Shown: piece after piece, positions 1 through 62,411 of the stretch | Layout of the letters: the number at the start of each line of letters is the position of its first letter | Numbering within the stretch: the stretch's first letter is position 1 | DNA from: Candidatus Hermodarchaeota archaeon | GTDB taxonomy: Archaea; Asgardarchaeota; Lokiarchaeia; Sigyniarchaeales; SOKP01 | Reading direction: 5' to 3' | DNA length: 62,411 bases | NCBI GenBank assembly: GCA_048885705.1 | Contig: JBHLLJ010000003.1 | Span: 1 to 62,411, forward strand | Made by a program: the position numbers and the translations under genes | The notes under the pieces: model-generated | The model's database searches: none | Told to the model about the DNA's origin: nothing | Seen by the model: the letters and a program-made list of their open reading frames with translations, nothing else

Positions 1-521
1 ATATGAGCCCAATGTGCTAACTGCCCAAAACCAATTGTCTCACCACTATCTTCAAACCATAATACTCTTATAGATTCGACTTTATCTAATTGATTTGCCC
101 CCATTTTTGCCATGATATTTGTCAGTCCTGCTGACGCTCCTGAATTAATAAGAAAAGTTAAATTTTCACGCTCTACATACTTATTCATTTTCAAAAATAT
201 TCGAGTAGCATCATGATCATCGCAAATATCGACATAATTTATGCCTGCTTGAATTGTAGCTCGTGGAATCCAATCTTTAAACATAAAATATGGTCCTATA
301 TTGTTTACTACTAATTTATGTTCTTTAAGAATTTCCACTAATTTTTCAAAATCCATAACGTCTATTTTATGAAAAGTTGCTTTATTACCTAATTTCTCTG
401 CGATTTTTCTGCCTTCGAATTCCCTTAAATCAGCTAAGGTAACATTGAATCCACTTTTTACTAGATCATAAGCAATATATCTTCCAATTTCTCCACATGC
501 TCCTAATATGATTATACTCAT
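1..521 (-). CDS. NAD(P)-binding saccharopine-dehydrogenase-like oxidoreductase; only the N-terminal part is present because the C-terminus runs off the window
   Basis: Not in the ORF track because it is open at the window edge. My minus-strand translation from the ATG at 519-521 reads MSIIILGACGEIGRYIAYDLVKSGFNVTLADLREFEGRKIAEKLGNKATFHKIDVMDFEKLVEILKEHKLVVNNIGPYFMFKDW. It has a GxxGxxG Rossmann start and a layout typical of Sacchrp_dh_NADP-type proteins. The start overlaps the stop of the upstream gene by 1 nt (TAATG). Confidence 0.55.
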   Translation of the reverse strand, partial: MSIIILGACGEIGRYIAYDLVKSGFNVTLADLREFEGRKIAEKLGNKATFHKIDVMDFEKLVEILKEHKLVVNNIGPYFMFKDWIPRATIQAGINYVDICDDHDATRIFLKMNKYVERENLTFLINSGASAGLTNIMAKMGANQLDKVESIRVLWFEDSGETIGFGQLAHWAH

Positions 522-928
522 TAATTAAACTCTTTTCTAGTTGATATTTTCTTAAATATTATACCTACTTGTTTCATAAATACAATCATTAATGATGACC
601 ATACAAGATCATAAGGTATTGCGAAAATGAGTATCATAAATAATTGAGGATATTTAAATAAATTTAATAGACTGAAGATAATTATTATGACGCGTGCTAG
701 AATATTTAATAAGGGAATAATTAGGTATTTCTCTAAATCTCTTGAAGAAAACATTAAAAGTATGCCATAGCAAAGGATAAATATACCTCCCATTTGGGAA
801 AAAATGGGTATATTTTCAAGTCCTAGATGTTCAAAAAGTAAATCTAATACTAAAAATAACAAACCTAAAACAATTTCTACAATTCCACCTAAAATGAGTA
901 AAATTTTTAGTACTCTTTTAGAATTCAT
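521..928 (-). CDS. small integral membrane protein, function unknown
   Basis: 135-aa ORF with about four hydrophobic spans (LKILLILGGIVEIVLGLLFLVL, GGIFILCYGILLMF, VIIIIFSLLNLF, MILIFAIPYDLVWSSLMIVF). It is translationally coupled to the downstream gene. Confidence 0.5.
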   Translation of the reverse strand: MNSKRVLKILLILGGIVEIVLGLLFLVLDLLFEHLGLENIPIFSQMGGIFILCYGILLMFSSRDLEKYLIIPLLNILARVIIIIFSLLNLFKYPQLFMILIFAIPYDLVWSSLMIVFMKQVGIIFKKISTRKEFN

Positions 929-954
929 AATTTTCTTTTAATATCTCTTTCTTT

Positions 955-2130
955 TTAACAATTTTTAAGTGGTGACATGAATCCACCTGCATTTCTTTCT
1001 GTTAACGGAATCATTGAATCACATTCTTTAATTTGAACTTTTTGGTCGAAGAAGAATTGACCTATTTTTTCTGCCTTAGAGTATAGTTCATCAATCAGAT
1101 TTTTTTCTATTGAATGAAGTAAATGATATTTAACTATAGGTTCCGGTTTTTGCTCTGTATCCCAGACCCCAATAGCAATTCCATCTAGAAATATTGTTGC
1201 CGCGATATTTCCAGAACGATCAAAAATTTTGTTATAATTATTAGCATTAATATATCTATCTCTATACTTATATCCCATTGGGTAAGGATCAAGTTCTGGT
1301 AATAAGGATAATGATGATTTATCAACATTATTTAAGTTCCGCAAAATATCAATATCCGATTTGAATATCAAAAAAGTTCCTTTAAGATGTGATATTTTTA
1401 CTCTATTGATGGCAGGTTCAATTTTATTTAAACCTTCTCTAATTTCTGTTTTAGTTAAACCAGTCCACCAAGACAGATCATTTTCTGAAGCAGGTCCATA
1501 GGCTTTCAAATACTTCTCTACTAAAATTGCAATTGCTTGTTTTTCATTTTCTACTGTTAAATTAATATTAGGGAAATAATCTTTGAACAAAGCATATTTA
1601 TTCCGTCGATCTTTCCAATTCTTTATTGGTTGCCCCCTTATTAATAATCCATAATCACACATTAAATGAATAATGGCAGGAATGTTTAAATTTGAATTTA
1701 ACTCTTTTCTTATTTCAGACGCTGATAACTCTTTTTCCTTAAGCGCATTCATTATTAGTTCAGAGATTTCTCTATAATCAGATAAGGAGATTTTGTGAAA
1801 TTCCATATATTTTTCAAAATTTTTTTCACTTAATTTAAAAGTTGCTGCATAGATAATCGGAATCATTTCTCTTGTTTGAATAAATAAGGTTCTTCGCATT
1901 CCTCGAATTCTTCCTAGAGTTCTATTTACATAAAGCTCTCTTTCTAAGTCAGCTTTTTTGAAATTTTTTGTCCTTATAAACAGTGATAAATAAGATGTTG
2001 TAAGTCCTGTTGAATGGAGTCCGCATGAATCATCTGTTATCTTTAAAATATCATCTATTTTAGAATTATCTGTAAGATGATGTTTTTGTAAGATAAACCG
2101 ATTTACACGACTTAATTCAAATGTTTCCAT
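955..2130 (-). CDS. winged-helix DNA-binding domain protein (DUF1006 / YcaQ-AlkZ-like family)
   Basis: 391 aa. The N-terminal segment GLHSTGLTTSYLSLFIR...LYVNRTLGRIRGMRRTLFIQT resembles the family signature recalled from memory (..GlQaq..RgTlHlv..), and the length is typical of the family. Confidence 0.5.
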   Translation of the reverse strand: METFELSRVNRFILQKHHLTDNSKIDDILKITDDSCGLHSTGLTTSYLSLFIRTKNFKKADLERELYVNRTLGRIRGMRRTLFIQTREMIPIIYAATFKLSEKNFEKYMEFHKISLSDYREISELIMNALKEKELSASEIRKELNSNLNIPAIIHLMCDYGLLIRGQPIKNWKDRRNKYALFKDYFPNINLTVENEKQAIAILVEKYLKAYGPASENDLSWWTGLTKTEIREGLNKIEPAINRVKISHLKGTFLIFKSDIDILRNLNNVDKSSLSLLPELDPYPMGYKYRDRYINANNYNKIFDRSGNIAATIFLDGIAIGVWDTEQKPEPIVKYHLLHSIEKNLIDELYSKAEKIGQFFFDQKVQIKECDSMIPLTERNAGGFMSPLKNC

Positions 2131-2182
2131 AAACTTTCCATTAATCTGATTTTGAAGGATTAAAATTAAAAAAATTTAATGT

Positions 2183-2749
2183 TTATGATTTAAGTTTTTT
2201 AAGTAAAAAAGCAAAATTTTTACCTAAATTTTTAAATGTTCTAATACCTTCCTCATCATCTAAGACTTCTCCTGGATTCCTTCCGATACCTAAGTTCCAG
2301 TAACTAGAACCCACTACAAACATCTGCTTTATTAAGAAAAAGTAATTTATACTGGAAAACACATGATTTGCACCAGCTCTCCTAACTGCTACAACTGCTG
2401 CACCAACTTTATGTTTTAAATGCCCTCCCGTAGCATATCCTGAACGTTCAATTAATGCCTTTGTACTTGTGGATAAATCTGAGAAAAATGTTGGCGATCC
2501 TATTATAATTCCATTGGCTTCAAGCATTTTTTGGATATATTCATTCATATTATCTCCTTCAATGGTACATCTTTGATCATCATTGTCTATGCATTGATAA
2601 CATGCAGTACAACCTTGTAATCGTTTATTACCAATCCATATTATTTCACATTCAATTCCCTCAGCTTTTAGTTCTTCCATAACAGTATTTAAACAATGGT
2701 ATGTGTTTCCTTCTTTTCTTGGACTTCCATTAAATAATACTACCTTCAT
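2183..2749 (-). CDS. flavodoxin-fold NAD(P)H-dependent FMN reductase / iron-sulfur flavoprotein (Isf-like)
   Basis: The N-terminus MKVVLFNGSPRKEGNT is typical of the family. It carries a compact Cys cluster CTACYQCIDNDDQRC (CX2CX2CX7C) as in archaeal iron-sulfur flavoproteins. Confidence 0.7.
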   Translation of the reverse strand: MKVVLFNGSPRKEGNTYHCLNTVMEELKAEGIECEIIWIGNKRLQGCTACYQCIDNDDQRCTIEGDNMNEYIQKMLEANGIIIGSPTFFSDLSTSTKALIERSGYATGGHLKHKVGAAVVAVRRAGANHVFSSINYFFLIKQMFVVGSSYWNLGIGRNPGEVLDDEEGIRTFKNLGKNFAFLLKKLKS

Positions 2750-2840
2750 TATTATAAACCTAAAAAATTATAATTACCAAATTATTTTTCAATAATTATT
2801 ACAACGCTTTTAAATTTTATAAAAAATACTTTAGTTTGTG

Positions 2841-3164
2841 TTATTCCAACCTTTCAATTTTAAATATTACTGGTCGGAACCAATCACTACATCCAGTAAT
2901 AACAGTACCTTTGGCTTTCATTCCCGGTATATTAGCCCCTGAAGCAATTGCTATTATATCATGCCGAATATCAGCCCACGCCCAGTGACAGAATCCCTCG
3001 GGTACCTTCCCGAGATTGTTATCAATTATTATTTCTTGGCCATCTTTAAATGCATCACATACTTTAATATCTTTTAAGCGGTCTTCTATATATTCATCAA
3101 TTAAGTCCTGATTTAACATTCTTTTTATTACAGTTATTTTACATTTTGGTATTTTGGAATTCAT
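2841..3164 (-). CDS. TIGR04076-family small conserved protein
   Basis: 107 aa with CDAFKDGQEIII...PEGFCHWAWADIRHDI...GCSDWFRPVIFKIERLE, matching the family pattern as I recall it. Confidence 0.7.
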   Translation of the reverse strand: MNSKIPKCKITVIKRMLNQDLIDEYIEDRLKDIKVCDAFKDGQEIIIDNNLGKVPEGFCHWAWADIRHDIIAIASGANIPGMKAKGTVITGCSDWFRPVIFKIERLE

Positions 3165-3253
3165 TTTTTGGTCTCCCTCACTTTAATAATTTTAAAATCA
3201 TTATTTTATATTGATATATGTTTAATTGTTTGTGAATAAATTTAATCTTTAAT

Positions 3254-4492
3254 ATGGAAGTTCGTCCAGAATTACTTGCACCTGTTCAAGAATGGAATAC
3301 ACTAAAAGTAATAAGTGGTATAGCAGATGCTATATATTTCGGTATAGACAAATATAATATGAGGCAAAAAGCAAGAAACTTTGAAAGGGAAGATTTAAGT
3401 AAAGTTTCTGAATTTTGTCATAATCAAAATCCACCAATAAAAGCATATTTAACCACAAACATTTTAATATATGATAAAGAATTACAAGATTTGGAAAAAC
3501 TGATTCTAGAAGCAAAAGATGCTCAAATTGATGCTATAATCGCTCATGATCTTGCTGCTATTAGAATAGCCAAAAGAAATAATATAAAATTTCATATCTC
3601 AACACAAGCTAATATTTCTAATATTGAAACTGCGAAATTTTTTGAGGAATATGGTGCTGAAAGGATAATATTAGCTAGGGAACTTTCATTAGAGCAAATA
3701 AAATTAATTAAACACCATCTTACAACTACTGAAATTGAATGCTTTGTTCATGGTTCAATGTGCACCTCAATTTCAGGGAGATGCTATCTTTCAGCCACCA
3801 TCTGTGAATCAGAAGTTTATTCAGCAAACAGAGGAAATTGTGTCCAACCTTGTCGCCGAGAATGGCGAGTTATTGATGATGAGACTAATGAATTCATTTA
3901 TGACGGTCAAATGTTTTTAAATGCTAAGGATCTTTGCATGATTGAATATATACCCGAACTTATTAACGCTAAAATAGATGCATTTAAGATAGAAGGAAGA
4001 ATGAAGGATGCTCTATATGTTAAAATAGTTACAGAATGTTATAGAGAAGCAATAGATAGCTATTTTAATGAATCCTATACCCAAGATAAGATAAATATAT
4101 GGTTGGAACGATTATCAAGTGTATATAATAGGGGTTTTCATACGGGTTTCTATTTCCAAAAACCAACTATAGAGGATATTGAACTAGGAAAAAGAGGAAA
4201 TGTTTCTCATTATAAAAAACATTACCTAGGTAAAATTCTTTCTTATGATAAAATTAGCAAATCTGCTAATGTTCTGTTAGAAAGTTTAGATTTCCCCTTA
4301 AAAGTTGGTGATGAAATTTTTATCATTGGACTTAATACTTCTGTCATTGAAACAATAAAAAAAATGATATATAAAGGAGAAAAAATTAAAAGTATAGTTA
4401 GAAAACGTTATAGTGACCCCATAAGGATTAATCTTCGTATTAATAAAGAGGTTGAAATGGATGATAAAATTTATGCATTGTACTTAAAATAA
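3254..4492 (+). CDS. peptidase U32 family protein (collagenase-like / RNA hydroxylation-associated family)
   Basis: 412 aa. It has ELLAP...ADAIYFG near the N-terminus, a Cys-rich core FVHGSMCTSISGRCYLS...NRGNCVQPCR, and a KIEGRMK motif. Confidence 0.8.
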   Translation: MEVRPELLAPVQEWNTLKVISGIADAIYFGIDKYNMRQKARNFEREDLSKVSEFCHNQNPPIKAYLTTNILIYDKELQDLEKLILEAKDAQIDAIIAHDLAAIRIAKRNNIKFHISTQANISNIETAKFFEEYGAERIILARELSLEQIKLIKHHLTTTEIECFVHGSMCTSISGRCYLSATICESEVYSANRGNCVQPCRREWRVIDDETNEFIYDGQMFLNAKDLCMIEYIPELINAKIDAFKIEGRMKDALYVKIVTECYREAIDSYFNESYTQDKINIWLERLSSVYNRGFHTGFYFQKPTIEDIELGKRGNVSHYKKHYLGKILSYDKISKSANVLLESLDFPLKVGDEIFIIGLNTSVIETIKKMIYKGEKIKSIVRKRYSDPIRINLRINKEVEMDDKIYALYLK

Positions 4493-4500
4493 TAATTATC

Positions 4501-5175
4501 ATGAATTTTGAGAATAAGAGAAAGCGTCTAGTTGAAAATCTTAAAGATAGGGGAATTTTAACAAAGGAAGAAGTAATAAGAGCAATGTTAATAGTCCCAC
4601 GCCATAAATTTTTGCCTAAAGATGCCGAATCATGCGCATATATGGATTCGCCTCTCTCAATAGGATTAGGGCAAACAATCAGTGCGCCTCATATGAACGC
4701 TATGATGTGTGAATATTTAGAGTTAAAAGAAGGAGATAAAGTGTTAGAAATTGGTACAGGTTCTGGTTATCATGCCGCTCTATGTGCTGAGATAGTTGCA
4801 ACAAAAAATTCAGTAAGTCCAGGTCACGTGTTTACAATTGAGCGTCATGAAGAATTAGTTAAAAATGCTAGAAAAAGTCTTGAGGCAACCGGATATAACC
4901 ATAGTGTGACAGTTATTCATGGTGATGGTACTTTAGGTTACGATAAAGAAGCACCTTATGACAAAATATTAGTAACTGCTGCTTCACCTTCAAAAATTCC
5001 TTTACCTTTGCGTGATCAGTTGAAAGATGGTGGAATTCTATGTATTCCGGCAGGTTCCAAAAATTTTGGACAAAACTTATATATTATAAAAAAGCATAAA
5101 GATCAATTTAAATCCAAAACAATTACAGGAGTACGTTTTGTTCCTCTTATAGGAAAATTTGGATTTGAATCCTGA
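4501..5175 (+). CDS. pcm: protein-L-isoaspartate O-methyltransferase
   Basis: GQTISAPHMNAMMCEYLELKEGDKVLEIGTGSGYHAAL contains the canonical PIMT motifs. It is 224 aa and lies 8 nt after the U32 gene. Confidence 0.85.
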   Translation: MNFENKRKRLVENLKDRGILTKEEVIRAMLIVPRHKFLPKDAESCAYMDSPLSIGLGQTISAPHMNAMMCEYLELKEGDKVLEIGTGSGYHAALCAEIVATKNSVSPGHVFTIERHEELVKNARKSLEATGYNHSVTVIHGDGTLGYDKEAPYDKILVTAASPSKIPLPLRDQLKDGGILCIPAGSKNFGQNLYIIKKHKDQFKSKTITGVRFVPLIGKFGFES

Positions 5176-5239
5176 GAAAAACTAGTTATAAAAAGAAAGA
5201 TACAAAACAAGAAAAATATTTAAATCTTTAAAAAGGAGT

Positions 5240-5383
5240 CTACTTCTTAAGCTTTTTTCGAAGCTTTTCCTCCATTAGTTTTTGACGAATATTTTTAACA
5301 TATTTATTATTTTCGATATTATTTTTCAGCGTCATTTTGTTATAGGTCCAGCCATTTCGCTTTCCATTTCCATTAGTTCCCAT
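5240..5383 (-). CDS. possible small basic protein (47 aa), uncharacterised
   Basis: Below the ORF-track size cut-off. My translation is MGTNGNGKRNGWTYNKMTLKNNIENNKYVKNIRQKLMEEKLRKKLKK, from ATG at 5381-5383 to TAG at 5240-5242. It sits in an otherwise empty 340-nt gap. No homology was recognised. Confidence 0.2.
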   Translation of the reverse strand: MGTNGNGKRNGWTYNKMTLKNNIENNKYVKNIRQKLMEEKLRKKLKK

Positions 5384-5515
5384 AAACGTCAAAACCAATG
5401 CGTATTTTCATGTTTTCCTATTTTTATTAGGTCCTTAATATATTTAAAGGTATATTATATCAACATAATTCTTACGCATATCCACAAATTTGTAGAGGAT
5501 ACTTAAATTTAAATA

Positions 5516-7690
5516 TTAAAATATTTTAAACGTAAGATGAATTTCTAAATTCTTTTCAAGTTTGAAAATAGGAACAACATTTACTCCTTGATAAATTTCT
5601 TTATAACTCTCTTCTGTGTAAGCATATGCAATAATTGGAAATTTAGTAATTTTAGTCATACCATATTTACTGGAGACATCAATCTCGAAGGTTAAATCAT
5701 AGGATTCATCATAAGCTCTAAAATGAGAACCATTATATTGAAATGATTCCAATAATTTCTTATCTTTATTATCCTTAAAATCTATTTGTTTACTTTCCCA
5801 TTGAAATTTATTCGGATCTCCATTAAAGAAAAATGGTATATCAATCGCTAGATTTAGATGTTTAATAACATGATTGAAAATGTCTTCATTTTCTGGTTTT
5901 TCATTGAAATTTATTCTTAGGGAGACTCTAATTTCATTTTCTTCAACATAAATATCTTTTGTAATTCGAACTGGGATTCTCTCATTAGAATCAGGATCCT
6001 TTATACTTCCCATTTTCTCCATTTCAATAATTGCTATCTTTCCATCTTTTTCGGTACTTGTAACCCTAAAATTTTCATCAACAAAATTTCCAAACTCATA
6101 GTATTGATCAGCATGAAGTTCTTCTAACGATACATCATCGTGTAAAAATCTAAGTCGTAATAAGCTTTTTTTAAATCTATCTACTAATACTTCTTTTGTC
6201 GCAAGTTTCTTACTTTCATGATAAGCTTCTGGCCATCTAGTTAAAGTATTTAATAAGTTATAAGATTTAGGTTTGTAATCTAATTCAAAAGTAGTCCCAC
6301 CATCAGAAGGATTGATATATACATTAAATATATCAGATTCAATCAAATATTCTGTTTTGCTATCTTTAAGAAAATCAATTGGAGTTATGTAAATATAGGA
6401 TTTCAGTTTCGGATTCATTAATATATTTATTTCATCTATAATTTTCTCAGCATTTATTAAATGGGTATAAACTGAAAATCTTAAAAATTGCAGATAGACA
6501 CCCCCAAACAGTCCATGCCAATAACAATCGTTGCACTGAGCTTTATAGATTTCATCCCAAGCTTCACCTATTTTATTCAAAATTAATGAAGTAAGTTGTT
6601 CATTTTGAACTTTTAGTAAGTTTTCTTCAGCATTGATGAGCTTATTTCTTATATGAAGCATCTTCTTATGCATATTGTTGGATTCGGGATACTTTACTAA
6701 GAAATATCTCCAAAAACCACCACTTAGAAATTGATAAATATGTTTTTTAGTCTTATCTTCCCTTAAACTCTTTCTAATATCCTTATAATTCTTTCGAATG
6801 GGTGTTGGAAGCACCCATTCACTCATTTTATCATAACTTGCTGTTGGAAGATAAACTAAACTTTTAGCCGGAAATTTGTTCATATATTCAGAAAGGGTTA
6901 ATGATTTAATCCATACGTTACTTCTTATTTGTTCCAAAAATGCGGGAATGAATGGTTTTCCGTTATCCCCATCATGATGCCCTTGTCCTTCTACATAGCA
7001 AATTTGGTGTGTAGTGCCCCAAACTCCCATTTTTTCCGCATCAGATATTAATAGAGCAATCCTGTCACCAAAATGATCTGCCATCTTGTTTAAATATTCA
7101 ATTGATAAGTAAGTTGGTTTCCAAGGGGTTAAATATCTTAATTCCTCATTTATTGGAAAAATTCGCAATGTTTTTCCTTCATCTTCAGTAATATAGGAAT
7201 AGAAAGTTCCTTCTTCGGTAATCCCAGTGGATCTAAAATGATTATCATCAAGGATAACATATTTTAAGCCAGCGTCATTTAAGAAAGAAGGGTAATTTGG
7301 TTCCCATACTCTTTCTGATAACCAAGCTCCTTTTACTTCTAAGCCAAATTCATTTTTTATCAAATCAGTTAATTTTTTTATTTGAGCAATTTTATCACGA
7401 TATGGGATTATCGAAAAAATAGGTTCATAATAGCCCCCTCCAATAATTTCTATTTGTCCTCTTTTTGCCATTATTTTAAGCTTCTCTATGAAATCGACTT
7501 TATTGTTTATTAGCCATTCCAATAAATTACCCGAAAAATGAAGGGTAATTTTTATATCTTCAAATTTAAAGATGTTATCAATAAGGGGTTCATATGATTT
7601 CTTATAAACATCTTCAAAAACCCATGGAAAATTATCAACAGGTTGGTGAAAGTGGAATACAATAGGGAGATTAATGCTCTTTTCAGTCAT
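5516..7690 (-). CDS. glycoside hydrolase family 57 enzyme (4-alpha-glucanotransferase / alpha-amylase-like)
   Basis: The N-terminus INLPIVFHFHQPVDNFPWVFEDVYKKSYEPL is the GH57 signature (HxHQP...). The 724-aa length fits GH57 glucanotransferases. Confidence 0.8.
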   Translation of the reverse strand: MTEKSINLPIVFHFHQPVDNFPWVFEDVYKKSYEPLIDNIFKFEDIKITLHFSGNLLEWLINNKVDFIEKLKIMAKRGQIEIIGGGYYEPIFSIIPYRDKIAQIKKLTDLIKNEFGLEVKGAWLSERVWEPNYPSFLNDAGLKYVILDDNHFRSTGITEEGTFYSYITEDEGKTLRIFPINEELRYLTPWKPTYLSIEYLNKMADHFGDRIALLISDAEKMGVWGTTHQICYVEGQGHHDGDNGKPFIPAFLEQIRSNVWIKSLTLSEYMNKFPAKSLVYLPTASYDKMSEWVLPTPIRKNYKDIRKSLREDKTKKHIYQFLSGGFWRYFLVKYPESNNMHKKMLHIRNKLINAEENLLKVQNEQLTSLILNKIGEAWDEIYKAQCNDCYWHGLFGGVYLQFLRFSVYTHLINAEKIIDEINILMNPKLKSYIYITPIDFLKDSKTEYLIESDIFNVYINPSDGGTTFELDYKPKSYNLLNTLTRWPEAYHESKKLATKEVLVDRFKKSLLRLRFLHDDVSLEELHADQYYEFGNFVDENFRVTSTEKDGKIAIIEMEKMGSIKDPDSNERIPVRITKDIYVEENEIRVSLRINFNEKPENEDIFNHVIKHLNLAIDIPFFFNGDPNKFQWESKQIDFKDNKDKKLLESFQYNGSHFRAYDESYDLTFEIDVSSKYGMTKITKFPIIAYAYTEESYKEIYQGVNVVPIFKLEKNLEIHLTFKIF

Positions 7691-7780
7691 TTTAATGCAT
7701 ACAGTTTATATGTTTTAAATATATGTAAAAATTTTTACCTATAAAAGATAACTAATTATAATACTTAATATAGAAAATAA

Positions 7781-9511
7781 TTGGTTTTTATGATAAATTA
7801 TTTTGATAAAAATGTGATCCAAGGAGTTTGCAACTCAAATGAGTTTAAAGGGTGGCTTCTTTCAAGACGTTGGTTCGGAGATAAATCTGCTTTATCAAAT
7901 TTAGAGTTTGAAATTCAGTTATTGTATTTTGAAATTATTGCTGAAAGAATTTTCCTAACCATAACTGAAGTAAAAACGTCTAATTATTCTAAAACCTATT
8001 TTGTCCCTTTGATCTTTTATGAAAAACTTGAAGACTTTTTGTATTCCAGTGAAAAAACGCATTCTAATATATTAAAACTTACTGAAAACACTTTTAGTAA
8101 AAAATTAGTTATTACAATTGAAAATAAGCAAGAAATTATTACACTTAATTTATTAGAGGCAGAATTTTGTTTATTTTTCTGGGAGAAAATGCTGTTTGAC
8201 CCTAGCATATCTGAAGATTTTCCTTCAATGAATTTAGAATTGACACTATATAATGAACAATTTGAGGATGAAATAAATATGAGAAAAGTACAGAACTTAA
8301 TTGAAGCTGGATTATACACAGATCGATATGAACTTTCAATTAGTCAATTAGGAGGAGGTAATACAACTAATATCTTATTTTCATTGAATATTATTAATAA
8401 AAGAGACCCACAAAAAAAGTCATTGTCATATGTTTTGAAATCTTATAAGGATTATTCTATAAGCTTAGAACCATCAATCTTATTTGTTTTAGTAAAAAAT
8501 AAGTTTCCAAACACTCCTAAAATATATGGAACAATTAAAGTTCAAGATAAAGAGACAATTGGAATTCTTGAGTATGTTCCCAATATAGGAAATTTAGGTG
8601 ATATAATTTGGAATGAACTAAATAACATGATTAATGCAGTATTTAAGGATATTGATGAAGATTATTCTAGGCTTAGAGACAAACCTGAAGTCTCCAGATT
8701 AATTAAAGAGAAATGCATTGAAAGCTTAAAAGTATCTAAAGACATTAGTAACCACATTAAAAGTCTACATAAATCCTTAATATTACCTGAGCAAGAAGAA
8801 TATAGGTTAGAATTAGTAGATAGTAAACTTTATCTTAAAAATTATACAGATCGATTAGATTTAATGATTTCAGAATTATTAACAAAAATGAATGAACAAC
8901 CAGAAAGTGCATTCTTTAATTTACCCAAAATAAGTTCAATTCTTATAGATATTAAAGAAATAGTTGAAAGATTTCGATCTGAATTTAAGGAACTAAGAAT
9001 TAAAATTCAACCAGTACATCAAGATCTACATATGGAACAAATTCTTTATAATAAAGTTAATGGACAATACAACTTTTATTTCATAGATTTCGAGGGTGAC
9101 CCTCAACTTTCTATAGAAGAAAAAAAGGGAAAATTTCCTATAGAAAAAGACTTAGCTTCATTCTTGAGAGCCCTGAGTTATATTAAGTTTAATACATTAC
9201 TTAAATATATTGAGAAAAAAGTTATTAGAAAAGATAAATATGAAGTCCCAGAAGAAATTCTCTATAATCTATATTTTAGAAGAGCTGCTAGACCTTTAAA
9301 TAAAATTCTTGATAATGTTCTGAATGTACTTAATATTTGGGAATCGAAACTTATAGGAAAAATAGTAAAAGACTTAGAAGTAGATTATATACTAATTACT
9401 TATTTTTATATTGAAAGAGCATTGTATGAGTTAAATTATGAAATCCTATTCAGACCAAATAAAACAATTGTGCCAATTTTAGGATTAAAAGAAATTGTAG
9501 ATAAAAGTTAA
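7781..9511 (+). CDS. maltokinase-like (Mak/Pep2-type) phosphotransferase
   Basis: It has the kinase catalytic loop VHQDLHMEQILY (compare HGDLHLGQ in maltokinases) and the metal loop FIDFEGDP...KDLASFLRALSY (compare DFEGEP...RDvAgmLRSf). The start may be the TTG at 7781 or the ATG at 7790. Confidence 0.5.
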   Translation: MVFMINYFDKNVIQGVCNSNEFKGWLLSRRWFGDKSALSNLEFEIQLLYFEIIAERIFLTITEVKTSNYSKTYFVPLIFYEKLEDFLYSSEKTHSNILKLTENTFSKKLVITIENKQEIITLNLLEAEFCLFFWEKMLFDPSISEDFPSMNLELTLYNEQFEDEINMRKVQNLIEAGLYTDRYELSISQLGGGNTTNILFSLNIINKRDPQKKSLSYVLKSYKDYSISLEPSILFVLVKNKFPNTPKIYGTIKVQDKETIGILEYVPNIGNLGDIIWNELNNMINAVFKDIDEDYSRLRDKPEVSRLIKEKCIESLKVSKDISNHIKSLHKSLILPEQEEYRLELVDSKLYLKNYTDRLDLMISELLTKMNEQPESAFFNLPKISSILIDIKEIVERFRSEFKELRIKIQPVHQDLHMEQILYNKVNGQYNFYFIDFEGDPQLSIEEKKGKFPIEKDLASFLRALSYIKFNTLLKYIEKKVIRKDKYEVPEEILYNLYFRRAARPLNKILDNVLNVLNIWESKLIGKIVKDLEVDYILITYFYIERALYELNYEILFRPNKTIVPILGLKEIVDKS

Positions 9512-9521
9512 TTCTATTTTT

Positions 9522-10187
9522 TTATTCAATTTCTTCTTCAGGTATTGTAGCAAACTCAAATGAATAATGAGAAGATGATCGTTCGATTGGTTGGACTTTA
9601 TTCTTATATGCAGTTCTAATTTTACTTTGAGCTTCAATCTTAGATGATACCCAATCAATATCGAATTCAGAAGGTTGATTAAATATTCGCCAGACAAATG
9701 CTTCAACAAATCTTTGCGGTCCTAATTTTTTATCTATTAAAATATAATTCTCATCGTCAATAAATTTTGTGAATAAACCAAGATTTTCACAGAAGTCTAA
9801 CTTATAATGAATATCATCCAATTTCCCGTTTATTCTCGCGATATCATTAACAAAGTTGGCTAGTTTATTTCCTAGATTAATTTGTTCTTCTTCAGTTTGA
9901 TTTTCAATTAATTTTCTTAAATAACTTCTTTTGATAATTATAAAATCTCGGTCATTTAATGATTTTATTGAGCTTTTAGGCTTTATGATGAATTTTGACA
10001 TTTCTAAGTAGTTTCTAATTAAATCGGCTTTAGAAATTCCTAGTTTTGCACGTACCTTCTCAATATTTATATTTAATTCTTCATCAATCCTAACTGTTAT
10101 AACACTTGTAGAATTATTTAACTTAGATCGCTTATCTGAAGAATTCTTTTTTAGAAACGACGATTTTTGATTGGAATTTCGACTCAT
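9522..10187 (-). CDS. ribbon-helix-helix (CopG-like) domain protein with C-terminal extension
   Basis: A basic N-terminus is followed by VITVRIDEELNINIEKVRAKLGISKADLIRNYLEM, which shows the RHH pattern of a beta strand plus two helices. Confidence 0.5.
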   Translation of the reverse strand: MSRNSNQKSSFLKKNSSDKRSKLNNSTSVITVRIDEELNINIEKVRAKLGISKADLIRNYLEMSKFIIKPKSSIKSLNDRDFIIIKRSYLRKLIENQTEEEQINLGNKLANFVNDIARINGKLDDIHYKLDFCENLGLFTKFIDDENYILIDKKLGPQRFVEAFVWRIFNQPSEFDIDWVSSKIEAQSKIRTAYKNKVQPIERSSSHYSFEFATIPEEEIE

Positions 10188-10982
10188 TTATGAAACCATA
10201 AGAAATTTTGAATTGTAATATCTGTATTAAACTAATATTATATGTAATATATGTAACTAAAAAATATAAATGATAGTATTTTACATTTTTTTCCAAAAAA
10301 AGTATTAAATCAAATATACAAAAAGAGACTGGACTCATGTCTAATTATATAATTTAGTTCAAGGATAATAAATTGATTCTCAAAGCGATTGAGAGTGTGT
10401 TAGATTGGCATTGACTAAGTTTGGTTGAGAGATTTGACCTTACTCAGTTGTTTCACGCATTAGAATATGTTTTTGCAAGATTGGGTTGTGATTTTTCATT
10501 GTATTCTCTTAAGATAAATCGTTTTTATTTAATGTGATTAATATATTGTATAAATCAATTAAAAAAGCCATAAAACACCGAAATTTATAATATTATTTCA
10601 AAATGGGTATCTAATGGGTTTTTTAATAAATTTTTTATAGATTTTTATTAAATTCGAAATCTCGGTTTCAAAGGCATTAAGATTATAATCCAATTCCAAA
10701 TAGTTTATTACTCTTATTAAATTGGTCAAAATTCATTAATCGTTTTCAAAATCATAGTCCATTTACTTATGAAATATATAGTTTCATTAGAAGATCACTT
10801 TATTAAATAAATAATTCCAAAAATAAAAATAAATTATGTAAATTTCCACATCAATTGTAACTATTATATTAATAAGCAATAGCGAATTACAAATATTACA
10901 CCAAATAAGTATATATACCGTCTAAAATATTGATTTAGTGTAATTAACCATAAGAAATTTATTAAGGGTTGGATAAAGAGTT

Positions 10983-11306
10983 ATGGAAATTTCACAAACC
11001 GGTATTTTGGAAGTTAATCTACAAAATAAATCTGAATCTATATCTGTAGAATCAGATGATCAGATTGAAAAGATTGTTAAAGCTCTGTCCTCACAAACAA
11101 GACGTAAAATTCTCCATCATATTCAGGAAGAACCTATGGATGTTTCAAATATTGCAGCTAGTTTAGGCATGACAGAAGCAAATATCTCTGCTCAAATTAA
11201 GAAGCTTGAAGAAGCTGGTTTAATAGCATGTGATTATGCGTCTGGCGATCACGGTGTTAGAAAGATAAGCCGGTTAAAGTTCAATAAACTAATTATTAAA
11301 TTTTAA
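10983..11306 (+). CDS. ArsR-family winged-helix transcriptional regulator
   Basis: LSSQTRRKILHHIQEEPMDVSNIAASLGMTEANISAQIKKLEEAGLI is the classic ArsR/SmtB HTH. Confidence 0.75.
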   Translation: MEISQTGILEVNLQNKSESISVESDDQIEKIVKALSSQTRRKILHHIQEEPMDVSNIAASLGMTEANISAQIKKLEEAGLIACDYASGDHGVRKISRLKFNKLIIKF

Positions 11307-11320
11307 TTGTTATTTTAAAA

Positions 11321-12895
11321 TTAATTTATAGATTTTATTTGTGTTTCTACTTTTTCAGTTAGAATAAGCGGATTTATTCTATTATTAGACGCATCTGGTC
11401 TTCTAATTGTTTTACTTTTTATTCCACGTTCCATTATTTCCTTCATTTCATCAGAAATTATATCCTTTGTCATTCCCATTGAATGAAGCATATCCAATCC
11501 ACTCTTAATAACTGTTTTAGCAAAACGAGGTACATTTCTCCCCATCCAATTAAATTTTCCAAAAGGATTGCAATATCTTTTTGCCACCATTTTAATCCAT
11601 CCCTTCAGATAGTATGCAGAATAAGCTTCACCAACTAATTGGTATATTTCATTATTTGTGAGCTGTTCTGTGCGCATCATTGGATGGAATAAATCATAAT
11701 ATCTATAATTATTACTTGTAATCATACTTTTTTCTGACATTTCATGATAAAAATCAGTTCCAGGAAATGCTGTTATGGGTGTAAATTGAATACAGGTCAG
11801 ATTAAGTGATTTTGCAAATTGGATATTTTCTCTAACCATTGTCTTAGTTTCACCTGGAAACCCAATAATCACTCCTCCAAATATAGAGATTCCTCGATTT
11901 TGAAGTGAAGAAACTACCTTTTTGACCATATCTGGTTTAGTGTTTCGTTTATTCATAGCATCAAGACTTTGTTGATGCATTGATTCAATTCCTAGAAATA
12001 CTTGCCTAATACCAGCTTTATGCATTAGATCAATCAACCATGGATTTCGGTATAAAGTATCAACACGAGATTGGCAGGAAAAATAGATTTTATTTGGTAC
12101 CCCCGATCGAATGATAGTATCAAGTATTTCCTTTGTCCGCTTTATTTTAATGGTAAAGTTATCTTCACAGAAAAAAATAAAATCATTTTTCCAGTCTATA
12201 TCATAAATTTCCTGCATAATCCTTTTAGTTGATTTTGTACGATATGTAACTGGACGATCATTGTTCCGCCACATCTTTATTATGCAGCAAAATTTACAAT
12301 TATGAGGACATCCTCTTGAAGTTTCAAGTTGGGCGACTCTTGCACCTAAATAAATGTACTTTTTATCATCTAATAGATCTCTTCGAGGCATTGGAAACTT
12401 ATCAAGGTTAGGTTCCAATTTTCTATCCTTATTATGTAAAACCTGTCCATCTTTATTCTTATAAGAGATACCATCAATATCTTTTAAAGAAATATGATTT
12501 TTTGCCTCATCAAGATAACTTATTAGTTCACGAAATGTATGTTCCCCCTCTCCTCGAACCGTATAATCAATCGCGGGATGTTTTGCAACGTATTCAGGAG
12601 CTAATGTTGGTTGATAACCACCTATTATAGTTGTACAACCAAGATCTTTTGCCATTTCTGCCACCTCAAATGCATGAGAGATTTGAGGTGTCATACTTGT
12701 GAGAGCTACAACATCACTTTGGTTCAATAATGAACGAAATTTGTTTTCATTATACTTATGGACTTTAAAATCAAACAATTCTGCTTCATGCTCTGGAACC
12801 ATAGCTGCAATTGATATTAAGTTTAATGGAGGTCCTTTAATAATCGCATCGAGCCCAGAGCTAAGTCGTGCTGGATTAACATATAAAATTTTCAA
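11321..12895 (-). CDS. B12-binding domain radical SAM protein
   Basis: An N-terminal cobalamin-binding-like domain (MKILYVNP...ALTSMTP) is followed by the radical SAM cluster motif SRGCPHNCKFCC (CX3CX2C). TTG start. Confidence 0.8.
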   Translation of the reverse strand: MKILYVNPARLSSGLDAIIKGPPLNLISIAAMVPEHEAELFDFKVHKYNENKFRSLLNQSDVVALTSMTPQISHAFEVAEMAKDLGCTTIIGGYQPTLAPEYVAKHPAIDYTVRGEGEHTFRELISYLDEAKNHISLKDIDGISYKNKDGQVLHNKDRKLEPNLDKFPMPRRDLLDDKKYIYLGARVAQLETSRGCPHNCKFCCIIKMWRNNDRPVTYRTKSTKRIMQEIYDIDWKNDFIFFCEDNFTIKIKRTKEILDTIIRSGVPNKIYFSCQSRVDTLYRNPWLIDLMHKAGIRQVFLGIESMHQQSLDAMNKRNTKPDMVKKVVSSLQNRGISIFGGVIIGFPGETKTMVRENIQFAKSLNLTCIQFTPITAFPGTDFYHEMSEKSMITSNNYRYYDLFHPMMRTEQLTNNEIYQLVGEAYSAYYLKGWIKMVAKRYCNPFGKFNWMGRNVPRFAKTVIKSGLDMLHSMGMTKDIISDEMKEIMERGIKSKTIRRPDASNNRINPLILTEKVETQIKSIN

Positions 12896-13156
12896 AATTT
12901 TTACCCATTCAATTCTGTTTTAATCATAGTTTTGGTCAAGGAGCGTGTTTAACTTTATTTTTGTTGATAATTTTTTTAATTATAGAAGAATAATAGAAAT
13001 AGCATAGAGAACCTATTTGCTCCCACTCACCTTATTAATTAAATTATATTATATAATATTGTTGAATCTTATTAAACTTTGTTATTTCTACATAGACCTT
13101 CTTTAATATTAAAAAACATAATAGAATTCAGATTAATAAAAAAGAAACTTATAATT

Positions 13157-14296
13157 CTATTTAAAATAAGAGATTAGTGTATTTTTGATCATCTCGAAAT
13201 GACCTAAATGCGTCTTCTCAAGATTATCAAGCGATTCGATAATTCCTAATTTTTCAATCCTTTCAGTAATATTGAAATATGGAGAATCCTTTAACTTTTT
13301 TACTAGTGCTTTATTTTTTTCAAGATTTTCTAATAAGAATTCCATTGGGTTTAATTTATGAGTTCCTAACATGGCTTGAATGATTGACATTAGCATTGCA
13401 TCGAAGGTGACTCTCAAGATTACTTCATGATCAAATTCCGATGATATAGGAAATAAGTATGATTTAAGCATAGATATAGATTCTTTAAATAGCCCTAAAG
13501 ATTCATTTCCTAATTTCTTTATTCGCTCATTATGAGCCCGGTTCTCAGATGCTCTTAAACATAAGGCGGAGACTGTTTGGTATTCTGCTACAAAATGAAT
13601 GAATCTGGCTTTTGCATTAAGGTAGGTATCTTTTGATTCTTCCTCATCAATAAGATCATCTAATTCATCCAAAGATTTTCTGAAATAAGAAGCAATATCG
13701 GAGAATTTTTGAGCAGCTCCTTCAAATTCTCCCCTTGATAATAAATTCAATGCTCTTTTTTCTTCTTGCTCATATAATTCATCAAATTTATGTATTTTCA
13801 TAACAGCTTTTAATATTAATCGTTTTCCTTCATCTTTTTTAATCTTAGAGCGCTCAAATGTTTGTCCTGCTTTTAAAAGTAGTATTGAAGATAAATTATT
13901 ATACTCATCTGGATCAGTTTCATATAAATATTCTGAAGCTTTCTGCCAAGATTCTCCTGCAGTCTCCCAGTCATGCATATTAAAAGAGAGATTTCCTAAT
14001 TGTATTAACAATTTAGCAGAAACCTCGTAAAGTTTTAATTCTTCAGTTTTTCTAATGATAGATTTTAATCTATAAACAGCTTGAATATTATTTTTAAATC
14101 TCGAGATTATTTGAGCTATTCTGATATATAATTGATCTAATTTAAGGTAACTGCCAAGATCAAGGTAGATAGAAGCTGCTTTTTCATAAATTTGGATTGC
14201 TTCATGTCCTTTCCCTTTGTCAGCAAGAGTTTCTGCTTGATCTATTAATCTTATAGCCTCTAACTCTTTCTCATCGTTATAATTATTATCTATCAT
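13157..14296 (-). CDS. TPR-like helical repeat protein, function unknown
   Basis: 379 aa, apparently all-helical, with repeated A/Y/L-rich pairs (EAIQIYEKAASIYLDLG, WETAGESWQKASEYL). Confidence 0.4.
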   Translation of the reverse strand: MIDNNYNDEKELEAIRLIDQAETLADKGKGHEAIQIYEKAASIYLDLGSYLKLDQLYIRIAQIISRFKNNIQAVYRLKSIIRKTEELKLYEVSAKLLIQLGNLSFNMHDWETAGESWQKASEYLYETDPDEYNNLSSILLLKAGQTFERSKIKKDEGKRLILKAVMKIHKFDELYEQEEKRALNLLSRGEFEGAAQKFSDIASYFRKSLDELDDLIDEEESKDTYLNAKARFIHFVAEYQTVSALCLRASENRAHNERIKKLGNESLGLFKESISMLKSYLFPISSEFDHEVILRVTFDAMLMSIIQAMLGTHKLNPMEFLLENLEKNKALVKKLKDSPYFNITERIEKLGIIESLDNLEKTHLGHFEMIKNTLISYFK

Positions 14297-14468
14297 TCTA
14301 AATTCTCCTTAACAATAAGCAATTCGTAAACAGATGATTTTTTTTTAAAATTTCAATACAATTAACTTTAACTTAATTAAGATATTAAAATCTTAGTATT
14401 AATAGCTTTTTATTCCAAAATTTATGTTCCTTTAAATCTTTGAATTAAAATTTTAACGCTTTGTGCTA

Positions 14469-15353
14469 TTAAAATTGCTTAAATAGTTTAATATTTCGAT
14501 TCTTTAATATATCTTTGAATGCTATTGATTGGTATGCAGAAGCAAATGATTCTTGAGCATCTTCAATTGCGCCATAAAAAATGAAGTTCGAAAACCATGT
14601 TACGATGAACATAATACTAGCTCTTCTATATTTGGTATGAAATTTAATATTTAACCGAGGAGAGGAATATTGAAAAAGAAAAAGATTAGGTGCCGTTCCA
14701 ACTGGAAGTCTCAATGATTTGCTAATTAATTGTTGAGTCTCTAAGATATGAGCCAAACTCTCTAAATTGATCACTCCTCCGTCAATCCATATTCTTTCAA
14801 CACCAATATTTTTTAATCCATCAATGATATTCTCATTATTAGGTTGATTTTTCTCTGTAAGATATGCATATCTCTGAGTAGAAGTCATATTATCTGAACC
14901 AAGAATTAGTAACACAACAGATTTTATTTTATTTTTCTGTAGTATTTCTATTTCTTTCTTATTTTTTAGATTCGAAATCGTATTATAAATGTATTGTTCA
15001 GGTTTTATTCCAGCTTCTTTTAAATATTCAATTCCTGCTATTCTTGATTCAAAGTTTCCACCTAAAATGAATGGAGGATTAAAATGTTCCAAATAAAATT
15101 CTAAATATTTTAACATAGATTCGGGGGTAGTAGCGGAAATTTCTACCAAATTAGGGATTTTATATTGATCTGATAACGAACGATGTGTTTCTATGCGTTT
15201 CAAAGCCTTTTGAGTATTAAACACCTCTGGTTTTTTTCTATCTACTATAGTTTCGTTCTGATAAAAAATTGTACCAATTAGAACAGGAGGTAATTCAAAA
15301 TGTCCTCGTGCTAATATTATATTCTCATAAGTATAATATTTAGTATCTTCCAT
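14469..15353 (-). CDS. MtrH-like (tetrahydromethanopterin S-methyltransferase subunit H family) methyltransferase
   Basis: PPVLIGTIFYQNETIV, YIYNTISN and LRLPVGTAP parallel the MtrH motifs (GTIFY, IYNSI, LPVGSG) recalled from methanogen MtrH. Confidence 0.6.
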   Translation of the reverse strand: MEDTKYYTYENIILARGHFELPPVLIGTIFYQNETIVDRKKPEVFNTQKALKRIETHRSLSDQYKIPNLVEISATTPESMLKYLEFYLEHFNPPFILGGNFESRIAGIEYLKEAGIKPEQYIYNTISNLKNKKEIEILQKNKIKSVVLLILGSDNMTSTQRYAYLTEKNQPNNENIIDGLKNIGVERIWIDGGVINLESLAHILETQQLISKSLRLPVGTAPNLFLFQYSSPRLNIKFHTKYRRASIMFIVTWFSNFIFYGAIEDAQESFASAYQSIAFKDILKNRNIKLFKQF

Positions 15354-15541
15354 CTTTAGACCAACTTAAAAATTTGATATTTAAAATAGGAATGAAAAAT
15401 TATTTAATCTGCTTAATTTTTCCAGAAGATAACTATTTTTCTAAACTTTTTTTAACTAATGTCAAGATTATATGTTTGGAGACTATTAATTATTTAAGAA
15501 TTTGTAAAATAATCTCAAAAATAATAAAAACATTGATCAAA

Positions 15542-15796
15542 ATGGATGATGAAACCATATCACAAGTTAATGTAGCAGCCTATTATCTGGCAGAAAAAGG
15601 ATATGCTTATGATAAACTCTGCTGGATGTTAGCAGAAAGGCAACTTTTCGTTCAAAAAGACCCAAAATATAAAGATGAAAATAGGATAAGAGAAAAGGCA
15701 GCAGAAATATTTTTTTCTGGCCCAGCTTACGATATTTTGTGTTATTTAATTTCAGAAATAGATATTATGCTAAGATTAAGTAAAAGTCGTAAATGA
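15542..15796 (+). CDS. hypothetical small protein
   Basis: This is the internal ATG of track ORF 15374..15796. The upstream 56 codons are low-complexity I/K/L-rich sequence inside a promoter-like AT-rich spacer. Confidence 0.3.
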   Translation: MDDETISQVNVAAYYLAEKGYAYDKLCWMLAERQLFVQKDPKYKDENRIREKAAEIFFSGPAYDILCYLISEIDIMLRLSKSRK

Positions 15797-15798
15797 AA

Positions 15799-17004
15799 TC
15801 AATAAAGGTGCAACTTATAATCACAACTTTTACAATGACCTTCAATTAACTTTTTAAAACATTCCTCATGATAGAGGGTACTACATTGAGGATTTCCACA
15901 TTGAACTGCTGGTTGACCTTCTTCAAAAATCAGATGACAAATCGGGCAAGCATTAAAAAGAGCTTCTTCTCCTAATGTCTTAACGTCATTGATATATTTT
16001 GCGGGTACTAGATCAGGTTTCTGAATTGGTTCTTCTTTTAATCCCGCTGTAAGAACTCTTAATTTTTGAATTTGAGATACTTCTATAGGAATCTTTAGAA
16101 GGTAGAAACAATGTGGGCATCTAGCAGTTCCAGATCTTTTTACTTGGTGATTCTTTTGAGAGTCTGCCCATGCTGCTAAACAATGAATATGAAAAGGAGT
16201 AGCACAATTTGGACAATACCTCCCTGTTACATAAAAAGACCCTTTTGTATACGGATTTTGATCAGAAAAACAAATTGAACATTTCTTAAAATCTACCTCT
16301 CCCCTAATCTCTTTTGCCCGTTGTTCTTGATCTTTTGTTAAATCTTGAACTCTCAATAAACTCGCTGCAATTTTTCTAAGAAAAGCTGGATTTTCTATAA
16401 GTACTTCTTTCTTGGATCCATATGTTTTGTAATTATCATCTGCAATTTCTTTTGCTGCCCTATTTAACGATTCATAATCATTACTATAAAAATACCGACC
16501 ACCTGTGATATCACTGATTTTCTTTAGAACATTATCTTGTCTCGCATTTCCAAGACCAAAAGTATCAATTCTGATGTTTAATCCTTGAGCTAAGCGTGCC
16601 ATTTTTATGGGATCAACAACAGACTTTAAATAATTTCCATCAGAAATCAAAACTATTCTTGGAGTTTTAGCACCGACTTTGCGTAATTCACCTATTAGAG
16701 TTTTGATTGACAAAGCTAAGGCATCACCCATCGCTGAATATCCCCCACAATTCAATGAATTCAAGGCTTCATTAAGGCTATTTTCGAAACTAGCAGTTGT
16801 AAAGTCTATTATCTTTTCCGGTTCATTAGAATATTTTATTAACGCAAAAGCACTTAAACTATCTAAATTAAATCTTTCCTTTATCAATGTTTTAGCAGCA
16901 GATATGCAACAATTTAGTCGATTAGGACTAAAGTCCTTTCTAAACATTGATCTTGACGTGTCTATGCAGATGACAAGATTTTCTGGAATTCTATTTTCGG
17001 ACAT
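15799..17004 (-). CDS. von Willebrand factor A domain protein with two C-terminal C4HC3 (PHD/RING-variant-like) zinc fingers
   Basis: MIDAS motif VICIDTSRSM (DxSxS). Finger 1 is CSIC-x18-CPNC-x4-H-x2-C-x20-CPHC and includes FHIHCLAAW. Finger 2 is CPIC-x12-C-x4-C-x4-H-x2-C-x8-CKSC. Confidence 0.7.
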   Translation of the reverse strand: MSENRIPENLVICIDTSRSMFRKDFSPNRLNCCISAAKTLIKERFNLDSLSAFALIKYSNEPEKIIDFTTASFENSLNEALNSLNCGGYSAMGDALALSIKTLIGELRKVGAKTPRIVLISDGNYLKSVVDPIKMARLAQGLNIRIDTFGLGNARQDNVLKKISDITGGRYFYSNDYESLNRAAKEIADDNYKTYGSKKEVLIENPAFLRKIAASLLRVQDLTKDQEQRAKEIRGEVDFKKCSICFSDQNPYTKGSFYVTGRYCPNCATPFHIHCLAAWADSQKNHQVKRSGTARCPHCFYLLKIPIEVSQIQKLRVLTAGLKEEPIQKPDLVPAKYINDVKTLGEEALFNACPICHLIFEEGQPAVQCGNPQCSTLYHEECFKKLIEGHCKSCDYKLHLY

Positions 17005-17223
17005 TTTAATTAAAGTATTTAACGGCTCTATTTTTTAATAGTTAGCAAATGATCCTTTTGATTCACTCTTATTTTAATTGATTATTAATAACTAATTAAA
17101 TAATACTGCTTCAATTAGATAAAGTTTATTTTTACAAAAAAAAATAATATTTAATATAACGTAATTTACTATTAACATTAAGAATATTAGTAAAAAGAAA
17201 ATCGATATTAAATTTGATGCGTA

Positions 17224-18432
17224 ATGTCAGAAAATAGTAGTAAAAATGTAGCTATTAAGGATTTCTTTAAAAGGAATGTTCTAATCAATGAACTTGAGGA
17301 GGTTTTAAGGTTCAAACCAGATACACTAATAGGTGTTGATACAGTTAGTTCTGAACATTTAATTAATGAAGGTATAAAGAGCATTAATGATTTAGCTAAC
17401 TTATCTGCCTCAAATCTGCCAGAAATAAAAGAAATACTACCAAATATGCTACTAAAATGGGTGAAGATTGCCCAAGTAATCCAAAAAAATGTACAGGAAC
17501 AACTTCGTCGCCACAAAAAGATCCTAATGATTGGTTTGGATGCAGCAGGTAAAACGTCTATTCTTGCAGTAGTTCAAGATAAATTTTCAATAATTAAATC
17601 TCTTCTTCCGACAAGAGGTGTCAAAAGGGAAAAATTAGACTTTTTCGGTTATCCAGTAATCTCGTGGGACCTTGGTGGACAAGTACAATATAGAGAGAAA
17701 CTTTACTTCAATCGACCTGAACTTTTCTTTACAGAAGCAGATATAATGATATATGTTATCGATACGCAAGATCCAGATAGAATTCCTGAAGCTGCCAATT
17801 ACTTTCGTGAAGTTTTAAAGGTATTAGTAGATTTACATGAGAAGCCTAAAGTTTTAATTGTTTTAAGCAAAAGTGATCAAGATATACGGAAAACTCTACA
17901 ATGGCAACAAAATGTCACCAGTATTAAAAATAAATTTAACAGTATTACAGATGATTTTGAGGATTTTGAAGTCGATTATTGCGATACTACGGTGTTTCAA
18001 TGGGAAACTATTATGCAAATGTTCAGTGTTGCACTAAAGAAAGTTTCTGATACTTCTGAAATAATTGAACATATACTTGAAGAGTTTACGCATCAAGTTG
18101 ATGCAAAAGCATCGAGTTTAGTATCGATGGATGGATTAATCTTCGGTAGTTTTACTGGTTCAGATACAGATGAAATGCTTGTAAATAACACAGCTTTATT
18201 GCTCCAAACTCTTTCGAACTTTTATAATTCAATTGGATTAATTAGAGAAAGATCAATAAAATTAGAGTTACCTCTTAATGGTTTTACCATTCGAGGAGAA
18301 AAACTATTTGAGTATTCAGAATTACAGATACCAGTATATCTATGGATGCTCTCACAGAATCCGAATCTAATAGAGGGAAAAATTGACTATTTTAAAGAAC
18401 AATTACTCCCATTGATTAATTTATTCTTATAA
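17224..18432 (+). CDS. Arf-family-like small GTPase with N-terminal HhH-like segment and C-terminal Roadblock/LC7-like domain
   Basis: G1 is GLDAAGKTS (Arf signature), G3 is WDLGGQ, and G4 is the variant SKSD. The C-terminal SSLVSMDGLIFGSF...IKLELPLNGFTIRGEKL resembles the Roadblock/MglB pattern. Confidence 0.7.
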   Translation: MSENSSKNVAIKDFFKRNVLINELEEVLRFKPDTLIGVDTVSSEHLINEGIKSINDLANLSASNLPEIKEILPNMLLKWVKIAQVIQKNVQEQLRRHKKILMIGLDAAGKTSILAVVQDKFSIIKSLLPTRGVKREKLDFFGYPVISWDLGGQVQYREKLYFNRPELFFTEADIMIYVIDTQDPDRIPEAANYFREVLKVLVDLHEKPKVLIVLSKSDQDIRKTLQWQQNVTSIKNKFNSITDDFEDFEVDYCDTTVFQWETIMQMFSVALKKVSDTSEIIEHILEEFTHQVDAKASSLVSMDGLIFGSFTGSDTDEMLVNNTALLLQTLSNFYNSIGLIRERSIKLELPLNGFTIRGEKLFEYSELQIPVYLWMLSQNPNLIEGKIDYFKEQLLPLINLFL

Positions 18433-18493
18433 TTTTCTATAAGGTAATACTTAAACCAATTTTTACCTTTTTTAGTATATTTTCAGATAGTAA

Positions 18494-18712
18494 TTACATA
18501 GTTTCTAATTCCATATTTGCCGCCAGTAAAAATTCATTACATTTATCTAGCATCTTAATTGCATTACTCAGTTTTTCTACAACTGATTCTAAGCCTTTTT
18601 CCTGAGCAATAAATTGCCATTTTAAGAAACTTTCTTTATGTGAATCATTATGGTCTGCCCAATGTTTACATAATTTTGTTAATTTTAAAATTTCTCTATC
18701 TTGTTTATCCAA
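18494..18712 (-). CDS. hypothetical small helical protein
   Basis: 72-aa ORF with a TTG start. No family recognised. Confidence 0.3.
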   Translation of the reverse strand: MDKQDREILKLTKLCKHWADHNDSHKESFLKWQFIAQEKGLESVVEKLSNAIKMLDKCNEFLLAANMELETM

Positions 18713-18904
18713 TTGAGTTCAATCCTTTTACTATTAAATCTAACATTATTTTAAATATTCCATAGACCAATAAGATTTGGATTTTTTGTTAAAAATGAAA
18801 AATTCAATATAAATGGATTGTTTCTAATTTTTATTAAATATTCATAGAGAATATATGTGTTTTTCACTTAAATAAGATAAAGTAATCATTAAAATTGAAG
18901 AACT

Positions 18905-20173
18905 ATGGGGTTTAATATATTATTAGTGAATCCAAATAGATTTAAAAATCCGCCAGTAATCCCTATTGGCTTAGAATATCTGGTGACTGCATTAGAGAAA
19001 CAGAATCATAATGTTGATATACTAGATTTATGCTTTTATGAATCACCAGAAGAACGGTTAGCTATGACTCTGAATAATACAATATATAATCTTGTTGGGT
19101 TCTCAATCCGTAATATAGATTCTCTAGGTTATTTTAATAATGAGTTCTTTTTACCTTCCATAAAACCATTGGTAAAAATTGTTAAAAAGCACAATATTCT
19201 AGTAATTCTTGGTGGCTCTGGGTTTTCTGCTATGCCATATGAAATCTTAGATTATCTTGATGGAGATTATGGAATTATAGGCCCTGGTGAGGCAATTTTT
19301 CCTCGTTTTATTGAATTATTGCAATCCGGACAATTATCAAAAAAAATTTATAATGGCTGGCAATATAATACGGACTCTGAGTTGGTTCATTTACGTGGAA
19401 AAAAGATTGATTATGGAAAATATTTACCTCTCTCTGAGATAATTGGATTTGAAACTCATAAAGGATGTTTAGGACAATGTCCATATTGCATTAATGCTAA
19501 TACACAAATTTGGTATAAAAAAATCCAAAATATTATAGAAGAATTAAAATTTATTGTCAGTCAGGGGTACACTCACTTTCAGTTATGTGATGATGAATTT
19601 AATTCAGATTTAAAATTTTCAATCAATTTTTGTGAAGCATTAACCAAGGCAAAACTTCCGTTAAAATGGAAGTTATTTATGAAACCTTATCCTTATAATA
19701 AAAAATTATTCAAATTGCTGCATGAAACCAATGCGTATAGAATATCGATTAATGTAAATAGTGATATAAAAATTCAAGAATTAAATAATTATACATATCA
19801 AGACTTAGAAAAGATTATTGGGTATTGTAAAGAATACAAGATAGAGTTAGTAATTGATTTAATAGTTGGTTACCCATATGAAACACTGGATTCTGTTAAA
19901 AATATGATCAATTTTTTTAAGAACCATCGACCAACTACAATAACTGTTGATTCTTACTTCCGGGTATACGAACATACCGAATTAGCTAAACTGATAAGAA
20001 AAGATACCTCCATACAAAGAAATTTGATAAAACCTCAATTAGAAAGATTGGAGTTCTTAGAACCTGTTTTCTATAATCAAATTAGTCAGAGTGTACTAGG
20101 AGAATTAATTTCAGATGATGAATTGTTTAGAATTGCCTGGCTTACTCCAGAATTAGATTATAAAAAGATCTAA
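18905..20173 (+). CDS. B12-binding domain radical SAM protein
   Basis: The N-terminus ILLVNPNRFKNPPVIPIGLEYL resembles a cobalamin-binding-like domain. The cluster motif is HKGCLGQCPYC (CX3CX2C). Confidence 0.7.
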   Translation: MGFNILLVNPNRFKNPPVIPIGLEYLVTALEKQNHNVDILDLCFYESPEERLAMTLNNTIYNLVGFSIRNIDSLGYFNNEFFLPSIKPLVKIVKKHNILVILGGSGFSAMPYEILDYLDGDYGIIGPGEAIFPRFIELLQSGQLSKKIYNGWQYNTDSELVHLRGKKIDYGKYLPLSEIIGFETHKGCLGQCPYCINANTQIWYKKIQNIIEELKFIVSQGYTHFQLCDDEFNSDLKFSINFCEALTKAKLPLKWKLFMKPYPYNKKLFKLLHETNAYRISINVNSDIKIQELNNYTYQDLEKIIGYCKEYKIELVIDLIVGYPYETLDSVKNMINFFKNHRPTTITVDSYFRVYEHTELAKLIRKDTSIQRNLIKPQLERLEFLEPVFYNQISQSVLGELISDDELFRIAWLTPELDYKKI

Positions 20174-20220
20174 TATATTTATAAAAAGTTATGAAAAAGA
20201 AAAATAAAGAAGATATTAAA

Positions 20221-22569
20221 TTAGGTTCGACACAATCTCTTTAAAAGTGTTGGATCTACTATTTCTTTTGGTTTCCAACCTTTTTGTTTAAGATATTCTT
20301 GAATTTCATCTTTCATATTAATTGGGATGTCTGCTTCAAGGCGAACGAATTTTTCTAAATCATTTGGGAATTTAACGCCCTTATATTTGCGTTCTAAATC
20401 AATCCAATGGGATAATTTTATCATTCGTCCTTTAGAGTTGTCCGCGGGTCTTAATGCTAATTTAGCAACTAAACAGATAGCTTGTTCGATACTTTCTGCT
20501 GTTGTTAAAAGATGTTCTGGTCCGGGACCTATAATGTGCCCTTCAGAACCATCTCTTGCATTAAATACTTTCCAATTATCCTCATCATCAGATCTACCAA
20601 TATACATTCTTCGATATTCAGCCGCATGAGGTCCTACAACTGCTGGGACTCCTAAACCATTAGCCATACTTGCTATACTTGCAGCCTTTTGGGACATTGC
20701 TCCCCAAGCTACTCCAACAGCACCTACCCTATTTAATATATAATCTGCGATTTCTTCAAAATTCCCCCGTAATGGGCGCCTTGCGAAAATATTCGCAACT
20801 TTAATTGCTGCACCGGTAATATGAGGGTTAGCAACGCATGATCCAACATTAACTAAACCTCCTCGATCGAAATCCCCCGGAAACCGATCATATAAGGTTT
20901 TACCTTCCTCATCTTTTACAAGACCTATATCCATCGCTCCACAGCCTGAAACTACTACAATATAGTTCCTAACCAGGAATTCCTCGGCCATTTTATACAA
21001 TTCCTGAATCTCATGGGCATAATTACCACAACCAATAATTGCAACTATTCCTGGAATTTCTCCTAAGACAATAGGAGCTCCTACATTTCGTATTTCTGTA
21101 TCTTGAATTGGACCTCTACCAGCTCGGCAATTATATTTTTCTGTTTTTATGTACTCACGACCTGCATATTGGATTAATGTCAATGGTGAAACGTTCTTCA
21201 TACAATCAGATTCGCATCTACCACATCCTAAACAATCATGGAAAATTCCTTCTAAAACAGAAAAATCCGCATCTTTAGCTAAATTGATACCTTCTACAAG
21301 TGGTAGATCATTCGGACAGTTTCTCTGACAGTTACCACAACCATTACAGTTCATAGCCATATCTTGACAGCCTTTTTCATCTGGAACACCACTTTTTCCT
21401 TTTCGAATTGGTTTGATTTTAATTGCTGTTTCAGCAGCAACTTCACCAGCTTTTATCGGATCTAAGATTAAAACTCCATCCATCTTTCCACTGACTAAAT
21501 CATTTACTATTTCCATCATTGGATCATCTGTTCTGTCTGGAAATCCACCCATTATCTTTTCATTAGTAGTTATATAAGGTGCTCCCACCGCCTTAGCTTC
21601 CTCATAAGTTCTTAGATTTACACATTGTTCATCAACCATAACTACATCTGCTAAACCAGACCGAATATAATGTAGTTGCCTTGAATAAGACCCAATAATT
21701 TTTGCTGCTGAATAATATCGTGTAAGATCATGAGATGTACAACAAATTGCACCTACATCAACTTTATCTTCATACCCTTTTTCTCTTATATAATCTACTA
21801 ATTCAACTCCCGGTGCTACATTGTGCCCAATCATTAATATTATTGCTTTATTTTCAGTGTCCATAGTACCCATTCCTAATTCTACAATTGGAACATTAGG
21901 ATCTCCTATAGGCATACCATATGCGCAAATTTGAACTGCATCTGAAATTTCCATTCCTACTGAATCACATAAACCAGCTAAGAAACTTTTTGATTCATAA
22001 TCAAGATAACTCGATTCTTGCCCTGTATGACCAGCTGCTAATAATTGAGTAAGAGTATAATGAACCCACTCCATTGCTGTCTCCAAGTCTTCTAAACTCT
22101 CAGGTTTCATACCAAGAACTAAACGAGTGTGTGGCATTTCTACAGCAATGTTATTTCCAAAATTGATTGGAACATTCCCATATTTCTCTTTTAACCAATG
22201 AAGTAGATGGTCTCCGTGAGCAGAGTGACACGCCGCTCCAATGCAACATGCAATTTCTACAATCCTAGCTTGCTGTGTCTCCATATTTATACCGCAAGCC
22301 CCTGTCCGCCCTTTAGAGAGATTACATTTACCATATGTACATAAGCAACACATATCACAGATGGGCATATAAAACGGTTTATATCGTTCCATTAACTTGA
22401 AAAACCAAGATCTTAGATCTCTAAGTCCGGGAGCAGGATGAGGACCCATAGGCTCCCATTCTGTCTCATCACCGTAAGATATCTTCCCAGTTGTTAATTC
22501 AAATCCTTTAATTGTACCAAGTGGACCTTTATATTCATCAATTTTTACTTTTGCTCCTCTCTTTTCCAA
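20221..22569 (-). CDS. cdhA: CO dehydrogenase/acetyl-CoA synthase complex alpha subunit (archaeal CdhA type)
   Basis: 782 aa. The N-terminal Cys cluster is PICDMCCLCTYGKCNL. Two inserted ferredoxin-type motifs, CNGCGNCQRNCP and CLGCGRCESDC, are typical of archaeal CdhA. TTG start. Confidence 0.85.
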   Translation of the reverse strand: MEKRGAKVKIDEYKGPLGTIKGFELTTGKISYGDETEWEPMGPHPAPGLRDLRSWFFKLMERYKPFYMPICDMCCLCTYGKCNLSKGRTGACGINMETQQARIVEIACCIGAACHSAHGDHLLHWLKEKYGNVPINFGNNIAVEMPHTRLVLGMKPESLEDLETAMEWVHYTLTQLLAAGHTGQESSYLDYESKSFLAGLCDSVGMEISDAVQICAYGMPIGDPNVPIVELGMGTMDTENKAIILMIGHNVAPGVELVDYIREKGYEDKVDVGAICCTSHDLTRYYSAAKIIGSYSRQLHYIRSGLADVVMVDEQCVNLRTYEEAKAVGAPYITTNEKIMGGFPDRTDDPMMEIVNDLVSGKMDGVLILDPIKAGEVAAETAIKIKPIRKGKSGVPDEKGCQDMAMNCNGCGNCQRNCPNDLPLVEGINLAKDADFSVLEGIFHDCLGCGRCESDCMKNVSPLTLIQYAGREYIKTEKYNCRAGRGPIQDTEIRNVGAPIVLGEIPGIVAIIGCGNYAHEIQELYKMAEEFLVRNYIVVVSGCGAMDIGLVKDEEGKTLYDRFPGDFDRGGLVNVGSCVANPHITGAAIKVANIFARRPLRGNFEEIADYILNRVGAVGVAWGAMSQKAASIASMANGLGVPAVVGPHAAEYRRMYIGRSDDEDNWKVFNARDGSEGHIIGPGPEHLLTTAESIEQAICLVAKLALRPADNSKGRMIKLSHWIDLERKYKGVKFPNDLEKFVRLEADIPINMKDEIQEYLKQKGWKPKEIVDPTLLKRLCRT

Positions 22570-22703
22570 AGGTTTCTCACATCAATTCATAATTATTATT
22601 ATATGATTTTATGATATTTGATTATAATTAGAGTTATGTTAGATTTTATTTTAATTATTATATTCCAAAACTCAAAATCTAATCTATATTAATTGAAAAA
22701 AGT

Positions 22704-22715
22704 GTGAAATTTCAC
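22704..22715. promoter_or_regulatory. perfect 12-nt palindrome GTGAAATTTCAC between the V4R gene end and the cdhA start
   Basis: Read directly from the sequence. On the minus strand it is followed by ACTTTTTTC, so it could be the terminator of the upstream minus-strand gene. It lies about 135 nt upstream of the cdhA start, so it could instead be an operator for cdhA. Confidence 0.25.
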
Positions 22716-22822
22716 TCTTTTAATTTTAAAAAAATTTCGTCCGATTACTCATCCTGTAAAAAAAGATTTCTAGATTAATCCTTTAGTTACCAAAGAAAAC
22801 AGATTAAGAATTAGAATCTAAC

Positions 22823-23410
22823 TTAAAGAGTGGATAAAAATTCTGATACAGATTCTTCTGAATCAACTAAACTATCATCAAAGGATTCTCCAATTAATTC
22901 AAATTTGAAAACATCTCTTTCGTGCCCTAAAAGAACGCACTCTATCTCTTCAGCATTAACATCGATTTTTAAACTTTCAAACATGCCACTAAAAAGTCCT
23001 TGATAAAGTAAACATAAATTTTTTCCCATAACGTTTTCTCGTTCTTCAGAAGCCAAAGAATCTGTAACTGTAATTAAAAGATGATCTTTTTTAAAGTGGC
23101 CTGTTAATTCTCCAAATCCCATAAGTTCTAATGCTTCGAGGTTTCCAAGAACTACTTCTTTTCTCGTTGCCATTGTTTCTTTACTCCAATCTTTATTATA
23201 AAAGAATTTATCCACGTAGTTACGTCCAATAGTTTTTCCGACCCATATTAAAATATCATCTGCATTTGTACCAGCGAATTCAGAGAATTCGATTAAATCT
23301 ATTGGCCTTAACATTAATAAACGTAAATCTTTTTTTTTATCACCGAAGTACAATTGACCTGTTTTTTCATCAATCATAATTTGTAATTCTTTTTTAAGTC
23401 TTTTCGACAT
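22823..23410 (-). CDS. V4R (4-vinyl reductase / Bet3-TRAPP-fold) domain protein
   Basis: MGFGELTGHF...ITVTDSLASEE...NLCLLYQGLFSGMF...AEEIECVLLGHERDVFKFEL matches the V4R pattern (GwG..v.v.ns.e....C....G...G.....E..C...G...C.f.i) as I recall it. Confidence 0.65.
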   Translation of the reverse strand: MSKRLKKELQIMIDEKTGQLYFGDKKKDLRLLMLRPIDLIEFSEFAGTNADDILIWVGKTIGRNYVDKFFYNKDWSKETMATRKEVVLGNLEALELMGFGELTGHFKKDHLLITVTDSLASEERENVMGKNLCLLYQGLFSGMFESLKIDVNAEEIECVLLGHERDVFKFELIGESFDDSLVDSEESVSEFLSTL

Positions 23411-23576
23411 CAGTTATCCCTTATTTGCTCCTTTCTAAAGAGAATTATAAAGTATTATAATTATATAATAGAAATTTAAACTGCTAGATATTTAAATTTA
23501 ATGTTTAAAACATCAAATCTTAATATTTTGTGAATTTTGAGTGTTTTTTGGTTATTATCGTATAAGGCGTAAGAAT

Positions 23577-24575
23577 TTAGGAAGTTAGCAGATCAAAGAT
23601 CTCTGGTATTATCTTATCTATATTAAAATTAGTTTTTACTGAAGTAAATAGGAATTTCCATTTTCTATTTTTTATATTTCTGAAGTTAAAATAATTAGAG
23701 AGTTCTTTTTCTAATTTTTGAAATTCAATCTCGTATTCTTCTTTAGAACCTTTTGTTAAATCAATTTTATTACCTAAAATAAGCAACGGGATGCTATCTA
23801 ATTCTTCTTTGTTTATTACATTCCAAAACTCATGTTTTGATTCCTCAAATCTTCTCTGATTAGCAATGTCAATCATGTAAATAATGATATTAGAGTCTTG
23901 AAATCCTATTAACCATTTTGGTCGAAATGATCTCTGTCCAGGCATATCCCAGACTGCTAATAACCCCTCCTCTTTTATTGGGAGATATTCGATATTAAAT
24001 TTCCTGGTTGGAGTAAAAAAATTTTCATTAAATTTCCCCGTCTTTAATCGTCTAACTAGACTCGATTTTCCTACTTCATCAATTCCAAATAAAAAAACTT
24101 TGAAGAATGTTTCTCTTTGAAAGTAATAGTCAAACTCATAAGGTTTTTCGATTACTTCATCACCGAACCTTCGAATATCAATAAAGATTGAAATTAATAA
24201 ATTATCGACTTCCAATTCGTCATCGAAGGAATAGCCATTACCATTGTTTAACAGTTCATTCAATAATTCTTTAAATATTTCCTTATAGTCATAAGGATTA
24301 TCTTCATCATCAAAAATAAGGCCTATTATAATTTTACCGTTAATACAACAAGTATACATATTTAATTCATTAAGAAATTGTGCAATAGGCTCATGAATTA
24401 CATATTGAACCGAATTTGGTAAATGAGAATATTCTTCTTTATCATGCTCTTTTATTATATTATTAACAAGTCTTTTATCTTTAATACTGATAATTTCATG
24501 AGGATAACTATAGATATTAAGATCTTCTAAATCACAGATTTTATTTCCTTTAAACAAAAAGATGTTATGTAGCAA
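23577..24575 (-). CDS. Ras-superfamily (Arf/Rab-like) small GTPase with about 160-aa N-terminal extension domain
   Basis: G1 is GIDEVGKSS, G3 is WDMPGQ, G4 is GNKIDL, and G5-like is TSVKT. The N-terminal domain is unassigned. TTG start. Confidence 0.75.
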   Translation of the reverse strand: MLHNIFLFKGNKICDLEDLNIYSYPHEIISIKDKRLVNNIIKEHDKEEYSHLPNSVQYVIHEPIAQFLNELNMYTCCINGKIIIGLIFDDEDNPYDYKEIFKELLNELLNNGNGYSFDDELEVDNLLISIFIDIRRFGDEVIEKPYEFDYYFQRETFFKVFLFGIDEVGKSSLVRRLKTGKFNENFFTPTRKFNIEYLPIKEEGLLAVWDMPGQRSFRPKWLIGFQDSNIIIYMIDIANQRRFEESKHEFWNVINKEELDSIPLLILGNKIDLTKGSKEEYEIEFQKLEKELSNYFNFRNIKNRKWKFLFTSVKTNFNIDKIIPEIFDLLTS

Positions 24576-24756
24576 TTATTTTTCCAGAAATCTTAATTCC
24601 TATATGTTTCAAAATAAAAGGAAATTAAAAAACGTTTGGAATCTTTCCAATTTTATATCCTTTTAAAGTTTTCTGTTTAATATATAAAAGAAATTGAATT
24701 TTTTGATATTTTCAAAAAAATTGAATATATCAGAATAAAATAGTTATATTATTCTA

Positions 24757-26202
24757 TTATTGATCTTCTTTTTCTTCACTTACTTCTGTTGAAGATTCTT
24801 CACTTGGTTCCTCTTTCTCATCTTCTATGGATTTTTGATCTGGTTCTGGTTTAGGTTGTTCAGTTGATTCTGGAGATGTTTCTTCACTAAGTTCTAAATC
24901 TGGCTTAGCTCCTACAGGAGTCTCACAAACAGGACATCGATTCCATCCGGGTCTCAAACTATATCCACATTTAACACATTCCTTAAGATTCTCATCTACT
25001 TCCCATTCAGGTATATCCAATCCTCCTTGTCTCTTCCTTGCTAACTCTTGTAATTCTTCTTCCGTCCAAACTTCCATTCCCTCAGGCAAACCAGATCCTC
25101 GTTCAGCAGTGAATTTGGCTAATTCTTCTTCTGACCAAGTGGGCATATCAGGTTGAGCACTCATTCTTTTTTGTGCTTCTTCAGCTAGCTCTTCAGCTGT
25201 CCAGCTTTTTAATTCTTGCCCTCCTGGAGTTCTAACTGTGTCCGCTTGTTGAGGTGCTGCTTGCGAGGGAACTTGAGGTTGTCGCGAGGGAACATTACAA
25301 CTTTCAGCAGAAAATTTTAAAAGAGCTTCAAAGCATCTTGAATATTTACTTGGATCTTTTCCTTCATCTGTTACTAATATTAAAGTGGTTTTATCTGCGG
25401 GTTGGGGTACTGCTATACTGTTAACTGCAATATCAGAACTAATTCGTTCTGATTCGACACCTGAAATGGTTTTTTCCATTGAATTCATTAATTCGTCATC
25501 TTTCATTAAAAAATCGCAAATGGGGTCACCATGTCGTTGATAACTTTCATGATATTTTGCTAGATGGTTTTGCATCATTGTTGAATCTAAAGAATCAATA
25601 ATAGCACTGACATAAGGATAAAGTTGAGATTTTGGCCCCTTTATGGAATCATCTAGTTTGTATCCACCTAAATCAAGTGCTCCCATTACAGGAGCAAATA
25701 AAGGTTTCTCATTTCGTATTTTTCCAAATATAGTCGATCTTGAAAGAACGCATTTAATTTCCCCATAGTATGCAATCGAATTATCTAAAAGTTCTACTTT
25801 TTTATCAAATACTATGCGAGGAATAGTCCGAAATAAAACATCGACCCAAGGCATTTCCTTTACAGGAATTATTGCTACACATGTCTTTTCAATTAATTCT
25901 TTTAACTTTTTGAGATAATTTTTTAACTCTTTCTTTATATCTTCATATTCTTCATTTTCTAACTCCTCATTTGCTTTCTTCTCAAGTTCTTTGAATTTTT
26001 CCTCATTTAATTTTATGTTTCCTCCAAACGATTTAATTTCCCCTACAATATTATCCTTCATGATTATAGTTGCTTTTTCAACCACATCTTTCTGAAAATT
26101 TGAAAGTTCTTGTTCTTCACTGGAGACTAAGAAATCAACGGGATCAAATTCTAACTTGTTTACAAACACTTGAAAAAGCTTTTTTAAAACAGTATCAGAC
26201 AA
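24757..26202 (-). CDS. hypothetical protein with three W-acidic repeats, a zinc ribbon and an acidic tail
   Basis: The repeats are SWTAEELAEEAQKR, TWSEEELAKFTAER and VWTEEELQELARKR, plus IPEWEVDE. The Zn ribbon is CVKCGYSLRPGWNRCPVC. The C-terminus is E/S-rich. TTG start. Confidence 0.5.
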   Translation of the reverse strand: MSDTVLKKLFQVFVNKLEFDPVDFLVSSEEQELSNFQKDVVEKATIIMKDNIVGEIKSFGGNIKLNEEKFKELEKKANEELENEEYEDIKKELKNYLKKLKELIEKTCVAIIPVKEMPWVDVLFRTIPRIVFDKKVELLDNSIAYYGEIKCVLSRSTIFGKIRNEKPLFAPVMGALDLGGYKLDDSIKGPKSQLYPYVSAIIDSLDSTMMQNHLAKYHESYQRHGDPICDFLMKDDELMNSMEKTISGVESERISSDIAVNSIAVPQPADKTTLILVTDEGKDPSKYSRCFEALLKFSAESCNVPSRQPQVPSQAAPQQADTVRTPGGQELKSWTAEELAEEAQKRMSAQPDMPTWSEEELAKFTAERGSGLPEGMEVWTEEELQELARKRQGGLDIPEWEVDENLKECVKCGYSLRPGWNRCPVCETPVGAKPDLELSEETSPESTEQPKPEPDQKSIEDEKEEPSEESSTEVSEEKEDQ

Positions 26203-26354
26203 TTTCTTTCCCTTATTTTTGTTAATAATTTTGAATAAAAGATATTTATATTTATAGCAATGGAATGGATATAAAAATTTATTTGAATAACCTATAATTT
26301 AAAGGAAATAAAAATTAAATTACTCAATAGTTTATTTCAGATAATTTTGGTATT

Positions 26355-27386
26355 ATGAAAAAATCAGTTAAAAATTACACCATATGCTTTGTTTCTCCAA
26401 TCCCAGAAAATGTAAGAGATTATCTAACTGATCATTTAAGAAAAATAAAAAATGTTAAGATTATATTTCGAAAAGATTCTTCAGATGAAGAATTATTAAA
26501 TACTGTCTCATCAGCGGATGTATTAATAGGATGGCATCCTTCCAAGAAAATATTAATGAATGCTACTAAATTAAAACTATTTATTAATCCAGGGGCTGGA
26601 ATTCATCATCTTTTGCATCTATTTCGAGACGTAAATCAAAAAAGGAAAGTTGTTCTTATTAACGGTCATGGAAATTCTTATTTTGTAGCTCAGCATGCAG
26701 TTGCACTTCTATTAAGTCTTATGAATAAAATAATTCCTCATCATGAATGGATGCGACAAGGGAGGTGGAGAACTGGAGATGAAGATGCTATATCAATTCC
26801 TTTAAGATATAAAAAGGTAGGATTACTTGGATATGGGGCAATAAATCAAAAAGTTCACCATTTTCTTAGTGGATTTGATGTAGAATTTTCTATTTTAAGA
26901 AAACACTGGAAAAAACAAGAAAATCAATTCCCTACAAAAATAAAAGAATATAAATTATCTCAGTTTAATGAGTTTCTCAAGGATATTGATATACTCATAA
27001 TTGCTTTACCTTTAACTTCATTAACAAATAAAATGATAGGGACCTCTGAGCTAGAACTTTTAGGATCTAAAGGGATAATCGTGAATGTTAGTAGAGGAGA
27101 AATTATTGATGAAAAAAGCCTATTCAACGCATTAAAAGAAAAAATTATACAAGGTGCTGCAATCGATGTATGGTATAACTATAATCCAGAAATTAATAAA
27201 GATGGGAAAAAATTTCCTTTTAACTTCCCATTCCATACACTTGATAACATTATATTATCACCACATAGAGGATACTCTCCATTTAATGATTTGTTAAGAT
27301 GGAATGAGGTGATTGAGAACATTTCTCGAGTAGCTCAAGGACGTCAAGATTTTATTAATGTAGTAGATTTAGAAGAGGAGTATTAA
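26355..27386 (+). CDS. D-isomer-specific 2-hydroxyacid dehydrogenase family protein
   Basis: The NAD-binding motif is GLLGYGAINQKV (GxGxxG). It also has NVSRGEIIDE and SPHRGY catalytic-region motifs. Confidence 0.8.
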   Translation: MKKSVKNYTICFVSPIPENVRDYLTDHLRKIKNVKIIFRKDSSDEELLNTVSSADVLIGWHPSKKILMNATKLKLFINPGAGIHHLLHLFRDVNQKRKVVLINGHGNSYFVAQHAVALLLSLMNKIIPHHEWMRQGRWRTGDEDAISIPLRYKKVGLLGYGAINQKVHHFLSGFDVEFSILRKHWKKQENQFPTKIKEYKLSQFNEFLKDIDILIIALPLTSLTNKMIGTSELELLGSKGIIVNVSRGEIIDEKSLFNALKEKIIQGAAIDVWYNYNPEINKDGKKFPFNFPFHTLDNIILSPHRGYSPFNDLLRWNEVIENISRVAQGRQDFINVVDLEEEY

Positions 27387-27875
27387 AACATAGTATCCTC
27401 ATTATTTAATTCTAATGATAAAAAAATTTAATCTAAAAATATATTATAGTAGAATTTTTCTTAAACATTTAGTTATTTAAATTGAAAAATTGCATATGAT
27501 TATTTAAATAAGTAAACAATTTTACGGATTTTAAAGATATTTTATAGATCTTTTCAATTATTTATATCATAATTTAAATACTTGTTCATACAACTTTATA
27601 TAATAGTATAAACTTCAAAAATATCCTTAAAATTGAGGAGTATAGAAACATTTTAAGAATTAATGCATTAATATACTATCTGGAATATTTAAGACATGAC
27701 AATTAAGTATTTCTTTAAATATATTAATCCAATAAAAAAAAACATTTATATAGTAATGTGTAATAAAATAACTTATAAAAAAATTTGTGGTTTAAGGCGG
27801 TAGTAGTAAAAAAAGCTTTAGTCTATTTGCCGATTTTTGAATGTGGTATATTTATGGAAAAAAAAGTGGGTTAAA

Positions 27876-28166
27876 ATGAAAATAGTAACAGTTAACATTC
27901 CTGAATCATATCTCGACAGTATAGAAAAATTAGTAGGAGAAACAGGACTATATCCATCCAGATCCGAGTTAATAAGAGTAGCTGTTCGGGATTTCCTTCT
28001 CAAAGAACTAAAAATGGCTAATAATTTGGTCAAATATAAAGAGGCTGAAATTGAGGAATTTGATGATGAGAATTACGTAAGGGTACCAATTGAGAAATTA
28101 AATGACAAAGATGAACCAGTACGTGAATTTAAGACATACAAAATTATTAAACGATTAGAATATTAA
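27876..28166 (+). CDS. ribbon-helix-helix (CopG family) DNA-binding protein
   Basis: MKIVTVNIPESYLDSIEKLVGETGLYPSRSELIRVAVRDFL is a textbook RHH. I chose the internal ATG at 27876 instead of the track start at 27837. Confidence 0.6.
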   Translation: MKIVTVNIPESYLDSIEKLVGETGLYPSRSELIRVAVRDFLLKELKMANNLVKYKEAEIEEFDDENYVRVPIEKLNDKDEPVREFKTYKIIKRLEY

Positions 28167-28378
28167 ATTTTTTTTATAATCTACTCTTTATTTTAGTGAT
28201 GAGTTGGTAAGAAAAATTTTTTTCTTTTTTTTCTTTAATTCTAAGCTTTCTCTAATTTTCTCATTTAAGTAAAAAATAAATACAATTAAAATAATATTAA
28301 TAAATCTACTATAAAAGATTAGAGGTAGTTTTTATTTCTGACAAATCTAAAAGCTCAGATCATTACAGTCCAAAATTT

Positions 28379-29611
28379 ATGGAGTGGGGTGTTATTAATA
28401 AGGAAAACTTTGAAAATAAAACAACTTATGATGTTCCGATTAAGAGATGGGATCCATTATCTTTAGTTAGGATACGGAGCGAAGATTTTGGTTTAAGAAA
28501 GGAAAGGACAAGATATTATGGCCGTTATTCTTATATCAGTCCCATTAGAGGCACCCGTCCTAAAGGTTTTAAGACAATAGAAGAAGAAAAAGAACTCTAT
28601 GATTGTTCAAAGAAAATTGTGGGTAAACATAAAGATGTATTTTCCTCGGTAGTTGAAGGAAAAATAGTATATGATGATTGGGGTATGCCTTTAGGAGATG
28701 GATTTACATTAATTATCACTCAAGATGAAATAAGACGGGATAATCCTTTTTCAGAAACACCGCATCGAATAGACAAAATCTCTAATACAACGAACGCATT
28801 AACATTGATAAATAGATATCCAGCAATGGCAAGAATTATTGATCCAGACATAGAGAGTACGATCCAACAAAAACTTCCCCCTCATCTAAAATTATCAAGA
28901 GGCATAAATTTAGTAACCGTTTCTAGAAATTTCTATCCTTCTTTATGTTTTAATTTAATACCAGAGGAAGTTTTAGCAGGTATTTTTCTTTCAATGAAAT
29001 CAGCAATTCTTTATTGTATCGAGGAAGCCATTAATAAAGATTATTATGATATTCCTGTTATGCCTTTTTTCAATATTGGAACCAAAGTTGGAGGTTCACA
29101 GCCGAGGATACATAGTCAAATTTATATAGATTTAAATATGGATGGACATGGAAGTAGATTAGAAGGGTATCTTGAAGCATTTAAAGAAATGGGGAGTAAA
29201 TGTCATCTGTGCCAAACCACTCATGGAGGTACGGACAGGATTATATTAGAGACTGATTTTTGGACTTTTTACACAACAGGAAGCCCTGTAAGGAATTATC
29301 ATATAAGATTTCATCCAAATGAACATATAAGACGGTTTTCACAATTAAAGGTAAATCAAATTGAAGATTTAGCAAAGATTCTAAAAATGATTTTTCAAGC
29401 ATTAGATGACATTGAAATTGACAAAAATCGTAATATTTTGTTTAATTGTTGTCCATATGGGTATGATGCTGATTTTCATATGTTTGGTGATATTATACCA
29501 CATGAAGTAATCGGAGGAGCTGAAATGGCTGATGATATGAGAGTTGCTAGAAAATTACCTCACATAGCAGCATTTGAAATCAAACATGCATTAGAAAATT
29601 ACTTTCAATAA
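28379..29611 (+). CDS. galactose-1-phosphate uridylyltransferase (GalT/HIT-superfamily)-like nucleotidyltransferase
   Basis: YISPIRGTRPKGF (compare SPhRakRP), INRYPAM (compare NkyPAl) and FFNIGTKVGGSQPRIHSQIY (compare N.G...G.S.PHPHGQ) parallel GalT family motifs recalled from memory. Confidence 0.5.
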   Translation: MEWGVINKENFENKTTYDVPIKRWDPLSLVRIRSEDFGLRKERTRYYGRYSYISPIRGTRPKGFKTIEEEKELYDCSKKIVGKHKDVFSSVVEGKIVYDDWGMPLGDGFTLIITQDEIRRDNPFSETPHRIDKISNTTNALTLINRYPAMARIIDPDIESTIQQKLPPHLKLSRGINLVTVSRNFYPSLCFNLIPEEVLAGIFLSMKSAILYCIEEAINKDYYDIPVMPFFNIGTKVGGSQPRIHSQIYIDLNMDGHGSRLEGYLEAFKEMGSKCHLCQTTHGGTDRIILETDFWTFYTTGSPVRNYHIRFHPNEHIRRFSQLKVNQIEDLAKILKMIFQALDDIEIDKNRNILFNCCPYGYDADFHMFGDIIPHEVIGGAEMADDMRVARKLPHIAAFEIKHALENYFQ

Positions 29612-29631
29612 TTAAAGAGATGTAAATCCAA

Positions 29632-30804
29632 ATGAAAAAAAAATTAGAAATTAGTATCTTATTGTTTATTGTTCTAATAATACCAATTCATTATAAAAGT
29701 ACAATCGAAACTAGATCTTGTAGTTTTGATGATATTAAATCAAATTTAAATTTGTCAGCTAGTGATGTTATAATTTCATCAGTTCCTTATTATTCTCAAA
29801 TTAAAAATTATTATTGTGGTCCAGCATGTTTAGAGATGGTTTTCGATTATTATGGATCTGATATTATACAACCGGAGATTGCAGATGTGGCGGCAACTGA
29901 TATTGCGTTTGGAGGGACTTTTACTGATGATATGCGGCGGGCTTCTCATTTCAGTAATTTAAGTACATCTGTAGGCAATGAAATGGTTAATAATATAACA
30001 GGTTATACAAATAGAAAAATAGGTTATGCAGCATTTGAAAATTACTTTAGTTCTGCTACGAATTTAATAGATTTAATAGATGCTGGTTATCCTATTATAG
30101 TTTTGCAATGGGGTGATGATAGCAAATCATGGGGGCACTTTAGAGTTGTTATAGGATATAACAAAGATGGTGCAATTATTAATAGTTTTATAACTCGCGA
30201 TCCTTGGTTTCAATCATTTTATAGAATTAATTATGCTACCTTTATGGATTTTTGGTCATATTCTGGTTATTGGGGATTGTTTGTCCATCCCTGGGAGATA
30301 ACAATCAGTGCACCTACTAAGGTAGTAGTTAATTCAACATTTACACTCTCTGCGAGCGTTGAGTATTTATGTCCATCCTATTTCGATGATAATTCTTATA
30401 CCGCTTCAATATGTAATGCAACCATCCAATTACCACCAGGTTTTTCACTTTCCCCTGAAGAAAGTCCTTCAAAGAAACTACCAATTGGAGAAATACAAAG
30501 TGGAGATACTGAAACTGTTCAATGGAGAATTGTTGCTGAAACGCTAGATACTCAGGGATTCATATCGATTGATGCCAGGGGATTTGTTTCAGGTGAAACT
30601 TTCCATCCAACAGTACCTCCTTATTCTTATACTGATTTAATTGGAGGATCTGGGGGAATAACAATTATGATAGTAAAATCACTTCCAAATAATTCCATTC
30701 TTATTATAACAACTGCTATTATGATTTCTATTGCTGTTGCTGCTGCTATAGGAATCACGATTTTTTTAATAAAACGCAGAAGTAGTGCAAGGATCCCAGA
30801 ATAG
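29632..30804 (+). CDS. secreted, membrane-anchored C39-like cysteine peptidase domain protein
   Basis: It has an N-terminal signal or anchor and the catalytic-Cys region VPYYSQIKNYYCGPACLEMVFDYYG. WGHFRVVIGYNKDG...RDPW supplies the His region. A C-terminal TM segment is followed by RRSSARIPE. Confidence 0.6.
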   Translation: MKKKLEISILLFIVLIIPIHYKSTIETRSCSFDDIKSNLNLSASDVIISSVPYYSQIKNYYCGPACLEMVFDYYGSDIIQPEIADVAATDIAFGGTFTDDMRRASHFSNLSTSVGNEMVNNITGYTNRKIGYAAFENYFSSATNLIDLIDAGYPIIVLQWGDDSKSWGHFRVVIGYNKDGAIINSFITRDPWFQSFYRINYATFMDFWSYSGYWGLFVHPWEITISAPTKVVVNSTFTLSASVEYLCPSYFDDNSYTASICNATIQLPPGFSLSPEESPSKKLPIGEIQSGDTETVQWRIVAETLDTQGFISIDARGFVSGETFHPTVPPYSYTDLIGGSGGITIMIVKSLPNNSILIITTAIMISIAVAAAIGITIFLIKRRSSARIPE

Positions 30805-30970
30805 AATAATATATTTCTAAAAATTAAATAAGAGGTTATTTCTAAAATTTTTTTGATTGTACATTATTTCCCCAAATGAAAACTATATATAATCTTTATA
30901 ATTTAAATTGAATTACATTTATATCTATTAAATTCGTTACATATATGAAAATTTTCTTGAGGAATATATA

Positions 30971-32119
30971 TTGAAAGAATGGTCTGCGATAATCCTTGCG
31001 GGAGGGAAAGGCAAACGATTAATGCCTTTGACCTCACTAATTCCTAAACCTTTAGTTAAAGTTACAAATGTTCCTATGGTCGATTATGCGATTGCACATT
31101 TAGTATATGCTAATATAAAACACATAATTCTGGCACTAGCCCATATGGGTAAAGAAATGAAAGAATATATCAATAAAACATGGACAAAAGATAAATTAGG
31201 TGATGTTGAGTTAGAATGCGAAATTCAAGATAGCAAGGGTACAGCAGATGCCTATAGACTCTTAACTGATCATCTAGATTCTGAGAAAATTGTAGTTTCA
31301 ATGGCAGATATTGTAACTAACCTTCCAATGAAACGTTTCATGGACTTTCACTCTGAAAAAGGAGGGATAGCAACAATTTCAATGAAAACTATTGAAAGTC
31401 ATATTTCTCAATATGGGGTTGTATTATTGGACAAAAATCGGAAGATATACCTCTTTTTAGAAAAACCTGGGCCAATGGAGCTATATTTGAGTAGTATGTC
31501 GCAGCGAGAGGATCTCTTTTTACATACAAACGTTGCCAACACAGGTATATATTGTTTTAAAAACCAGATTGGAGATATACTTCATGAAACAGGTTTAATG
31601 GACTTTGGTGGGGAAGTGTTTCCCTACTTACTTGAGAATAAGTATGATTTATATGGCTTTGTTGAGAATTATTATTGGATGGATGCAGGAAATTCTACAA
31701 CCTATTTATGGGCCAATTGGGATCTTTTACGTAAATATGCATGGCCAATTTTACCCAGTGGTGTTGAATATGATGAAATTTTTATAATGGGTATAATAAA
31801 TTCTGGACAAAATATTGTAATTAAGAAACCTACGTGTTTTGGGGAGTTTGTTCAACTACAAAATCGAGTTAAGATAAAAGAATTAACTGCTATCGGAAGC
31901 AACGTTACAATAGGAGAAGATACTGTAATTGAGAAAAGTGTGTTATGGGATGAAATTAAAATTGGTTCGGGTTGTATTATAACTGAAAGTATAATTTGTA
32001 ATAATTGCGAAATAGGTGATAATGTAATTTTAGAGAAAGCAATTATTGCACCAAATTGTAAAATCAGTGATAATTCTCAAATCAGAAGTAAGACGATAGA
32101 ACTTGGAACAGAACAATAA
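30971..32119 (+). CDS. sugar-1-phosphate nucleotidylyltransferase with C-terminal left-handed beta-helix domain
   Basis: AIILAGGKGKRLMPLT is the nucleotidyltransferase signature. The C-terminus has hexapeptide-like repeats (IGSNVTIGEDTVIEKSVL...IGDNVILEKAII). TTG start. Confidence 0.8.
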   Translation: MKEWSAIILAGGKGKRLMPLTSLIPKPLVKVTNVPMVDYAIAHLVYANIKHIILALAHMGKEMKEYINKTWTKDKLGDVELECEIQDSKGTADAYRLLTDHLDSEKIVVSMADIVTNLPMKRFMDFHSEKGGIATISMKTIESHISQYGVVLLDKNRKIYLFLEKPGPMELYLSSMSQREDLFLHTNVANTGIYCFKNQIGDILHETGLMDFGGEVFPYLLENKYDLYGFVENYYWMDAGNSTTYLWANWDLLRKYAWPILPSGVEYDEIFIMGIINSGQNIVIKKPTCFGEFVQLQNRVKIKELTAIGSNVTIGEDTVIEKSVLWDEIKIGSGCIITESIICNNCEIGDNVILEKAIIAPNCKISDNSQIRSKTIELGTEQ

Positions 32120-32157
32120 ATTTTATTGAATAAGAGTTAAGTATTCACTATTTTAAT

Positions 32158-32651
32158 TTATACTTCTATATATTCTGATTTTGTTATTACTTCAACCTTT
32201 CCATTCTTAATTGAACATCATTTTCTAATCTGAATCCATCCAAACCTTGTTTATAAATACCAGGTTCGACAGTGAATTCCATCCCATCTTGTATTAATTT
32301 TTCTTTCTAATATTTTAATGAATAACCATCAGTCGGTTTGCTAGCTATTATTGGTGAATCATGTACAGTTAAACCAAGACCATGTCCTACAGCATATGGT
32401 AAACTATAACCTTCTTTTTTTAGCACATTATCGGCTTCTTCATTAATTTTCCAAAGAGGTACTCCTATATCTATTGCAGCTTCATAAGATTCTATAACTA
32501 AATCTCTCATTTTCCGTTGTTCTTCAGAGAGATCTTTAAAACTAATTGGAACTGTTATATCAGAGCAGTAACCTTAAAATTTTGCTCCAAAATCAATTAA
32601 AGCCAACCCTTGTAAAGCAAAAACTCTTACAGAATAAAATGTTATTAAAAA
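32158..32651 (-). pseudogene. remnant of an M24 (Xaa-Pro / methionine aminopeptidase fold) peptidase, 5'-truncated with two in-frame stops and one frameshift
   Basis: My translation is ...ALQGLALIDFGAKF*(TAA 32574-32576)GYCSDITVPISF...YAVGHGLGLTVHDSPII...SLKY*(TAG 32307-32309)KEKLIQDGMEFTVEPGIYKQGLDGFRLENDVQ. A frame shift then continues into IKNGKVEVITKSEYIEV*. The pita-bread metal-ligand motifs are visible, but the N-terminal roughly 150-200 aa are absent. Confidence 0.75.
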
Positions 32652-32713
32652 TTATCATTTTCATATTTTTATGATGTGGAATAATTAAAAATCTAAAAGA
32701 AAAAAAAAGTGAA

Positions 32714-34117
32714 TTAAAGTTGAGATTCATCAATTATAGGCATTTCTTCTGAAGCTAAGTTTTTTTGAATATCATCATCAGATAATTCATATTCTTTTAA
32801 ATTTCCGTTCATAAATTCTTCGTAAGCTAACAAATCAAAAAAACCATGACCACTCAGATTAAATAAGATTACTTTTTTTTCATTGTTTTCTTTAGCTTTT
32901 ATTGCTTGATCAATCGTTTCTTTTATGGCATGTGCACTTTCTGGAGCAGGAAGTATTCCTTCAGCTTTGGCAAATTGAAGACCAGCACTAATTACTTCTG
33001 TTTGATGATGCATTGTAGTTTTAACAATTCTGTTATTATTTAAAATTGAAATAATGGGAGCCATTCCATGGTATCTTAAGCCTCCTGCATGAATTGGGCT
33101 AGGAATAAAAGTATGTCCTAAAGTATACATCTTTACTATAGGCCCTCTCATTGCAGAGTCCCCATAATCCCATCTATATTCTCCTTTAGTTACACTTGGA
33201 CAAGCTCGAGGTTCGACTCCAATTAATTCCATGTCTGGATTCGCTCCAATTAATTTATCTTTGGCAAAAGGAATCATTAAGCCAGCAAAATTGGAACCAC
33301 CTCCAATGCAACCAATTACTACATCTGCTTTATCAATACCAGCTTTAGCTAGTTGAATTTTTGCTTCTTGGCCTATAATAGTCTGGTGTAATAGTACAAA
33401 ATTTACTACACTTCCAAGAGAATATTTTGTTTTTTCACTTGCCATACTATGTTCTAATGCTTCAGATATAGCGATTCCTAAACTCCCTGGATGTTCTTGA
33501 TCTTTTTCTAAAAATTTTTTTCCAGAATCAGTTAGATCGGAAGGACTTGCATATACTTCAGCATTAAAAGCTCTCATTAATATTTTTCTTCCTGGTTTTT
33601 GAAAATAACTTGCTCTTACCATATATACTGTACATTTTAGATTATAGAGATTACATCCATATGCTAAGGCGGAACCCCATTGTCCAGCACCTGTTTCGGT
33701 AACCAATTCTTCTGTTCCTTCTTTTTTTGCATAATATGCTTGGGTTATAGCAGTATTAGGTTTATGTGACCCTGTAGGAGAACACGATTCATTTTTATAA
33801 AAAATTTTTATCTTATCTCCTTCTATACCTAACTCTTTCTCTAATCCCAATGCACGATGGAGTGGACTTGGTCGATATGTTCTAGCAAAAATTTCCCTTA
33901 ATTCCTTAGGGATAGGAATAAGTGGTTCTGATGAAACTTCTTGTACCACACACTCCTTAGGAAAAATAGCAAATGCCATTTCCGGTGGAGCCGGTTTTCC
34001 ATCCATTGGATTTATTAGGGGCGTCATAGGAGAGGGTAAATCTGGTAAAATATTTACCCAATTTTTTGGAATCTCATTAGGTTGTAATAAAATTCTTCCA
34101 GTAAAATTATTTAACAT
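32714..34117 (-). CDS. trpB2: TrpB2-type tryptophan synthase beta-like PLP enzyme
   Basis: 467 aa. SCSPTGSHKPNTAI contains the PLP-lysine motif, and GGGSNFAG is the phosphate loop. The long N-terminal extension is typical of the TrpB2 class. No other trp genes are in the window. Confidence 0.9.
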   Translation of the reverse strand: MLNNFTGRILLQPNEIPKNWVNILPDLPSPMTPLINPMDGKPAPPEMAFAIFPKECVVQEVSSEPLIPIPKELREIFARTYRPSPLHRALGLEKELGIEGDKIKIFYKNESCSPTGSHKPNTAITQAYYAKKEGTEELVTETGAGQWGSALAYGCNLYNLKCTVYMVRASYFQKPGRKILMRAFNAEVYASPSDLTDSGKKFLEKDQEHPGSLGIAISEALEHSMASEKTKYSLGSVVNFVLLHQTIIGQEAKIQLAKAGIDKADVVIGCIGGGSNFAGLMIPFAKDKLIGANPDMELIGVEPRACPSVTKGEYRWDYGDSAMRGPIVKMYTLGHTFIPSPIHAGGLRYHGMAPIISILNNNRIVKTTMHHQTEVISAGLQFAKAEGILPAPESAHAIKETIDQAIKAKENNEKKVILFNLSGHGFFDLLAYEEFMNGNLKEYELSDDDIQKNLASEEMPIIDESQL

Positions 34118-34272
34118 ATTATTTACCTTTTTTATTTACTTTTTCACATCTTGAGATGTGTATCATTAAAAAATTGGAATTCAATATAATTAATGCCCAT
34201 TTAGAAAGAGGATTTAATATTTTAAAGGAAAATATTGAAAAGAAAAAATAAATCTAAATAAGAACCGCTGCA

Positions 34273-34290
34273 GTTGGCTCTATTGCCAAC
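34273..34290 (-). promoter_or_regulatory. hairpin GUUGGC-AAUAGA-GCCAAC overlapping the last Trp codon and the stop codon of the leader ORF
   Basis: It is a perfect 6-bp inverted repeat read from the sequence (plus strand gttggc tctatt gccaac). The UAG stop lies in the loop and the final UGG lies in the 5' arm. T-rich tracts (TTATTTAGATTTATTTTTTCTTTTC on the minus strand) follow within about 10-40 nt. Confidence 0.35.
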
Positions 34291-34330
34291 ACCAAGGCCA
34301 CTGCCAAGACAGGATTCTTAGAGCTGCCAT
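34280..34330 (-). CDS. candidate Trp-rich leader peptide (16 codons: MAALRILSWQWPWCWQ) upstream of trpB2
   Basis: My reverse-complement reading is ATG GCA GCT CTA AGA ATC CTG TCT TGG CAG TGG CCT TGG TGT TGG CAA TAG. That gives four TGG codons at alternate positions, inside a GC-rich island 163-213 nt upstream of the trpB2 ATG. It is too short for the ORF track. Confidence 0.4.
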   Translation of the reverse strand: MAALRILSWQWPWCWQ

Positions 34331-34611
34331 AATATTAAATAAAGAGTTATCTGAAAATATTTAGAAATAGTATTATTTTTTCAAATAAAAATCTTTTGAA
34401 ACTTCCTTGTATTAGTTGAAATATTGCTCTTATCTATAGATATTCTGTAAATGAAAAAAGTAAACAAATTAAAGTAAAAGTACAATCTTCATAATAAAAA
34501 ACAAAATCAATAAATATTTAATGGTTTTAATGGTCGATTCTAAAGAAGAATTGAAAGAGATAGAAAAGGATTTATTTTATAGTTAACTGTTAAAGAAGGA
34601 TAGACTCTTAA

Positions 34612-35448
34612 TTACTTGAAGATCCTTCTTTTAGTGCTTTGCTTCTGAGGATCTTTTTCAATGGTTGTCCCTATTAATTTATTTTTTAGGCTTTCAGCTA
34701 AGTTACCTAGTTTATTGGCTGTAGCAGAAATTTCTTCCATAGAGGCTGTTTGTTGTTCTGCTGATACACTAATTCCTTCTATAGAGTTAAAAGTGGAATT
34801 AATTTTATTAACTACATCACCGATATCTTTATTAGTATCAAGAACAGCTGTTTTTGATTCTTCAGCTAATTTTCGAACCTCATCTGCAACAACCGCAAAT
34901 CCTCTACCATGTTCACCCGCTCTCCCTGCCTCAATACTGGCATTTAAAGCCAGTAAGTTGGTTTGATCAGCAATATTAGTAACAACTCCAATAACTTTTC
35001 TTATATTATTAGTGGCATTTATAGCCTCTTCTGCCTCTTGTGTAATAAGCTGAGTAGAGCTTGCAATCTCTTCTGAGGCAGCGTTTACTTCGCTCGCACT
35101 TGCCGCTAATTCAGTAGCTATATTGGAAACATTTACAGACGCATCCGAACTATCTTTTAATATAATAGATATTTTCAATTCCTGTTTCTGAATTATCTTA
35201 AGTAAATAATAAATAGCAAAGACAACATAACTAAAGGCACTCAGAATTAATATAACTCTAGGAATAGAATCATTAAAAATTCTATAGGCAAATGCAGTAC
35301 AGGCAATTGTAATTGATGTCGATAACAAAATATGCAATAAAATCTTAAAACTTATTGAGTTTTTTTTTAATTTGAATTTCCTTTGAAAAGCTATAAATAT
35401 AGTCGGAAGGATAACGGCTATCATCAAGAAAATTGTTTCGCTGGACAT
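34612..35448 (-). CDS. short methyl-accepting chemotaxis protein (two TM segments plus signalling hairpin)
   Basis: It has the highly conserved MCP tip [36 protein letters not shown] and N-terminal hydrophobic spans. It is only 278 aa with no recognisable HAMP or sensor domain. Confidence 0.8.
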
Positions 35449-35656
35449 TACATATGCTTCATAAAAAATAATTGTTCACCTTTTAGATATTTTTTTGTGT
35501 AATTAAATGTATTATAACACAAATTTTATTTAAATTCATACTTTTAGAAAATTGTTACGCTGATTGGATAGTATATTAGAAATTAAAAAAGAAATATTTG
35601 CTATTATTGAATTTCAAATTCAAAAAAAAGGAAATTTATTTGAAGAAAAATAATAA

Positions 35657-37402
35657 TTACTTTTTAGCGAAAGGTTCAAGGTCTATTGCTTCAAATATAT
35701 CATCGACTGCTTCAATCGATCCTAAGAAATGCCACTCACCCTGTTCGATATTTTGACCAGAACCATATTTTGAAGCCATTTTATAGAGCCTATTGAAATT
35801 TTCATAGTGTAAAGCTACTCTATTTTCAGCGTAATCTCTAGCTGACCAAGTAGTTATTAAGAATTGCCAATCACTACTTTCTAAGAGGAGGAGTTCTCGT
35901 GCCATCTGCTTTAGGATTTTTATTAGATTAGGATCTTTAGAATCTTTATACTTTGCTATAATTTCTTCACTTTTTGCTTCACATTCGTATATTCTTTCCC
36001 ATGTCCAAGTTGTCCATTCATTTAACCACACCCAATGAGAACTTGCTTGCCCCCATGACCCCTCAATGACTGAAACAACTTTATTAGGCGGATTATTTTC
36101 TACATATATTCGAGAATTTGTCAATTCTACTTCTGGATCATCCTCTATCCATCGGAGTACTCTAGCTAACCACCAATTACCTTCAAACCACCAGTGGCCA
36201 AATAATTCCGCATCATAGGGAGCAACTACAATCCCATTTCTTCCATTATTGTTCTTGTAGTCTCTTAAAATATCCTTGATTAGATTTAAATAATGACTTG
36301 CATTTTCATCTAGTTTACCAGGTACATCATCTGGCCAATACAGCATTTTCTTTCCTAAATCTAGTTTAGCTTCTGTGACTTTCCAATATCTTAAACCACC
36401 TGGATAATGCTTCTTATGAAAATCGAGATATTCAGCACAACCAGGGTACCCATGTTCTCCACTCCATACAACAATTCCTGTTTTTTCATCCCTAGTAAAA
36501 AATCCAACAGGACCGGGAGTCTTGGGATCAGTAGACACTAAATAGGGTTCATATTGGGATTTCTCAAAAGAAGTTGGGATTTCTTCGTATTGGGATTCAA
36601 ATTGCTTCCAGAGTTCGGCAAGCAATGGAAATCGAGCCGCATAGACGCCTTGTGATTTTCCACCTAATAGTAATGCCGTATCAATAAAAAAGTATTTTAA
36701 ACCATTTTTTGCAAGAAAATATTCTACACCAGGTCTTTCATATTCTTCGTTGGTAATTGGATTTTTCCATCGATATCCGGGACGATAAGCACATTCAGGT
36801 AACCAAGCACCGGTAGGACTTCTCCCAAAATGTCTTTTATAATTATCAACTGCAGTTTTAAATTGGGCATCAATGGAAGTATCTTTAGAAAGTAATGGTG
36901 AATATCCATGAGTTGCTCCGCAAGTAATAATATCTACAAGGCCCATATCTTGTAGGTTTTTAAATGCACCTACAATATCCTTATTATATCTATTTGTAAA
37001 ATTATCACGTATTCTATCATAAAATTCTTGCCACCATTTTGTCAGATTGATTCTTCCGGCTTCATATCTATTCTCTGTAAAATCTTTAAAATCGTACAAT
37101 GCAGCATTATATTTTTCTTCTAAATAACCTAAAAATCCTTCAGTGAATTTAGGATTACGGAGCATTTCACATAGTATTGGTGTGAGACCAACTGTTAACT
37201 TTGGATGATATCCGTCGTCAACTAATTTATATAACTCTATAAGAATGGGGATATATGTCTCCGCAGCTGCTTCATTAACCCAATCCATACCATGGGGCCA
37301 TATTCCGTATAAAGTGATAAGTTCACATTATTCTCCGTGACCAAGCACCCAAGGAAGGTGAGAATGAAGGACTAAATTGAAAGATCCTAAAATTTCAGTC
37401 AT
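35657..37402 (-). CDS. GH57-family 1,4-alpha-glucan branching enzyme-like protein, interrupted by one in-frame TAA at codon 25 (37328-37330)
   Basis: The track ORF (543 aa) starts at MDWVNEAAAETYIPIL. The same frame upstream reads MTEILGSFNLVLHSHLPWVLGHGE*CELITLYGIWPHG, which is the conserved GH57 N-terminus (vLHtHlPyV...WPfGe.W..EA..etYiPLL). Confidence 0.75.
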
Positions 37403-37593
37403 AATTCATTACAATCTCTTATGAAAGTATAATTGATCGAAAATTGCTATTGTTATATAATTTTTCATATATTAAATATTAAAGAGAATCTTAAATAATT
37501 AAAAATCGTTAAAGTTATATATTCTTATTTAGCTTTTTATCATATAAGTTTTCCAATTGAAATAATATCGAGAATTTGAAAAAGTAGTTATTA

Positions 37594-38982
37594 ATGATTC
37601 ATAATCCAATAAAAAACCTTAATGAGTTAAAAAAGAACGGTAGAATCATTGGTAAGGCAAACTACGTTTTTACACCAGAGATTTCAAGCTCAATAGGGTC
37701 CATTCACGGTAGTTTATTCAAGCAAGGAGAATCAATTGTTATGGGAAGAGATTATCATAATGATAGTCGGATGTTGAAAAGAGCCTACACATCAGGTATG
37801 ATGTCTACTGGTATAAATCTTTTAAATCTATCAGATTGTACATTCCCATTATTACAATTTACTATAAGACGATTTGGAGCGAGTGGGGGTTTTTATTTCT
37901 CAGGAGGCCATTTATATAGCGAAGATGTAGGAATACGTTTCTTGGATGCAGGAGGAATTGAATTAGCACAATCGGAACTTCAAAGAATAATTGAATCATA
38001 CAATAACTATCCGGAACATGTCAGAAGAGTTGATCCTAATGAAATAGGACAAATAACCGCAATACCACAAACTTCAGATATCTACATTAAATCTCTTCAA
38101 CAATTTGTTGATAAAAAAAAGATTAAAGCTGCGAAATTAAAGATAGTGGTTGATTGTTCCTATGGGCCAACTGGAAAAATAACTCCTCTTCTAATGAATG
38201 ATATTGGTATTGAAGTAATTGCTTTAAATACACATTATCGCGAAAGATCTTCAAGCCCTGTACCTAGCATTAATACAATAAGAAACACCGCTGATATTGT
38301 TAAAGCATCAAATAGCCATGTTGGTGTTTGTTTTGATGTAGATGGCTCAAGAATATTAATAATAGATGAGAATGGTTTGGAAATAAGCTTTGAAGATTTA
38401 TTAATGCTTTTTATTTCCTTTGATAAAAGAATTCAAAAATCTAAAGGGAATACAATTATTACAACACCCTCAATTTCCCCTGTAGTAAAGAAATTTATTG
38501 AAGATAATAATTATCCTATAAAGGAAGTAGAGAATTACCCCGGGGAGATTTCAAGGCAAATAAGGGAAGAGAGAGCATGTTTTGCAGCCGCAGATACTTT
38601 AAAGTTTTATTTCAGTGAATATGCCCCCTTTTCTGATGGTAATTTTATTCTACTTAAGGTTCTTGAAATTATGACTGCTCAAGATGATCTTCTCAGCTCA
38701 TTAACTAGAGGATTTCCCAAGGGTATAAAGATTAATAAAACTATTGCCGTCTCATCGGAATTAATTAAAAATATTCACAATCGTTTAAGAGAAGTAGCAG
38801 ATCAAAATGGTTACAAATACCAGGATATCATAAATGAATTAAAAATCATAGAAGATGATGCATACGTAATTATAAAAGTAGCATTATATAGAAATGCAAT
38901 TCTTCTTTCTGCTGAATCAAAAGATAAAGACAAAGCACAAAAAATGATCCTCAACATGGAAAAAGTGATATCAGAACTATAA
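37594..38982 (+). CDS. phosphoglucomutase/phosphomannomutase-fold protein with degenerate catalytic motifs
   Basis: The overall four-domain layout and length (462 aa) fit archaeal PGM/PMM. The phosphoserine loop TASHNP is replaced by SGGHLY, and the metal loop DGDxDR is replaced by DVDGSR. No GEeSGH or RxSxTEP equivalents are present. Confidence 0.65.
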   Translation: MIHNPIKNLNELKKNGRIIGKANYVFTPEISSSIGSIHGSLFKQGESIVMGRDYHNDSRMLKRAYTSGMMSTGINLLNLSDCTFPLLQFTIRRFGASGGFYFSGGHLYSEDVGIRFLDAGGIELAQSELQRIIESYNNYPEHVRRVDPNEIGQITAIPQTSDIYIKSLQQFVDKKKIKAAKLKIVVDCSYGPTGKITPLLMNDIGIEVIALNTHYRERSSSPVPSINTIRNTADIVKASNSHVGVCFDVDGSRILIIDENGLEISFEDLLMLFISFDKRIQKSKGNTIITTPSISPVVKKFIEDNNYPIKEVENYPGEISRQIREERACFAAADTLKFYFSEYAPFSDGNFILLKVLEIMTAQDDLLSSLTRGFPKGIKINKTIAVSSELIKNIHNRLREVADQNGYKYQDIINELKIIEDDAYVIIKVALYRNAILLSAESKDKDKAQKMILNMEKVISEL

Positions 38983-39089
38983 AAATTTGATTTTTTCTTT
39001 CTAATATCGAGTTAGGGTTTAAAATAAATAGAATAAATTATATTATAATATTATAAAATATCTTACAATCCAAAAAAAGTGATAAAAAC

Positions 39090-39755
39090 ATGGCATTTGA
39101 CATTCCTAATATAATAATCTTGATAACTTTGTTTATTATCTTCATGATATTTCTAGTTTTTGATTTATTTGGTAGGAATGAGAAATACGGTTATTTAGCT
39201 TACCCAATTGCAGTAATACCTGTTAATTACTTTTGGGGCATGGGCGGGGATCCACTCTTTGCTTATATCATTCTATTTTTATTGTGGATAGCAGCAATAT
39301 TAAGAGATACAATAAGTATATATCGGAAAAAAGAAAAAGAAATTAATGAGATATTAATGTACTTAGCTATAAGCATTTTAATACAATTGATTATTAGCGC
39401 TATTATACCAGAAGCAAATTCTTCTCTACAATCTACTGTAGTAAAGTACTGGTTTTTCTGGTTACCTAATGTACATTCAGTTATTTTTAATCCAGGAGTT
39501 GTTGTAGCTTTCAGAATTACTGCAACTATTTTGATTTTCTTGGTTATCGTCCCTTTAATATTAGACATTAAAGACGAGGAAGTACCCTTACCAATTATTA
39601 TTATATTTGTAGTGATATTCCTTGCTCCATTTCTCTATTTAAGTTATATATGGTTACCAGATCCGGCGGGTTTCTGGACATTAACCTTCCTATTCTTAGT
39701 TGTGTTATTTCTGGTATTACTTCTTATTACTAGAAGTGGTAAGGAGACAAAGTAA
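39090..39755 (+). CDS. polytopic membrane protein, function unknown
   Basis: 221 aa with about six or seven hydrophobic spans. Confidence 0.5.
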   Translation: MAFDIPNIIILITLFIIFMIFLVFDLFGRNEKYGYLAYPIAVIPVNYFWGMGGDPLFAYIILFLLWIAAILRDTISIYRKKEKEINEILMYLAISILIQLIISAIIPEANSSLQSTVVKYWFFWLPNVHSVIFNPGVVVAFRITATILIFLVIVPLILDIKDEEVPLPIIIIFVVIFLAPFLYLSYIWLPDPAGFWTLTFLFLVVLFLVLLLITRSGKETK

Positions 39756-39871
39756 AAGAGAAATTTTTTATTCTTCTATTAAATTTTTATTATTATTTTT
39801 ATATTTATTTCATGATAAAATATCAAAATTTATCTGGAATTCAAATAATAGTTTACACTTAATATTATATA

Positions 39872-40870
39872 ATGGCAAAAAAAAAAGTAGAGTCTGAGGA
39901 GCCAAACAGTAAAGAAGTTTCTAAGTCAGAATCCTCTTATACATTAAAAGATCTCCCAGGTGTAGGAGAAGCAACTGTGAAAAAATTGAGTGAAGCTGGC
40001 ATCTTATCTATCAGAACTCTTGCTTTATTTCCATTGAACAAATTAATGGATGAAGCAGGTATAGGTGAAAAAACTGCTGAAAAAATTATAAAGATCGCTC
40101 AAGACATCGAAAAAATGGGATTTAAATCAGCTGATATTATATGGGAAAAAAGAAAGTCCTTACACAAGTTAACAACTGGTAGTCAAAATTTAGATGATTT
40201 ATTAATAGGCGGGATAGAGCCAGGAGCAGTAACAGAACTTTTTGGTGAATATAGAACTGGTAAAACACAAATAGCCCATCAATTATGTGTAAATGTCCAG
40301 CTTTCTTATGAGCAAGGAGGATTAGAAGGTGGAGCGCTATATATAGACACTGAAGGGACTTTTAGGCCGGAAAGAATTATTCAAATGGCACTTGCGAAAG
40401 ATTTAGATTATAATTCGATCCTGAAAAACATCACTGTTGGAAGGGCATATAATAGCAATCACCAAATTTTATTAGCTAAAGAAGCTCCAAAAATAATAGA
40501 TGAAAAAAAGATTAAACTAATTATTGTGGATTCTCTTATAGGGCACTTTCGAAGTGAATATATAGGGAGAGGCACTTTAGCAGAACGTCAACAAATTATA
40601 AATACACACATACATGATTTATTAAGATTAACCGAAACTTATGACGAGTTAGCAGTTGTTTTTACAAATCAAGTATCGGCCAGACCAGATGTTTTTTATG
40701 GTAATCCATTAACACACACGGGAGGACATGTCGTAGCTCATGGAGCAACAATAAGGATCTTTCTACGAAAAGGCAAAAGTGAACAGCGAATTGCTAAAGT
40801 CGTTGATGCTCCTCACATTCCTGAAAGTGATGCTATATTTTCTATTACTGAAGATGGCATAACAGATTAA
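39872..40870 (+). CDS. radA: DNA repair and recombination protein RadA
   Basis: The N-terminal HhH is DLPGVGEATVKKLSEAG. Walker A is GEYRTGKTQIAHQLCV, and Walker B is KLIIVDSL. 332 aa. Confidence 0.9.
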   Translation: MAKKKVESEEPNSKEVSKSESSYTLKDLPGVGEATVKKLSEAGILSIRTLALFPLNKLMDEAGIGEKTAEKIIKIAQDIEKMGFKSADIIWEKRKSLHKLTTGSQNLDDLLIGGIEPGAVTELFGEYRTGKTQIAHQLCVNVQLSYEQGGLEGGALYIDTEGTFRPERIIQMALAKDLDYNSILKNITVGRAYNSNHQILLAKEAPKIIDEKKIKLIIVDSLIGHFRSEYIGRGTLAERQQIINTHIHDLLRLTETYDELAVVFTNQVSARPDVFYGNPLTHTGGHVVAHGATIRIFLRKGKSEQRIAKVVDAPHIPESDAIFSITEDGITD

Positions 40871-40883
40871 GTTTGAGAAAATG

Positions 40884-41321
40884 TTAATAATCAAAATTAG
40901 TGTTTATTTCAATTCCTTTTTTTAGAGATTCTGAAATGATACAATATTGTTTAAACATTTTCTGACATTGATCTGCTCTTTTACGCATTTCTGGACTATC
41001 AATCTTAGGCCTTAATTGTATGTCTATTTTATTTATCCTCCACAATCCATTTTCATTCCTCTTACTAGTAATAAATGCTTTTCCTTCAAAGTCAGACAAT
41101 GAATAATTTTTTTTCTGTAAACAAAATGCATAGCTAGCAGCTAAACACCCTAAAACCGATAATGCCAACAGTTTCGAAGGATTTGGTCCAATTTTATCTA
41201 TTGATTTCTTATGTTGTTCATCAATAAATAAGTCATTCATATTAAGTTGCCCCAGATCGCATTTAAATAGCAGATCTTCTTCTAATCTTATGCCAACTTC
41301 AGATTTATGCTCATCTGGCAA
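40884..41321 (-). CDS. OsmC/Ohr-family protein (paralogue 1)
   Basis: GPNPSKLLALSVLGCLAASYAFCL and ADQCQKMFKQYCIISESL are the two conserved Cys regions of the OsmC family. TTG start. Confidence 0.7.
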   Translation of the reverse strand: MPDEHKSEVGIRLEEDLLFKCDLGQLNMNDLFIDEQHKKSIDKIGPNPSKLLALSVLGCLAASYAFCLQKKNYSLSDFEGKAFITSKRNENGLWRINKIDIQLRPKIDSPEMRKRADQCQKMFKQYCIISESLKKGIEINTNFDY

Positions 41322-41355
41322 ATTTAATTCACCTTTATTAAAAAAAATAAGAAAA

Positions 41356-41829
41356 TTATAGTTTTAGATTAACATTAACTTCCACACCGGTACGAACGCT
41401 TTGAGTTACAATACAATATTGCTCAAAAAAACTTACACCATCTTTTGTTTCTTTTAAGCATTGTTTTGCTCTTTTAAGAGTTTCCGGATCTTGTATTTTT
41501 GGTTCAATCTTTACATCAATCTTTTTCACTCTCCAGAAACCTTTTTCATTCCGTGCTATTGTAACTTCTGCTTCACTTTTAAAATCATCCACTTTGAAAT
41601 TTCTTTTCTTTAAACAGAAAATAAAACTAGCACTTAAACATCCTAAAACTCCCAAAGCTAGCATTCTTGATGGATTTGGTCCTAACATATCAACTTCTTC
41701 ATGATGTTCTTCGTCAATATAACAATCTTTAACTTTCATATTCCCTAAATCGCATTTAAATATCATTTGCGAATCTATATCAGCTAATTTTATACCAACT
41801 TTAGTTTTTAATTCATCTGAAATAATAAT
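41356..41829 (-). CDS. OsmC/Ohr-family protein (paralogue 2), probably starting at an ATT codon upstream of the track ATG
   Basis: GPNPSRMLALGVLGCLSASFIFCL...FFEQYCIVTQSV. The in-frame upstream sequence IIISDELKTKVGIKLADIDSQ aligns with the PDEHKSEVGIRLEED N-terminus of paralogue 1. Confidence 0.6.
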   Translation of the reverse strand: MIISDELKTKVGIKLADIDSQMIFKCDLGNMKVKDCYIDEEHHEEVDMLGPNPSRMLALGVLGCLSASFIFCLKKRNFKVDDFKSEAEVTIARNEKGFWRVKKIDVKIEPKIQDPETLKRAKQCLKETKDGVSFFEQYCIVTQSVRTGVEVNVNLKL

Positions 41830-41857
41830 CCCTCATCTATATTGTTTAAAGAGAATC

Positions 41858-42376
41858 CTATTTATTAGAAGCCATATTTTTAAAAATAGAGAATAATTTT
41901 TCTTTTTTTACTTTATTATCTCTAACATTTTTGAGTAATTCATTAATTTTAGTTAACTCTACTTGATAATATTTTAAATCTTCTTTAATTTCCGATTGGA
42001 TAATTGATAATTGAACAGAATCATCTATCTTACAGGCATTTCTAACAAATTTAAGGCATTGGTTAATTCTTGAATAGATTAACTCATCTTTTAATTGTTT
42101 ATCAACTATGATATTAATTTTTTTAATTAATAAACCTCCAGTTTCATTTTTTATAGTTTGTATTTGAACATGGGGGAATTCTAATTCCTTTCTGTTATTT
42201 CTCAAGCAATTTACTAAAGAAGCGTTTAAACAATTAATAAATGTTTTATCGGATAGTATAGAGGTAGTTACTGATAATGTGTCTATATCTAATTCACCTA
42301 CCTCTTCAAGAATACAGTTAAACAGATTAGTATCATTTAAATTGCATTCAAAAACATTTAACTCATTTTCATTCAT
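41858..42376 (-). CDS. divergent OsmC-like paralogue with C-terminal helical extension (tentative)
   Basis: It has the same size class and position in the tandem array. VFECNLNDTNLF parallels LFKCDLGQLNM, and INQCLKFVRNACKIDDSVQL parallels ADQCQKMFKQYCIISESL. The central Cys motif is degenerate. Confidence 0.35.
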   Translation of the reverse strand: MNENELNVFECNLNDTNLFNCILEEVGELDIDTLSVTTSILSDKTFINCLNASLVNCLRNNRKELEFPHVQIQTIKNETGGLLIKKINIIVDKQLKDELIYSRINQCLKFVRNACKIDDSVQLSIIQSEIKEDLKYYQVELTKINELLKNVRDNKVKKEKLFSIFKNMASNK

Positions 42377-42459
42377 AAGAATCAGTTGATTCTATAATTT
42401 TTTTTAAACTATTTTACACTAATTAATGTAATTTCTTACAAAAATCTTTTATCTTTCAA

Positions 42460-43068
42460 TTATAATTTTGTATCTCTGTGGTTTTTTTCAATTTTTTTAA
42501 GAGTAAAGTGACGATATAGGTGAAAAAATAACCAAATAAAATATAGGAAAATCATTAAAAAATATTCTAAAGCAAAAATTACAATAAATATAACCATTAA
42601 AACGAAAATTATAAATTCTATTCCTAAGCATATTTTATTACTGTAATACTTTTCATCAAAAAATGACGCTGGTAACTTATACTCAGCTAGATACTGAGAT
42701 AAATTTTCAAATTCTTCTTTTGAAATCAAGAATTTAAAACCAACTTGCTTTTTCTGAAAGTAAAAAAAATTTGTACCCCAATCAAGAGTATCGATAAAAA
42801 TATGAATAGAATAACTAAAACCACTGAGGATTAACGGAGGCAAGAAAAATATATATCCAATTATAATTATCACTATACTTGGAATTATTGAATGAGTAAT
42901 TAATAATCTATGATTATGATCTTTAGCATATTTATTGAAAAAAACATCAAAGTCGCAAATAAATGAAAAAAGTACAATAAGTATAAATTCTAGCAGAGTA
43001 AAGTTAAAAAAAATATTTAAAATCGAGGCAAAAATAAGACCGACGGCAAAATGAAAATTAATATGCAT
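42460..43068 (-). CDS. membrane-bound metal-dependent hydrolase-like protein (DUF457/YdjM-like)
   Basis: MHINFHFAVGL..., CDFD and HRLLITHS match the His/Asp pattern of DUF457 membrane hydrolases. It has multiple TM spans. Confidence 0.5.
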   Translation of the reverse strand: MHINFHFAVGLIFASILNIFFNFTLLEFILIVLFSFICDFDVFFNKYAKDHNHRLLITHSIIPSIVIIIIGYIFFLPPLILSGFSYSIHIFIDTLDWGTNFFYFQKKQVGFKFLISKEEFENLSQYLAEYKLPASFFDEKYYSNKICLGIEFIIFVLMVIFIVIFALEYFLMIFLYFIWLFFHLYRHFTLKKIEKNHRDTKL

Positions 43069-43084
43069 ATAACTAACTTTTAGT

Positions 43085-44068
43085 CTAATTTATATATATT
43101 TTTTTGTTGATTCTTTTTATAACTTCTTTTTTTGATACAAAACCATTAGGCCCTTTTTTTTCAATTAAAAATGAAGCAGCTGCGGATGCTAAACAAGCTG
43201 CCCTTTTAATTGATTCCCATGATTTATCTGAATGAATAAATTCGTACAAGAATATCGAAAAATAAACATCACCAGCACCAGTTTCATCTATAACTTTTTT
43301 GGACTTAAATGCAGGAATATACAACATCTTCTCTCCTTTTTTAGTAAGCATCGATCCATTTTCCCCTAAAGTTATGATATAAATTCCATAATTATCATAT
43401 TTATTGCAGTGAATCATAACTTTTTCAGAATCATTACATTCCCTAGCAAGTAAATTCATTTCTTCTTCTGATCCCTTTAAAATCAACCTATCTCCAATTA
43501 AATCAATAATTTTTTCGATTTTAGAGATGATTTGCTTATCATAAATATAAGAGACATTACCATGGTCATCAATTTTTCTAAGAAAACCTTGTAAATCAAT
43601 ACCAATGAAAGCATCGGGAAATTTTTTTAAAATTTGAGATACATATTCATATGAGATTTCATTACATAATGGAACAAGCACTATTACTTCAGGAGGATTG
43701 TTAAGATACTCTATTGGAATATCATTAAAATTAAGGTTAGGACTTTTGGATCTAAGAGTTAAGTTCCGTGTATGATTAAAATAATCTAATACAAAATTTG
43801 TATTTTTTACTTGAGAATACTTAATTCCTCTTAAATCAATATTTTTGTTCTTAATTTTTTCTAATAGTGAGTTATTAAAATTTAGTTTTCCAATGTGTGA
43901 AATTATGCCAATTTTAGCATCTTGAGTATATTTACTTAATGCTAAGGAACAGTATGACACACTTCCTCCAAGACTAGGTTTGTTTAAGCGTTTAAATCTT
44001 ATTATATTATCGATAGCGAAATGGCCTGCAAATATAATAGAGGGATGGTTTTTATTTAGATTATTCAT
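43085..44068 (-). CDS. PfkB-family carbohydrate/nucleoside kinase
   Basis: It has the C-terminal DETGAGDVYFSIFL (DTxGAGD) motif and a ribokinase-like N-terminus. Its start abuts the stop of the upstream gene (TAAATG). Confidence 0.75.
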   Translation of the reverse strand: MNNLNKNHPSIIFAGHFAIDNIIRFKRLNKPSLGGSVSYCSLALSKYTQDAKIGIISHIGKLNFNNSLLEKIKNKNIDLRGIKYSQVKNTNFVLDYFNHTRNLTLRSKSPNLNFNDIPIEYLNNPPEVIVLVPLCNEISYEYVSQILKKFPDAFIGIDLQGFLRKIDDHGNVSYIYDKQIISKIEKIIDLIGDRLILKGSEEEMNLLARECNDSEKVMIHCNKYDNYGIYIITLGENGSMLTKKGEKMLYIPAFKSKKVIDETGAGDVYFSIFLYEFIHSDKSWESIKRAACLASAAASFLIEKKGPNGFVSKKEVIKRINKKIYIN

Positions 44069-45175
44069 TTATGAGGATTTTAATTCTTCGATAATTTTAT
44101 TCTTTTCCTCAATTGTTATTTTTAATTTATTAATTTTATTTTGTAAATCTTCTACTAAACTGGTCATTGGGCCCTTTGATATTGATGGCTGAGTTTGTTC
44201 AGATGATTTCAATTCCACAATCAAAAGATCTTTTTCTTTTATCTGTTCCTGAAGATTGTTAATTTTCTCGCTGATTTGAGGTTCTTCCTTCTGTTTGATT
44301 TTCAAAGATTCTTGTAATTCTAATATTTCATTTTTTAACGATTCATTTTCTTTTTTAATTTTTTTCATTTCCTCTGGTTCTAATTGAAAACCTCCACTTT
44401 CAAGTGCTTTATTTAACTCCTCCTTTTCCTTGGACAATCTTTCTATGTGTTTCTTGTATTTATTTAAATCTTGTTGAAGATCTTGGCATAATCTTTCAAG
44501 AGTTTCAGTTGATGGCTGGGTGGATTGAGGTCTAATTACCGATGGTGTAGGTTGCTCCACAGGGACAACATAATCAATGGGTAATGATTTCAGCTTTTCG
44601 ACTAATTGTTGATTTAAAGCTTCATTTTCTTCAGTTAGAACATTAACTTTTTTTTCTAATTCCTCATATTGACTCTTTTTTTTTGCTAATTCGGATTTCA
44701 AGTCATTTATCAAAGTGATATTTACTTCAGAATCCATTGGAGGAACGCCGACCTTCGATTTTAAAGAGGCGTCTAATTTGGTTTGTAATTCAATTTTCTC
44801 ATTATTTCTTGCTCTTAATTCTACTTCTTTTTCTGCTAACCTTTTTTCTAACTCTATTACTTTATTATTAAGAGATATATTCTTTTGTTGAAGATCACTA
44901 ATATTTGTTACATCACTTATTCCTCCATGTGTTAATTGTGCTCTTAACCTCTCATTTTCTTCAAGAGTACTCTTAATAACTTTTTCAGTTCTACTAATTA
45001 AATCTATATTATCTTTAATCTTATTTCTTAATAGCTCATTTTCTTGTTCTACCTCCTTTATTCTCTCTAAAGTTTCTCCGATGGCACTAGGTTTATCACC
45101 TTCTTTTTCCATTTTCTTCTTCCATAAACTAATGAAATCATCTACTTTTTCATTTTCTTCCGGCATTTTTTTCAA
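44069..45175 (-). CDS. long coiled-coil protein, function unknown
   Basis: 368 aa, E/K/L/N-rich with heptad-like sequence throughout. The start is the TTG at 45175 or the ATG at 45166. Confidence 0.5.
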   Translation of the reverse strand: MKKMPEENEKVDDFISLWKKKMEKEGDKPSAIGETLERIKEVEQENELLRNKIKDNIDLISRTEKVIKSTLEENERLRAQLTHGGISDVTNISDLQQKNISLNNKVIELEKRLAEKEVELRARNNEKIELQTKLDASLKSKVGVPPMDSEVNITLINDLKSELAKKKSQYEELEKKVNVLTEENEALNQQLVEKLKSLPIDYVVPVEQPTPSVIRPQSTQPSTETLERLCQDLQQDLNKYKKHIERLSKEKEELNKALESGGFQLEPEEMKKIKKENESLKNEILELQESLKIKQKEEPQISEKINNLQEQIKEKDLLIVELKSSEQTQPSISKGPMTSLVEDLQNKINKLKITIEEKNKIIEELKSS

Positions 45176-45214
45176 AACCTTTTTATGTTCTAACTTTTGA
45201 ATAATTAATTTAGT

Positions 45215-46099
45215 TTATTTCAATATTATTCCAGAAAAATATCCAACACAATAACCACTAATATTTCCAGTTCTTTCAGAACTTGTATAATATTTTAATA
45301 ATTTTCCCTCATTTGCATTTAAATTCTTACATATCATCATTAAAGAACTTATAGTTTGAGGTCCACAAACTGTTGTTCTTGATGCAGCTTCAAATGTAAT
45401 TTTAGGTTCACCTTTGACAAAGGCATCAATCACTTGATGATCTTTTTCCTTGAATTTTTCTAATTGTTTGGAATCGTATACTTCTTTATGGGTCATGTCA
45501 GAAGAAGCAACAATTACTACATCCTTATCATATGATTCAATTGCTTTAGCAATATCGGTTGATATTTTATTCAAGACATTAAAATCTTTATTAGAGATTA
45601 TTATTGGTATAAATTCGACATCTTTATCCTGAGCGCAATATTTAATAAACGGTAATTGGACTTCAATATTATGTTCTCGTCCAAAGGGAAAACCCATAAA
45701 TGCAGACTCGTCTTTCTTTATGATTTCACTATTTTCAAGAATCTTTTTTGATAATTCTTTATCAATTTTAATATTACCTAAGGGAGTTTCCCATTCTCCC
45801 TCATCCATCAAAGCTATTTTCCCGTAACCAACATGATCCGTACCTAAAACAATAATAGTATCCGGGATTTTCTCTTTAAATAAATTTAAATATGTAAATG
45901 CAGCACAACATCCAGAATAGACATATCCTGCATGAGGAGAAACCCCACCAATAATAGATCTTTGTTCTTGGTTTAGAGTTTTTGGTTCTTCTCCAGGTCC
46001 AAAAGTCTTATTCACAAATGATTCTTTTATTATATTAATTAGGTCTTGTTTATGTCCTGGATAAAAACTACCAGCCACAGCAGCTTTACGGATAACCAT
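45215..46099 (-). CDS. MEMO1-family protein (AmmeMemoRadiSam system protein B-like)
   Basis: AGSFYPG...GGVSPHAGYVYSG...LGTDH...SSDMTH are the MEMO/extradiol-dioxygenase-like signature residues. Confidence 0.8.
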   Translation of the reverse strand: MVIRKAAVAGSFYPGHKQDLINIIKESFVNKTFGPGEEPKTLNQEQRSIIGGVSPHAGYVYSGCCAAFTYLNLFKEKIPDTIIVLGTDHVGYGKIALMDEGEWETPLGNIKIDKELSKKILENSEIIKKDESAFMGFPFGREHNIEVQLPFIKYCAQDKDVEFIPIIISNKDFNVLNKISTDIAKAIESYDKDVVIVASSDMTHKEVYDSKQLEKFKEKDHQVIDAFVKGEPKITFEAASRTTVCGPQTISSLMMICKNLNANEGKLLKYYTSSERTGNISGYCVGYFSGIILK

Positions 46100-46221
46100 T
46101 TTTTTACCTTTATCATTTTTTAATTATATTGCTAAAATTATTAATGTTGAAATTTATATAATATCATCTGATTAATGTAAAATTGAAAGATTTATTAAGT
46201 CATTTTTAATACCTCCTAGTG

Positions 46222-46815
46222 ATGAACCAAGTAAAGGATGAACAAATCTCTCTTGATGACATTGAAGTACCAGATAAAATCCCTACAAAATTCATAAATT
46301 CAAGAGTGATTGTTTTCAATCCTCTATATGCATCCTATTTATATGTGAAGAAAGGATTTTTTGGTTCTCCATTAGGAATCCATAAACCCAGATTAGAATA
46401 TTTTTCCAAACCAAGTGAATTGTCATTAATAGAAGCGTATTATCTCTTGGAAAAAGATGAAATTACTATCTTCGATGTAAAAGAAAATAATTATTTAGAA
46501 CCGGAGAAATTCCATGAGATTGCTAAGAAAATACATCATAAATTTGAGGAAAAATATATTATTTACAAGGATTTAAGAGAAAAAGGATATATCCCTAGAC
46601 CAGGGTTAAAATTTGGAGCAGATTTCGTTGTATACAAAAAGGGACCGGGACTTGAACATTCTCTTTTCATGGTTCATGTTTTACCGCATGATTCAGAACT
46701 TTCAGCTGTGGATATGGTCAGAGCTGGACGTTTAGCAACATCTGTAAGAAAAAAATTTGTAATTGCTAATCCACTCACTTGTAGCTACTACTTTTTTGAG
46801 TGGTTTAAACCTTGA
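46222..46815 (+). CDS. endA: tRNA-splicing endonuclease (tRNA-intron lyase)
   Basis: YKDLREKGYIPRPGLKFGADFVVYKKGP...HSLFMVHV...SVRKKFVIA contains the conserved Tyr/His/Lys region of archaeal EndA. A GTG at 46219 immediately precedes the ATG. Confidence 0.8.
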   Translation: MNQVKDEQISLDDIEVPDKIPTKFINSRVIVFNPLYASYLYVKKGFFGSPLGIHKPRLEYFSKPSELSLIEAYYLLEKDEITIFDVKENNYLEPEKFHEIAKKIHHKFEEKYIIYKDLREKGYIPRPGLKFGADFVVYKKGPGLEHSLFMVHVLPHDSELSAVDMVRAGRLATSVRKKFVIANPLTCSYYFFEWFKP

Positions 46816-46835
46816 TAATTTTATAAAGAATTTTA

Positions 46836-47162
46836 TTAATTAATTTTAGCTTTCTCCCTTTTCAAGCTTTTAAATTTAATTTCAGCTTTATTCTTCTCCA
46901 ATCGAAAATCACTAATTTTGACTGTTGAATATTTAGTACCAGTTGGATAAGTATTTCTTTCAATTAATATATAAACAAAAACTGTGAGAACTGATAAAGT
47001 AGTAATCGTTATAACTATTATAAGTACAAGGAGCACTATAGAAAATGTCCTACCTCTGGAATTTTTAAAAAAAAATAGAGAGCTTATCTCTCTTTTGGTT
47101 AATCCTAATTCCTTTCCAATTTTATATATCCTAAAAATAGTATCTATCATTTCTATAAACAC
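46836..47162 (-). CDS. small single-span membrane protein, paralogue B of 49757..50002
   Basis: GTG-TTT start. It shares the motifs YKIGKELGL, one hydrophobic span, and YPTGTKYSTVKISDF with paralogue A. It has an extra Lys-rich tail. Confidence 0.5.
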   Translation of the reverse strand: MFIEMIDTIFRIYKIGKELGLTKREISSLFFFKNSRGRTFSIVLLVLIIVITITTLSVLTVFVYILIERNTYPTGTKYSTVKISDFRLEKNKAEIKFKSLKREKAKIN

Positions 47163-47182
47163 TCACCTCTCAAATTCAGATT

Positions 47183-48307
47183 TTATATATTTAAGATTTT
47201 CGAATAAAAATTTTTATATTTTGATAAAATAGAATCCATTTTTCCTTTTGTTTTTAACATTTGGGAATTAAAATGAAGATCCTCTATTGATCGTAAACAA
47301 TAAGGTGAATTATCTGATTTTATAGCAGATCTAGTCCCTAAACAACCTCCTTTGCATTCATTCACCATATCGCAACTTTTACAATATCCGTGTAAACTCT
47401 CCTTTGTAAAATTTCGATTATAGTTAAAGGCTTGAGGGTTAGATAAAATTTGTTTTAGAGGTTGATTCCGTATATTTCCTTCAATAAATTTATCTGAAAG
47501 AGTTAAGCAACCTTTAATATTTCCATTGCTTTGAATACCTAGTACAGAATATCCAGCTTGACAACCAATCCATGGTGCTAATCCTAAATTCGGTATAAAT
47601 CTTGAAAAATAACCAAAACAATGAGCTCCAATTACAGGAAGTCTTCGATAGGAATATTTTTTCACATTGATTGCTATAAACATTGCTAATGCATAATATT
47701 CTTCCCTTGAAATCATTAAATCTTTAGGAAATCGTCCAATTGGGACTGCCAATTGAATTTGCCATGACATATTTCGGTCTAAAATTAAATTTTTAATTAA
47801 ATCTACTTCCTTTAAGTTCTTTTTATTAACTGCAGTTATTATTGAAACAGGAAGTTTTTCTTTTTTTAAAATTTTCATTGCATTTAGAGTTTTATCATAG
47901 GCACCTTTAATTCCTCTAAGATAATCATGTGTTTCGGGAGTTCCACCGTCTAGACTTAAAGATACACAATCTACATTTAGTTTTTTTAATTTTTGAATAT
48001 GATTAAGAACATTTAATCCATTTGTAACAATTGATAAATCCATTTTATATTTCTTAACTTCTTTCGCAATTGAATACCAATCCTCTCGAATTAAAGGTTC
48101 TCCCCCCATTAATGCTACACCTTTATACCCACATGAATGTAACTCATTAACTAATTTTAATGATTCCTCAGTAGTTAATTCGTCTGAACGAGCACTACCG
48201 GCTCTAGATCCACAATGAATACATTTGCTATTACATTTTAGAGTAATTTCCCACACAGCACAGGAGTTTTTAATTCTACGGGTTAAAAGTGTTATTAAAC
48301 TTGGCAT
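47183..48307 (-). CDS. radical SAM enzyme with C-terminal SPASM domain
   Basis: The radical SAM motif is CNSKCIHC (CX3CX2C). The SPASM pattern is complete: C...NGNIKGC (Gx4C), CKSCDMVNECKGGC (CX2CX5CX3C) and a trailing SPYC. Confidence 0.85.
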   Translation of the reverse strand: MPSLITLLTRRIKNSCAVWEITLKCNSKCIHCGSRAGSARSDELTTEESLKLVNELHSCGYKGVALMGGEPLIREDWYSIAKEVKKYKMDLSIVTNGLNVLNHIQKLKKLNVDCVSLSLDGGTPETHDYLRGIKGAYDKTLNAMKILKKEKLPVSIITAVNKKNLKEVDLIKNLILDRNMSWQIQLAVPIGRFPKDLMISREEYYALAMFIAINVKKYSYRRLPVIGAHCFGYFSRFIPNLGLAPWIGCQAGYSVLGIQSNGNIKGCLTLSDKFIEGNIRNQPLKQILSNPQAFNYNRNFTKESLHGYCKSCDMVNECKGGCLGTRSAIKSDNSPYCLRSIEDLHFNSQMLKTKGKMDSILSKYKNFYSKILNI

Positions 48308-48425
48308 TGACGTTTTAGGATTTCATTATTGAAATATAAAATTGAATAAATTTCTTTAAAAACTTTTATATTTAAAATTGGCCATTTCATAATATAATCT
48401 TGGTGAATATTACATTAACTAATTT

Positions 48426-49760
48426 TTAATTAATAGAATGATATTTATCAAGGTTTAAGATAGGATTAAAGTTCATTAATTTTTTTGTTGGCTTCTTTAC
48501 ATAACTTATTTCTGAAGTAATATCCTTCCGAATCATCTTTTTATTCTTTATTTTGCTAATTTTTAATAACCTTAACGTTCTCTTATAAATTTTTAGTGCA
48601 TTTGCTTTTAAATTTAATTTAACAAGCACTTTTGCCAAATTCCAATAATAAATGAAATCATCCCTGAATAATTGAATGGACTCTAAAAATTTCCCTTTAG
48701 CAATTTCATAATTTTGTTTATAAAATTCTTTTATTCCCTGATAAAAATATTCTTGGGATTTTTTTTGAATTAGAGTAAAAGTGAAGAAAAATAACTCATT
48801 CGATGTATTACTCTTTGAGAGCTCCTTTAGATGAGTTAATTGATTCTTCTTTTCATTTCTATAAAATAATAACTTCTCTATTATCGTTTCGCCAAATGAC
48901 TTTATCGATAAGAACGCCAACTTTTGAGTTCCAGGTATTGTAGGCAGCTTTTTTAGAGAATTAAGCAAGATATTAGGTAGGTTGTATTCTATTATATATT
49001 CTACTATTTCATTAAAGTATTTTATCTCAAAACTCGAAAGATAATTCAAATTCTCAATCGTATTAAGAAAAATTTTAGCTACTTGAGGAAATTTTAGTAG
49101 AATAGTCTTGAAAATTTCAATGATAATTACTTTATCTCTCTTTCCTTCAAACTCTTTTACCTTAACTAAAATAAAAGTAATTAATTCCTCCATTTCTTTT
49201 ATTAGAAAAGAGTTTTTAAAATCTACAATGTCTTCTAATAAAATTTTTTTTCGAATATGTGTAATGATTTGAAAGAGATTCGATTTCGAAGGTTTTTTAC
49301 ACTCAATCCTTAGTGTGGGTATTGATTCTGGATTATAATATTTCTTCTCATTTATATCAATAAATCCTATTTTTATAAGCATTTCAGTTAACAATTTTGG
49401 AGGATAACATAATTTATGTTGAAGACCTTCATGAGGGATACCAAATACCCAACCTAATATTTCTTTTTGTTGTTCATAGTCTCCGTGTAAGTATGATTGG
49501 AAAGCTTTTTCGATATCAGGAGTTTCTATTATTAGAATTCCATTATTCTGTAAAACCCTGAAAAATTCACTTAAAACGTAAAGAGCCTCGAAAAAACCTA
49601 TATGCTCAATGAATTGAATTGCTTTAACCTCTTCACAAGAATTATCAGGAAATGAGAGATTTGTAGCAGATATTTTTTGATCTGCTAATATACCCTCATA
49701 TAAATCAATATTACAATAATCTGATTCATATCTTTTTCCAGAACCAACGTTTAACTTCAT
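48426..49760 (-). CDS. class I SAM-dependent methyltransferase domain fused to a helical/TPR-like C-terminal region
   Basis: The N-terminus LNVGSGKRYESDYCNIDL...FPDNSCEEVKAIQFIEHIG...VLQNNGILIIETP is Methyltransf_11-like. The C-terminus has TPR-like pairs (YEIAKGKFLESIQL..YYWNLAKVLVKLN..ALKIYKRTL). Its start overlaps the upstream small ORF by 4 nt. Confidence 0.6.
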   Translation of the reverse strand: MKLNVGSGKRYESDYCNIDLYEGILADQKISATNLSFPDNSCEEVKAIQFIEHIGFFEALYVLSEFFRVLQNNGILIIETPDIEKAFQSYLHGDYEQQKEILGWVFGIPHEGLQHKLCYPPKLLTEMLIKIGFIDINEKKYYNPESIPTLRIECKKPSKSNLFQIITHIRKKILLEDIVDFKNSFLIKEMEELITFILVKVKEFEGKRDKVIIIEIFKTILLKFPQVAKIFLNTIENLNYLSSFEIKYFNEIVEYIIEYNLPNILLNSLKKLPTIPGTQKLAFLSIKSFGETIIEKLLFYRNEKKNQLTHLKELSKSNTSNELFFFTFTLIQKKSQEYFYQGIKEFYKQNYEIAKGKFLESIQLFRDDFIYYWNLAKVLVKLNLKANALKIYKRTLRLLKISKIKNKKMIRKDITSEISYVKKPTKKLMNFNPILNLDKYHSIN

Positions 49761-50002
49761 TTTTTATGTTTAAAATCATTTATTTTAACTGTTGAATATA
49801 AGGTTCCACTTGGATAAACAGATCTTGACCCAACAACTACAACAACAATGACGACAACCGCTATTAAAGCTAATATAAATATCAATAAAAGCTTAAATAA
49901 CAAAGATCGATTCCCTGAAAATATAAATGTTTTGTTAATTTCGCTACTCTTCAATCCTAACTCTTTTCCAATCTTATAAAATTGAGTTATTTCTTTAAAC
50001 AC
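49757..50002 (-). CDS. small single-span membrane protein, paralogue A of 46836..47162
   Basis: GTG-TTT start. Sequence: MFKEITQFYKIGKELGLKSSEIN...TM...YPSGTLYSTVKINDFKHKK. Confidence 0.5.
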   Translation of the reverse strand: MFKEITQFYKIGKELGLKSSEINKTFIFSGNRSLLFKLLLIFILALIAVVVIVVVVVGSRSVYPSGTLYSTVKINDFKHKK

Positions 50003-50170
50003 GTTGTAAATTTCACCTTTTAAACAAATAATTATACTATATTGTTGGTTATTATAATAACATATAAAAACTTAAAGGTGCAGTTATAGAACAATATAGA
50101 ATATTCTTAAATTTAAGTGATTAACTTTAATTTTTCCTTAAAGAGTTAATTCATTCATATAATGGGTTAT

Positions 50171-51997
50171 TTATAGAGCATATTGTTTTATTTTCTTCAT
50201 AATATTATCTTTAATTTCTTCGATCTGGTGAAAGGCTTCATTAGGTACTGTTTGATTTATTCGCAAAATTGAGTTTATTAGGTCTAACCCTAAAACATCT
50301 TCTATATTTATTTTTCGTTCTAGTAGAATTTTTCCCTCCTTATAGATTAAAAGTATAATTTTGATCATCCCTAATAATTTCTTAATATTTGTGAAATTAT
50401 CAATCTCATTGTAAGCATTTTGGATTAGAAAACCATTTTTTATCATGTTGGTAATAAAAAGTATTAATTGTTGATCTTCAGGTAAATTTTTTTGTCCTAC
50501 TAACTGAATGATATGTTTCAAATCTTGTTCTTTTGATAGAATCTCGTTCATTTGGTTTCTACACTCGGACCAGTCAAGATCAATCTCAGGCCAATCAATA
50601 TCTCTTTCAAACCACCATTCTGTTATAAATTGGGGATAATTAGAATATGAATTTAGCCAATTAATAGCAGGGTAATGTTTTAGATAAGCTAAATTAGGAT
50701 CTAATGCCCAAAAACCTTGAACTAAACGTTTTGTTGTAGAAGTTACCGGTTCACTAAAGTCACCTGCTGGAGGAGAAATAGTACTAACAATTGAAATTGA
50801 ACCTTTTCTTTCATTTCCTAGATGATCTTTTCCTATGGTATTAACAACTCCTGCTCTTTCATAAAAACTTGATAATTTAGATGGTAGATAAGCAGGATAA
50901 CCTTCTTCTGCTGGCATTTCCTCTAGTAATCCAGAAATTTCTCTTAAGGATTCTGCCCATCTTGATGTACTATCTGCGAGAACTAAAACATTATACCCCA
51001 TATCTCGAAAATATTCTGCTATGGTAACTCCTGAAAATAGACTAGCTTCTCGAGCAGACACAGGCATATTGGATGTGTTAACAATAAGTATTACTCTGTC
51101 TAATATGGGTTTACCACTCCTAGGATTTACTGTTTCTGAAATTTGTTTCATAATATTTGCAATTTCATTACCAGGTTCACCACATCCGATATACACACAA
51201 ACGTCTACATCACTCCATTTAGCTAAGGATTGTATTATAACGGTTTTACCCGTTCCAAAGCCTCCTGGGATTGCTGTAGTTCCTCCTTTAACTATTGGAA
51301 ATAATAAATCAATAATTCTTATACCTGTAATTAAGGGTTCCTGAGGATTTTCTTTTCTTTTAAAAGGGCGATTTTTAGTAATTGGCCATTTTTGCAACAT
51401 AGAAAAAGATTCTTCTTTATGCATGTTTTTGATCTTAAAAATCTCATCAATAATAGTATAATCTCCTTCATGTGCAATAAATGATATTTTTCCTGAAATA
51501 AAAGGGGGGACCATAATTTTATGATCAATTAATGCAGTTTCTTGAACAGTACCAATAATGTCTCCCTCGTTAACCTCCTCATTAACTTTTTTTAAAGGTA
51601 TGAAATGCCATTTTCTAGTCCTCGATAAACAAGGATAATTAACTCCTCTCACTAATTCTCCAGTAGAATAATGAGTAAATACTTTACCTAATGGTCTTTG
51701 TATCCCATCAAAAACCTTCCCAAGAATTCCAGGTGCTAATTCCATGGATAAAGGTTCGTTCAAACTAATAACTTTTTCATTCAATTTTAAGGATATAGTA
51801 TTTTCAAAACATTGAGCCACAACATGATTAGAAAAAATTTGAATTATTGTTCCTAGAATATTATGTTTGGGAATATTAATTAAATCATAAAGACGTACAT
51901 GATTCTCTAACCCCTTAACTTTAATAAGAGATCCTATAATTGAAGAAATATATCCATATTTTATTTCGCTTTCTATCATCTTTTTTGCACAAACCAT
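50171..51997 (-). CDS. atpA: A/V-type ATPase catalytic subunit A paralogue (second copy) with GEPGNE in place of GERGNE
   Basis: It is colinear with 56820..58664 and roughly two-thirds identical to it by eye. Walker A is PGGFGTGKTV. IGCGEPGNE has Pro encoded by CCT (plus-strand agg at 51173-51175). Confidence 0.85.
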   Translation of the reverse strand: MVCAKKMIESEIKYGYISSIIGSLIKVKGLENHVRLYDLINIPKHNILGTIIQIFSNHVVAQCFENTISLKLNEKVISLNEPLSMELAPGILGKVFDGIQRPLGKVFTHYSTGELVRGVNYPCLSRTRKWHFIPLKKVNEEVNEGDIIGTVQETALIDHKIMVPPFISGKISFIAHEGDYTIIDEIFKIKNMHKEESFSMLQKWPITKNRPFKRKENPQEPLITGIRIIDLLFPIVKGGTTAIPGGFGTGKTVIIQSLAKWSDVDVCVYIGCGEPGNEIANIMKQISETVNPRSGKPILDRVILIVNTSNMPVSAREASLFSGVTIAEYFRDMGYNVLVLADSTSRWAESLREISGLLEEMPAEEGYPAYLPSKLSSFYERAGVVNTIGKDHLGNERKGSISIVSTISPPAGDFSEPVTSTTKRLVQGFWALDPNLAYLKHYPAINWLNSYSNYPQFITEWWFERDIDWPEIDLDWSECRNQMNEILSKEQDLKHIIQLVGQKNLPEDQQLILFITNMIKNGFLIQNAYNEIDNFTNIKKLLGMIKIILLIYKEGKILLERKINIEDVLGLDLINSILRINQTVPNEAFHQIEEIKDNIMKKIKQYAL

Positions 51998-52002
51998 ATA
52001 TT

Positions 52003-52419
52003 TTATTGTAAAATAACCTCATTACAGAATGGGCACTTTTTAACAAAGTTAGGCACAGTATTTCCACAATTCTTACATTTGTTTATTATAGATTTGCGGT
52101 AGTTGAAATCCAAATTCATAGGTTTAGGAATTTTTGATTCTAGCTGATTATGTTCCTTTTGTTTCAGATTATTGTTTCTTTCTCCACTTTTTTTATTTGA
52201 AAACATCCGAGAATAAAGAGTCCTCTTTTTTGGTCTTAAAAAAGGACCAATAGTAGCTAAAAATATAAAAATCAATAAGATTGAAACAATTAAAGGATTC
52301 AAACCAAAATTAACTAAAAGATAATACAAATAAATAAAGAGAGCTAAATAAATCGTTAAACCAATTAATTTTAATGCGGTTTTTTTACTTGATTTTTGAT
52401 TTTTTTTTTCTGACACCAT
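52003..52419 (-). CDS. small membrane protein with C-terminal zinc ribbon, embedded in the ATPase operon
   Basis: It has two hydrophobic spans, then a basic linker and CKNCGNTVPNFVKKCPFC. It lies 37 nt after atpI and 5 nt before the second atpA copy. Confidence 0.5.
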   Translation of the reverse strand: MVSEKKNQKSSKKTALKLIGLTIYLALFIYLYYLLVNFGLNPLIVSILLIFIFLATIGPFLRPKKRTLYSRMFSNKKSGERNNNLKQKEHNQLESKIPKPMNLDFNYRKSIINKCKNCGNTVPNFVKKCPFCNEVILQ

Positions 52420-52456
52420 AAATTACAGATTTTGGTTTTACTTTTAAATATTCAAA

Positions 52457-54769
52457 TCATTTAAATTCTTTAATAATATAACTCTTAGCTTTATCAATCT
52501 CTTCTTTTACAGATTTAATCTCGATTTCTTTATCAATCTCTTCAGAAATTATGTCTCTATCGAGTTCTCTGGTAAATGATATAAATGAATAATTGTCATC
52601 AAGATAGAATGGAAAATATTCAATACCAGATCCTTGAAAGAATTTGAAAAAGAATTCATAATAATGCAATCTCATAGTATTTATAAAGACAAGCAAGCCT
52701 TCTATGAGAATCACGACCATATTTCCAAATATAGCTCCGATTAGGTTTAAGATATCAAATCCAATCCCTACTCCTTGAATTAAGTTTCCCATTTGATTTA
52801 TAGCAAATAGTAAAGCAATATGAGCTAATGCCAAGGCTAACAATCTAATGTAAGATAACACATTACTCATCACTGATAATAAAGTATCAAAAGTTTCAAT
52901 TGATCCCTCACCTATTAAACCTCCAATAGATTCTTGCTGTAAATAGGATATCTTAAAGATTTTTCCAAATGGTTTTGAAAATATTAATAATAATCCTGGA
53001 ATCAAAACAAATAAAATTGGATATGGATAAGATAACCATATATTAATATTAAATCCATAACCGAATATTAAAATTGCACCTCCTAATAAAAAGAAAATCT
53101 TCATTAATGAATCGCTAAATGCTAGATATTTTCTACTTTGCTTCCAATAATTTAAGAATTGAATAAACCATCCAAGAATTATGTGAAATATCCCAATTGT
53201 TATAGCAAAATAAAAAACGGATAATATATTTCCCAACGGATTATATAATTGTATAATTACATTTATATTTAAATATGGAATTACTATTGGAATTACTATT
53301 GGATTTTCTTCAAAATTCCATATTATATTGCCGAAAATTTCTATTTCATGATGTCCAAAAAATTCACCATAAAAAAATCCTATGAGAAAAGAAGCCCATC
53401 CACAATAGAAGATAATCCAAGAAAAACTTGAAAACGTTTTTTTTCTCTTCTTAAATGCTAGAGCCCCAATAAATCCTGCAATTATTAAAACTAAACCATG
53501 CCCTATATCACCGAACATAATTCCAAATAATATTGGAAAGGTGAATGCTATAATCGGAGTAGGATCTATTTCGGAATATGTAGGTGTACCGTACATTTTT
53601 GTAATTGTTTCAAAAGGTTTTGCTAAGAAAATATTTTTCATGATTCTTGGAGTAACATCTCTTAAATCTTCAAAATGTTCATCTTTTCCATTTTTTGATT
53701 TAAATTCTTCAGATTTTGATTTGAAGCCGAGTTTTTCTTTTTTAAACTCTTTCTTTTTATAGGATTCACGAATTGGACGCTTTTTAGAAACATCAATCGA
53801 TTCAATTAAGATATTTTCTTTAAATTTATTGAATAAGTCTTCTTTGATTATATTCTTTTTTGATAAAGGCACAAAAAATTTAAGAATTGTTCTATTTGCA
53901 GAACTTACTTCAAATTGTTGAGCTGCCCAGTTATACTCTTCGATATTCTGAACAATTTCGTTAATTCCTGCGAACTTTATTAAATTATCACTAGAAATTC
54001 TGTTTTGTTCTTTATTATAGCGTGATAACAAGTCTTTTATAAATTTTATTTCAGTATCAATTCGATTGTAATTGATACCAGTATCAGTTAAATACTTTTT
54101 TAAAATTGGAACTTCTTCAGAATGAATCAATCGAATTCTTCCATTAAATTCATCCTCTTTATCTTTTGGATAAAATATATAGAATCCAGTTCGATCCTCT
54201 GAGATTTGAAATGTCTCATAATAATTAGGGAATTCTGAGAATGTAAAAAGATTGATTAAATTTTCTAAATTCTTGGAAAAGGTAGTAAAAACTCTAAATT
54301 TAAAATATTTTAAGTTGGGAACATTATTATTTGTTATTTCTATTTTTTCAAGGTATTTATAACATTTTTTTACAATTTCTATATTTTCCAACTCTATTTT
54401 TGCTTTAGATATATAACTTTTCAATTCTATAGCTCTATTCGTAAAGAATTCAATTTCTTCGAGAACATGATTAATTAATTCGTCGAGATCTTGAGCTTTA
54501 AACTCTATTCTCTCTGATTTATTTATTCTCAAATTATTTATATCTTCTTGATTAATATCGAGTCGATTAAATAACGTATCTAGGTTTTTTCTCACTAAAT
54601 TAATTTTTTCAACAATAGGTTTTTTTTCTTCTATCTCTCCTTGCAGTTCAGATTTTTCTTTTGGTTTAATATGTACCGTATTTAAATTAGAAAGTTCAAT
54701 CAAAAGCTGGTCTTTATAATTATAATTTATATCCACTTTCATCAGGCAAAATTCATCTTTTTTTCCCAT
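52457..54769 (-). CDS. atpI: A/V-type ATPase subunit I (stator a-subunit homologue)
   Basis: 770 aa. It has an N-terminal soluble coiled region and a C-terminal polytopic domain with SYIRLLALALAH (essential Arg motif). Confidence 0.8.
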   Translation of the reverse strand: MGKKDEFCLMKVDINYNYKDQLLIELSNLNTVHIKPKEKSELQGEIEEKKPIVEKINLVRKNLDTLFNRLDINQEDINNLRINKSERIEFKAQDLDELINHVLEEIEFFTNRAIELKSYISKAKIELENIEIVKKCYKYLEKIEITNNNVPNLKYFKFRVFTTFSKNLENLINLFTFSEFPNYYETFQISEDRTGFYIFYPKDKEDEFNGRIRLIHSEEVPILKKYLTDTGINYNRIDTEIKFIKDLLSRYNKEQNRISSDNLIKFAGINEIVQNIEEYNWAAQQFEVSSANRTILKFFVPLSKKNIIKEDLFNKFKENILIESIDVSKKRPIRESYKKKEFKKEKLGFKSKSEEFKSKNGKDEHFEDLRDVTPRIMKNIFLAKPFETITKMYGTPTYSEIDPTPIIAFTFPILFGIMFGDIGHGLVLIIAGFIGALAFKKRKKTFSSFSWIIFYCGWASFLIGFFYGEFFGHHEIEIFGNIIWNFEENPIVIPIVIPYLNINVIIQLYNPLGNILSVFYFAITIGIFHIILGWFIQFLNYWKQSRKYLAFSDSLMKIFFLLGGAILIFGYGFNINIWLSYPYPILFVLIPGLLLIFSKPFGKIFKISYLQQESIGGLIGEGSIETFDTLLSVMSNVLSYIRLLALALAHIALLFAINQMGNLIQGVGIGFDILNLIGAIFGNMVVILIEGLLVFINTMRLHYYEFFFKFFQGSGIEYFPFYLDDNYSFISFTRELDRDIISEEIDKEIEIKSVKEEIDKAKSYIIKEFK

Positions 54770-54789
54770 AATCTCCTCACTAAATTTGT

Positions 54790-55431
54790 TTATTCTTGCT
54801 TAATAATAAGATCTTTTGTCTTTTTCAATCTAACATAATTTTCTCTTTCAATTTCCTCTAAAATGTCTTTAATTTGTTTGATATTTGATTCTAATCTAGG
54901 TATTATTACATTTTTCAAACCATTTATCCTTCTATTAACTTTTTTAAAAGATGATGCAACTTTTAGGATTAAATCTTCAATTTCAGAAAATTTTATAATC
55001 TTATTAAAGAATTCTTTTAAAACTATTAATAAATCATCAAGATAATGACTTGTATTTTCAAAAGTATAAGCGGGAAGTTTCTTTTCTTGAAACAACTCAT
55101 AGTCTATTTGAGTAATTACAAGTCCCATGTTTTTTACTGTTCGAATATTAATCCTTGGTTTATATTGGATTCTACTTAATTTGCTAATTAGAATTACTTC
55201 ATTTTTGCCCATTTCTTCATAGGTTTTAGTTAAAGTGTTAATAGATCCTTTGAATAATTTAAGAAGTTCTTTCCTTTTTGAATTATAATCCATCCATAGT
55301 TTTTTAATTTGAAGAATGAGTTGTTCACGTCTAATTTCTAAAAAATTTTGCCCTTTAATTGCAAAATCTAATCTTCTTTTTAAATTAAGTAAATTTGTTT
55401 TTGTAGGTTTAATTTCTCTAAAACTTATGAT
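54790..55431 (-). CDS. atpD: A/V-type ATPase subunit D (central stalk), apparently initiating at ATC/ATA directly after the atpB stop
   Basis: The track ORF starts at MDYNS (55293). The in-frame upstream sequence IISFREIKPTKTNLLNLKRRLDFAIKGQNFLEIRREQL is the conserved subunit-D N-terminus. Confidence 0.75.
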   Translation of the reverse strand: MISFREIKPTKTNLLNLKRRLDFAIKGQNFLEIRREQLILQIKKLWMDYNSKRKELLKLFKGSINTLTKTYEEMGKNEVILISKLSRIQYKPRINIRTVKNMGLVITQIDYELFQEKKLPAYTFENTSHYLDDLLIVLKEFFNKIIKFSEIEDLILKVASSFKKVNRRINGLKNVIIPRLESNIKQIKDILEEIERENYVRLKKTKDLIIKQE

Positions 55432-56823
55432 TTACACCTGCGGTTTATGGTATTTGTCAATATATTTAGGATGAATTCTAATTAATTGGTCTTTATTTAA
55501 ATGGGAAAGAGTCTCCCAAGCACGATTTAGGGTTTGGTCAAAATCTCTACTTTCAGTCGATTTTTGATTAAGAAATTTTTGTTCAAAATCAAAACCATAT
55601 TTTAATAGATTTCTTTGATCATTATTTAAACCATCTTCACCTACAATGGAAATTAAATCTTTAACTTCAAGATAGGATGAATATGAAGCTAATAATTGAG
55701 AACTAACATCTGCGTGATCTTCCCTTGTCTTATCCTTCCCTATAGCATCCTTCATTAATCTTGATATTGAAGCTAATACTTCAAAGGGCGGATATACATC
55801 TTTTTTTTGTAACGCACGGCTAAGAACCAATTGTCCCTCGGTAATATAGCCAGTAGTATCTGGAATGGGATGAGAAATGTCATCATTTGGCATTGTAAGA
55901 ATTGGGATCTGGGTTATTGTTCCTTTTTTTCCCTTGATTTTTCCCGTTCTTTCATAAATTGAAGCAAAATCTGAATAAATATAACCGGGATATCCCTTTC
56001 TACTAGGAATTTCTTCTTTAGCAGAACTAAGTTCTCGTAAAGCTTCGGCATAATTAGTCATATCAATTAAAATTACTAACACATGCATATCTTTCTCAAA
56101 AGCATAATATTCAGCAGTAGTTAAGGCAACTCGAGGAATTATTAATCTTTCAATAATTGGATCATCGGCAAAATTAATGAAAGAGACAATATTTTGAAGC
56201 TTTCCACTTTCTTGAAATCTACTTAAGAAATATATTGCTTCATCTTGGATTATGCCAATTCCACAGAATATGATTACAAACGGTTCTTCTGACAAAACTT
56301 TTGCTTGAGTTGCTATTTGAGCCGCTAATTTATTATGCGGTAATCCTTGTCCGCTAAAAATAGGAAGTTTTTGACCTCTAATAAGGGTAAAGAGTCCATC
56401 AATTACAGAAATACCTGTTTGTATAATGTCTACAGGATATTCTCTAGCAAAGGGATTAATAGGAGTTCCATTAATGTCTTTTCGAACATCAGTTAATATA
56501 TCGGAATCTAAAACATTCTTCGTCCTAATATCAATGGGATGTCCGAGTGAATTGAAAGTTTGTCCAAACATATCTTTTGATATGTTTATTTTAAAAGTAT
56601 CTTCTGTAAATGTGATTTCTGCATTTTCTGAGGACAGTCCTGAAGTATCCTCGAAAACTTCAACAATAATCATATCTTCAGTCATTTTAATTATCTGTCC
56701 TGTTCGAATATTATTATCCTCCGTTTTAATTCGAACTATCTCACCGTATTGAGCACTATGCTCATTTTTTAAAAATAACAGTGGCCCAATAATCTGCTGA
56801 ATCTTTTTATAAATTACACTCAT
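55432..56823 (-). CDS. atpB: A/V-type ATPase subunit B
   Basis: 463 aa. YGEIVRI, GQKLPIFSGQGLPHN and YPGYIYSDFASIYERTG are regulatory-subunit motifs. It has a 4-nt overlap with atpA. Confidence 0.9.
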   Translation of the reverse strand: MSVIYKKIQQIIGPLLFLKNEHSAQYGEIVRIKTEDNNIRTGQIIKMTEDMIIVEVFEDTSGLSSENAEITFTEDTFKINISKDMFGQTFNSLGHPIDIRTKNVLDSDILTDVRKDINGTPINPFAREYPVDIIQTGISVIDGLFTLIRGQKLPIFSGQGLPHNKLAAQIATQAKVLSEEPFVIIFCGIGIIQDEAIYFLSRFQESGKLQNIVSFINFADDPIIERLIIPRVALTTAEYYAFEKDMHVLVILIDMTNYAEALRELSSAKEEIPSRKGYPGYIYSDFASIYERTGKIKGKKGTITQIPILTMPNDDISHPIPDTTGYITEGQLVLSRALQKKDVYPPFEVLASISRLMKDAIGKDKTREDHADVSSQLLASYSSYLEVKDLISIVGEDGLNNDQRNLLKYGFDFEQKFLNQKSTESRDFDQTLNRAWETLSHLNKDQLIRIHPKYIDKYHKPQV

Positions 56824-58664
56824 CTTTTACCGTATACACTCCGTGTTAATTTTAATTCCTCTATTTGATTTAATAGTCTATCTTTTATATTTTCTAATTT
56901 ATCAAAACTTTCGTTAGGAATAGTTCGATTAATTCTTAGAATTTCACTCATTACCTTAAGATTTTTAATTTCTTCAATATAAAATCCTTCTTTAATAAGT
57001 TCCTTGCCTTCTTTATAAACTAAAAGAACAATTTTTATAGATCCTAATAATTTCTTGGTATTAGTATAATTATCAATATCATCGAAAGCGTTTTGAATGA
57101 GAAAACCATTTTTAATCAATTGAGCAATGAAGATAACTAACCTCTGGTCTTCTGGCAAGTTTTCTTCTCCAACAAGTTGAGTAATATACCTTAATTCATT
57201 ATCTTTAGAGAGAATTTCATTTACTTCTTTTCGACACTCAAGCCAATCAATATCAATTTCGACCCAATCAAAATCCCTTTCAAACCACCAATCAGAAATA
57301 TATTCTGGATAATTAGAGTAGGAATTTAGCCAATTAATTGCTGGATAATGCTTTGAATATGCTAATCCTGCATCTAATGACCATATCCCTTGAACAAAAT
57401 TTTTTGTGGTAGCTGTAACAGGTTCGCTAAAGTCTCCCGCGGGTGGAGATACAGAACCAATGATTGTAATTGATCCGATCTTCTCTTTTCTACTATTATC
57501 ACCTCCCAACAATTCAACAATACCTGCTCTTTCGTAGAAACTTGAAAGTTTTGAAGGTAAATATGCAGGGTATCCTTCCTCTGCTGGCATTTCTTCTAGC
57601 AATCCAGAGATTTCTCTAAGAGATTCTGCCCATCTTGAAGTACTATCAGCTAGAACAGCAACATCATATCCCATATCTCTATAATATTCACCTATTGTTA
57701 CTCCTGAAAAAATGCTAGCTTCACGCGCGGATATAGGCATATTTGACGTGTTTGCAATAAGAATTATGCGTTCTAGTAAAGGACGTTTAGTCTGGGGGTC
57801 GATTAATTCAGAGAATTGATCTAATACATCAGCTATTTCATTTCCTCGTTCCCCGCATCCTACAAAGACAATCACATCTGCGTTACACCATTTTGCTAAA
57901 GATTGCTGTATAACTGTCTTGCCTGTCCCAAATCCTCCTGGAACTCCAATTGTACCACCTTTAGTGATTGGGAATAGTAAATCTATTACTCGAATACCTG
58001 TGATTAGAGGTTCATTAGGCATCTTTCTCTCTTTAAATGGTCTGGCTTTATTTACAGGCCATTTTTGTAGCATTGAAAAGGATTTTTCTTTATTACCTAT
58101 TTTTAGCCTATAAATCTCATCTATAACAGTATATTCTCCTTCCTCAGCAATAAAAGATATCTTTCCAGTTATATATGGAGGTATTAATATTTTATGTTCT
58201 ATTCGAGATGTCTCTTGAACAGTTCCTATAACATCACCACCGAATACGGTCTCATTGATGCTCTTCTGTGGTTTGAAATGCCATCTATGTTGCCTTGAGA
58301 TTGGTTCAATTTCTAATCCTCGTTTTAATCCGCCTTCTTTAAAATTATCAAATGCTTTTTGCAGTGGTCTTTGGATTCCATCAAATATCTTACCTAATAA
58401 TCCTGGTCCTAATTCCATTGAGAGAGGTTCATTTAAGCTGATAACCTCATCATTTATTCTTAAATTTGTTGTATTTTCAAAACATTGAGCTACAATATAA
58501 TCAGAATAAATTTGAATGACTTCTCCTAAAAGATTATATTTTGTTACCTTAATTAGATTGTGGAGCTTAATTTGGCGTTCTAATCCTTTAATCCTTATTA
58601 TAGAACCCATTATTGCAGATATATATCCACGTTCAGGGTTTTCATTAGATTTGGATTTGATCAT
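56820..58664 (-). CDS. atpA: A/V-type ATPase catalytic subunit A
   Basis: GPGLLGKIFDGIQRPL, Walker A PGGFGTGKTV, the catalytic motif VGCGERGNE, and ADSTSRWAESLREISG. Confidence 0.9.
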   Translation of the reverse strand: MIKSKSNENPERGYISAIMGSIIRIKGLERQIKLHNLIKVTKYNLLGEVIQIYSDYIVAQCFENTTNLRINDEVISLNEPLSMELGPGLLGKIFDGIQRPLQKAFDNFKEGGLKRGLEIEPISRQHRWHFKPQKSINETVFGGDVIGTVQETSRIEHKILIPPYITGKISFIAEEGEYTVIDEIYRLKIGNKEKSFSMLQKWPVNKARPFKERKMPNEPLITGIRVIDLLFPITKGGTIGVPGGFGTGKTVIQQSLAKWCNADVIVFVGCGERGNEIADVLDQFSELIDPQTKRPLLERIILIANTSNMPISAREASIFSGVTIGEYYRDMGYDVAVLADSTSRWAESLREISGLLEEMPAEEGYPAYLPSKLSSFYERAGIVELLGGDNSRKEKIGSITIIGSVSPPAGDFSEPVTATTKNFVQGIWSLDAGLAYSKHYPAINWLNSYSNYPEYISDWWFERDFDWVEIDIDWLECRKEVNEILSKDNELRYITQLVGEENLPEDQRLVIFIAQLIKNGFLIQNAFDDIDNYTNTKKLLGSIKIVLLVYKEGKELIKEGFYIEEIKNLKVMSEILRINRTIPNESFDKLENIKDRLLNQIEELKLTRSVYGKR

Positions 58665-59373
58665 ATTTTTTCAGATATTCATTGATTTTTGATTTTTGAT
58701 TTTGAATAAAATTATTGAAGTCATTTTCCAATTCTTTAACTTCTGAATCATCTACTATTTTTGACATTTCTTTTTGGATAAATGAAGAATTTTTATTTAT
58801 TAAATTGTCGATTGTGTAATCATAAGATAATAATCCGTTACCCAATGAAATTTTAAATCCTCCAATAAAATCTTCTTGAGCTTTATCTATTTCTATAGTA
58901 TTTCTAAATTGTTCTTGAAATCTTTCGGAATTTTCAAGAAAGTAACTATAATCCTTTGAATTAAATAATACTTCAATTGATTGAGACTTATCTGTGCTAA
59001 TTTCAATTTTCTTAGCGGTATTTAATAAAAATGAGATATAACCTGAATAATTGTCAATAATCTTTTTTTTTATATGATTGAATAAACTTATTTTTAATTT
59101 TTTTATTAATGAATTTTTCAAATTCAGAAATTTTTCTTTTGCTTGTAAGAGGGTTGAAGATAGAGTCTGATTAAGGTATTGATTATAATTTTCTATAAAC
59201 TGCTCTTTTAATTTTTGGGTTCGTTCTTGAATTCTTTCTAAATTCCTTTTTTTAATTTCTGCTTTTTGAAAAAGGGTTTGTCTATTTAATTCATCTATTT
59301 CATTTTGAGCCTTATCAATTAAGTAAAGTCCTAAATTTCCAATTTGTTTTTTATAATCTTTTTCTTCTGAAAT
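58645..59373 (-). CDS. atpE: A/V-type ATPase subunit E (peripheral stalk), apparent ATT start
   Basis: The track ORF starts at the TTG at 59121. The frame stays open 84 codons further upstream (ISEEKDYKKQIGNLGLYLIDKAQNEIDELNRQ...), giving the long N-terminal helix expected for subunit E. It is bounded by TGA at 59380-59382. Confidence 0.65.
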   Translation of the reverse strand: MSEEKDYKKQIGNLGLYLIDKAQNEIDELNRQTLFQKAEIKKRNLERIQERTQKLKEQFIENYNQYLNQTLSSTLLQAKEKFLNLKNSLIKKLKISLFNHIKKKIIDNYSGYISFLLNTAKKIEISTDKSQSIEVLFNSKDYSYFLENSERFQEQFRNTIEIDKAQEDFIGGFKISLGNGLLSYDYTIDNLINKNSSFIQKEMSKIVDDSEVKELENDFNNFIQNQKSKINEYLKKYDQIQI

Positions 59374-59387
59374 TTTAAATCAACTCT

Positions 59388-59711
59388 TTAAGATAAAACG
59401 ATATCTCCAATTGCTTCTAATATCTTATTTATAAGTTTTCCTTCTTTCTCGATATAGGGTTCAAAAACATCAGGAAGGATAAAAATAAATGGATTATTAT
59501 TATTAAGTTTAAAATTTAAAAGAAAGTTTATAATATCATCACTTAAAGACATGGCAATTACAATCATGCCAATTGAAGGTTTTTTTATTAATAGATTAAA
59601 TTCTTCTAAGAATTTCTCTTCAGAATTGATGATTGTACCTTCCAATCCTAAAAGCCCTAACAAAATTACTAAATTTTCTTCGCCCAGAATATGAATTTTT
59701 TGATCTAACAT
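59388..59711 (-). CDS. atpF: A/V-type ATPase subunit F
   Basis: 107 aa. KIHILGEENLVILLGLLGLEG is typical of the N-terminus of subunit F. Confidence 0.75.
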   Translation of the reverse strand: MLDQKIHILGEENLVILLGLLGLEGTIINSEEKFLEEFNLLIKKPSIGMIVIAMSLSDDIINFLLNFKLNNNNPFIFILPDVFEPYIEKEGKLINKILEAIGDIVLS

Positions 59712-60022
59712 TAAAAATCTAATCCTGCTTCAATTATTATTAATTTTTGTAGATTGGGAATATTTTTTTGAAAATCTTTTTCAATTTTCTTAATTGCTTT
59801 ATCTATTTTATCGCTAAATTTTTTACTTTCAGATTCTAAATCTTGAGATAGTTTTAGTAACGCTATATTTATTATTTCGTTCTTTTTATTAATAAAATTC
59901 TCAAATTCTTTTCTCTGCATTTCTCTGAATTGTTCAATATCATTTAAATTAAAATCCTTTGCATTATTTATTAAATCTTCATATACTTTTTCAATATCAT
60001 TTACCCATTTAAATATGTCCAT
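59711..60022 (-). CDS. small coiled-coil protein, probable ATPase peripheral-stalk subunit H/G
   Basis: 103 aa and all-helical. It sits between subunit C and subunit F and overlaps atpF by 1 nt (TAATG). The assignment rests on context and size only. Confidence 0.4.
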   Translation of the reverse strand: MDIFKWVNDIEKVYEDLINNAKDFNLNDIEQFREMQRKEFENFINKKNEIINIALLKLSQDLESESKKFSDKIDKAIKKIEKDFQKNIPNLQKLIIIEAGLDF

Positions 60023-60067
60023 ATTTTTACTCCATCTATTTATATATTTTATCTTTATAGCTGTTTT

Positions 60068-61120
60068 TCATTTTAATAACTTATATTTTTCATATATTAT
60101 GTCTACCAATTTTGGTAAAATGAATAAGCGAATTTCCTTATCTTTTTTAATTAAAACTTCCAAAATTTTGTATATCGCTTGATAATCAATATCTACACTT
60201 TTAATTTCTAAAGACTTGAAATAATAGTCTAAATATATTTTTTCTATTGCCCAAATAAAATGCTCTTGACCAATCGAACCTGTTCTTAATTCCTTTATTG
60301 CAGTTAAATATTGCGTAAGAACTTTAATATACTCGTCTTTGTCTTTTAAATTTATCAGTTCTTTTAATTTTCGTTCATTCATAAATAAGTAATTATCCAC
60401 TAAAAGTTGTGCTAAAAGATTTTTATCAATATTATTTTTTATTCCTCGATATATAAGCCTTAAATTGTAAATCTCAGATATATATTTGATATATGGAGAA
60501 ATCATTACTTTTTCTTTTTGGGTTAGAAATTTAATCTCTTCATTTAAATTATTATAAAAAAGTTGGTCTAAAAAGGCTTCTAAAACAAATATTTCATTTG
60601 TTTTCTTAAAATAAAGAATTCCTTCTCTGATTACTTTATTATAGATAGTTGGTTTCATAAATAGCTGTATTTCTTCTAATGAGGGAATTTCAATTAACTC
60701 TTTCATGAAAGTTGTATTATCTAAGTATTTTTCAACTAACATATTTACCATCAATGATTTCTCATCAATATTCATACGCAGAATTGTTCCAAGTATTACC
60801 CGTTTAATATTCATTATTTCATATTTCATTAAATAATCTTTTAAAAAGATTCTCATGGTTCTCGGACAGATGTAAATTATTCTTCCAATTAGCTTAATAT
60901 AAACATGAAAAAGAGATTTTTCAATTTCTTCTAATGTATTGGATTTAACGGTAAGGGCGGGATAAAAAATGCTTATATATTCAAGAAATTGCTTAATATC
61001 AGTTATTTCTTCTAACTTTTGGAGTGTGTTGTCATCCATTATTAATTGTTTTAAAAAACCAATCTTGATTAAGGTAAATGCGTAGCTTGGAACTTCAATA
61101 GCACTCGTTAAATTCACCAA
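60068..61120 (-). CDS. atpC: A/V-type ATPase subunit C (eukaryotic d homologue)
   Basis: 350 aa and helical. The internally repeated motifs KYEIMNIKRVILGTILRMNIDE and EIYNLRLIYRGIKNNID match the AC39 family pattern (yD..Nik.ilR.k..g). Confidence 0.7.
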   Translation of the reverse strand: MVNLTSAIEVPSYAFTLIKIGFLKQLIMDDNTLQKLEEITDIKQFLEYISIFYPALTVKSNTLEEIEKSLFHVYIKLIGRIIYICPRTMRIFLKDYLMKYEIMNIKRVILGTILRMNIDEKSLMVNMLVEKYLDNTTFMKELIEIPSLEEIQLFMKPTIYNKVIREGILYFKKTNEIFVLEAFLDQLFYNNLNEEIKFLTQKEKVMISPYIKYISEIYNLRLIYRGIKNNIDKNLLAQLLVDNYLFMNERKLKELINLKDKDEYIKVLTQYLTAIKELRTGSIGQEHFIWAIEKIYLDYYFKSLEIKSVDIDYQAIYKILEVLIKKDKEIRLFILPKLVDIIYEKYKLLK

Positions 61121-61148
61121 AAATTAAATATTTATAAATTAATAATCC

Positions 61149-61511
61149 TTATGGAGGTGCGGGTATATTAAACACTAATAATATTGCTATAATCAACCCG
61201 TAAATCGCAATAGCTTCCCCTAGAGCTACAATAACTACTACTTTACCAAAAGCCCCTTCCCTTTCTGAAATGGCTGAAATTGCTGCGGTCCCTACTGTCT
61301 TTATAACATGAGCTGCTGCTAATCCTGAGACCGATATGGCTATTGCTGCAGAAATCGCTAAAATAGGTGTTGTTGGAGAATTATAATAATCAAAATTTTC
61401 AGCTTGGGCGTGAACAAATCCTACTAGACCATTTATAGTTAAAAGGAATACTATGATTAAGATTACTTGGACTATTGCAAGATAAAAGTAAAATTTTTTT
61501 TTACCGTTCAT
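61149..61511 (-). CDS. atpK: A/V-type ATPase proteolipid subunit K (c subunit) with extra N-terminal hydrophobic segment
   Basis: The C-terminal hairpin AISVSGLAAAHVIKTVGTAAISAISEREGAFGKVVVIVALGEAIAIYGLIIAILLV carries the ion-binding Glu (GEAIAIYG). I chose the ATG at 61511; the track uses the TTG at 61535. Confidence 0.75.
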   Translation of the reverse strand: MNGKKKFYFYLAIVQVILIIVFLLTINGLVGFVHAQAENFDYYNSPTTPILAISAAIAISVSGLAAAHVIKTVGTAAISAISEREGAFGKVVVIVALGEAIAIYGLIIAILLVFNIPAPP

Positions 61512-61636
61512 ATATATTACACTTGTATTTATCAAATGAAATTATTATATTAGGGGACAATAATAAAAACTTGCGTATAAATTTTTATATTGCATATTAT
61601 AAGAAATAATGAATACTTTAATTCAAGAAAAAATAA

Positions 61637-62272
61637 TTATTGATAAAGTAATACTCTTATCTCATCAGCAATGTCATGCATTCTATCGCAGAGTTGCTCA
61701 AGTAATACAATGCTATCCCTTAAACGTAAAATTGTTCTTATGTCTAAACTCTCATTAGAATATAAATATTCGAGAAATTGCCTATATATTCTATCAATTT
61801 CATTTTCGAGTTCATGAATCTTCGTCGTATTCTGGAATACTACATCTGTGTTATCTCTCAAGTTTTTAATTGTTGATCTTAAAATATCAGCCATCTCAAT
61901 GGTTTTATTGATTAATTTTTCATATCTTCTTTCTATCTCAGGGTCAATTTTAGGAGTTAATTTAATTTTAGGTAACATATCCACAAATTCTAAGGGATAA
62001 TTAATTACATTGTCCATTTTTAAAATCAAGGAGACAAAATTACCTAAACCTGCTCCTGACTCTGAAAAGTTCTGTATTAATTGAATTTTAATGGCATCTG
62101 CATCTTCTTCAGATAATTGCATTTTATTTTTTTTCTTTTCTAATGATGATTTATTTTTTTCATAATCTTCAGCCCATCTATTATAAAAAACACCCATATC
62201 ACTGAGGACGGAATATATAATCCTTGAATGTTCTATAAGCATTGATATGATTTCTTCTTTTATTTTATTCAT
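61637..62272 (-). CDS. DUF47 (PhoU-like, TIGR00153-type) family protein
   Basis: The C-terminal IHELENEIDRIYRQFLEYLY...LRDSIVLLEQLCDRMHDIADEI follows the DUF47 pattern (lE.eaD.i.r.l...L....eiye.lE...D..ed.a..i). Confidence 0.5.
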   Translation of the reverse strand: MNKIKEEIISMLIEHSRIIYSVLSDMGVFYNRWAEDYEKNKSSLEKKKNKMQLSEEDADAIKIQLIQNFSESGAGLGNFVSLILKMDNVINYPLEFVDMLPKIKLTPKIDPEIERRYEKLINKTIEMADILRSTIKNLRDNTDVVFQNTTKIHELENEIDRIYRQFLEYLYSNESLDIRTILRLRDSIVLLEQLCDRMHDIADEIRVLLYQ

Positions 62273-62411
62273 GAAAATTACATTTAAATTTGTAATTAAG
62301 TCTAATAAATTTATAAAATTAAATCAATAAAAATGATAGTATTTAGAGAAATTTTAATATATTCTTAATTTTATTTATAAGTAAATTCTAAAAGAATTGA
62401 ATATATCTTTT

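Follow-up and report, generated by a model that had tools for sequence, protein, structure and literature searches.

Gene locus and conservation

The window analyzed here is the whole stretch of 62,411 nucleotides from contig JBHLLJ010000003.1 (assembly GCA_048885705.1) of a Candidatus Hermodarchaeota archaeon. An open reading frame of 402 amino acids with an ATG start lies at positions 17224 to 18432 of the forward strand, as confirmed by the ORF map, and encodes a GTPase of three parts: a helix-hairpin-helix (HhH)-like head (residues 1-97, positions 17224 to 17514), a Rag/Arf-type G domain (residues 98-275, positions 17515 to 18048), and a C-terminal roadblock domain (CRD; residues 278-401, positions 18055 to 18426). 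A divergent intergenic region of 219 bp (17005 to 17223) separates this gene from a gene on the reverse strand (15799 to 17004) for a protein of 401 amino acids with a von Willebrand factor A (vWA) domain and two RING-type zinc fingers. Also on the reverse strand, a TPR/alpha-SNAP-like helical protein is encoded at 13157 to 14296.

Homologues of the GTPase numbered 571 at E<=1e-3, and the top 120 shared at least 80% identity with it and were nearly all exactly 402 amino acids long. The N-terminal part, searched alone, turned up in 67 of the 68 genomes sampled from the same taxonomic family, mostly in one copy each, and the GTPase is a single-copy orthologue in these 67 genomes. All three parts are conserved among the orthologues. 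Because of the 571 homologues, the orthologues found across the family, and the conservation of head, G domain, and roadblock domain alike, the reading frame is a genuine gene and not a chance ORF. The host genome encodes at least 13 further Rag-like paralogues.

The three-part anatomy that an earlier note had read from the DNA holds for the 402-residue ORF and its three folded parts. The motifs quoted in that note are all present in the protein, and its limits for the G core (17512 to 18048) agree with the structural alignment, which places the domain at residues 96/97-275.

Assignment to the Rag/Gtr family

The best Pfam match of the protein was Gtr1_RagA (PF04670) with 78.6 bits against a cut-off of 22 (6e-22), covering residues 99-311 and profile positions 1-213 of 232. 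The Arf profile (PF00025) also scored above its cut-off with 73.8 bits and covered 126 profile positions (9-134 of 174). Gtr1_RagA was matched by all 107 relatives. Among solved structures, phmmer aligned residues 88-353 of the query to residues 35-298 of 8yl2_A with an E-value of 1.9e-35, and the sequence match to the Loki Rag-like structure 8zla_A had an E-value of 1.4e-26.

The full-length AlphaFold2 model was confident, with a mean pLDDT of 89.5 and a pTM of 0.86. Its top Foldseek matches were LokiRagO, RagA/C, and Gtr1 over about 300 aligned columns, with an E-value of 2.9e-21 to LokiRagO. In VIA, 284 residues of the model (97..398) aligned to 8yl2_B with a Z-score of 31.4 and an rmsd of 3.4, and about 285 residues (96..400) aligned to RagC, RagA, and Gtr1 with Z-scores of 26-28. 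Residues 97-400 superpose as a single two-domain unit on LokiRagO, human RagA/RagC, and yeast Gtr1, and the predicted spatial arrangement of G domain and CRD is the same as in RagA/C, Gtr1/2, and LokiRagO. For the G domain alone VIA gave a near tie, with a Z-score of 23.2 for the G domain of RagD and 22.3 for Arl2.

The CRD follows the element order alpha-beta-beta-alpha-beta-beta-beta-alpha by DSSP on the AlphaFold2 model, which is the roadblock order, and in VIA (model range 97..400) its counterparts in LokiRagO, RagA, RagC, and Gtr1 align with it. The Pfam profile Robl_LC7 (PF03259) gave no match to the protein at E<=1 and none among the 107 relatives at E<=1e-3, so that the roadblock assignment rests on structure. 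The model shows this C-terminal domain as a roadblock fold directly adjoining the G domain. The Roadblock-like C-terminus suspected earlier from the stretch SSLVSMDGLIFGSF, which corresponds to residues 297-310, is thus borne out by the element order of the predicted model and by its alignment with the Rag, Gtr, and LokiRagO CRDs.

By architecture and profile matches, the 402-residue protein is probably a small GTPase of the Rag/Gtr-like kind from an Asgard archaeon of Lokiarchaeia type (Promethearchaeota). Having a roadblock domain at the C-terminus is what defines the layout of the Rag/Gtr GTPases themselves. The earlier note had regarded the covalent joining of a roadblock domain to an Arf-like core as unusual. 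This view did not stand, with Gtr1_RagA as the top Pfam family and a layout that is standard for Rag/Gtr proteins. The combination is not unusual because Rag/Gtr proteins carry the roadblock domain, solved Loki structures with it exist (8YL2, 8ZLA, and 9M28), and the layout has been published. GTPase-roadblock proteins termed “Rag-like”, many of them annotated as Arf, are described for Loki MK-D1 (PMC10933270).

Motifs of the G domain

The P-loop (G1) reads GLDAAGKT at residues 104-111 (17533 to 17556), with G104, G109, and K110 conserved in at least 90% of the family. Switch I contains PTRG (17608 to 17619), of which P129 and T130 reach at least 90% conservation in the 107 relatives. The G3 motif at the start of switch II is WDLGGQ at residues 148-153 (17665 to 17682), in which D149 is invariant, G151, G152, and Q153 are conserved at 90% or more, and Q153 is the candidate catalytic glutamine. 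The G4 motif is SKSD at residues 215-218 (17866 to 17877), within LSKSDQ at residues 214-219 (17863 to 17880).

Among the 107 relatives, the first G4 residue (position 215) was His in 79, Ser in 13, Asn in 12, and Thr in 3, whereas K216 was invariant (107 of 107) and 104 relatives kept D218. On the family tree, position 215 underwent at least 16 changes, and Ser arose there at least five times. SKSD was present in 30 of 41 orthologues of the GTPase, and His, Asn, and Thr were seen at this position in more distant ones. The Arf-type NKxD is found neither in this protein, which reads SKSD, nor as the consensus of its family, which is HKxD. HKxD itself is typical of Rag proteins without strictly defining them, and the protein departs from it as well.

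SKSD had previously been taken as an alteration of NKxD. With a family consensus of HKxD and a first residue that is His, Ser, Asn, or Thr, this did not hold, and changes of the N-to-S type proved common in the family. On the aligned sequences, SKSD is not a lesion of NKxD, and both the roadblock tail and the unusual G4 are normal traits of the Rag family. As K216 and D218 are essentially invariant, guanine specificity is probably kept. S215 would belong to a small set of residues (H/N/S/T) accepted at this site, which would not determine base specificity, so that guanine nucleotides would still be preferred. Judged by its motifs, the domain is a guanine-nucleotide switch in which P-loop, switch-I Thr, DxxGQ, and the G4 Lys and Asp are all intact, and the GTPase would be expected to cycle between GTP and GDP states as other Rag-like proteins do.

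N-terminal HhH-like domain

Helices of the head span residues 24-29, 40-48, 54-58, and 73-96, and the alignment shows conserved G37, L57, and W79. A model of this domain alone reached a pLDDT of 89.5. In a profile search the head matched the NusA repeats AR1/AR2 at an E-value of 9.4e-6, and also the C-terminal domain of the RNA polymerase alpha subunit and Pol IV. The Pfam family HHH_5 matched 10 of 17 head members, with a best E-value of 4.4e-4.

Foldseek with the isolated head returned only matches with E-values of 0.1-1, and VIA was led by the trypanosome mitoribosomal protein mL85 (Z 7.5), with NusA-AR2 next (Z 7.0, aligning 64 of 70 residues at an rmsd of 2.3) and a score of Z 6.6 for the Rad51 N-domain, values so low that they can arise from a common helical arrangement. 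Among the structural neighbors were thumbs of Y-family polymerases, the N-domain of Rad51, RecG, and Rev1. The first hairpin reads L-I-G-V-D, in which G37 is the sole conserved glycine (at least 90%). In the alignment the second hairpin contains no glycine, and the canonical G-h-G hairpins, which contact the backbone of DNA, are not present. In 17 orthologues the head has a net charge between -9 and +4.

The description “HhH-like” is accepted because sequence profile and fold search point to the same families, the fold alone not being decisive. The suggestion of a helix-hairpin-helix-like stretch at LINEGIKSINDLANLSASNL (residues 46-65) agrees with the NusA profile match, HHH_5, and the fold matches. 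Support for a folded (HhH)2-like module at residues 1-97 is modest, not strong, the fold match being weak though consistent. NusA AR1/AR2 are acidic repeats that bind protein. The head may bind a partner, which would more likely be a protein than a nucleic acid, since these repeats are its nearest sequence relatives and it carries a neutral to acidic charge.

Gene neighborhood

The vWA/double-RING neighbor was identified by the Pfam matches VWA (1.8e-16), Ssl1 (2.1e-10), Prok-RING_1 (8.5e-7), and FANCL_C. In 40 of 43 loci its gene adjoins the orthologue of the GTPase. In the remaining three a contig end is no more than about 250 bp away from the GTPase start and the upstream side is missing, so that the pairing holds in 40 of 40 informative loci; these counts come from related, non-independent genomes. 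In most orthologous loci the two genes stand head to head with a spacing of about 200-230 bp. The synteny spans orthologue identities of 30-92% and includes same-strand arrangements.

The TPR/alpha-SNAP-like protein, assigned by weak Pfam matches to SNAP and TPR, is a looser neighbor. A homologue lies beside the pair in four distant loci (L017, L018, L126, and L127) and in loci L133 and L134. Within the window, the ORF map shows no adjacent GTPase paralogue that would suggest an obligate heterodimer, whereas distant locus L017 has a tandem second Rag-like gene. An anti-phage defense reading was rejected, as PADLOC returned no matches for the GTPase, vWA-RING, or TPR proteins. A COPII-like reading, with Sar1 and the vWA trunk of Sec23/24 as its parts, was likewise rejected, as none of the results support it and G domain and CRD match Rag and not Sar1.

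Given this constant adjacency and the usually divergent transcription, the vWA/double-RING product would be the most probable functional partner, acting as an effector or a regulator of the switch. A more specific proposal is speculative and rather doubtful: GTPase and vWA/double-RING protein, perhaps with the TPR/alpha-SNAP-like protein, could form a GTP-switched ubiquitin-ligase or proteasome-adaptor module, in which the vWA MIDAS site would be the docking point for the HhH head or for the acidic roadblock domain, and which would represent an archaeal forerunner of the link that eukaryotes have between Rag-type switches and RING-containing regulators.

Alternative readings

Several features of the G domain could point to a true Arf-family GTPase with added domains, which would work in the manner of Arf or Sar1, with an N-terminal helix coupled to the nucleotide state and with binding to membranes. 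G1 and G3 are Arf-style, the Arf profile scores only slightly below Gtr1_RagA, many Arf/Arl structures align to the G domain with Z-scores of 21-22, public annotations name the orthologues “ADP-ribosylation factor-like”, and in some Arl2 alignments (model 80..276) the long helix 73-96 before beta-1 overlays the N-terminal helix of Arl2. However, Gtr1_RagA not only scores higher but covers 213 profile positions compared to 126, and the whole two-domain unit aligns to Rag/Gtr structures with Z-scores of 27-31, exceeding those of the one-domain Arf proteins. Residue 2 is Ser, without the Gly2 required for myristoylation, a folded domain of 97 amino acids stands where Arf has a short amphipathic helix, a roadblock domain of 125 amino acids follows the G domain, whereas Arf proteins have a single domain and about 180 amino acids, and the G4 consensus is HKxD rather than NKxD. 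The Arf reading is thus quite improbable. Even less credit is given to a built-in regulator, in which the fused roadblock domain would act in cis as MglB does on MglA, as a GAP or GEF of a self-regulating switch. The earlier note pointed toward this reading, and roadblock proteins do regulate small GTPases, MglB as a GAP and the Ragulator and longin complexes as GEFs or GAPs. Yet G domain and roadblock domain are predicted to be arranged as in Rag/Gtr proteins and LokiRagO, on which the model superposes with an rmsd of about 3 A over about 285 residues, and in these proteins the CRD is a platform for dimerization and docking that sits away from the nucleotide pocket. A cis-acting roadblock is very unlikely on these grounds, and within a Rag/Gtr-like GTPase the domain would rather provide a dimerization or docking platform than a built-in GAP.

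The least probable of the alternatives, and a highly implausible one, is that the serine of SKSD shifts nucleotide specificity to ATP or XTP or disables the switch, leaving a pseudo-GTPase. The first G4 residue is indeed neither Asn nor His in this protein, and SKSD is fixed in most of the orthologues surveyed, but both D218, the Asp that specifies the base, and K216, the stacking Lys, are retained, position 215 swaps repeatedly among H, N, S, and T with several origins of Ser, the conserved P-loop, switch-I Thr, and DxxGQ are all intact, and the solved relative LokiRagO was deposited with GTP bound. Altered base specificity was rejected on the free variation of the first G4 residue and the conservation of its Lys and Asp. 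Somewhat more room, though still little, is left for a head that binds DNA or RNA and makes the protein a nucleic-acid-linked GTPase switch, for example in repair, transcription, or chromatin, instead of a protein-signaling module. HhH motifs are classic non-specific DNA binders, the structural neighbors named above belong to the polymerase thumbs and to Rad51, RecG, and Rev1, HHH_5 and RNA_pol_A_CTD match several members, and G37 of the first hairpin is conserved. Against this, NusA AR1/AR2 are the closest in sequence, glycine is missing from the second hairpin, the net charge spans -9 to +4 with no conserved basic surface evident from sequence, and DNA-metabolism genes are absent among the conserved neighbors. 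A nucleic-acid-binding head is therefore considered unlikely, and a Rag/Gtr-like GTPase with a putative protein-docking head is preferred.

Implications

Interest in the small GTPases of Asgard archaea comes from their role as forerunners of membrane and nutrient signaling in eukaryotes, and to our knowledge none has a known partner or function. Two apparent oddities are removed by the present assignment, as “Arf fused to roadblock” and a “broken” G4 are both ordinary within the Rag family. The Rag/Gtr-type layout of Loki GTPases is already known, having been described and crystallized; less ordinary are the HhH head and the constant vWA-RING neighbor. What remains is a conserved single-copy Rag-like paralogue with an extra domain for which a docking role is proposed, next to a constant vWA/double-RING gene. 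Should GTPase and vWA-RING protein interact in a way that depends on the nucleotide, an effector or regulator pair would be named for the first time for an archaeal Rag-like switch.

Comparison with known systems

For residues ~25-95, the nearest relatives in sequence and fold are the C-terminal acidic repeats AR1/AR2 of NusA, the C-terminal domain of the RNA polymerase alpha subunit, and the Rad51 N-domain ((HhH)2 / SAM-like). The match is weak and concerns the domain only; the second hairpin of the head is degenerate, and no transcription or recombination protein is attached to it.

Tran et al. (2024, PMC10933270) catalogued GTPase-roadblock (Rag-like) and longin-GTPase-roadblock architectures in Ca. 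Prometheoarchaeum syntrophicum MK-D1. The legend of its Fig. 1f marks extra domains only with “?” (various domains of unknown function), and neither an HhH head nor a vWA-RING pairing appears in the available text of the catalogue.

The closest solved systems come from the same phylum. LokiRagO (PDB 8YL2, [quoted passage not shown]) has the same G domain and C-terminal roadblock domain, and LokiRagM (PDB 8ZLA, 9M28) comprises solved Lokiarchaeota structures of the same layout; a literature search on LokiRagO and LokiRagM found no paper in the collection covered. LokiRagO shares the Arf-style GLDxxGKT and WDLGGQ with the GTPase described here. However, identity between the two is only about 28-30%, which marks them as different paralogues, and LokiRagO has HKFD at G4 and lacks the 97-residue HhH head, in contrast to SKSD and the head found here. 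A closer relative of LokiRagO is encoded on contig C9 of the host genome.

Eukaryotic Rag/Gtr proteins (RagA-D, Gtr1/Gtr2; PF04670) have the same two domains with a C-terminal roadblock, and their HKxD at G4 is also the consensus of the archaeal family. In eukaryotes, Rag/Gtr proteins pair as heterodimers by way of these roadblock domains. The 402-residue GTPase differs from them by an identity of 15-19%, an Arf-like P-loop, SKSD, and the extra HhH domain, and instead of a Ragulator or TORC1 context it has the vWA-RING gene as its neighbor.

Family and fold of the GTPase

The open reading frame at 17224-18432 (+), which starts with ATG and spans 402 codons in a window of roughly 30% G+C, is a real gene. 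A sequence search returned 571 homologues at E ≤ 1e-3; the best 120 of these share at least 80% identity, are almost all exactly 402 aa long and come from MAGs labelled Promethearchaeota, Lokiarchaeia or other Asgard groups. All motifs quoted in the earlier note were found at their residue positions: GLDAAGKT at 104-111, WDLGGQ at 148-153, LSKSDQ at 214-219, the HhH-like stretch at 46-65, and SSLVSMDGLIFGSF at 297-310. Conservation among 40 orthologues extends to all three parts of the protein and is somewhat lower in the N-terminal one.

The core had been described as Arf-like, and a true Arf was weighed against a Rag/Gtr-type protein. Arf was a close second in Pfam (1.5e-20) but covered just 126 profile positions, while Gtr1/RagA (PF04670) ranked first with 6e-22 over residues 99-311 (profile positions 1-213 of 232). 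The best PDB sequence matches were 8yl2_A (1.9e-35, query 88-353) followed by 8zla_A/9m28 (1.4e-26), neither of which is an Arf; the fold library lists 8yl2 as 'RagA-like small GTPase from Asgard Lokiarchaeota (LokiRagO)' and 8zla/9m28 as 'monomeric Rag-like small GTPase ... (LokiRagM)'. The AlphaFold2 model, with 107 diverse relatives as input, was confident (pLDDT 89.5, pTM 0.86), and Foldseek placed LokiRagO first, then RagA, RagC and Gtr1, with about 300 aligned columns each. VIA-align gave Z 31.4 to 8yl2_B (284 residues, model 97-398) and Z 26-28 to RagC, RagA and Gtr1 (about 285 residues, model 96-400); single-domain Arf/Arl proteins reached Z 21-22, with alignments ending at residue 275. 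When the G domain was aligned by itself, Rag and Arl tied (RagD Z 23.2, Arl2 Z 22.3). Residues 278-401 of the model follow the roadblock order a-b-b-a-b-b-b-a and align on Rag/Gtr structures up to residues 398-400, in agreement with the fold proposed for the C-terminal part. On the Pfam, PDB-sequence, Foldseek and VIA-align results, the modelled protein is of the two-domain Rag/Gtr type rather than an Arf, with Arf-like P-loop and switch II motifs in its G domain.

The source genome (3.4 Mb, 238 contigs) yielded 55 small-GTPase matches, among them about 14 strong Gtr1_RagA-type paralogues, located on contigs C7, C9, C19, C33, C79, C82, C84, C111, C120, and C198. Three such paralogues occur within 10 kb on C9, some Rag-like paralogues bear N-terminal extensions of 126-192 aa, and the one on C79 has a coiled-coil-like tail in place of the roadblock domain. 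Pfam Folliculin (PF11704) matched 2 of 107 Rag-like relatives (best 2.8e-4). A Rag-like gene with 33% identity to residues 98-321 was found on a contig (locus L033) whose MAG bears a bacterial label, Candidatus Deferrimicrobium; a binning error or a transfer may explain this.

Variation of the G4 motif

The G4 motif had been read as NKxD changed to SKSD, which would allow an altered base specificity. In the source genome, Gtr1_RagA-type paralogues mostly carry HKxD, with NKxD in two and SKxD in two, the latter being the GTPase studied here and C9:16984. In a set of 107 relatives, obtained by clustering at 50% identity, G4 begins with H, S, N, and T in 79, 13, 12, and 3 members, respectively. 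A FastTree built without this column required at least 16 changes of the residue, with S arising in at least five separate places, and the well-supported 19-member clade containing the GTPase includes H, N, T, and S. SKSD occurred in 30 of 41 orthologues, as the state of the close lineage; more remote ones carried NKSD, NKFD, HKFD, HKSD, TKYD, or SKAD. Because of these counts and the repeated changes on the tree, SKSD is read from the sequences as a lineage variant of the Rag-like HKxD, not a damaged NKxD, and the supposed change is a family trait rather than an oddity. The G4 Asp sets guanine specificity and the G4 Lys stacks on the base. Lys was kept in 107/107 and Asp in 104/107 relatives, and the P-loop, switch-I Thr130, and DxxGQ were conserved as well, so normal guanine-nucleotide use would be expected rather than an altered base specificity.

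The N-terminal head

A six-frame search with the first 95 residues alone found the N-terminal domain in 67 of 68 sampled same-family genomes, usually once per genome within a reading frame of roughly 400-420 aa; its signal weakened beyond the family. An alignment of this domain from 17 orthologues showed the pattern I..FFK ... L.G(I/V)D....L....I(K)TI.DLA ... KW..IA, with G37, L57, and W79 conserved. Its profile matched both acidic repeats, AR1 and AR2, of E. coli NusA (9.4e-6), isolated AR2 (2e-3), Pol IV (4e-3), and the RNA polymerase alpha CTD (3e-2), and Pfam HHH_5 matched 10 of the 17 members (best 4.4e-4). The domain modelled alone was confident (pLDDT 89.5). Foldseek E-values were just 0.1-1 and thus weak, yet nearly all matches were HhH-containing parts, namely Y-family polymerase thumbs, NusA AR2 (TM 0.73, rmsd 2.0), and Rad51. 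VIA-wide ranked a kinetoplastid mitoribosomal protein first (Z 7.5), then NusA AR2 (Z 7.0, rmsd 2.3, 64/70 residues), the Rad51 N-domain (Z 6.6), alpha CTD, RAD51C-N, and SAM domains, values below 8 that a common helical arrangement can produce. The domain is for this reason called (HhH)2-like from sequence and fold combined, with modest confidence, in line with the HhH-like N-terminus first proposed.

N-terminal extensions of about 90-140 residues occurred in two large tree groups (50 of 107 rows), and five second-group members aligned across the same head motif; judged from these alignments, the HhH-G-roadblock layout is old and diversified within these archaea. The HhH-like identity of the head was not found in the searchable literature.

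Conserved neighbourhood

The GTPase gene stands by itself on its strand. A spacer of 219 bp separates it from an upstream gene in the opposite orientation, whose 401-aa product combines a vWA domain (1.8e-16, with an Ssl1-like match at 2.1e-10) with fingers of the RING type (Prok-RING_1, zf-RING_2, and FANCL_C). The vWA-RING gene adjoins the GTPase orthologue in 40 of 43 loci sampled at 30-92% identity, from related genomes whose counts are not independent; in the other three, a contig end within about 250 bp of the GTPase start removes the upstream side. Most often the two genes diverge from starts about 200-230 bp apart; in the remotest loci (L018, L126, and L127) both share one strand. The pairing survives rearrangement and is still seen at about 30% identity, which speaks for a link in function. 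This constant pairing was not found in the searchable literature, and PADLOC defence models matched neither protein nor the TPR/alpha-SNAP-like one (13157-14296), whose gene is also near the pair in distant loci.

In two genomes the GTPase gene has a further vWA-RING paralogue, a diverged one at 27-32% identity, on its opposite flank (L133:6234-7535 (-) and L134:41-775 (+)). In the distant Loki MAG CR_4, the HhH-Rag-like orthologue has a second, shorter Rag-like gene in tandem behind it (L017:5261-6175 (+)). The 304-aa product of this shorter gene lacks the HhH head and shares 34% identity with residues 99-402; the two proteins might pair as a heterodimer, the way RagA and RagC do.

A 72-aa frame (18494-18712 (-)), convergent with the GTPase gene and without a Pfam match, is kept in position at 49-84% identity across most of the family's orthologous loci. 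The 140-aa frame between mtrH and the vWA-RING gene (15374-15796 (+)) is conserved just in its last 84 or so residues (from Met54, MDDETISQ...; 54-76% identity, loci L013-L016), so the true gene is probably shorter. A second small GTPase (23577-24575 (-), Arf Pfam 5e-31) has about 150 extra residues at its N-terminus and directly adjoins a V4R-domain protein (22823-23410 (-)). Genes for a CODH/ACS alpha-type protein of the Prismane family (20221-22569 (-)), an MtrH-like methyltransferase (14469-15353 (-)), and two B12-binding radical SAM proteins (18905-20173 (+) and 11321-12895 (-)) are also present; within the family cdhA and mtrH keep their positions near the pair, which looks like simple synteny and no sign of a link in function.

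Proposed mechanism and comparison with Rag/Gtr systems

The analysis shows what the domains are, that the motifs are conserved and that the neighbouring genes stay together. Beyond this, the protein would act as a GTP/GDP switch that works with the vWA/double-RING protein, as effector or regulator, its HhH head binding a partner. An HhH-like head could also belong to a switch that binds nucleic acid; protein docking is favoured, since the glycine is kept in the first hairpin only, net charge ranges from -9 to +4 among orthologues, and the head resembles the NusA acidic repeats. The C-terminal part would be a platform for dimerisation or docking like that of Rag/Gtr and LokiRagO; a built-in MglB-like GAP is an unlikely alternative. 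Rag-like GTPases with a roadblock domain are already known, published and crystallised. The earlier note took roadblock proteins of Rag systems to be separate partners only and the covalent fusion to be noteworthy; the structural alignments contradict the first point, as Rag/Gtr proteins have a C-terminal roadblock domain of their own, like the GTPase studied here, and the fusion is a trait of the family.

Follow-up and report, generated by a model that had tools for sequence, protein, structure and literature searches.

The DNA analysed here, a stretch of 62,411 nt (the window), carries on its minus strand a trio of genes in the order ZnR481, GTPase, V4R: an orphan zinc-ribbon protein, an Arf-like GTPase that probably begins with a longin domain, and a stand-alone V4R protein. 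The trio combines a distinctive domain make-up with strong conservation, collinearity across one Lokiarchaeales family (f1, of Lokiarchaeia-type Asgard archaea) and promoter-like cores in the spacers between its genes. The reading we prefer, still tentatively, is that these co-inherited and separately promoted genes specify a GTPase switch whose V4R partner senses a ligand or redox state, with the zinc-ribbon protein as third member.

Genes and domains of the locus

The features of the locus are collected in Table 1. An earlier, sequence-only reading had described a Ras-superfamily GTPase followed on the same strand, after 166 nt, by a V4R-domain protein, and the list of open reading frames agrees with it. 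Judged by sequence, both genes are real and strongly constrained. The GTPase has 461 database relatives, all Asgard-named, with a mean column identity of 75% (37 relatives aligned), and the V4R protein has 579, with 83% (36 aligned).

Table 1. Features of the trio locus within the window.
Feature	Position	Strand	Description and basis
V4R gene	22823..23410	-	stand-alone V4R protein, 195 aa, ATG start; ORF
GTPase-V4R spacer	23411..23576	-	166 nt; conserved core with TATA-like box 23486-23507
GTPase gene	23577..24575	-	longin-like/Arf-like GTPase, 332 aa, TTG start; ORF, Pfam Arf, relatives
Arf-like G domain	23577..24125	-	aa 151-332; G1 GIDEVGKS, G3 WDMPGQ, G4 NKID
GTPase N-terminal domain	24141..24575	-	aa 1 to ~145; predicted secondary structure, alignments
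ZnR481-GTPase spacer	24576..24756	-	181 nt; conserved core with TATA-like box 24659-24679
ZnR481 gene	24757..26202	-	orphan zinc-ribbon protein, 481 aa; ORF, weak zinc-ribbon Pfam matches

The translation contains the GTPase motifs quoted in that reading (GIDEVGKSS at aa 164-172, WDMPGQ at 209-214, NKID at 269-272), and the G3 motif keeps the catalytic Gln. Together with a Pfam Arf match well above the curated cut-off (aa 151-320, E 5e-31, 107.9 bits against 22.3), these nucleotide-binding motifs assign the protein to the Arf-like family. The best PDB sequence matches of the G domain were Arl3, Arl8 and Arf, and in pairwise sequence scores, which are not a tree, eukaryotic Arl3 and Arl8 outscored the Asgard ArfR proteins (8oun and 8oul included). 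In ArfR (HodArfR1/GerdArfR1, PDB 8OUK-8OUN) an amphipathic helix at the N-terminus attaches the protein to membranes (Vargova et al., bioRxiv 10.1101/2024.02.28.582541), whereas by alignment and AF2 model the present GTPase has, in place of such a helix, a folded N-terminal domain some 145 aa long.

That N-terminal domain had been called novel and unassigned, with a length of about 160 aa and, as a guess, a longin-like fold. It did escape every assignment at the sequence level. Residues 1-150 gave zero Pfam or NCBIfam matches; a Pfam-A scan with 27 members (E up to 10) returned scattered chance matches, none longin-type; the profile matched PDB sequences only at CtpB (E 0.15), again none longin-type; and the domain is represented by just 24 clusters among 1.84 billion representatives. 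A profile search did not find PF13774 (Longin) in G000, the genome of the window, and PF06218 (NPR2) gave one sub-threshold match in 41 genomes. A feature search of a protein atlas returned Asgard hypothetical clusters at chance level (scores 0.80-0.86); the one weak lead from the language model, a cluster with Pfam NPR2 on 19% of its members, also scored at chance level (0.80-0.82). Structure searches of the PDB and the atlas with the whole GTPase model gave matches that were all taken by the G domain.

Longin domains of Asgard archaea are often undetectable by sequence. In the AF2 model (block pLDDT mostly 56-84, pTM 0.53) the predicted elements (E2-9, E21-24, H34-45, E64-68, E71-78, E82-88, H94-109, H120-141) follow the longin order of strand-strand-helix-strand-strand-strand-helix-helix, with a short additional helix (13-18) between strands 1 and 2. 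Motifs DNPYDY and FIDIRR are conserved, and P94, D96 and R135 are invariant in the alignment across the whole order. On this predicted topology the domain is probably a longin domain of about 145 aa, so that the guess fits and the domain is not of a novel kind. The guess also agrees with the longin-Arf-like fusions on record for Lokiarchaeum since 2016 (PMC4917890, PMC10933270): five were counted there (Klinger et al. 2016, cited in PMC4917890), and longin-GTPase architectures have been modelled for MK-D1 (Tran et al. 2024, PMC10933270). These longin-fused Arf-like and Rag-like GTPases of Lokiarchaeia, from the same phylum, share with ours the order of longin domain and then Arf-like G domain. 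Partner genes are not reported in these papers (PMC4917890, PMC10933270), whereas here a neighbourhood of V4R and zinc-ribbon genes is fixed family-wide.

Longin domains also occur in GAP complexes that act directly on Arf or Rag GTPases (FLCN-FNIP, GATOR1 NPRL2-NPRL3 and C9orf72-SMCR8), and Asgard homologues of these have been proposed (PMC12290439). Such GAPs have a GP motif where a loop joins strand 1 to strand 2 (PMC12290439). In the GTPase this motif is absent, the loop reading G10-N/K-K/E in alignments of 37 and 27 sequences, and the conserved arginines, R135 and R136, sit in the last helix of the domain.

The third product, ZnR481, comprises a conserved N-terminal domain of 300 aa, a Q/P linker, three acidic W-x-EEL repeats, a zinc ribbon and an acidic tail. 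Its Pfam matches were limited to weak zinc-ribbon ones, and none of its 376 relatives has a Pfam domain on the N-terminal part. No PADLOC defence model matched ZnR481, the GTPase or the V4R protein.

Conservation and probable separate promotion of the trio

Within family f1 the V4R gene lay directly downstream of the GTPase gene, on the same strand, in 52/56 informative loci and 11/12 informative genera, and the adjacency persisted down to 37% V4R identity. In almost every f1 locus ZnR481 lay upstream of the GTPase in collinear arrangement. The synteny of the pair that the sequence-only reading had pointed to is therefore real within this family, but it does not extend to the sister families within the order, which keep the GTPase without an adjacent V4R gene: in 12 sister-family loci with the GTPase, neither V4R nor ZnR481 was present within 6 kb. 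Nor did statistics across Asgard archaea bear out a wider association. Among stand-alone V4R loci of other Asgard families a GTPase gene was found within 4 kb in 4/20, against 1/20 control windows; this is a weak difference in a small sample, and there is no general Asgard rule of V4R-GTPase adjacency. The pairing is missing from the sister family as well as from other Asgard classes, and so does not go back to the Asgard ancestor.

The trio does not have the form of an operon, with short or overlapping junctions and one promoter, as each junction holds a conserved TATA-like core. Across the genus the spacers measure 139-185 nt, and when 27 spacers of this genus were aligned, conservation of the GTPase-V4R core reached 80% or more along the roughly 100 nt that precede the V4R start. 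The cores of the two spacers each occur once in the window. Since both spacers hold these conserved promoter-like cores, ZnR481, GTPase and V4R are probably separate transcription units, and co-transcription is unlikely given that the spacers are also long (140-185 nt). Public sequencing runs containing the stretch were sediment or soil DNA in 20/20 cases, with no RNA run listed.

These observations bring forward another account, which we consider rather unlikely: that the trio stays together only through little rearrangement of the region, with the V4R protein sensing small molecules or redox state on its own and the GTPase working with partners encoded elsewhere. The separate promoter-like cores of all three genes speak for it, as does the frequent retention near the trio of unrelated neighbours, namely cdhA, a Rag-like GTPase gene and a 2-hydroxyacid dehydrogenase gene, because of which part of the collinearity must be plain inherited synteny. 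The V4R gene has moved in four f1 genomes, where it is retained with no GTPase gene beside it, and besides the sister-family loci with GTPase and no V4R, the sister-family genome G132 has its ZnR481, GTPase and V4R genes scattered over three loci. GTPase genes of MK-D1, moreover, generally lie outside roadblock, longin and TRAPPC3 operons (Tran et al. 2024, PMC10933270). Against synteny without coupling, the trio has stayed intact through five independent rearrangements in which flanking cdhA was inverted or moved (L039, L050, L063, L064, L069). In addition, a diverged V4R relative in G132 lies directly downstream of another small GTPase gene, and both Pfam-detectable V4R genes of genome G000 adjoin GTPase genes, so that three GTPase subfamilies are involved; such pairings are unlikely by chance given 91 small-GTPase matches in a 3.4-Mb genome.

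The second V4R gene of G000 is flanked on both sides by Rab-like GTPase genes and belongs to an array (Rab-like, thioredoxin-like, V4R) whose collinearity holds in each of the three families of the order. This order-wide conserved array is new here.

V4R and ZnR481 co-occur: family f1 and G132 have both genes, and searches of three complete genomes, G135, G138 and G143, turned up neither. Joint loss of the trio was considered as evidence of coupling and set aside. Ten f1 genomes lack the GTPase gene; V4R is absent from nine of them and cut at a contig end in the other, and ZnR481 was absent from 5/5 checked. However, cdhA was also not found in 4/5 checked genomes, so that the joint absence is weak evidence and a missing region of the assembly is the simpler explanation. 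In one case among the genomes checked, G170, cdhA lies in another context and the trio is absent there.

The position of cdhA raises the further thought that the V4R protein serves this stand-alone gene for a CO dehydrogenase alpha subunit, for instance by sensing a gas, redox state or metal or by acting as a maturation factor, and that the GTPase is an incidental neighbour. In most genera cdhA does follow V4R on the same strand, and the V4R protein has a weak NCBIfam match to the redox-sensing MsvR. We regard this as highly unlikely, given that V4R stays with the GTPase in the five loci where cdhA was inverted or moved, that cdhA remains next to the GTPase where V4R has moved away (L013, L024), and that the cdhA of G170 occurs without V4R.

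The V4R protein between sensor domains and TRAPP

A fold search confirmed the V4R/Bet3/H-NOX fold for the downstream protein, which matched solved V4R proteins with two long helices on a four-stranded sheet. Its own Pfam V4R match (aa 129-171, E 3.7e-6, 27.3 bits) falls below the gathering cut-off of 31, and many close relatives carry a precomputed PF02830 match. The protein consists of an N-terminal strand segment, the V4R core and an acidic tail ending in VSEFLSTL. Conserved family-wide is the pattern C133-x21-E155-x2-C158-x7-[C/D]166, in which position 166 is Asp in G000 and Cys in most relatives. Its spacing equals that of XylR C149/E172/C175/C183, which points to a putative sensor-type Cys-Glu-Cys-Cys zinc site, of the kind made of Cys (helix), Glu, Cys and Cys (hairpin).

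The sequence-only reading had noted V4R as the prokaryotic fold relative of the Bet3-type subunits of TRAPP, a Rab GEF in eukaryotes, and had suggested by that route a candidate GTPase-regulator pair. The protein's adjacency to the GTPase stood, as described above; the exchange-factor role borrowed from TRAPP is neither supported nor refuted by these data. In the fold search the sensors PoxR (Z 12.2), MJ1460 (11.9) and DmpR (11.9) scored as high as or higher than the TRAPP subunits TRAPPC5 (11.5), Trs31 (11.3), Thor-TRAPPC3 (10.2) and Bet3 (10.0), and since the best matches differ by no more than about 1 Z there is no structural preference for Bet3. The small-molecule sensor domains of PoxR, DmpR and XylR are matched at least as well as Bet3/TRAPPC3. 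A Pfam-A scan (E up to 0.01) detected V4R alone and no Bet3 match, and the V4R profile left PoxR, MopR and Bet3 all unmatched among PDB sequences.

With the effector-sensing A domains of XylR, DmpR, MopR and PoxR and with the archaeal V4R protein MJ1460 (PDB 2OSO) the protein shares the fold, and with the sensor domains also the spacing of the zinc site and the N-terminal strand segment. It differs from them in standing alone, without an AAA+ or DNA-binding output domain, in lacking a sequence-level match, in the Asp that takes the place of the last zinc ligand in G000, and in its acidic C-terminal tail with the conserved VSEFLSTL end.

A minimal forerunner of TRAPP, in which a Bet3-like V4R dimer and the fused Bet5/Trs23-like longin domain would form an exchange factor for the attached Arf-like G domain or for another GTPase, seems improbable to us. 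Both folds of the TRAPP core, the longin one as a prediction, are encoded at the locus, their adjacency is kept across f1, and a longin-TRAPPC3 fusion has been reported from Heimdall archaea (Tran et al., PMC10933270). The eukaryotic core (Bet3/TRAPPC3, Trs31 and Trs33, with the longin proteins Bet5, Trs23 and Trs20) and Thor-TRAPPC3 (7YH2/7YH3), however, differ from the present proteins in that ours has no Pfam Bet3 match, and the longin proteins of the core are separate subunits where here the longin domain would be fused to the GTPase. Equal or higher scores of sensor-type structures, the XylR/PoxR-like zinc site, the sensor-type N-terminal strand segment and the want of the pairing in the sister family and other Asgard classes argue in the same direction. 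TRAPP targets Rab1/Rab11, not Arf-type GTPases; the GTPase beside V4R is Arf-like, not Rab-like.

A proposed sensor-coupled switch and its significance

In the preferred reading, that of a GTPase switch with a sensing partner, the Arf-like GTPase would act as the nucleotide switch, its longin-type domain replacing the membrane-anchoring amphipathic helix and giving it a surface of its own on which to dimerise or to dock partners, much as longin and roadblock domains serve the Rag, Rab and MglA GTPases. The V4R protein, for its part, would bind a small molecule or sense redox or metal state, and would pass the sensed state to the switch or be recruited by it, with ZnR481 as scaffold or effector. 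Physical contact among the three proteins and an effect on the nucleotide state are what we infer; a complex prediction of GTPase and V4R protein with alignments scored 0.00 against a mark of 0.32, which counts neither way. A fuller version would have V4R sense a metabolite or redox state, dock on the longin domain, possibly through its VSEFLSTL tail, and drive nucleotide exchange, with ZnR481 as effector, in a minimal V4R-plus-longin exchange platform of a type that TRAPP would later elaborate; this we hold to be very improbable as a whole.

Each Asgard genome encodes on the order of a hundred small GTPases. In MK-D1, genome layout was of little help in pairing regulators with them (Tran et al. 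2024, PMC10933270), and the trio, together with the array of Rab-like, thioredoxin-like and V4R genes, names concrete protein pairs for archaeal GTPase switches. If the pairing were false, conserved adjacency in these genomes would prove a poor guide to GTPase partners. If it is true, an archaeal Arf-type switch would for the first time have a native regulator, the V4R protein, and the finding would inform the question of whether TRAPP's pairing of V4R with longin is older than eukaryotes.

Layout of the locus

The window is AT-rich (G+C about 29%) and corresponds to contig C3 of a 3.4-Mb genome, 93% complete. Three co-oriented minus-strand ORFs were called in succession, specifying ZnR481 (an orphan zinc-ribbon protein), a small GTPase and a V4R protein, together termed the trio. 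The spacers measured 181 nt (ZnR481-GTPase) and 166 nt (GTPase-V4R), the latter bearing out the same-strand spacing described in an earlier, sequence-only reading. Genus-wide, the ZnR481-GTPase spacer was mostly 146-185 nt and the GTPase-V4R spacer 139-166 nt, and each included a core, at least 80% conserved within the genus, in which TAAAC precedes a TATA-like box. Because each spacer holds such a conserved core, we infer three separate promoters. No other cdh genes were found in the window near cdhA, a stand-alone CO dehydrogenase alpha subunit gene adjoining the trio.

Two further neighbours were observed. A Gtr1/RagA-like GTPase, extended at the N-terminus by about 95 aa and also at the C-terminus, was conserved no more than a few kb from the trio in many genera of f1, the trio-bearing family. 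A small protein with a ribbon-helix-helix-like N-terminus had a homologue adjoining the unlinked ZnR481 homologue of genome G132 and was also listed at a second locus, so that ZnR481 and this small DNA-binding protein are possibly a conserved pairing.

Coordinates of the trio, its neighbours and related loci
Feature	Position	Strand	Remarks
ZnR481	24757-26202	-	481 aa; ORF
GTPase	23577-24575	-	332 aa, TTG start; ORF
V4R protein	22823-23410	-	195 aa; ORF
ZnR481-GTPase spacer core	24659-24679	-	genus spacer alignment
GTPase-V4R spacer core	23486-23507	-	genus spacer alignment
cdhA	20221-22569	-	Prismane family; 253 nt beyond V4R
Gtr1/RagA-like GTPase	17224-18432	+	402 aa; Pfam E 6e-22
Ribbon-helix-helix-like protein	27837-28166	+	109 aa; ~1.6 kb from ZnR481
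Its homologue, G132	L166:580-972	-	
Its second listed locus	L043:9038-9340	+	
Second V4R array, genome of origin	L076:4727-6778 (C69 ~13700-15800)	+	
GTPase, then two tandem V4R-like ORFs, G132	L071:992-3028	same strand	related to window V4R
Relocated V4R locus	L072:433-1137, 2589-3506		same context in L073, L074
Second V4R with in-frame TAA	G242:C273:6201-6716		
Second V4R with in-frame TAA	G254:C113:20628-21143		
Second V4R with in-frame TAA	G270:C53:9870-10385		
Second V4R with in-frame TAA	G267:C13:42562-43077		
Second V4R with in-frame TAA	G168:C148:2903-3409		

The GTPase and its N-terminal domain

Pfam Arf matched residues 151-320 of the GTPase (E 5e-31), every motif quoted in the sequence-only reading was found in the translation, and the catalytic Gln of WDMPGQ was retained. 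The best sequence matches among PDB chains were Arl3 (3e-23), Arl8 and Arf, as against 3e-16 for the crystallised Asgard ArfR proteins, and the closest ESM Atlas clusters were eukaryotic Arl8B, Arl3 and Arl2. On the strength of these Pfam, PDB and atlas matches, the G domain is assigned as Arf-like.

Residues 1 to about 145 had no sequence match in Pfam, NCBIfam or the PDB, and phmmer against 1.84 billion cluster representatives matched only 24 clusters, the significant ones being fragments or proteins sharing the architecture of the GTPase. Conservation of this domain equalled that of the G domain; DNPYDY and FIDIRR were almost invariant within f1, and P94, D96 and R135 were invariant across the order. 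The AlphaFold2 model (pLDDT 72.6) placed strands at 2-9 and 21-24, a helix at 34-45, strands at 64-68, 71-78 and 82-88, and helices at 94-109 and 120-141. This is the longin order of elements, and the domain is accordingly a predicted longin. Structure searches with the whole model returned match lists filled by the G domain. A longin-GAP identity (FLCN/NPRL2/SMCR8 type) was also considered, and failed the GP-motif test.

The domain had earlier been called both unassigned and novel. Sequence tools do indeed leave it unassigned, but it does not represent a new kind of domain, because the longin-GTPase architecture is already in the literature: for Lokiarchaeum, Klinger et al. (2016; cited in PMC4917890) counted five fusions of a longin-like domain to an Arf-like GTPase, and longin-GTPase architectures have been modelled for MK-D1 (PMC10933270).

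Distribution and synteny of the trio

Among 400 genomes of the phylum, the N-terminal domain was matched in 137, every one belonging to a single order: 124 of 134 genomes in f1, the only genome of sister family f2, and 11 of 14 in sister family f3, whose members include Ca. Harpocratesius repetitus and a 6.04-Mb complete genome. Seventy loci were fetched and their neighbours placed by tblastn. The order ZnR481-GTPase-V4R was collinear on one strand at 52 of 56 informative f1 loci, spanning 11 of 12 informative genera and identities down to 34-37%; the GTPase-V4R adjacency is thus conserved, within f1. At the four f1 loci without V4R (L013, L023, L024, L043) the gene lay elsewhere in the genome. 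Three of these, from one genus, shared a new site with no GTPase adjoining, flanked by genes for a protein with a CxxCxxCC zinc/iron-chelating domain and for a membrane protein of 300 aa.

Outside f1, neither V4R nor ZnR481 was found within 6 kb of the GTPase at any of 12 f2 and f3 loci. Neither ZnR481 nor a V4R of the window type was found in the complete genomes G135, G138 and G143, and in G132 (f3) the three families were all present, each at its own locus. Among the ten f1 genomes lacking the GTPase, nine lacked V4R and one had it cut at a contig end; ZnR481 was absent from all five that were checked. As cdhA was not found either in four of these five, the joint absence is taken mostly to reflect an unassembled region. 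Plain inherited synteny would also give the collinearity of the trio in f1, and is regarded as a rather unlikely account. That V4R is functionally linked to cdhA is highly improbable: cdhA usually lies downstream of V4R, but its orientation or position has changed in several genera, and the trio is intact at L039, L050, L063, L064 and L069 despite its inversion or displacement.

The V4R protein and its GTPase neighbours

Pfam V4R matched residues 129-171 (E 3.7e-6, under the curated cut-off), and Pfam Bet3 did not match the protein. The model (pLDDT 76, pTM 0.74) combines a four-stranded sheet with two long helices and, at the N-terminus, three short strands; the fold it predicts is considered certain. 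Compared by VIA-align with 48,161 PDB representatives, it scored 12.2 with PoxR, 11.9 with MJ1460 and DmpR, 11.5 with TRAPPC5, 11.4 with BcsD, 11.3 with Trs31, 10.7 with H-NOX, 10.2 with Thor-TRAPPC3 and 10.0 with Bet3. The top rows tie within about 1 Z, in agreement with Foldseek, and therefore indicate no structural preference for Bet3. The sequence-only reading had seen in the adjacency a candidate GTPase-regulator pair, pointing to the fold shared with Bet3-type TRAPP subunits; a TRAPP-like exchange factor (GEF) appears improbable.

The pattern C133-x21-E155-x2-C158-x7-C166 was kept across f1, with Asp at position 166 in the genome of origin and its closest kin. As read from the sequence, the spacing of the candidate zinc-site residues is that of XylR, and the protein resembles the effector-sensing domain of XylR/DmpR-type regulators, occurring on its own. 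Its acidic tail, absent from one genus, ends in an invariant VSEFLSTL.

In the genome of origin the Arf profile, to which all small GTPases respond, gave 91 matches, and V4R gave only two. The second V4R protein has 159 aa, four Cys and weak matches to DUF2507 and V4R, and is encoded in a tightly packed array of Ras/Rab-like GTPase, thioredoxin-like protein, V4R, Ras/Rab-like GTPase and TBP. The order of the first three was kept in f1 and f3, three complete genomes included; in the sole f2 genome they were adjacent in a different order. In five genomes the second V4R match was about 30-40 nt longer than usual with one in-frame TAA, for which an insertion, a recoding site or a common lesion might account. 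A third, independent case is G132, in which a separate 199-aa small GTPase (Pfam Arf/Ras) is immediately followed by a V4R relative. From the trio, the second array and the G132 locus, both V4R genes of the genome of origin and the G132 relative adjoin GTPases of three different subfamilies. In other Asgard families a GTPase lay within 4 kb at four of 20 stand-alone V4R loci, versus one of 20 control windows. The association is a trait of particular V4R lineages of this order and does not extend to V4R at large.

The favoured reading, held tentatively at a little under an even chance, is that the trio is a functional module. The GTPase would be a switch with a built-in longin platform, V4R may serve as its ligand- or redox-sensing partner, and ZnR481 could be a zinc-ribbon scaffold or effector. 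According to Tran et al. (PMC10933270), GTPase genes of MK-D1 do not, as a rule, share operons with genes for roadblock, longin or TRAPPC3 proteins, and operon analysis of Loki GTPases was posed as an open question by Dey et al. The parts of the trio are of known kinds; no earlier report of their fixed neighbourhood was found in the searchable literature.

Follow-up and report, generated by a model that had tools for sequence, protein, structure and literature searches.

The trpB2 Locus

The locus lies in a Lokiarchaeial (Promethearchaeota) genome and was analyzed in a window of 62,411 nt, the whole stretch of DNA under study, with a GC content of 29.4% over its length. On the minus strand of the window, trpB2 is preceded by a short, Trp-rich upstream open reading frame (uORF or mini-ORF):

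32714..34117, minus strand: trpB2, the presumed regulated gene, encoding a TrpB-like PLP enzyme of 467 aa with its ATG at 34117
34280..34330, minus strand: 16-codon uORF encoding MAALRILSWQWPWCWQ plus a stop codon; 51 nt, ATG at 34330 and TAG at 34282-34280
34286..34306, minus strand: array of four UGG triplets with a 6-nt period (UGGCAGUGGCCUUGGUGUUGG), a single occurrence in the window

The trpB2 product matches NF009057 (638 bits) and TIGR01415 (585 bits), both over the cut-off, and a protein search returned only close Lokiarchaeial TrpB2 proteins of at least 74% identity. TrpB2 enzymes are usually viewed as making Trp from indole and either serine or phosphoserine.

The Trp codons of the uORF reside at 34306-34304, 34300-34298, 34294-34292 and 34288-34286, and the pattern TGGN3TGGN3TGGN3TGG is found only this once on either strand of the window. 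TGG accounts for 1.0% of the codons of long ORFs compared to 4 of the 16 codons of the uORF, and the GC content is 43-47% at the uORF compared to 15-25% in its flanks; thus, the rarity of TGG and the GC-rich island in an AT-rich spacer, both described in the initial annotation, are borne out. The uORF with its four alternating Trp codons, the two hairpins, the T6 run and the GGT motif of that annotation were likewise all recovered on the minus strand at the same coordinates. About 160 nt, including a conserved palindromic block, separate the uORF from trpB2. The other frames of the GC-rich patch read as hydrophobic peptide-like strings (e.g., LAVALVLAIEPTAAVLI).

An Rfam scan of the window at the gathering score gives no matches, a scan of 34080-34620 at permissive E-values gives only chance-level matches (E of 6 or more), and a tRNA scan (ARAGORN) finds nothing. 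The leader folded as a single sequence has z scores of -1.0 to -1.9 relative to shuffles, which are not significant; thus, the significance of the leader rests on its conservation.

Conservation of the Mini-ORF in Lokiarchaeia

Orthologous loci were collected by scanning TrpB2 peptide words against one genome per species, which identified 41 loci, nearly all labelled as Promethearchaeota or Lokiarchaeia MAGs. A metagenome scan with a degenerate form of the array pattern added at least six AT-rich matches to the comparison; among the metagenome matches listed, the AT-rich ones (at least six) are all upstream of trpB2. The comparison set comprises 48 trpB2 loci, with TrpB2 proteins that are 68-93% identical.

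A short Trp-rich ORF is present on the trpB2 strand in 48 of 48 Lokiarchaeial loci, the outcome of a comparison of trpB2 upstream regions that was suggested with the initial annotation, and ATG is kept in the Trp frame only. The start codon is ATG in 47 loci and GTG or TTG in a single locus (L034). The mini-ORFs are 12-28 codons long (most often 16) and include 2-5 Trp codons (mean 3.75). Among the 44 distinct peptides encoded, the N-terminal half varies freely (MATVRNF, MTLAKNLA, MVTEDILF and others), and the C-terminal half includes a conserved W-x-W-x-W-x-W core, typically WQWPWRWQ/R, that is followed by a stop 1-2 codons past the last Trp in 38 of the 48 loci. An in-frame ATG precedes the array in the Trp frame of 36 of 37 anchored loci, compared to 2/37 and 3/37 for the other two frames, and indels 5' of the array preserve the reading frame. 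Single UGG triplets are lost while the ORF is retained in L016, L018, L034 and the L021 group, the last of which has only two Trp codons and a different tail.

The array is also specific to this position. TGGN3TGGN3TGG occurs in 43 of the 48 leaders and once elsewhere in 405 kb, both strands included, with L032 providing the sole stray array in the examined window plus flanks. The distance from the mini-ORF stop to the trpB2 ATG is 112-175 nt overall and 146-175 nt in 46 of 48 loci, and the intervening sequence is clade-dependent despite this near-constant spacing. The upstream neighbor is most commonly a Roadblock/LC7 protein (26 loci); the window has a chemoreceptor-like protein there, and the remaining loci have other genes. 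The mini-ORF remains beside trpB2 where this neighbor differs. By these comparisons of sequence, selection acts across Lokiarchaeia on the mini-ORF, on its Trp codons and on its location ahead of trpB2, and the mini-ORF is very likely translated.

Hairpin 1 and the U-rich Tract

The 3' end of the uORF overlaps a hairpin, which is followed by a U-rich tract:

34265..34297, minus strand: hairpin 1, with an inner stem GUUGGC/GCCAAC at 34290-34273 (loop AAUAGA) and a predicted extension CCUUG:CAGCGG
34238..34262, minus strand: U-rich tract including T6 (34243-34248), a candidate oligo-T signal for archaeal termination of the uORF transcript

In the window, hairpin 1 encloses the third and fourth Trp codons and the stop codon. 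Within the clade of the window the stem is GUUGGC/GCCAAC, extended by the pairing of CCUUG with CA.NGG, while other clades have GGCGUU/AACGCC or its variants GGCAUU/AAUGCC and CGUUGGC/GCUAAUG. A 42-nt segment over hairpin 1 folds at -5 kcal/mol or better in 42 of 48 loci, and the register GGCGUU/AACGCC is 89.6% paired among 46 sequences compared to 32-45% with slid partners. These values support the hairpin originally drawn over the last Trp codon and the stop as a conserved structure. The alignment counts many G-U pairs, which fit the sense strand, and only two double changes, compensatory changes being few because the codons fix the 5' arm. Judged from the alignment, hairpin 1 is conserved as a sense-strand structure with modest covariation support. 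The last Trp codons and the stop are enclosed by hairpin 1 in 42 of the 48 loci, a geometry that suggests dependence on the ribosome.

The codons between the Trp residues are constrained as well. The intervening Gln is encoded by CAG in 39 of 39 cases, against a genome CAA:CAG ratio of 416:72, which argues for an added constraint at the nucleotide level; the intervening Arg codon is the rare CGU, contrary to the genome codon bias. Much of this nucleotide-level codon conservation in the mini-ORF is due to hairpin 1.

Downstream of the uORF, a T-run of at least five residues is found in 48 of 48 leaders at a median of +31 nt from the stop. In the clade of the window, T6 at +31 is nearly invariant (motif TTATTTTTTC), and in the window itself T6 is located about 16 nt beyond the 3' end of the extended hairpin 1. 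In the L020 group and L032, U5 is directly 3' of the hairpin in an arrangement like that of an intrinsic terminator. Oligo-T alone suffices to terminate archaeal RNA polymerase, and we know of no hairpin requirement for archaeal termination.

The Spacer between the Mini-ORF and trpB2

The spacer includes the following elements:

34216..34236, minus strand: A-U hairpin 2 (AAUAUUUU/CCUUU/AAAAUAUU) of the clade of the window, weakly supported
34161..34196, minus strand: palindromic block GCATTAAT-TATA-TTGAATTCCAAT-TTTT-TTAATGATA, 36 nt, -79 to -44 from the trpB2 ATG
34145..34160, minus strand: hairpin 3 or inverted repeat CACATC-TCAA-GATGTG, -43 to -28 from the trpB2 ATG
34125..34127, minus strand: GGT Shine-Dalgarno-like motif, -10 to -8 from the trpB2 ATG

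The region from the uORF to the palindromic block has no extra stability overall when compared to shuffles (mean z -0.37). Hairpin 2 has one compensatory variant (AAUACUU/AAGUAUU in L010), and different hairpins are found nearby in other clades.

The strongest non-coding conservation, and most of the invariant non-coding columns, fall in the palindromic block, which follows the pattern GCATTAAT-N4-TTGAATTCCAAT-N4-TTAATGA across the loci. The block occurs once in the window and, among the loci examined, at no site other than before trpB2. Its two putative stems are 90.4% paired, a pairing score reached by 0 of 500 shuffles, and 16 cells are changed on both sides (e.g., CGUC/GACG in L153 and G-C in L032 and L038). 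From its sequence, the block would be either an RNA stem-loop or a palindromic DNA operator or promoter-proximal protein-binding site; the two are indistinguishable because mismatches of both the U-G and A-C type occur. The block may serve as the promoter or operator of trpB2.

The arms of hairpin 3 are clade-specific yet complementary, as exemplified by CACATT/AATGTG (L007), TCACC/GGTGA (L038) and CATCA/TGATG (L020-L029 group). The loop is, in most clades, a TATA-like A/T island (-37 to -34, centered near -36), while in the clade of the window it is only TCAA/TTAA, a poor TATA box. Hairpin 3 may be an inverted repeat around the TATA-like A/T island of a proximal trpB2 promoter. Closer to the gene, 87% of the 46 distinct sequences upstream of trpB2 have G at -10, and 78% have G at -9.

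Candidate Promoters and Transcripts

Two A/T-rich elements upstream of the uORF are candidates for its promoter:

34383..34391, minus strand: distal A/T element TTTTTATTT, a candidate BRE/TATA about 55-60 nt upstream of the uORF ATG
34356..34363, minus strand: proximal TATA-like element TAAATATT, -33 to -26 from the uORF ATG

The distal element falls within the consensus a.tAa.TTTWTAW; in a 42-sequence alignment, no other stretch 5' of the uORF is conserved across every clade, which is consistent with a role as the uORF promoter. The proximal element has A/T-rich, TAWATA-like counterparts at comparable spacing in the clades closest to the window and is likewise a putative uORF promoter; its position at -33 to -26 implies that the uORF mRNA would be leaderless or nearly so. 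No Lokiarchaeial promoter consensus is derivable from the window, as its intergenic DNA is too A/T-rich.

RNA data for the locus are assembled, low-depth contigs from relatives, taken from eight metatranscriptome-labelled runs. The sequence of the window itself is in none of the RNA runs. Runs X34-X36, labelled as RNA-Seq, were left out along with their leader-spanning contigs and are treated as probable DNA because they include contigs of over 100 kb. Metatranscriptome contigs cover orthologues of trpB2, with the coding sequence of L021-, L025- and L034-like strains covered 2-7x. By contrast with the coding sequence, no contig in the eight runs covers the uORF or leader, even at a likeness threshold of 80%. 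The contig 5' ends are at -13 (X31, 99% identical to L025), -12 (X32) and about -11 (X33, on L034) from the trpB2 ATG, and these three ends derive from three runs, three studies and three strains. The A/T island is about 24 nt upstream of them. If primary, a start at these positions would be downstream of 34280, the arrangement that the initial annotation named as contrary to its Trp-sensing leader.

The ends at -11 to -13 reflect either a primary start at the proximal promoter or decay and processing; a 5'-to-3' decay that is halted by an initiating ribosome also leaves a 5' end 11-13 nt before the AUG. The bulk of the trpB2 mRNA in situ does not seem to carry the leader, and the leader-free contigs therefore weaken a pure attenuator model. 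Regulated read-through atop a basal promoter is compatible with contigs of this low depth and A/T-poor coverage. Some bacterial operons add regulated read-through to a basal promoter in this way.

Proposed Mechanism

The locus has a Trp-codon-enriched ORF on the strand of the downstream gene, a conserved start, frame and stop, and codons that overlap a hairpin, as in a leader-peptide attenuator. A classical three-hairpin switch is unsupported, as no conserved 1:2, 2:3 and 3:4 alternatives were identified. RNAalifold applied to each clade predicts independent local hairpins only, with no mutually exclusive structures. A long-range CAUUGGA:UCCAAU pairing of the CA..GG motif with the palindromic block was considered and set aside, as it lacks covariation and fails in most clades. 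One compensatory case of this pairing is observed, in L011. Sequestration of the Shine-Dalgarno is similarly unsupported: in partition-function folding with a ribosome footprint masked over either a Trp codon or the stop codon, the accessibility of the Shine-Dalgarno/AUG is unchanged (0.39, 0.40, 0.39), as is that predicted for the palindromic block. A terminator scan of the window finds no terminator of the bacterial (hairpin-plus-U) type.

Of the Trp-sensing leader first proposed for this DNA, the conserved Trp-rich uORF and the hairpin on its stop codon are retained, while the alternative structures, for which clade-wise folds, footprint masking and the CAUUGGA:UCCAAU pairing were examined, are not conserved and the window is without a bacterial-type terminator. 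With the three-hairpin and sequestration designs unsupported, the simplest route in cis is a single hairpin plus the U-tract.

Based on these features, we propose, with a confidence that stands evenly between acceptance and doubt, a leader peptide that senses Trp-tRNA and controls read-through into trpB2 in addition to transcription from a proximal promoter. In this scheme, the mini-ORF would be translated as a leader peptide that signals how much charged tRNA-Trp is available and would regulate trpB2 in cis. Transcription would initiate at an A/T-rich promoter just 5' of the uORF. With abundant Trp-tRNA, the ribosome would complete the uORF and depart, allowing hairpin 1 to fold and the transcript to end within the U-rich tract through archaeal termination of the oligo-U or factor-dependent type. 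Under Trp-tRNA scarcity, the ribosome would instead stall on the UGG array and cover the 5' arm of hairpin 1, such that the hairpin does not form and more polymerases read into trpB2. Read-through would supplement basal transcription from the proximal trpB2 promoter, which is probably in or beside the palindromic block and may respond to a regulator of its own. The scheme does not include the bacterial three-hairpin switch. A broader claim, that this would be the first ribosome-dependent, amino-acid-sensing leader peptide of archaea, here in the Asgard class Lokiarchaeia, in which a stall on alternating UGG codons prevents one hairpin and modulates termination or read-through with no antiterminator, is held more tentatively, at slightly under an even chance.

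Alternative Explanations

The alternative that survives best is one of two separate transcription units, which is considered unlikely yet deserving of weight. Here, trpB2 would be expressed from the proximal promoter only, with a TATA-like island within hairpin 3 and a regulator site provided by the palindromic block, while the mini-ORF would be a short gene in its own right, with termination in the U-rich tract and a product or RNA that acts otherwise (e.g., as a trans-acting peptide or small RNA like rhizobial peTrpL/rnTrpL). The RNA contigs fit this arrangement in that they leave the leader uncovered and have 5' ends at -13, -12 and about -11, as does the A/T island at -37 to -34, which is flanked by inverted repeats and spaced from those ends approximately as a TATA box would be. 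The block forms a palindrome with many invariant positions and includes the G-U-type and A-C-type mismatches of a DNA site, and the uORF module and downstream modules are structurally independent in silico. Against these points, two units leave unexplained why 48 of 48 loci, and essentially no other site, have a Trp-codon array at a set distance upstream of a gene for Trp synthesis. The island in the clade of the window is only TCAA/TTAA, a poor TATA, and the RNA data are low-depth contigs rather than reads, with ends at -11 to -13 that 5'-to-3' decay stopped by an initiating ribosome would also produce.

It is improbable that the periodic UGG (GGCNNU) repeat is instead the site of a Trp-activated RNA- or DNA-binding protein similar to TRAP, with the ORF incidental. 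The 6-nt period, strictly kept over four to five triplets, and the strong nucleotide conservation, third codon positions included (CAG in 39/39), would suit such a site. However, hairpin 1 accounts for the third-position conservation, start, frame and stop are conserved in the Trp frame only, indels 5' of the array are frame-preserving, and UGGs are lost while the ORF is kept (L016, L018, L034 and the L021 group). The repeats are also far fewer than the 9-11 of TRAP sites.

Less probable still is a function of the Trp/Arg-rich peptide (WQWPWRWQ) itself, e.g., as a membrane-active or modified product for which the adjacent trpB2 ensures supply. Its C-terminal motif is conserved in amino-acid sequence and appears to resemble Trp/Arg-rich antimicrobial peptides such as indolicidin. 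By contrast, the peptide has no signal or leader region, its N-terminus is variable, and the L021 group retains only two Trp residues and a different tail. The flanks examined are without a conserved neighbor that has an evident role in modification or export, Roadblock/LC7 being the commonest protein upstream.

The idea that the GC-rich patch is a decayed-gene relic, raised in the initial annotation, or a chance ORF can be dismissed for practical purposes: the hydrophobic peptide-like strings of its other frames (e.g., LAVALVLAIEPTAAVLI) would fit a relic, but the Rfam and tRNA scans are empty and the patch is conserved in 48 genomes, with start and stop kept in the Trp frame only.

Comparison to Known Systems

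The mini-ORF element shares with E. coli trpL and other bacterial amino-acid leaders a short ORF on the same strand just upstream of a Trp-biosynthesis gene. As in bacterial leader attenuators, the Trp codons are clustered near the 3' end of the ORF and overlap a hairpin that is followed by U-rich sequence, and the N-terminus is not conserved. Unlike the bacterial trp leaders, the element has an archaeal host, is without sequence or Rfam (Trp_leader) similarity and has 2-5 Trp codons that alternate rather than adjoin. The locus also differs in that no conserved alternative hairpins were identified, the window is without a hairpin-plus-U terminator, and about 160 nt, including the conserved palindromic block, separate the mini-ORF from trpB2; co-transcription of the two is putative.

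Similarly to the (G/U)AG repeats bound by TRAP of B. subtilis, the array consists of short-spaced triplets upstream of a Trp gene. TRAP-type sites have nine or more (G/U)AG triplets at a 2-3 nt spacing and do not require translation. By contrast, the mini-ORF has only 4-5 repeats, which are UGG rather than (G/U)AG and are inside a conserved ORF.

The regulatory uORFs of eukaryotes (e.g., GCN4 and the arginine attenuator peptide) also precede amino-acid-related genes. These uORFs operate by scanning and reinitiation or by peptide-mediated stalling that blocks scanning. In contrast to genes downstream of such uORFs, trpB2 has its own Shine-Dalgarno-like GG at -10/-9.

In mycobacteria, polycysteine leaderless uORFs position ribosomes in a manner that alters the availability of a downstream Shine-Dalgarno (bioRxiv 10.1101/834739). 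The mini-ORF is similar to these uORFs in that it is very short, has codons for one amino acid before a gene of that amino acid's pathway, is possibly leaderless and would need no classical terminator/antiterminator. It differs in that constraint folding reveals no Shine-Dalgarno coupling and trpB2 is about 160 nt away. The S. meliloti trpL is a classical bacterial attenuator with trans-acting peTrpL/rnTrpL (PMC7298713, PMC7968998). Like this leader, the Lokiarchaeial unit may form a short transcript by itself that has its own functions; unlike it, the S. meliloti system is bacterial and includes a classical attenuator.

Of the systems compared, the mini-ORF element appears to work most like the bacterial amino-acid leader peptides, while it is outside all of the curated families searched. 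Full-text literature searches retrieved no description of a comparable element from archaea or Asgard genomes.

Significance

To our knowledge, and in the full-text literature searched, leader-peptide attenuation has been described from bacteria alone. In archaea, transcription and translation are coupled, yet transcription is terminated differently, which raises the question of whether ribosome position controls genes in this domain. The trpB2 locus provides a concrete test case, with a 51-nt element, 48 Lokiarchaeial genomes and clear genetic predictions. Asgard archaea are the closest relatives of eukaryotes. If the proposed leader-peptide mechanism is true, coupled transcription-translation would serve gene control in the closest prokaryotic relatives of eukaryotes. 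The findings suggest that these Asgard archaea tune their stand-alone TrpB2 to the supply of Trp, which would bear on the amino-acid economy of Asgard archaea in sediments.

The palindromic block and the neighbours of trpB2

The most strongly conserved non-coding sequence at the trpB2 locus, in the window and in the loci of relatives, is a 36-nt palindromic block, which is found only before trpB2 and occupies the same position in loci L001-L041, L054, L072, L099, L116, L142 and L153. The block could be an operator for a putative Trp-responsive regulator or, alternatively, a structured RNA element. The features of the window are as follows:

34612-35448, minus strand, protein of 278 aa bearing a methyl-accepting chemotaxis signalling domain
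34161-34196, minus strand, 36-nt palindromic block, GCATTAAT-N4-TTGAATTCCAAT-N4-TTAATGA
32307-32510, minus strand, 67-aa ORF a short way downstream of trpB2

The immediate upstream neighbour of the Trp-codon-rich uORF is a Roadblock/LC7-domain protein of roughly 134 aa in 26 of the 48 loci compared (2291-2698 in L021, with an equivalent in 25 others); the match to PF03259 (E 2e-8) was tested on L021. In the window, the chemotaxis-domain protein takes the place of this gene; thus, synteny upstream of the uORF is broken, and the leader is nonetheless retained. In sequence (…GHGLGLTVHDSPII…), the 67-aa ORF resembles the C-terminus of a larger enzyme, and it may be the remnant of a truncated gene.

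A Lokiarchaeial trpB2 locus also occurs on differently labelled contigs (L020, JAGMEL010000010.1; L025, DATKTW010000128.1; L004, L012, L015 and L024), the TrpB2 proteins of which are 75-86% identical to that of the window. These contigs are deposited as WOR-3 bacterium, Nanopelagicaceae bacterium, Thor-, Hermod- and Hodarchaeota, and the non-Lokiarchaeial labels are probably errors of binning or labelling.

RNA-labelled contigs

In metatranscriptomes (three runs from three different studies), contigs start 11-13 nt 5' of the trpB2 start codon (L025, 2988; L021, 2989; L034, about 2990; ATG at 3001 in each), coinciding with the conserved Shine-Dalgarno-like GG. These ends represent either the transcription start of a short-leader mRNA or a ribosome-protected decay end. 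Contigs of runs X34-X36 span the leader (compared with L021 2874-3114) and would be misleading if read as RNA: although labelled 'METAGENOMIC RNA-Seq', these runs are likely DNA, as they include contigs of 100-165 kb.

A two-Trp variant of the uORF

One clade (L021, L023, L025, L027 and L029) carries, at about 2778-2850, a local frame-restoring change by which the uORF has lost its middle Trp codon as well as its usual stop. The resulting uORF has only two Trp codons, stays open across the hairpin and ends at a stop codon that follows the conserved CA.CGG. This clade represents a natural variant that could serve to test the number of Trp codons required.

Follow-up and report, generated by a model that had tools for sequence, protein, structure and literature searches.

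The stretch of DNA analysed here (the window) covers 62,411 nucleotides of contig JBHLLJ010000003.1 from a Candidatus Hermodarchaeota archaeon, and its positions 46836-50002 hold four co-directional genes on the minus strand, in the order small protein A, a class-I SAM methyltransferase with a helical TPR-like domain (MT), a radical SAM/SPASM enzyme (rSAM) and small protein B. The ORF read-out places A at 49757-50002 (81 aa), MT at 48426-49760 (444 aa), rSAM at 47183-48307 (374 aa) and B at 46836-47162, confirming the arrangement and the 4-nt overlap of A and MT given in an earlier note on this DNA. That note read B as a 108-aa protein; its most likely start is the ATG at 47150 (104 aa; 46836-47150), which agrees with the N-termini of its homologues (MIDxI...) and with the publicly annotated gene (P0001, 104 aa), whereas a GAGGTGA ribosome-binding-like site directly abuts the GTG at 47162. 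Because of this revised start, the GTG-TTT beginning once thought common to A and B is most likely not a real feature, and the spacing between rSAM and B becomes ~32 nt rather than 20 nt. A itself starts at a GTG with GGTGA 10 nt upstream and has the same N-terminus as its homologues of 81-84 aa, against which the public call (P0028, 65 aa) is too short. The 118-nt spacer between MT and rSAM contains a conserved, BRE/TATA-like element, AAAAGTTTTTAAAGAAATTTA (48347-48367, minus strand). In a spacer alignment of 8 loci it lies ~40-60 nt before the ATG of rSAM, and it is probably an internal promoter.

A and B are paralogous, as proposed earlier, with 40% identity over 86 aa (BLASTP, E 3e-13), and the two segments that had been noticed in both, YKIGKELGL and Y-P-x-G-T-x-Y-S-T-V-K-I-x-D-F, correspond to invariant alignment columns. 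A comprises an N-terminal segment of residues 1-25 (nt 49928-50002), a hydrophobic span at ~35-58 and a conserved tail at 63-77, while B differs from it in a longer, basic C-terminal extension. The tail of A, YPSGTLYSTVKINDF (49772-49816, minus strand), which we number backwards from its final residue (Tyr-14 ... Tyr-8 ... Asp-1 Phe0), is the putative site of modification; alignment with A and its homologues locates the equivalent YPTGTKYSTVKISDF of B at 46905-46949 on the same strand. Y63, G66, Y69, S70 and F77 are invariant in 26 Asgard homologues of A, and in the Asgard small-protein alignment conservation is equally strong in the N-terminal segment and in the tail. The most variable position of the tail immediately precedes the universal tyrosine, which is followed by serine in 72 of 76 Asgard cores (the two in the window read L-Y-S and K-Y-S). 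The mean charge within 15 residues of the span is ~+2.7 on the N-terminal and ~+1.1 on the C-terminal side, and the distal tail is strongly basic; with both flanks basic, the membrane topology of A and B is ambiguous.

The MT protein of the window yields weak profile matches when searched alone, Methyltransf_11 falling just under the Pfam cut-off (E 5.5e-4) and TPR_2 at E 0.028, but across its family these domains were found in 28 and 19 of 32 homologues respectively (best TPR_2 E 5.5e-7). In an AF2 model (pLDDT 88), residues 1-155 (nt 49296-49760) adopt a Rossmann methyltransferase fold and residues 161-444 form an all-helical domain, and Foldseek recovers SAM methyltransferases as best matches (3sm3, 2p8j and 1vlm; E ~3e-6). 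The earlier assignment of a class-I methyltransferase with a TPR-like tail is therefore solid at the level of family and fold. G6, G8, D19 and E52/H53 are invariant in the family alignment; model and sequence together show the features of a class-I SAM methyltransferase, namely the Rossmann-like fold, G-x-G in motif I and an acidic residue following strand 2, and these conserved motifs suggest that the domain is competent to bind SAM. We found 131 homologues of this protein, and wherever the source organism is named it belongs to an Asgard lineage.

The rSAM protein matches the Pfam Radical_SAM (3.9e-27) and SPASM (1.5e-8) profiles. Its translation contains the cluster motif C25-x3-C29-x2-C32 (nt 48212-48235) and a seven-cysteine SPASM region at residues 249-338 (nt 47294-47563; C249-x12-G262-x4-C267, C310-x2-C313-x5-C319-x3-C323, C338), and none of these cysteines varies among 32 homologues, bearing out the canonical CX3CX2C and complete SPASM motif reported previously. 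The AF2 model (pLDDT 79) has a beta/alpha core and a C-terminal helix at 349-372, and since the radical SAM core begins at residue ~14 there is no N-terminal domain. In Pfam and NCBIfam searches none of the four proteins hit a PqqD/RRE family. The top NCBIfam model is TIGR04103 (225.6 bits, cut-off 725; residues 14-339), followed by TIGR03913 (189 bits, cut-off 591.75), so that the enzyme reaches about one third of the cut-offs of its nearest curated families. Its Foldseek neighbours are BlsE, SkfB, SuiB, PqqE (TM ~0.6), anSME and CteB. With regard to sulfatase maturases, a PDB sequence match to anSME was recovered (E 3.6e-7; 18-19% identity by Foldseek), yet no anSME model is present among the best 25 of 86 NCBIfam matches and no sulfatase gene was seen near the cassette in the neighborhoods examined; profiles, PDB and Foldseek matches and gene context thus place the enzyme outside the sulfatase-maturase clade.

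To determine whether these genes belong together we collected small-gene loci from GTDB species genomes (n=30, all Asgard) and found rSAM and/or MT directly adjoining the small gene in 29 of them; the sole orphan (L025) is from the same assembly as a locus with the full cassette (L003). The earlier note would have been contradicted by small proteins that commonly lack an adjacent rSAM, and this is not the pattern in these genomes. In close relatives the neighbor of the cassette is an A-type ATPase operon, in others the cassette lies between Arf/Ras GTPase genes, and a second gene order, rSAM-S(1-4)-MT(-S), where S is a small gene, also occurs. Recurring in unrelated neighborhoods and in two gene orders, the four genes are one unit. 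No dedicated protease, exporter or immunity gene was seen in the cassette in the neighborhoods examined. In metagenomes, 560 of the first 600 pattern matches, among the matches listed, encode an rSAM relative. Related systems are widespread in archaea outside the Asgard group and also occur in certain probable bacteria.

The rSAMs of the sister clades are 47-56% identical to that of the window, and full-length homologues of the MT and helical domains (27-40% identity) accompany them in ~20 metagenome loci. Small ORFs beside them carry the N-terminal motif [IL]GKxLGL..[DE]I, as in A and B, and a common core, Y-[GSA]-[TG]-[VI]-[SK]-x-x-[DE]-[FL]. The soluble forms are without a membrane span, and Y-G is dominant in their cores. 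Some have 2-7 tandem cores: one begins MKDVYKMGESLGLSRKDID... and continues with seven core-like units, of which the last four are LYKAGTRYGTISPTD or a ...PED variant. A soluble form with a single core terminates ...YKDGSLYGTVSINDF. Another form with a membrane span reads ..KLGQTLGLD..TM..GLYYTGVSIKDF, a further precursor (P0419) consists of three whole leader-core units in tandem, and two GC-rich relatives that are probably bacterial (L113 and L076) combine the leader and core with a lipobox signal peptide (..LAAC and ..LLAC). The leader and core motifs are thus common to at least four precursor architectures, including those with tandem cores. No NCBIfam peptide family matched any precursor, even at E 10. 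Tyr(-14) is missing from one whole clade, and in many relatives the core is not C-terminal. In loci flanked on both sides by 2 kb or more, an MT or a B12-rSAM is encoded nearby in 42 of 42 cases with Tyr(-14) and in 3 of 10 without it, counts that are not phylogenetically independent.

By these architectures the N-terminal segment of A and B is a leader and the tail a core, with the span between them as a putative insert for export or anchoring. The presence of a lipobox in place of the span in the GC-rich relatives suggests that the hydrophobic element acts as an export or anchor signal; on the sequences compared, this element sits between leader and core as an insert specific to certain lineages and is not, as first thought, an intrinsic oddity of the substrate. 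The N-terminal segment had been noticed as a conserved motif, which it is, but its identification as a helix-turn-helix does not hold, the same motif being of leader type in precursors made of leader and core alone. The view that A and B are membrane-tethered HTH regulators, their tails modified or not, draws on a superficial similarity of IGKELGL-x-K-x-EI to the helix2-turn-helix3 signature (IAxxLGVSxxTV). We regard it as highly improbable and reject it: Pfam and NCBIfam searches matched neither protein to an HTH family, the ~30 residues before the span could not accommodate an HTH domain of three helices, and the motif is always accompanied by an rSAM/SPASM gene and also heads soluble peptides made otherwise of repeated cores alone.

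The repeated cores likewise bear on whether A and B might instead be membrane adaptors or activators of rSAM and MT, comparable to the PlpY helix, with a lipid, a tetrapyrrole or another protein as the true target. The resemblance of the leader to activating helices of spliceotide systems (PMC11414181), the scores of the AhbD/NirJ tetrapyrrole models against rSAM (135-155 bits) and a weak PDB match to the lipid synthase GDGT-MAS (E 4e-4) could be accommodated by such a role. However, a repeating 15-residue motif would be pointless in an adaptor, soluble relatives are nothing but a leader and 2-7 tandem cores, P0419 duplicates entire leader-core units, the tail is conserved as strongly as the leader, and no gene for a third-substrate candidate is conserved in the neighborhoods examined; we accordingly hold this role to be quite unlikely.

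The better-supported reading, and in our assessment a probable one, is that the four genes form a self-contained RiPP-type maturation cassette in which A and B are the substrates. As expected of RiPPs, short precursor genes adjoin that of a maturase and encode a conserved leader with a distinct core. The relation of substrate to enzyme, suggested by gene context and architecture, is in keeping with the complete SPASM region, with peptide maturases as the best curated matches and with SkfB, SuiB, PqqE and CteB as structural neighbors; the cassette's missing RRE/PqqD-like domain and dedicated protease or exporter count against it. The earlier proposal, that A and B are duplicated substrates of the neighboring rSAM/SPASM enzyme in a RiPP-like system not yet described, thus receives strong support from the near-obligate co-occurrence and from the sister precursors with tandem cores. 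In the curated families and literature searched we found no entry or publication on this system; Scott et al. 2022 (Chem), outside that literature, may already list the Y-G-rich archaeal relatives.

Among known systems the spliceotides offer the closest curated match, TIGR04103 being the 'nif11-class peptide radical SAM maturase 3' model. The hallmark of spliceases is the loss of tyramine (135.07 Da) from the core, and we take IPR026482 to be the InterPro entry for TIGR04103. PlpX is a member of IPR026482 (PMC11002830). In the spliceotide systems (PlpX/PcpX with PlpY; the binary RhaX/RhaA), as here, the rSAM has a full SPASM region and no fused RRE. An RRE is not obligatory, since the binary systems lack one and their leader helix binds the rSAM directly (PMC11414181). 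The variable residue before the universal tyrosine corresponds to X in the X-Y-G splice motif (PMC9811515), a small residue follows the tyrosine in both, and the soluble relatives carry Y-G in tandem repeats. Against a splicease-like reading, Asgard cores have Y-S and characterized spliceases Y-G; furthermore, the rSAM scores under a third of the TIGR04103 cut-off, the precursors are not of Nif11/NHLP type, and the present system is set apart by its archaeal host, by its class-I MT-TPR partner and by the span or lipobox that separates leader from core. TIGR03913, the uncharacterized 'GDL motif peptide-associated radical SAM/SPASM maturase', is similarly defined by association with a short peptide, which has a tyrosine and an acidic-Leu motif. 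Five sister-clade rSAMs score 186-241 bits against this model, which is the best for three of them (219-241 bits), but the window rSAM is below its cut-off and the precursors match no NCBIfam peptide family. The earlier comparison with triceptides, prompted by the rSAM/SPASM enzyme and aromatic-x-x units (YPS, YST), is unsupported: no triceptide maturase model occurs among the best 25 of 86 NCBIfam matches, one entire clade lacks Tyr(-14), and several lineages have glycine two positions after the universal tyrosine (YTG, YGG), where such a link would be impossible because glycine has no C-beta.

The PQQ (PqqE/PqqD/PqqA) and mycofactocin (MftC/MftB/MftA) pathways also combine a SPASM rSAM with a tyrosine in a short, highly conserved precursor, and they raise the alternative that A and B, though still substrates, serve the biogenesis of a cofactor or prosthetic group, the product being, in place of a bioactive peptide, a tyrosine-derived redox or catalytic group, released or retained on the membrane-anchored peptide. 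The core is near-identical in lineages that are very far apart, its Tyr, Gly, Asp/Glu and Phe/Leu being invariant, and PqqA and MftA are similarly conserved; such conservation across Asgard, other archaea and probable bacteria is unusual for a RiPP and would be more readily expected of a cofactor or structural role than of a bioactive peptide that diversifies. Several cores per precursor would increase the yield, and immunity, protease and exporter genes were not seen in the neighborhoods examined. The MftC (124 bits, cut-off 265) and PqqE (87 bits, cut-off 381) models match rSAM, though well under their cut-offs and below both peptide-maturase models. Also, there is no RRE of PqqD/MftB type, typical cofactor-pathway tailoring enzymes are not found downstream, no oxidoreductase client gene is consistent in the neighborhoods examined, the precursor is membrane-anchored and the core of relatives is often not C-terminal. 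On balance we judge cofactor biogenesis unlikely. A further precedent is the maturation of the quinohemoprotein amine dehydrogenase gamma subunit, in which QhpD makes Cys thioethers in QhpC and a dedicated ABC transporter and protease effect export. By description, a small protein there too is modified by a cytoplasmic rSAM/SPASM enzyme before crossing the membrane, as we propose here, but the present cores have no Cys and the system has no dedicated transporter or protease.

For the RiPP-type cassette we propose the following sequence of events. The substrate would consist of the leader (..F/I-Y-K-I-G-K-E-L-G-L-x-K-x-E-I..), the hydrophobic span and the core Y-P-x-G-T-x-Y-S-T-V-K-I-x-D-F. The newly made protein of 81-104 aa would dock by its leader onto the cytoplasmic rSAM/SPASM enzyme, which is probably the leader reader, given that the same leader is found in relatives having only a precursor and an rSAM. 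The 5'-deoxyadenosyl radical would then modify the core at or beside the universal tyrosine, eight residues before D-F; tyramine-excision-like splicing and a Tyr-centered cross-link are the leading candidates for this chemistry. The MT-TPR protein would subsequently add a methyl group, probably onto the Tyr-x-x-Gly half of the core, and the span would enter the membrane to serve as its signal-anchor, so that the modified tail would end up at the outer face. If the tail is indeed exported, modification must precede membrane insertion. More tentatively, and with a low probability, this might represent a new type of product, a tyrosine-derived group generated by as yet undescribed cytoplasmic rSAM chemistry and methylation and shown outside on a signal-anchored peptide of tripartite precursor design; candidates for the group are a ketoamide 'warhead', a cross-linked ring and a quinone-like cofactor. 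Were this true, the 'leader - export/anchor signal - core' design would define a tripartite precursor in which general secretion and anchoring replace the protease and exporter dedicated to classical RiPP systems, and it would have arisen several times, through the Asgard span, the second archaeal span form and the bacterial lipoprotein signal peptides.

Much new enzyme chemistry comes from radical SAM/SPASM peptide maturases, and to our knowledge those of archaea are almost entirely uncharacterized. The present analysis defines a large, coherent family united by one leader motif and one Tyr-centered core across no fewer than five precursor architectures. This makes it a clear target for heterologous expression, with the soluble multi-core relatives as an easy route to the chemistry and the lipobox and membrane-span variants as a natural test of RiPP-like modification coupled to general secretion. 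The branch in the Asgard archaea, the closest prokaryotic relatives of eukaryotes, is unusual in pairing a membrane-protein substrate with a cassette that has neither protease nor exporter, and for these reasons its product is probably a cell-envelope component in permanently modified form.

The four co-directional minus-strand genes that an earlier note on this DNA had claimed are all present as open reading frames: a small membrane-span protein, A (49757-50002, 81 aa); a methyltransferase-TPR protein, MT (48426-49760, 444 aa), which overlaps A by 4 nt; a radical SAM/SPASM enzyme, rSAM (47183-48307, 374 aa); and a second small membrane-span protein, B (46836-47162). This cassette lies in an AT-rich region (27-30% G+C), and the archaeal chromosome segment around it has its nearest public relatives among Promethearchaeota (Asgard) MAGs, whose versions of the two enzymes are 85-88% identical at the protein level. 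The paralogy of A and B also held up (40% identity; E 3e-13). Their supposedly shared GTG-TTT start, on the other hand, is an artefact of mechanical ORF calling, because B most likely starts at the ATG at 47150, in agreement with the N-termini of its homologues and with a public gene call of 104 aa; the GTG at 47162 immediately adjoins a ribosome-binding-like GAGGTGA. The public gene call for A (P0028) has only 65 aa, begins at an internal TTG and lacks the conserved N-terminal motif of the family, and the homologues back the 81-aa form. Within the 118-nt spacer between MT and rSAM lies a conserved element, AAAAGTTTTTAAAGAAATTTA (48347-48367, minus strand; ~40-60 nt ahead of the ATG of rSAM), which is largely kept in the corresponding spacers of 8 loci (mean column identity 72%) and is clearest among the six closest. 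It resembles an internal archaeal promoter of the BRE/TATA kind; hence A-MT and rSAM-B may be separate transcription units of the cassette.

A profile built from A and B recovered 235 proteins, all unnamed or labelled 'hypothetical' and, wherever the source is named, from Asgard lineages, while a HMMER scan of 1.84 billion representatives contained just 66 clusters of this family. GTDB species genomes contain 30 loci of the family, all Asgard, and tblastn places rSAM and/or MT directly beside the small gene in 29 of these (3 of them cut by contig ends); the small proteins are thus not commonly found apart from the enzymes. The lone orphan, L025, comes from the same assembly as L003, a locus with the full cassette. 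Two gene layouts recur, small gene-MT-rSAM-small gene, as in the window, and rSAM followed by one to four small genes, MT and in some cases a further small gene, with up to five small genes per locus. In different genomes the cassette adjoins an ATPase operon, is flanked by Arf/Ras GTPase genes, or lies beside thiolases, which argues for a functional unit independent of the ATPase genes next to it in the window; these unrelated contexts rule out a functional link with the A-type ATPase operon. No virus-borne cassette was found in IMG/VR.

The A-type ATPase operon itself (minus strand; 50171-52419 and 52457-58664) encodes, besides the regular A (614 aa) and B (463 aa) subunits, another A-like catalytic subunit of 608 aa (50171-51997) with Walker A GGFGTGKT present. 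The gene for this second copy follows those for subunit I and for a membrane protein of 138 aa (52003-52419) whose C-terminal end is zinc-ribbon-like (CxxC...CxxC). The related loci L001-L003 are arranged in the same way and also share an extra 196-aa ORF (L001 11357-11947) between the B-type small gene and a tRNA-splicing endonuclease gene; this ORF has no Pfam match and is missing from the window.

The translation of rSAM and its Pfam matches bear out the canonical CX3CX2C and the complete seven-cysteine SPASM motif reported earlier, and all these cysteines are invariant among 32 homologues. There is no fused RRE, since the radical SAM core already begins at about residue 14. The top NCBIfam matches, TIGR04103 (nif11-class peptide maturase 3; 226 bits vs a cut-off of 725) and TIGR03913 (GDL-motif peptide-associated maturase; 189 bits vs 592), are followed by AhbD, NirJ, WgkB, MftC and PqqE, and judged by these profiles rSAM is a member of none of the seven families. 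Its predicted structural neighbors come from the general SPASM/twitch set (BlsE, SkfB, SuiB, PqqE, anSME and CteB; TM 0.6-0.67, 16-22% identity). We rejected assignments as an anSME, a lipid (GDGT-MAS/Gms-type) or a tetrapyrrole (AhbD/NirJ) enzyme, as the likeness is limited to the generic radical SAM core. The Asgard-clade enzymes (362-378 aa) also have a ~25-residue lysine-rich C-terminal helix of low pLDDT (window 47186-47261, residues ~349-374), which may contact the membrane or a partner and is missing in the sister clades (344-352 aa).

The description of MT as a class-I SAM methyltransferase with a TPR-like tail is weak for the window protein by itself, which gives a borderline methyltransferase match only, but solid at the family level, where Methyltransf_11 is detected in 28 and TPR_2 in 19 of 32 members. 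Consistent with this, the AF2 model (pLDDT 88) displays a class-I methyltransferase fold in residues 1-155 and an all-helical domain in residues 161-444. All source organism names given for its 131 homologues are Asgard lineages. A weak TPR hit on Sgt2/SGTA was not significant (E 0.16).

Beyond the Asgard rSAM clade (at least 55% identity) lie sister clades at 47-56%, whose neighboring genes (tRNA-Thr_ED, NAC, PurP-type) point to an archaeal origin. Small ORFs adjoining their rSAM genes have N-terminal and C-terminal motifs as in A and B but differ in architecture: 1) a soluble multi-core form, for example in locus L040, MKDVYKMGESLGLSRKDIDSVV..., followed by seven core-like units, of which the last four are LYKAGTRYGTISPTD or a ...PED variant; 2) a soluble single-core form ending in ...YKDGSLYGTVSINDF; 3) a second membrane-span form, ..KLGQTLGLD..TM..PGGPxGLYYTGVSIKDFQILFG; 4) a form with a lipoprotein signal peptide (lipobox ..LAAC or ..LLAC) and a spacer between the two motifs, at L113 (6521-6832; core YPCGTRYYTVSPADF) and L076 (~3612-3950; core YPAGTRYATVSHKDF), both adjoining an rSAM and an MT-like gene. 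The GC content of the last two (56-68%) and their lipoboxes suggest that they are probably a bacterial branch of the family. The database protein P0419 (174 aa) is a tandem array of three complete units (..ELGRQLGITETKI...YGGALYGTISPLHF, followed by another two), indicating that both motifs were duplicated together. With positions counted back from the terminal D-F, the common C-terminal motif reads Y(-14)-[PK]-x-G(-11)-[TAS]-x(-9)-Y(-8)-[SGA]-[TSG]-[VI]-[KSR]-[ILP]-x-[DE](-1)-[FL](0); Tyr(-8) is found in all precursors inspected by eye, and -9 is the most variable position. None of the precursors matched a Pfam or NCBIfam family even at E 10.

A conserved N-terminal motif, a separable and multipliable C-terminal motif and an obligate radical SAM/SPASM linkage form the signature of a RiPP-type precursor, under which the 'HTH-like' segment is a leader and the tail a core. 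We thus consider it fairly probable that A and B are substrates of the adjacent rSAM, and comparison of the architectures makes the membrane span an insert, specific to the lineage, that separates leader from core. The maturation system proposed in the earlier note is to this extent supported, whereas two of its readings are not. Membrane-tethered helix-turn-helix regulators are rejected because the segment matches no HTH family, is too short, and heads pure leader+core peptides; the triceptide-type cyclophane comparison has no model support, and Gly occupies the presumed cross-link position in some clades. The YPxxxL of A, reminiscent of an ALIX/ESCRT late-domain motif, was dismissed as a coincidence, as the Leu is variable (32/76), is Lys in B, and the relatives outside Asgard read YKAGT.

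The leader is also present at loci with a precursor and rSAM only (most loci of the second membrane-span form), so rSAM itself probably reads the leader, which is also how binary spliceotide systems work (PMC11414181). Under the substrate-enzyme model, the leader would dock the small protein onto the cytoplasmic rSAM, which would modify the core at or beside Tyr(-8); MT would add a methyl group, and the span would then enter the membrane as a signal-anchor, so that the modified tail ends up outside. Because a protein of 81-104 aa leaves the ribosome when its span has not yet emerged completely, we infer that membrane targeting must be post-translational. The charge balance of the Asgard forms weakly favors N-in/C-out, and the lipobox variants lend support, as a hint, to an extracytoplasmic destination of the core.

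With regard to the chemistry, sequence comparisons suggest a tyramine-type splicing of the core: TIGR04103 is the best HMM for rSAM, a variable residue precedes the Tyr and a small one follows it, and the soluble relatives have Y-G repeats. However, the Asgard cores have Y-S, the HMM score lies far under its cut-off, and a cross-link centred on the Tyr is just as plausible. A cofactor-type product is possible too, given how extremely the core is conserved. In many sister-clade loci (several of L040-L058) two tandem SPASM paralogues, ~50% identical, accompany one precursor set, suggesting two successive radical modifications in these lineages.

Full-length MT-helical homologues (27-40% identity) accompany sister-clade rSAMs in ~20 metagenome loci, while most multi-core loci have B12-binding rSAM genes in their place. 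When loci with 2 kb of flank or more are compared, one or the other kind of methyltransferase is nearby in 42/42 with Tyr(-14) vs 3/10 without it; one clade dominates the counts, and they are not independent. This offers a lead that the Y-x-x-G half of the core is the target of methylation. The window also has two B12-binding rSAM-like genes (11321-12895, minus; 18905-20173, plus), 27-35 kb from the cassette and ~25% identical to the B12-rSAMs adjoining sister-clade precursors.

In its working the cassette would resemble binary rSAM/SPASM RiPP pathways, yet it falls outside every curated family tested (TIGR04103, TIGR03913, MftC, PqqE, anSME and triceptide maturases), its precursors are membrane-anchored, its partner is an MT-TPR protein, and neither a dedicated protease nor an exporter belongs to it. 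No description of it turned up in full-text literature on Asgard rSAM/SPASM enzymes, RiPPs and spliceotides; Scott et al. 2022 is reported (PMC10849128, PMC11626197) to have mined bacteria and archaea for YG-rich precursors adjoining rSAM-SPASM genes, and may already list the soluble Y-G relatives. The system with membrane-anchored precursors and an MT-TPR partner is Asgard-specific and nested inside a much larger undescribed family.
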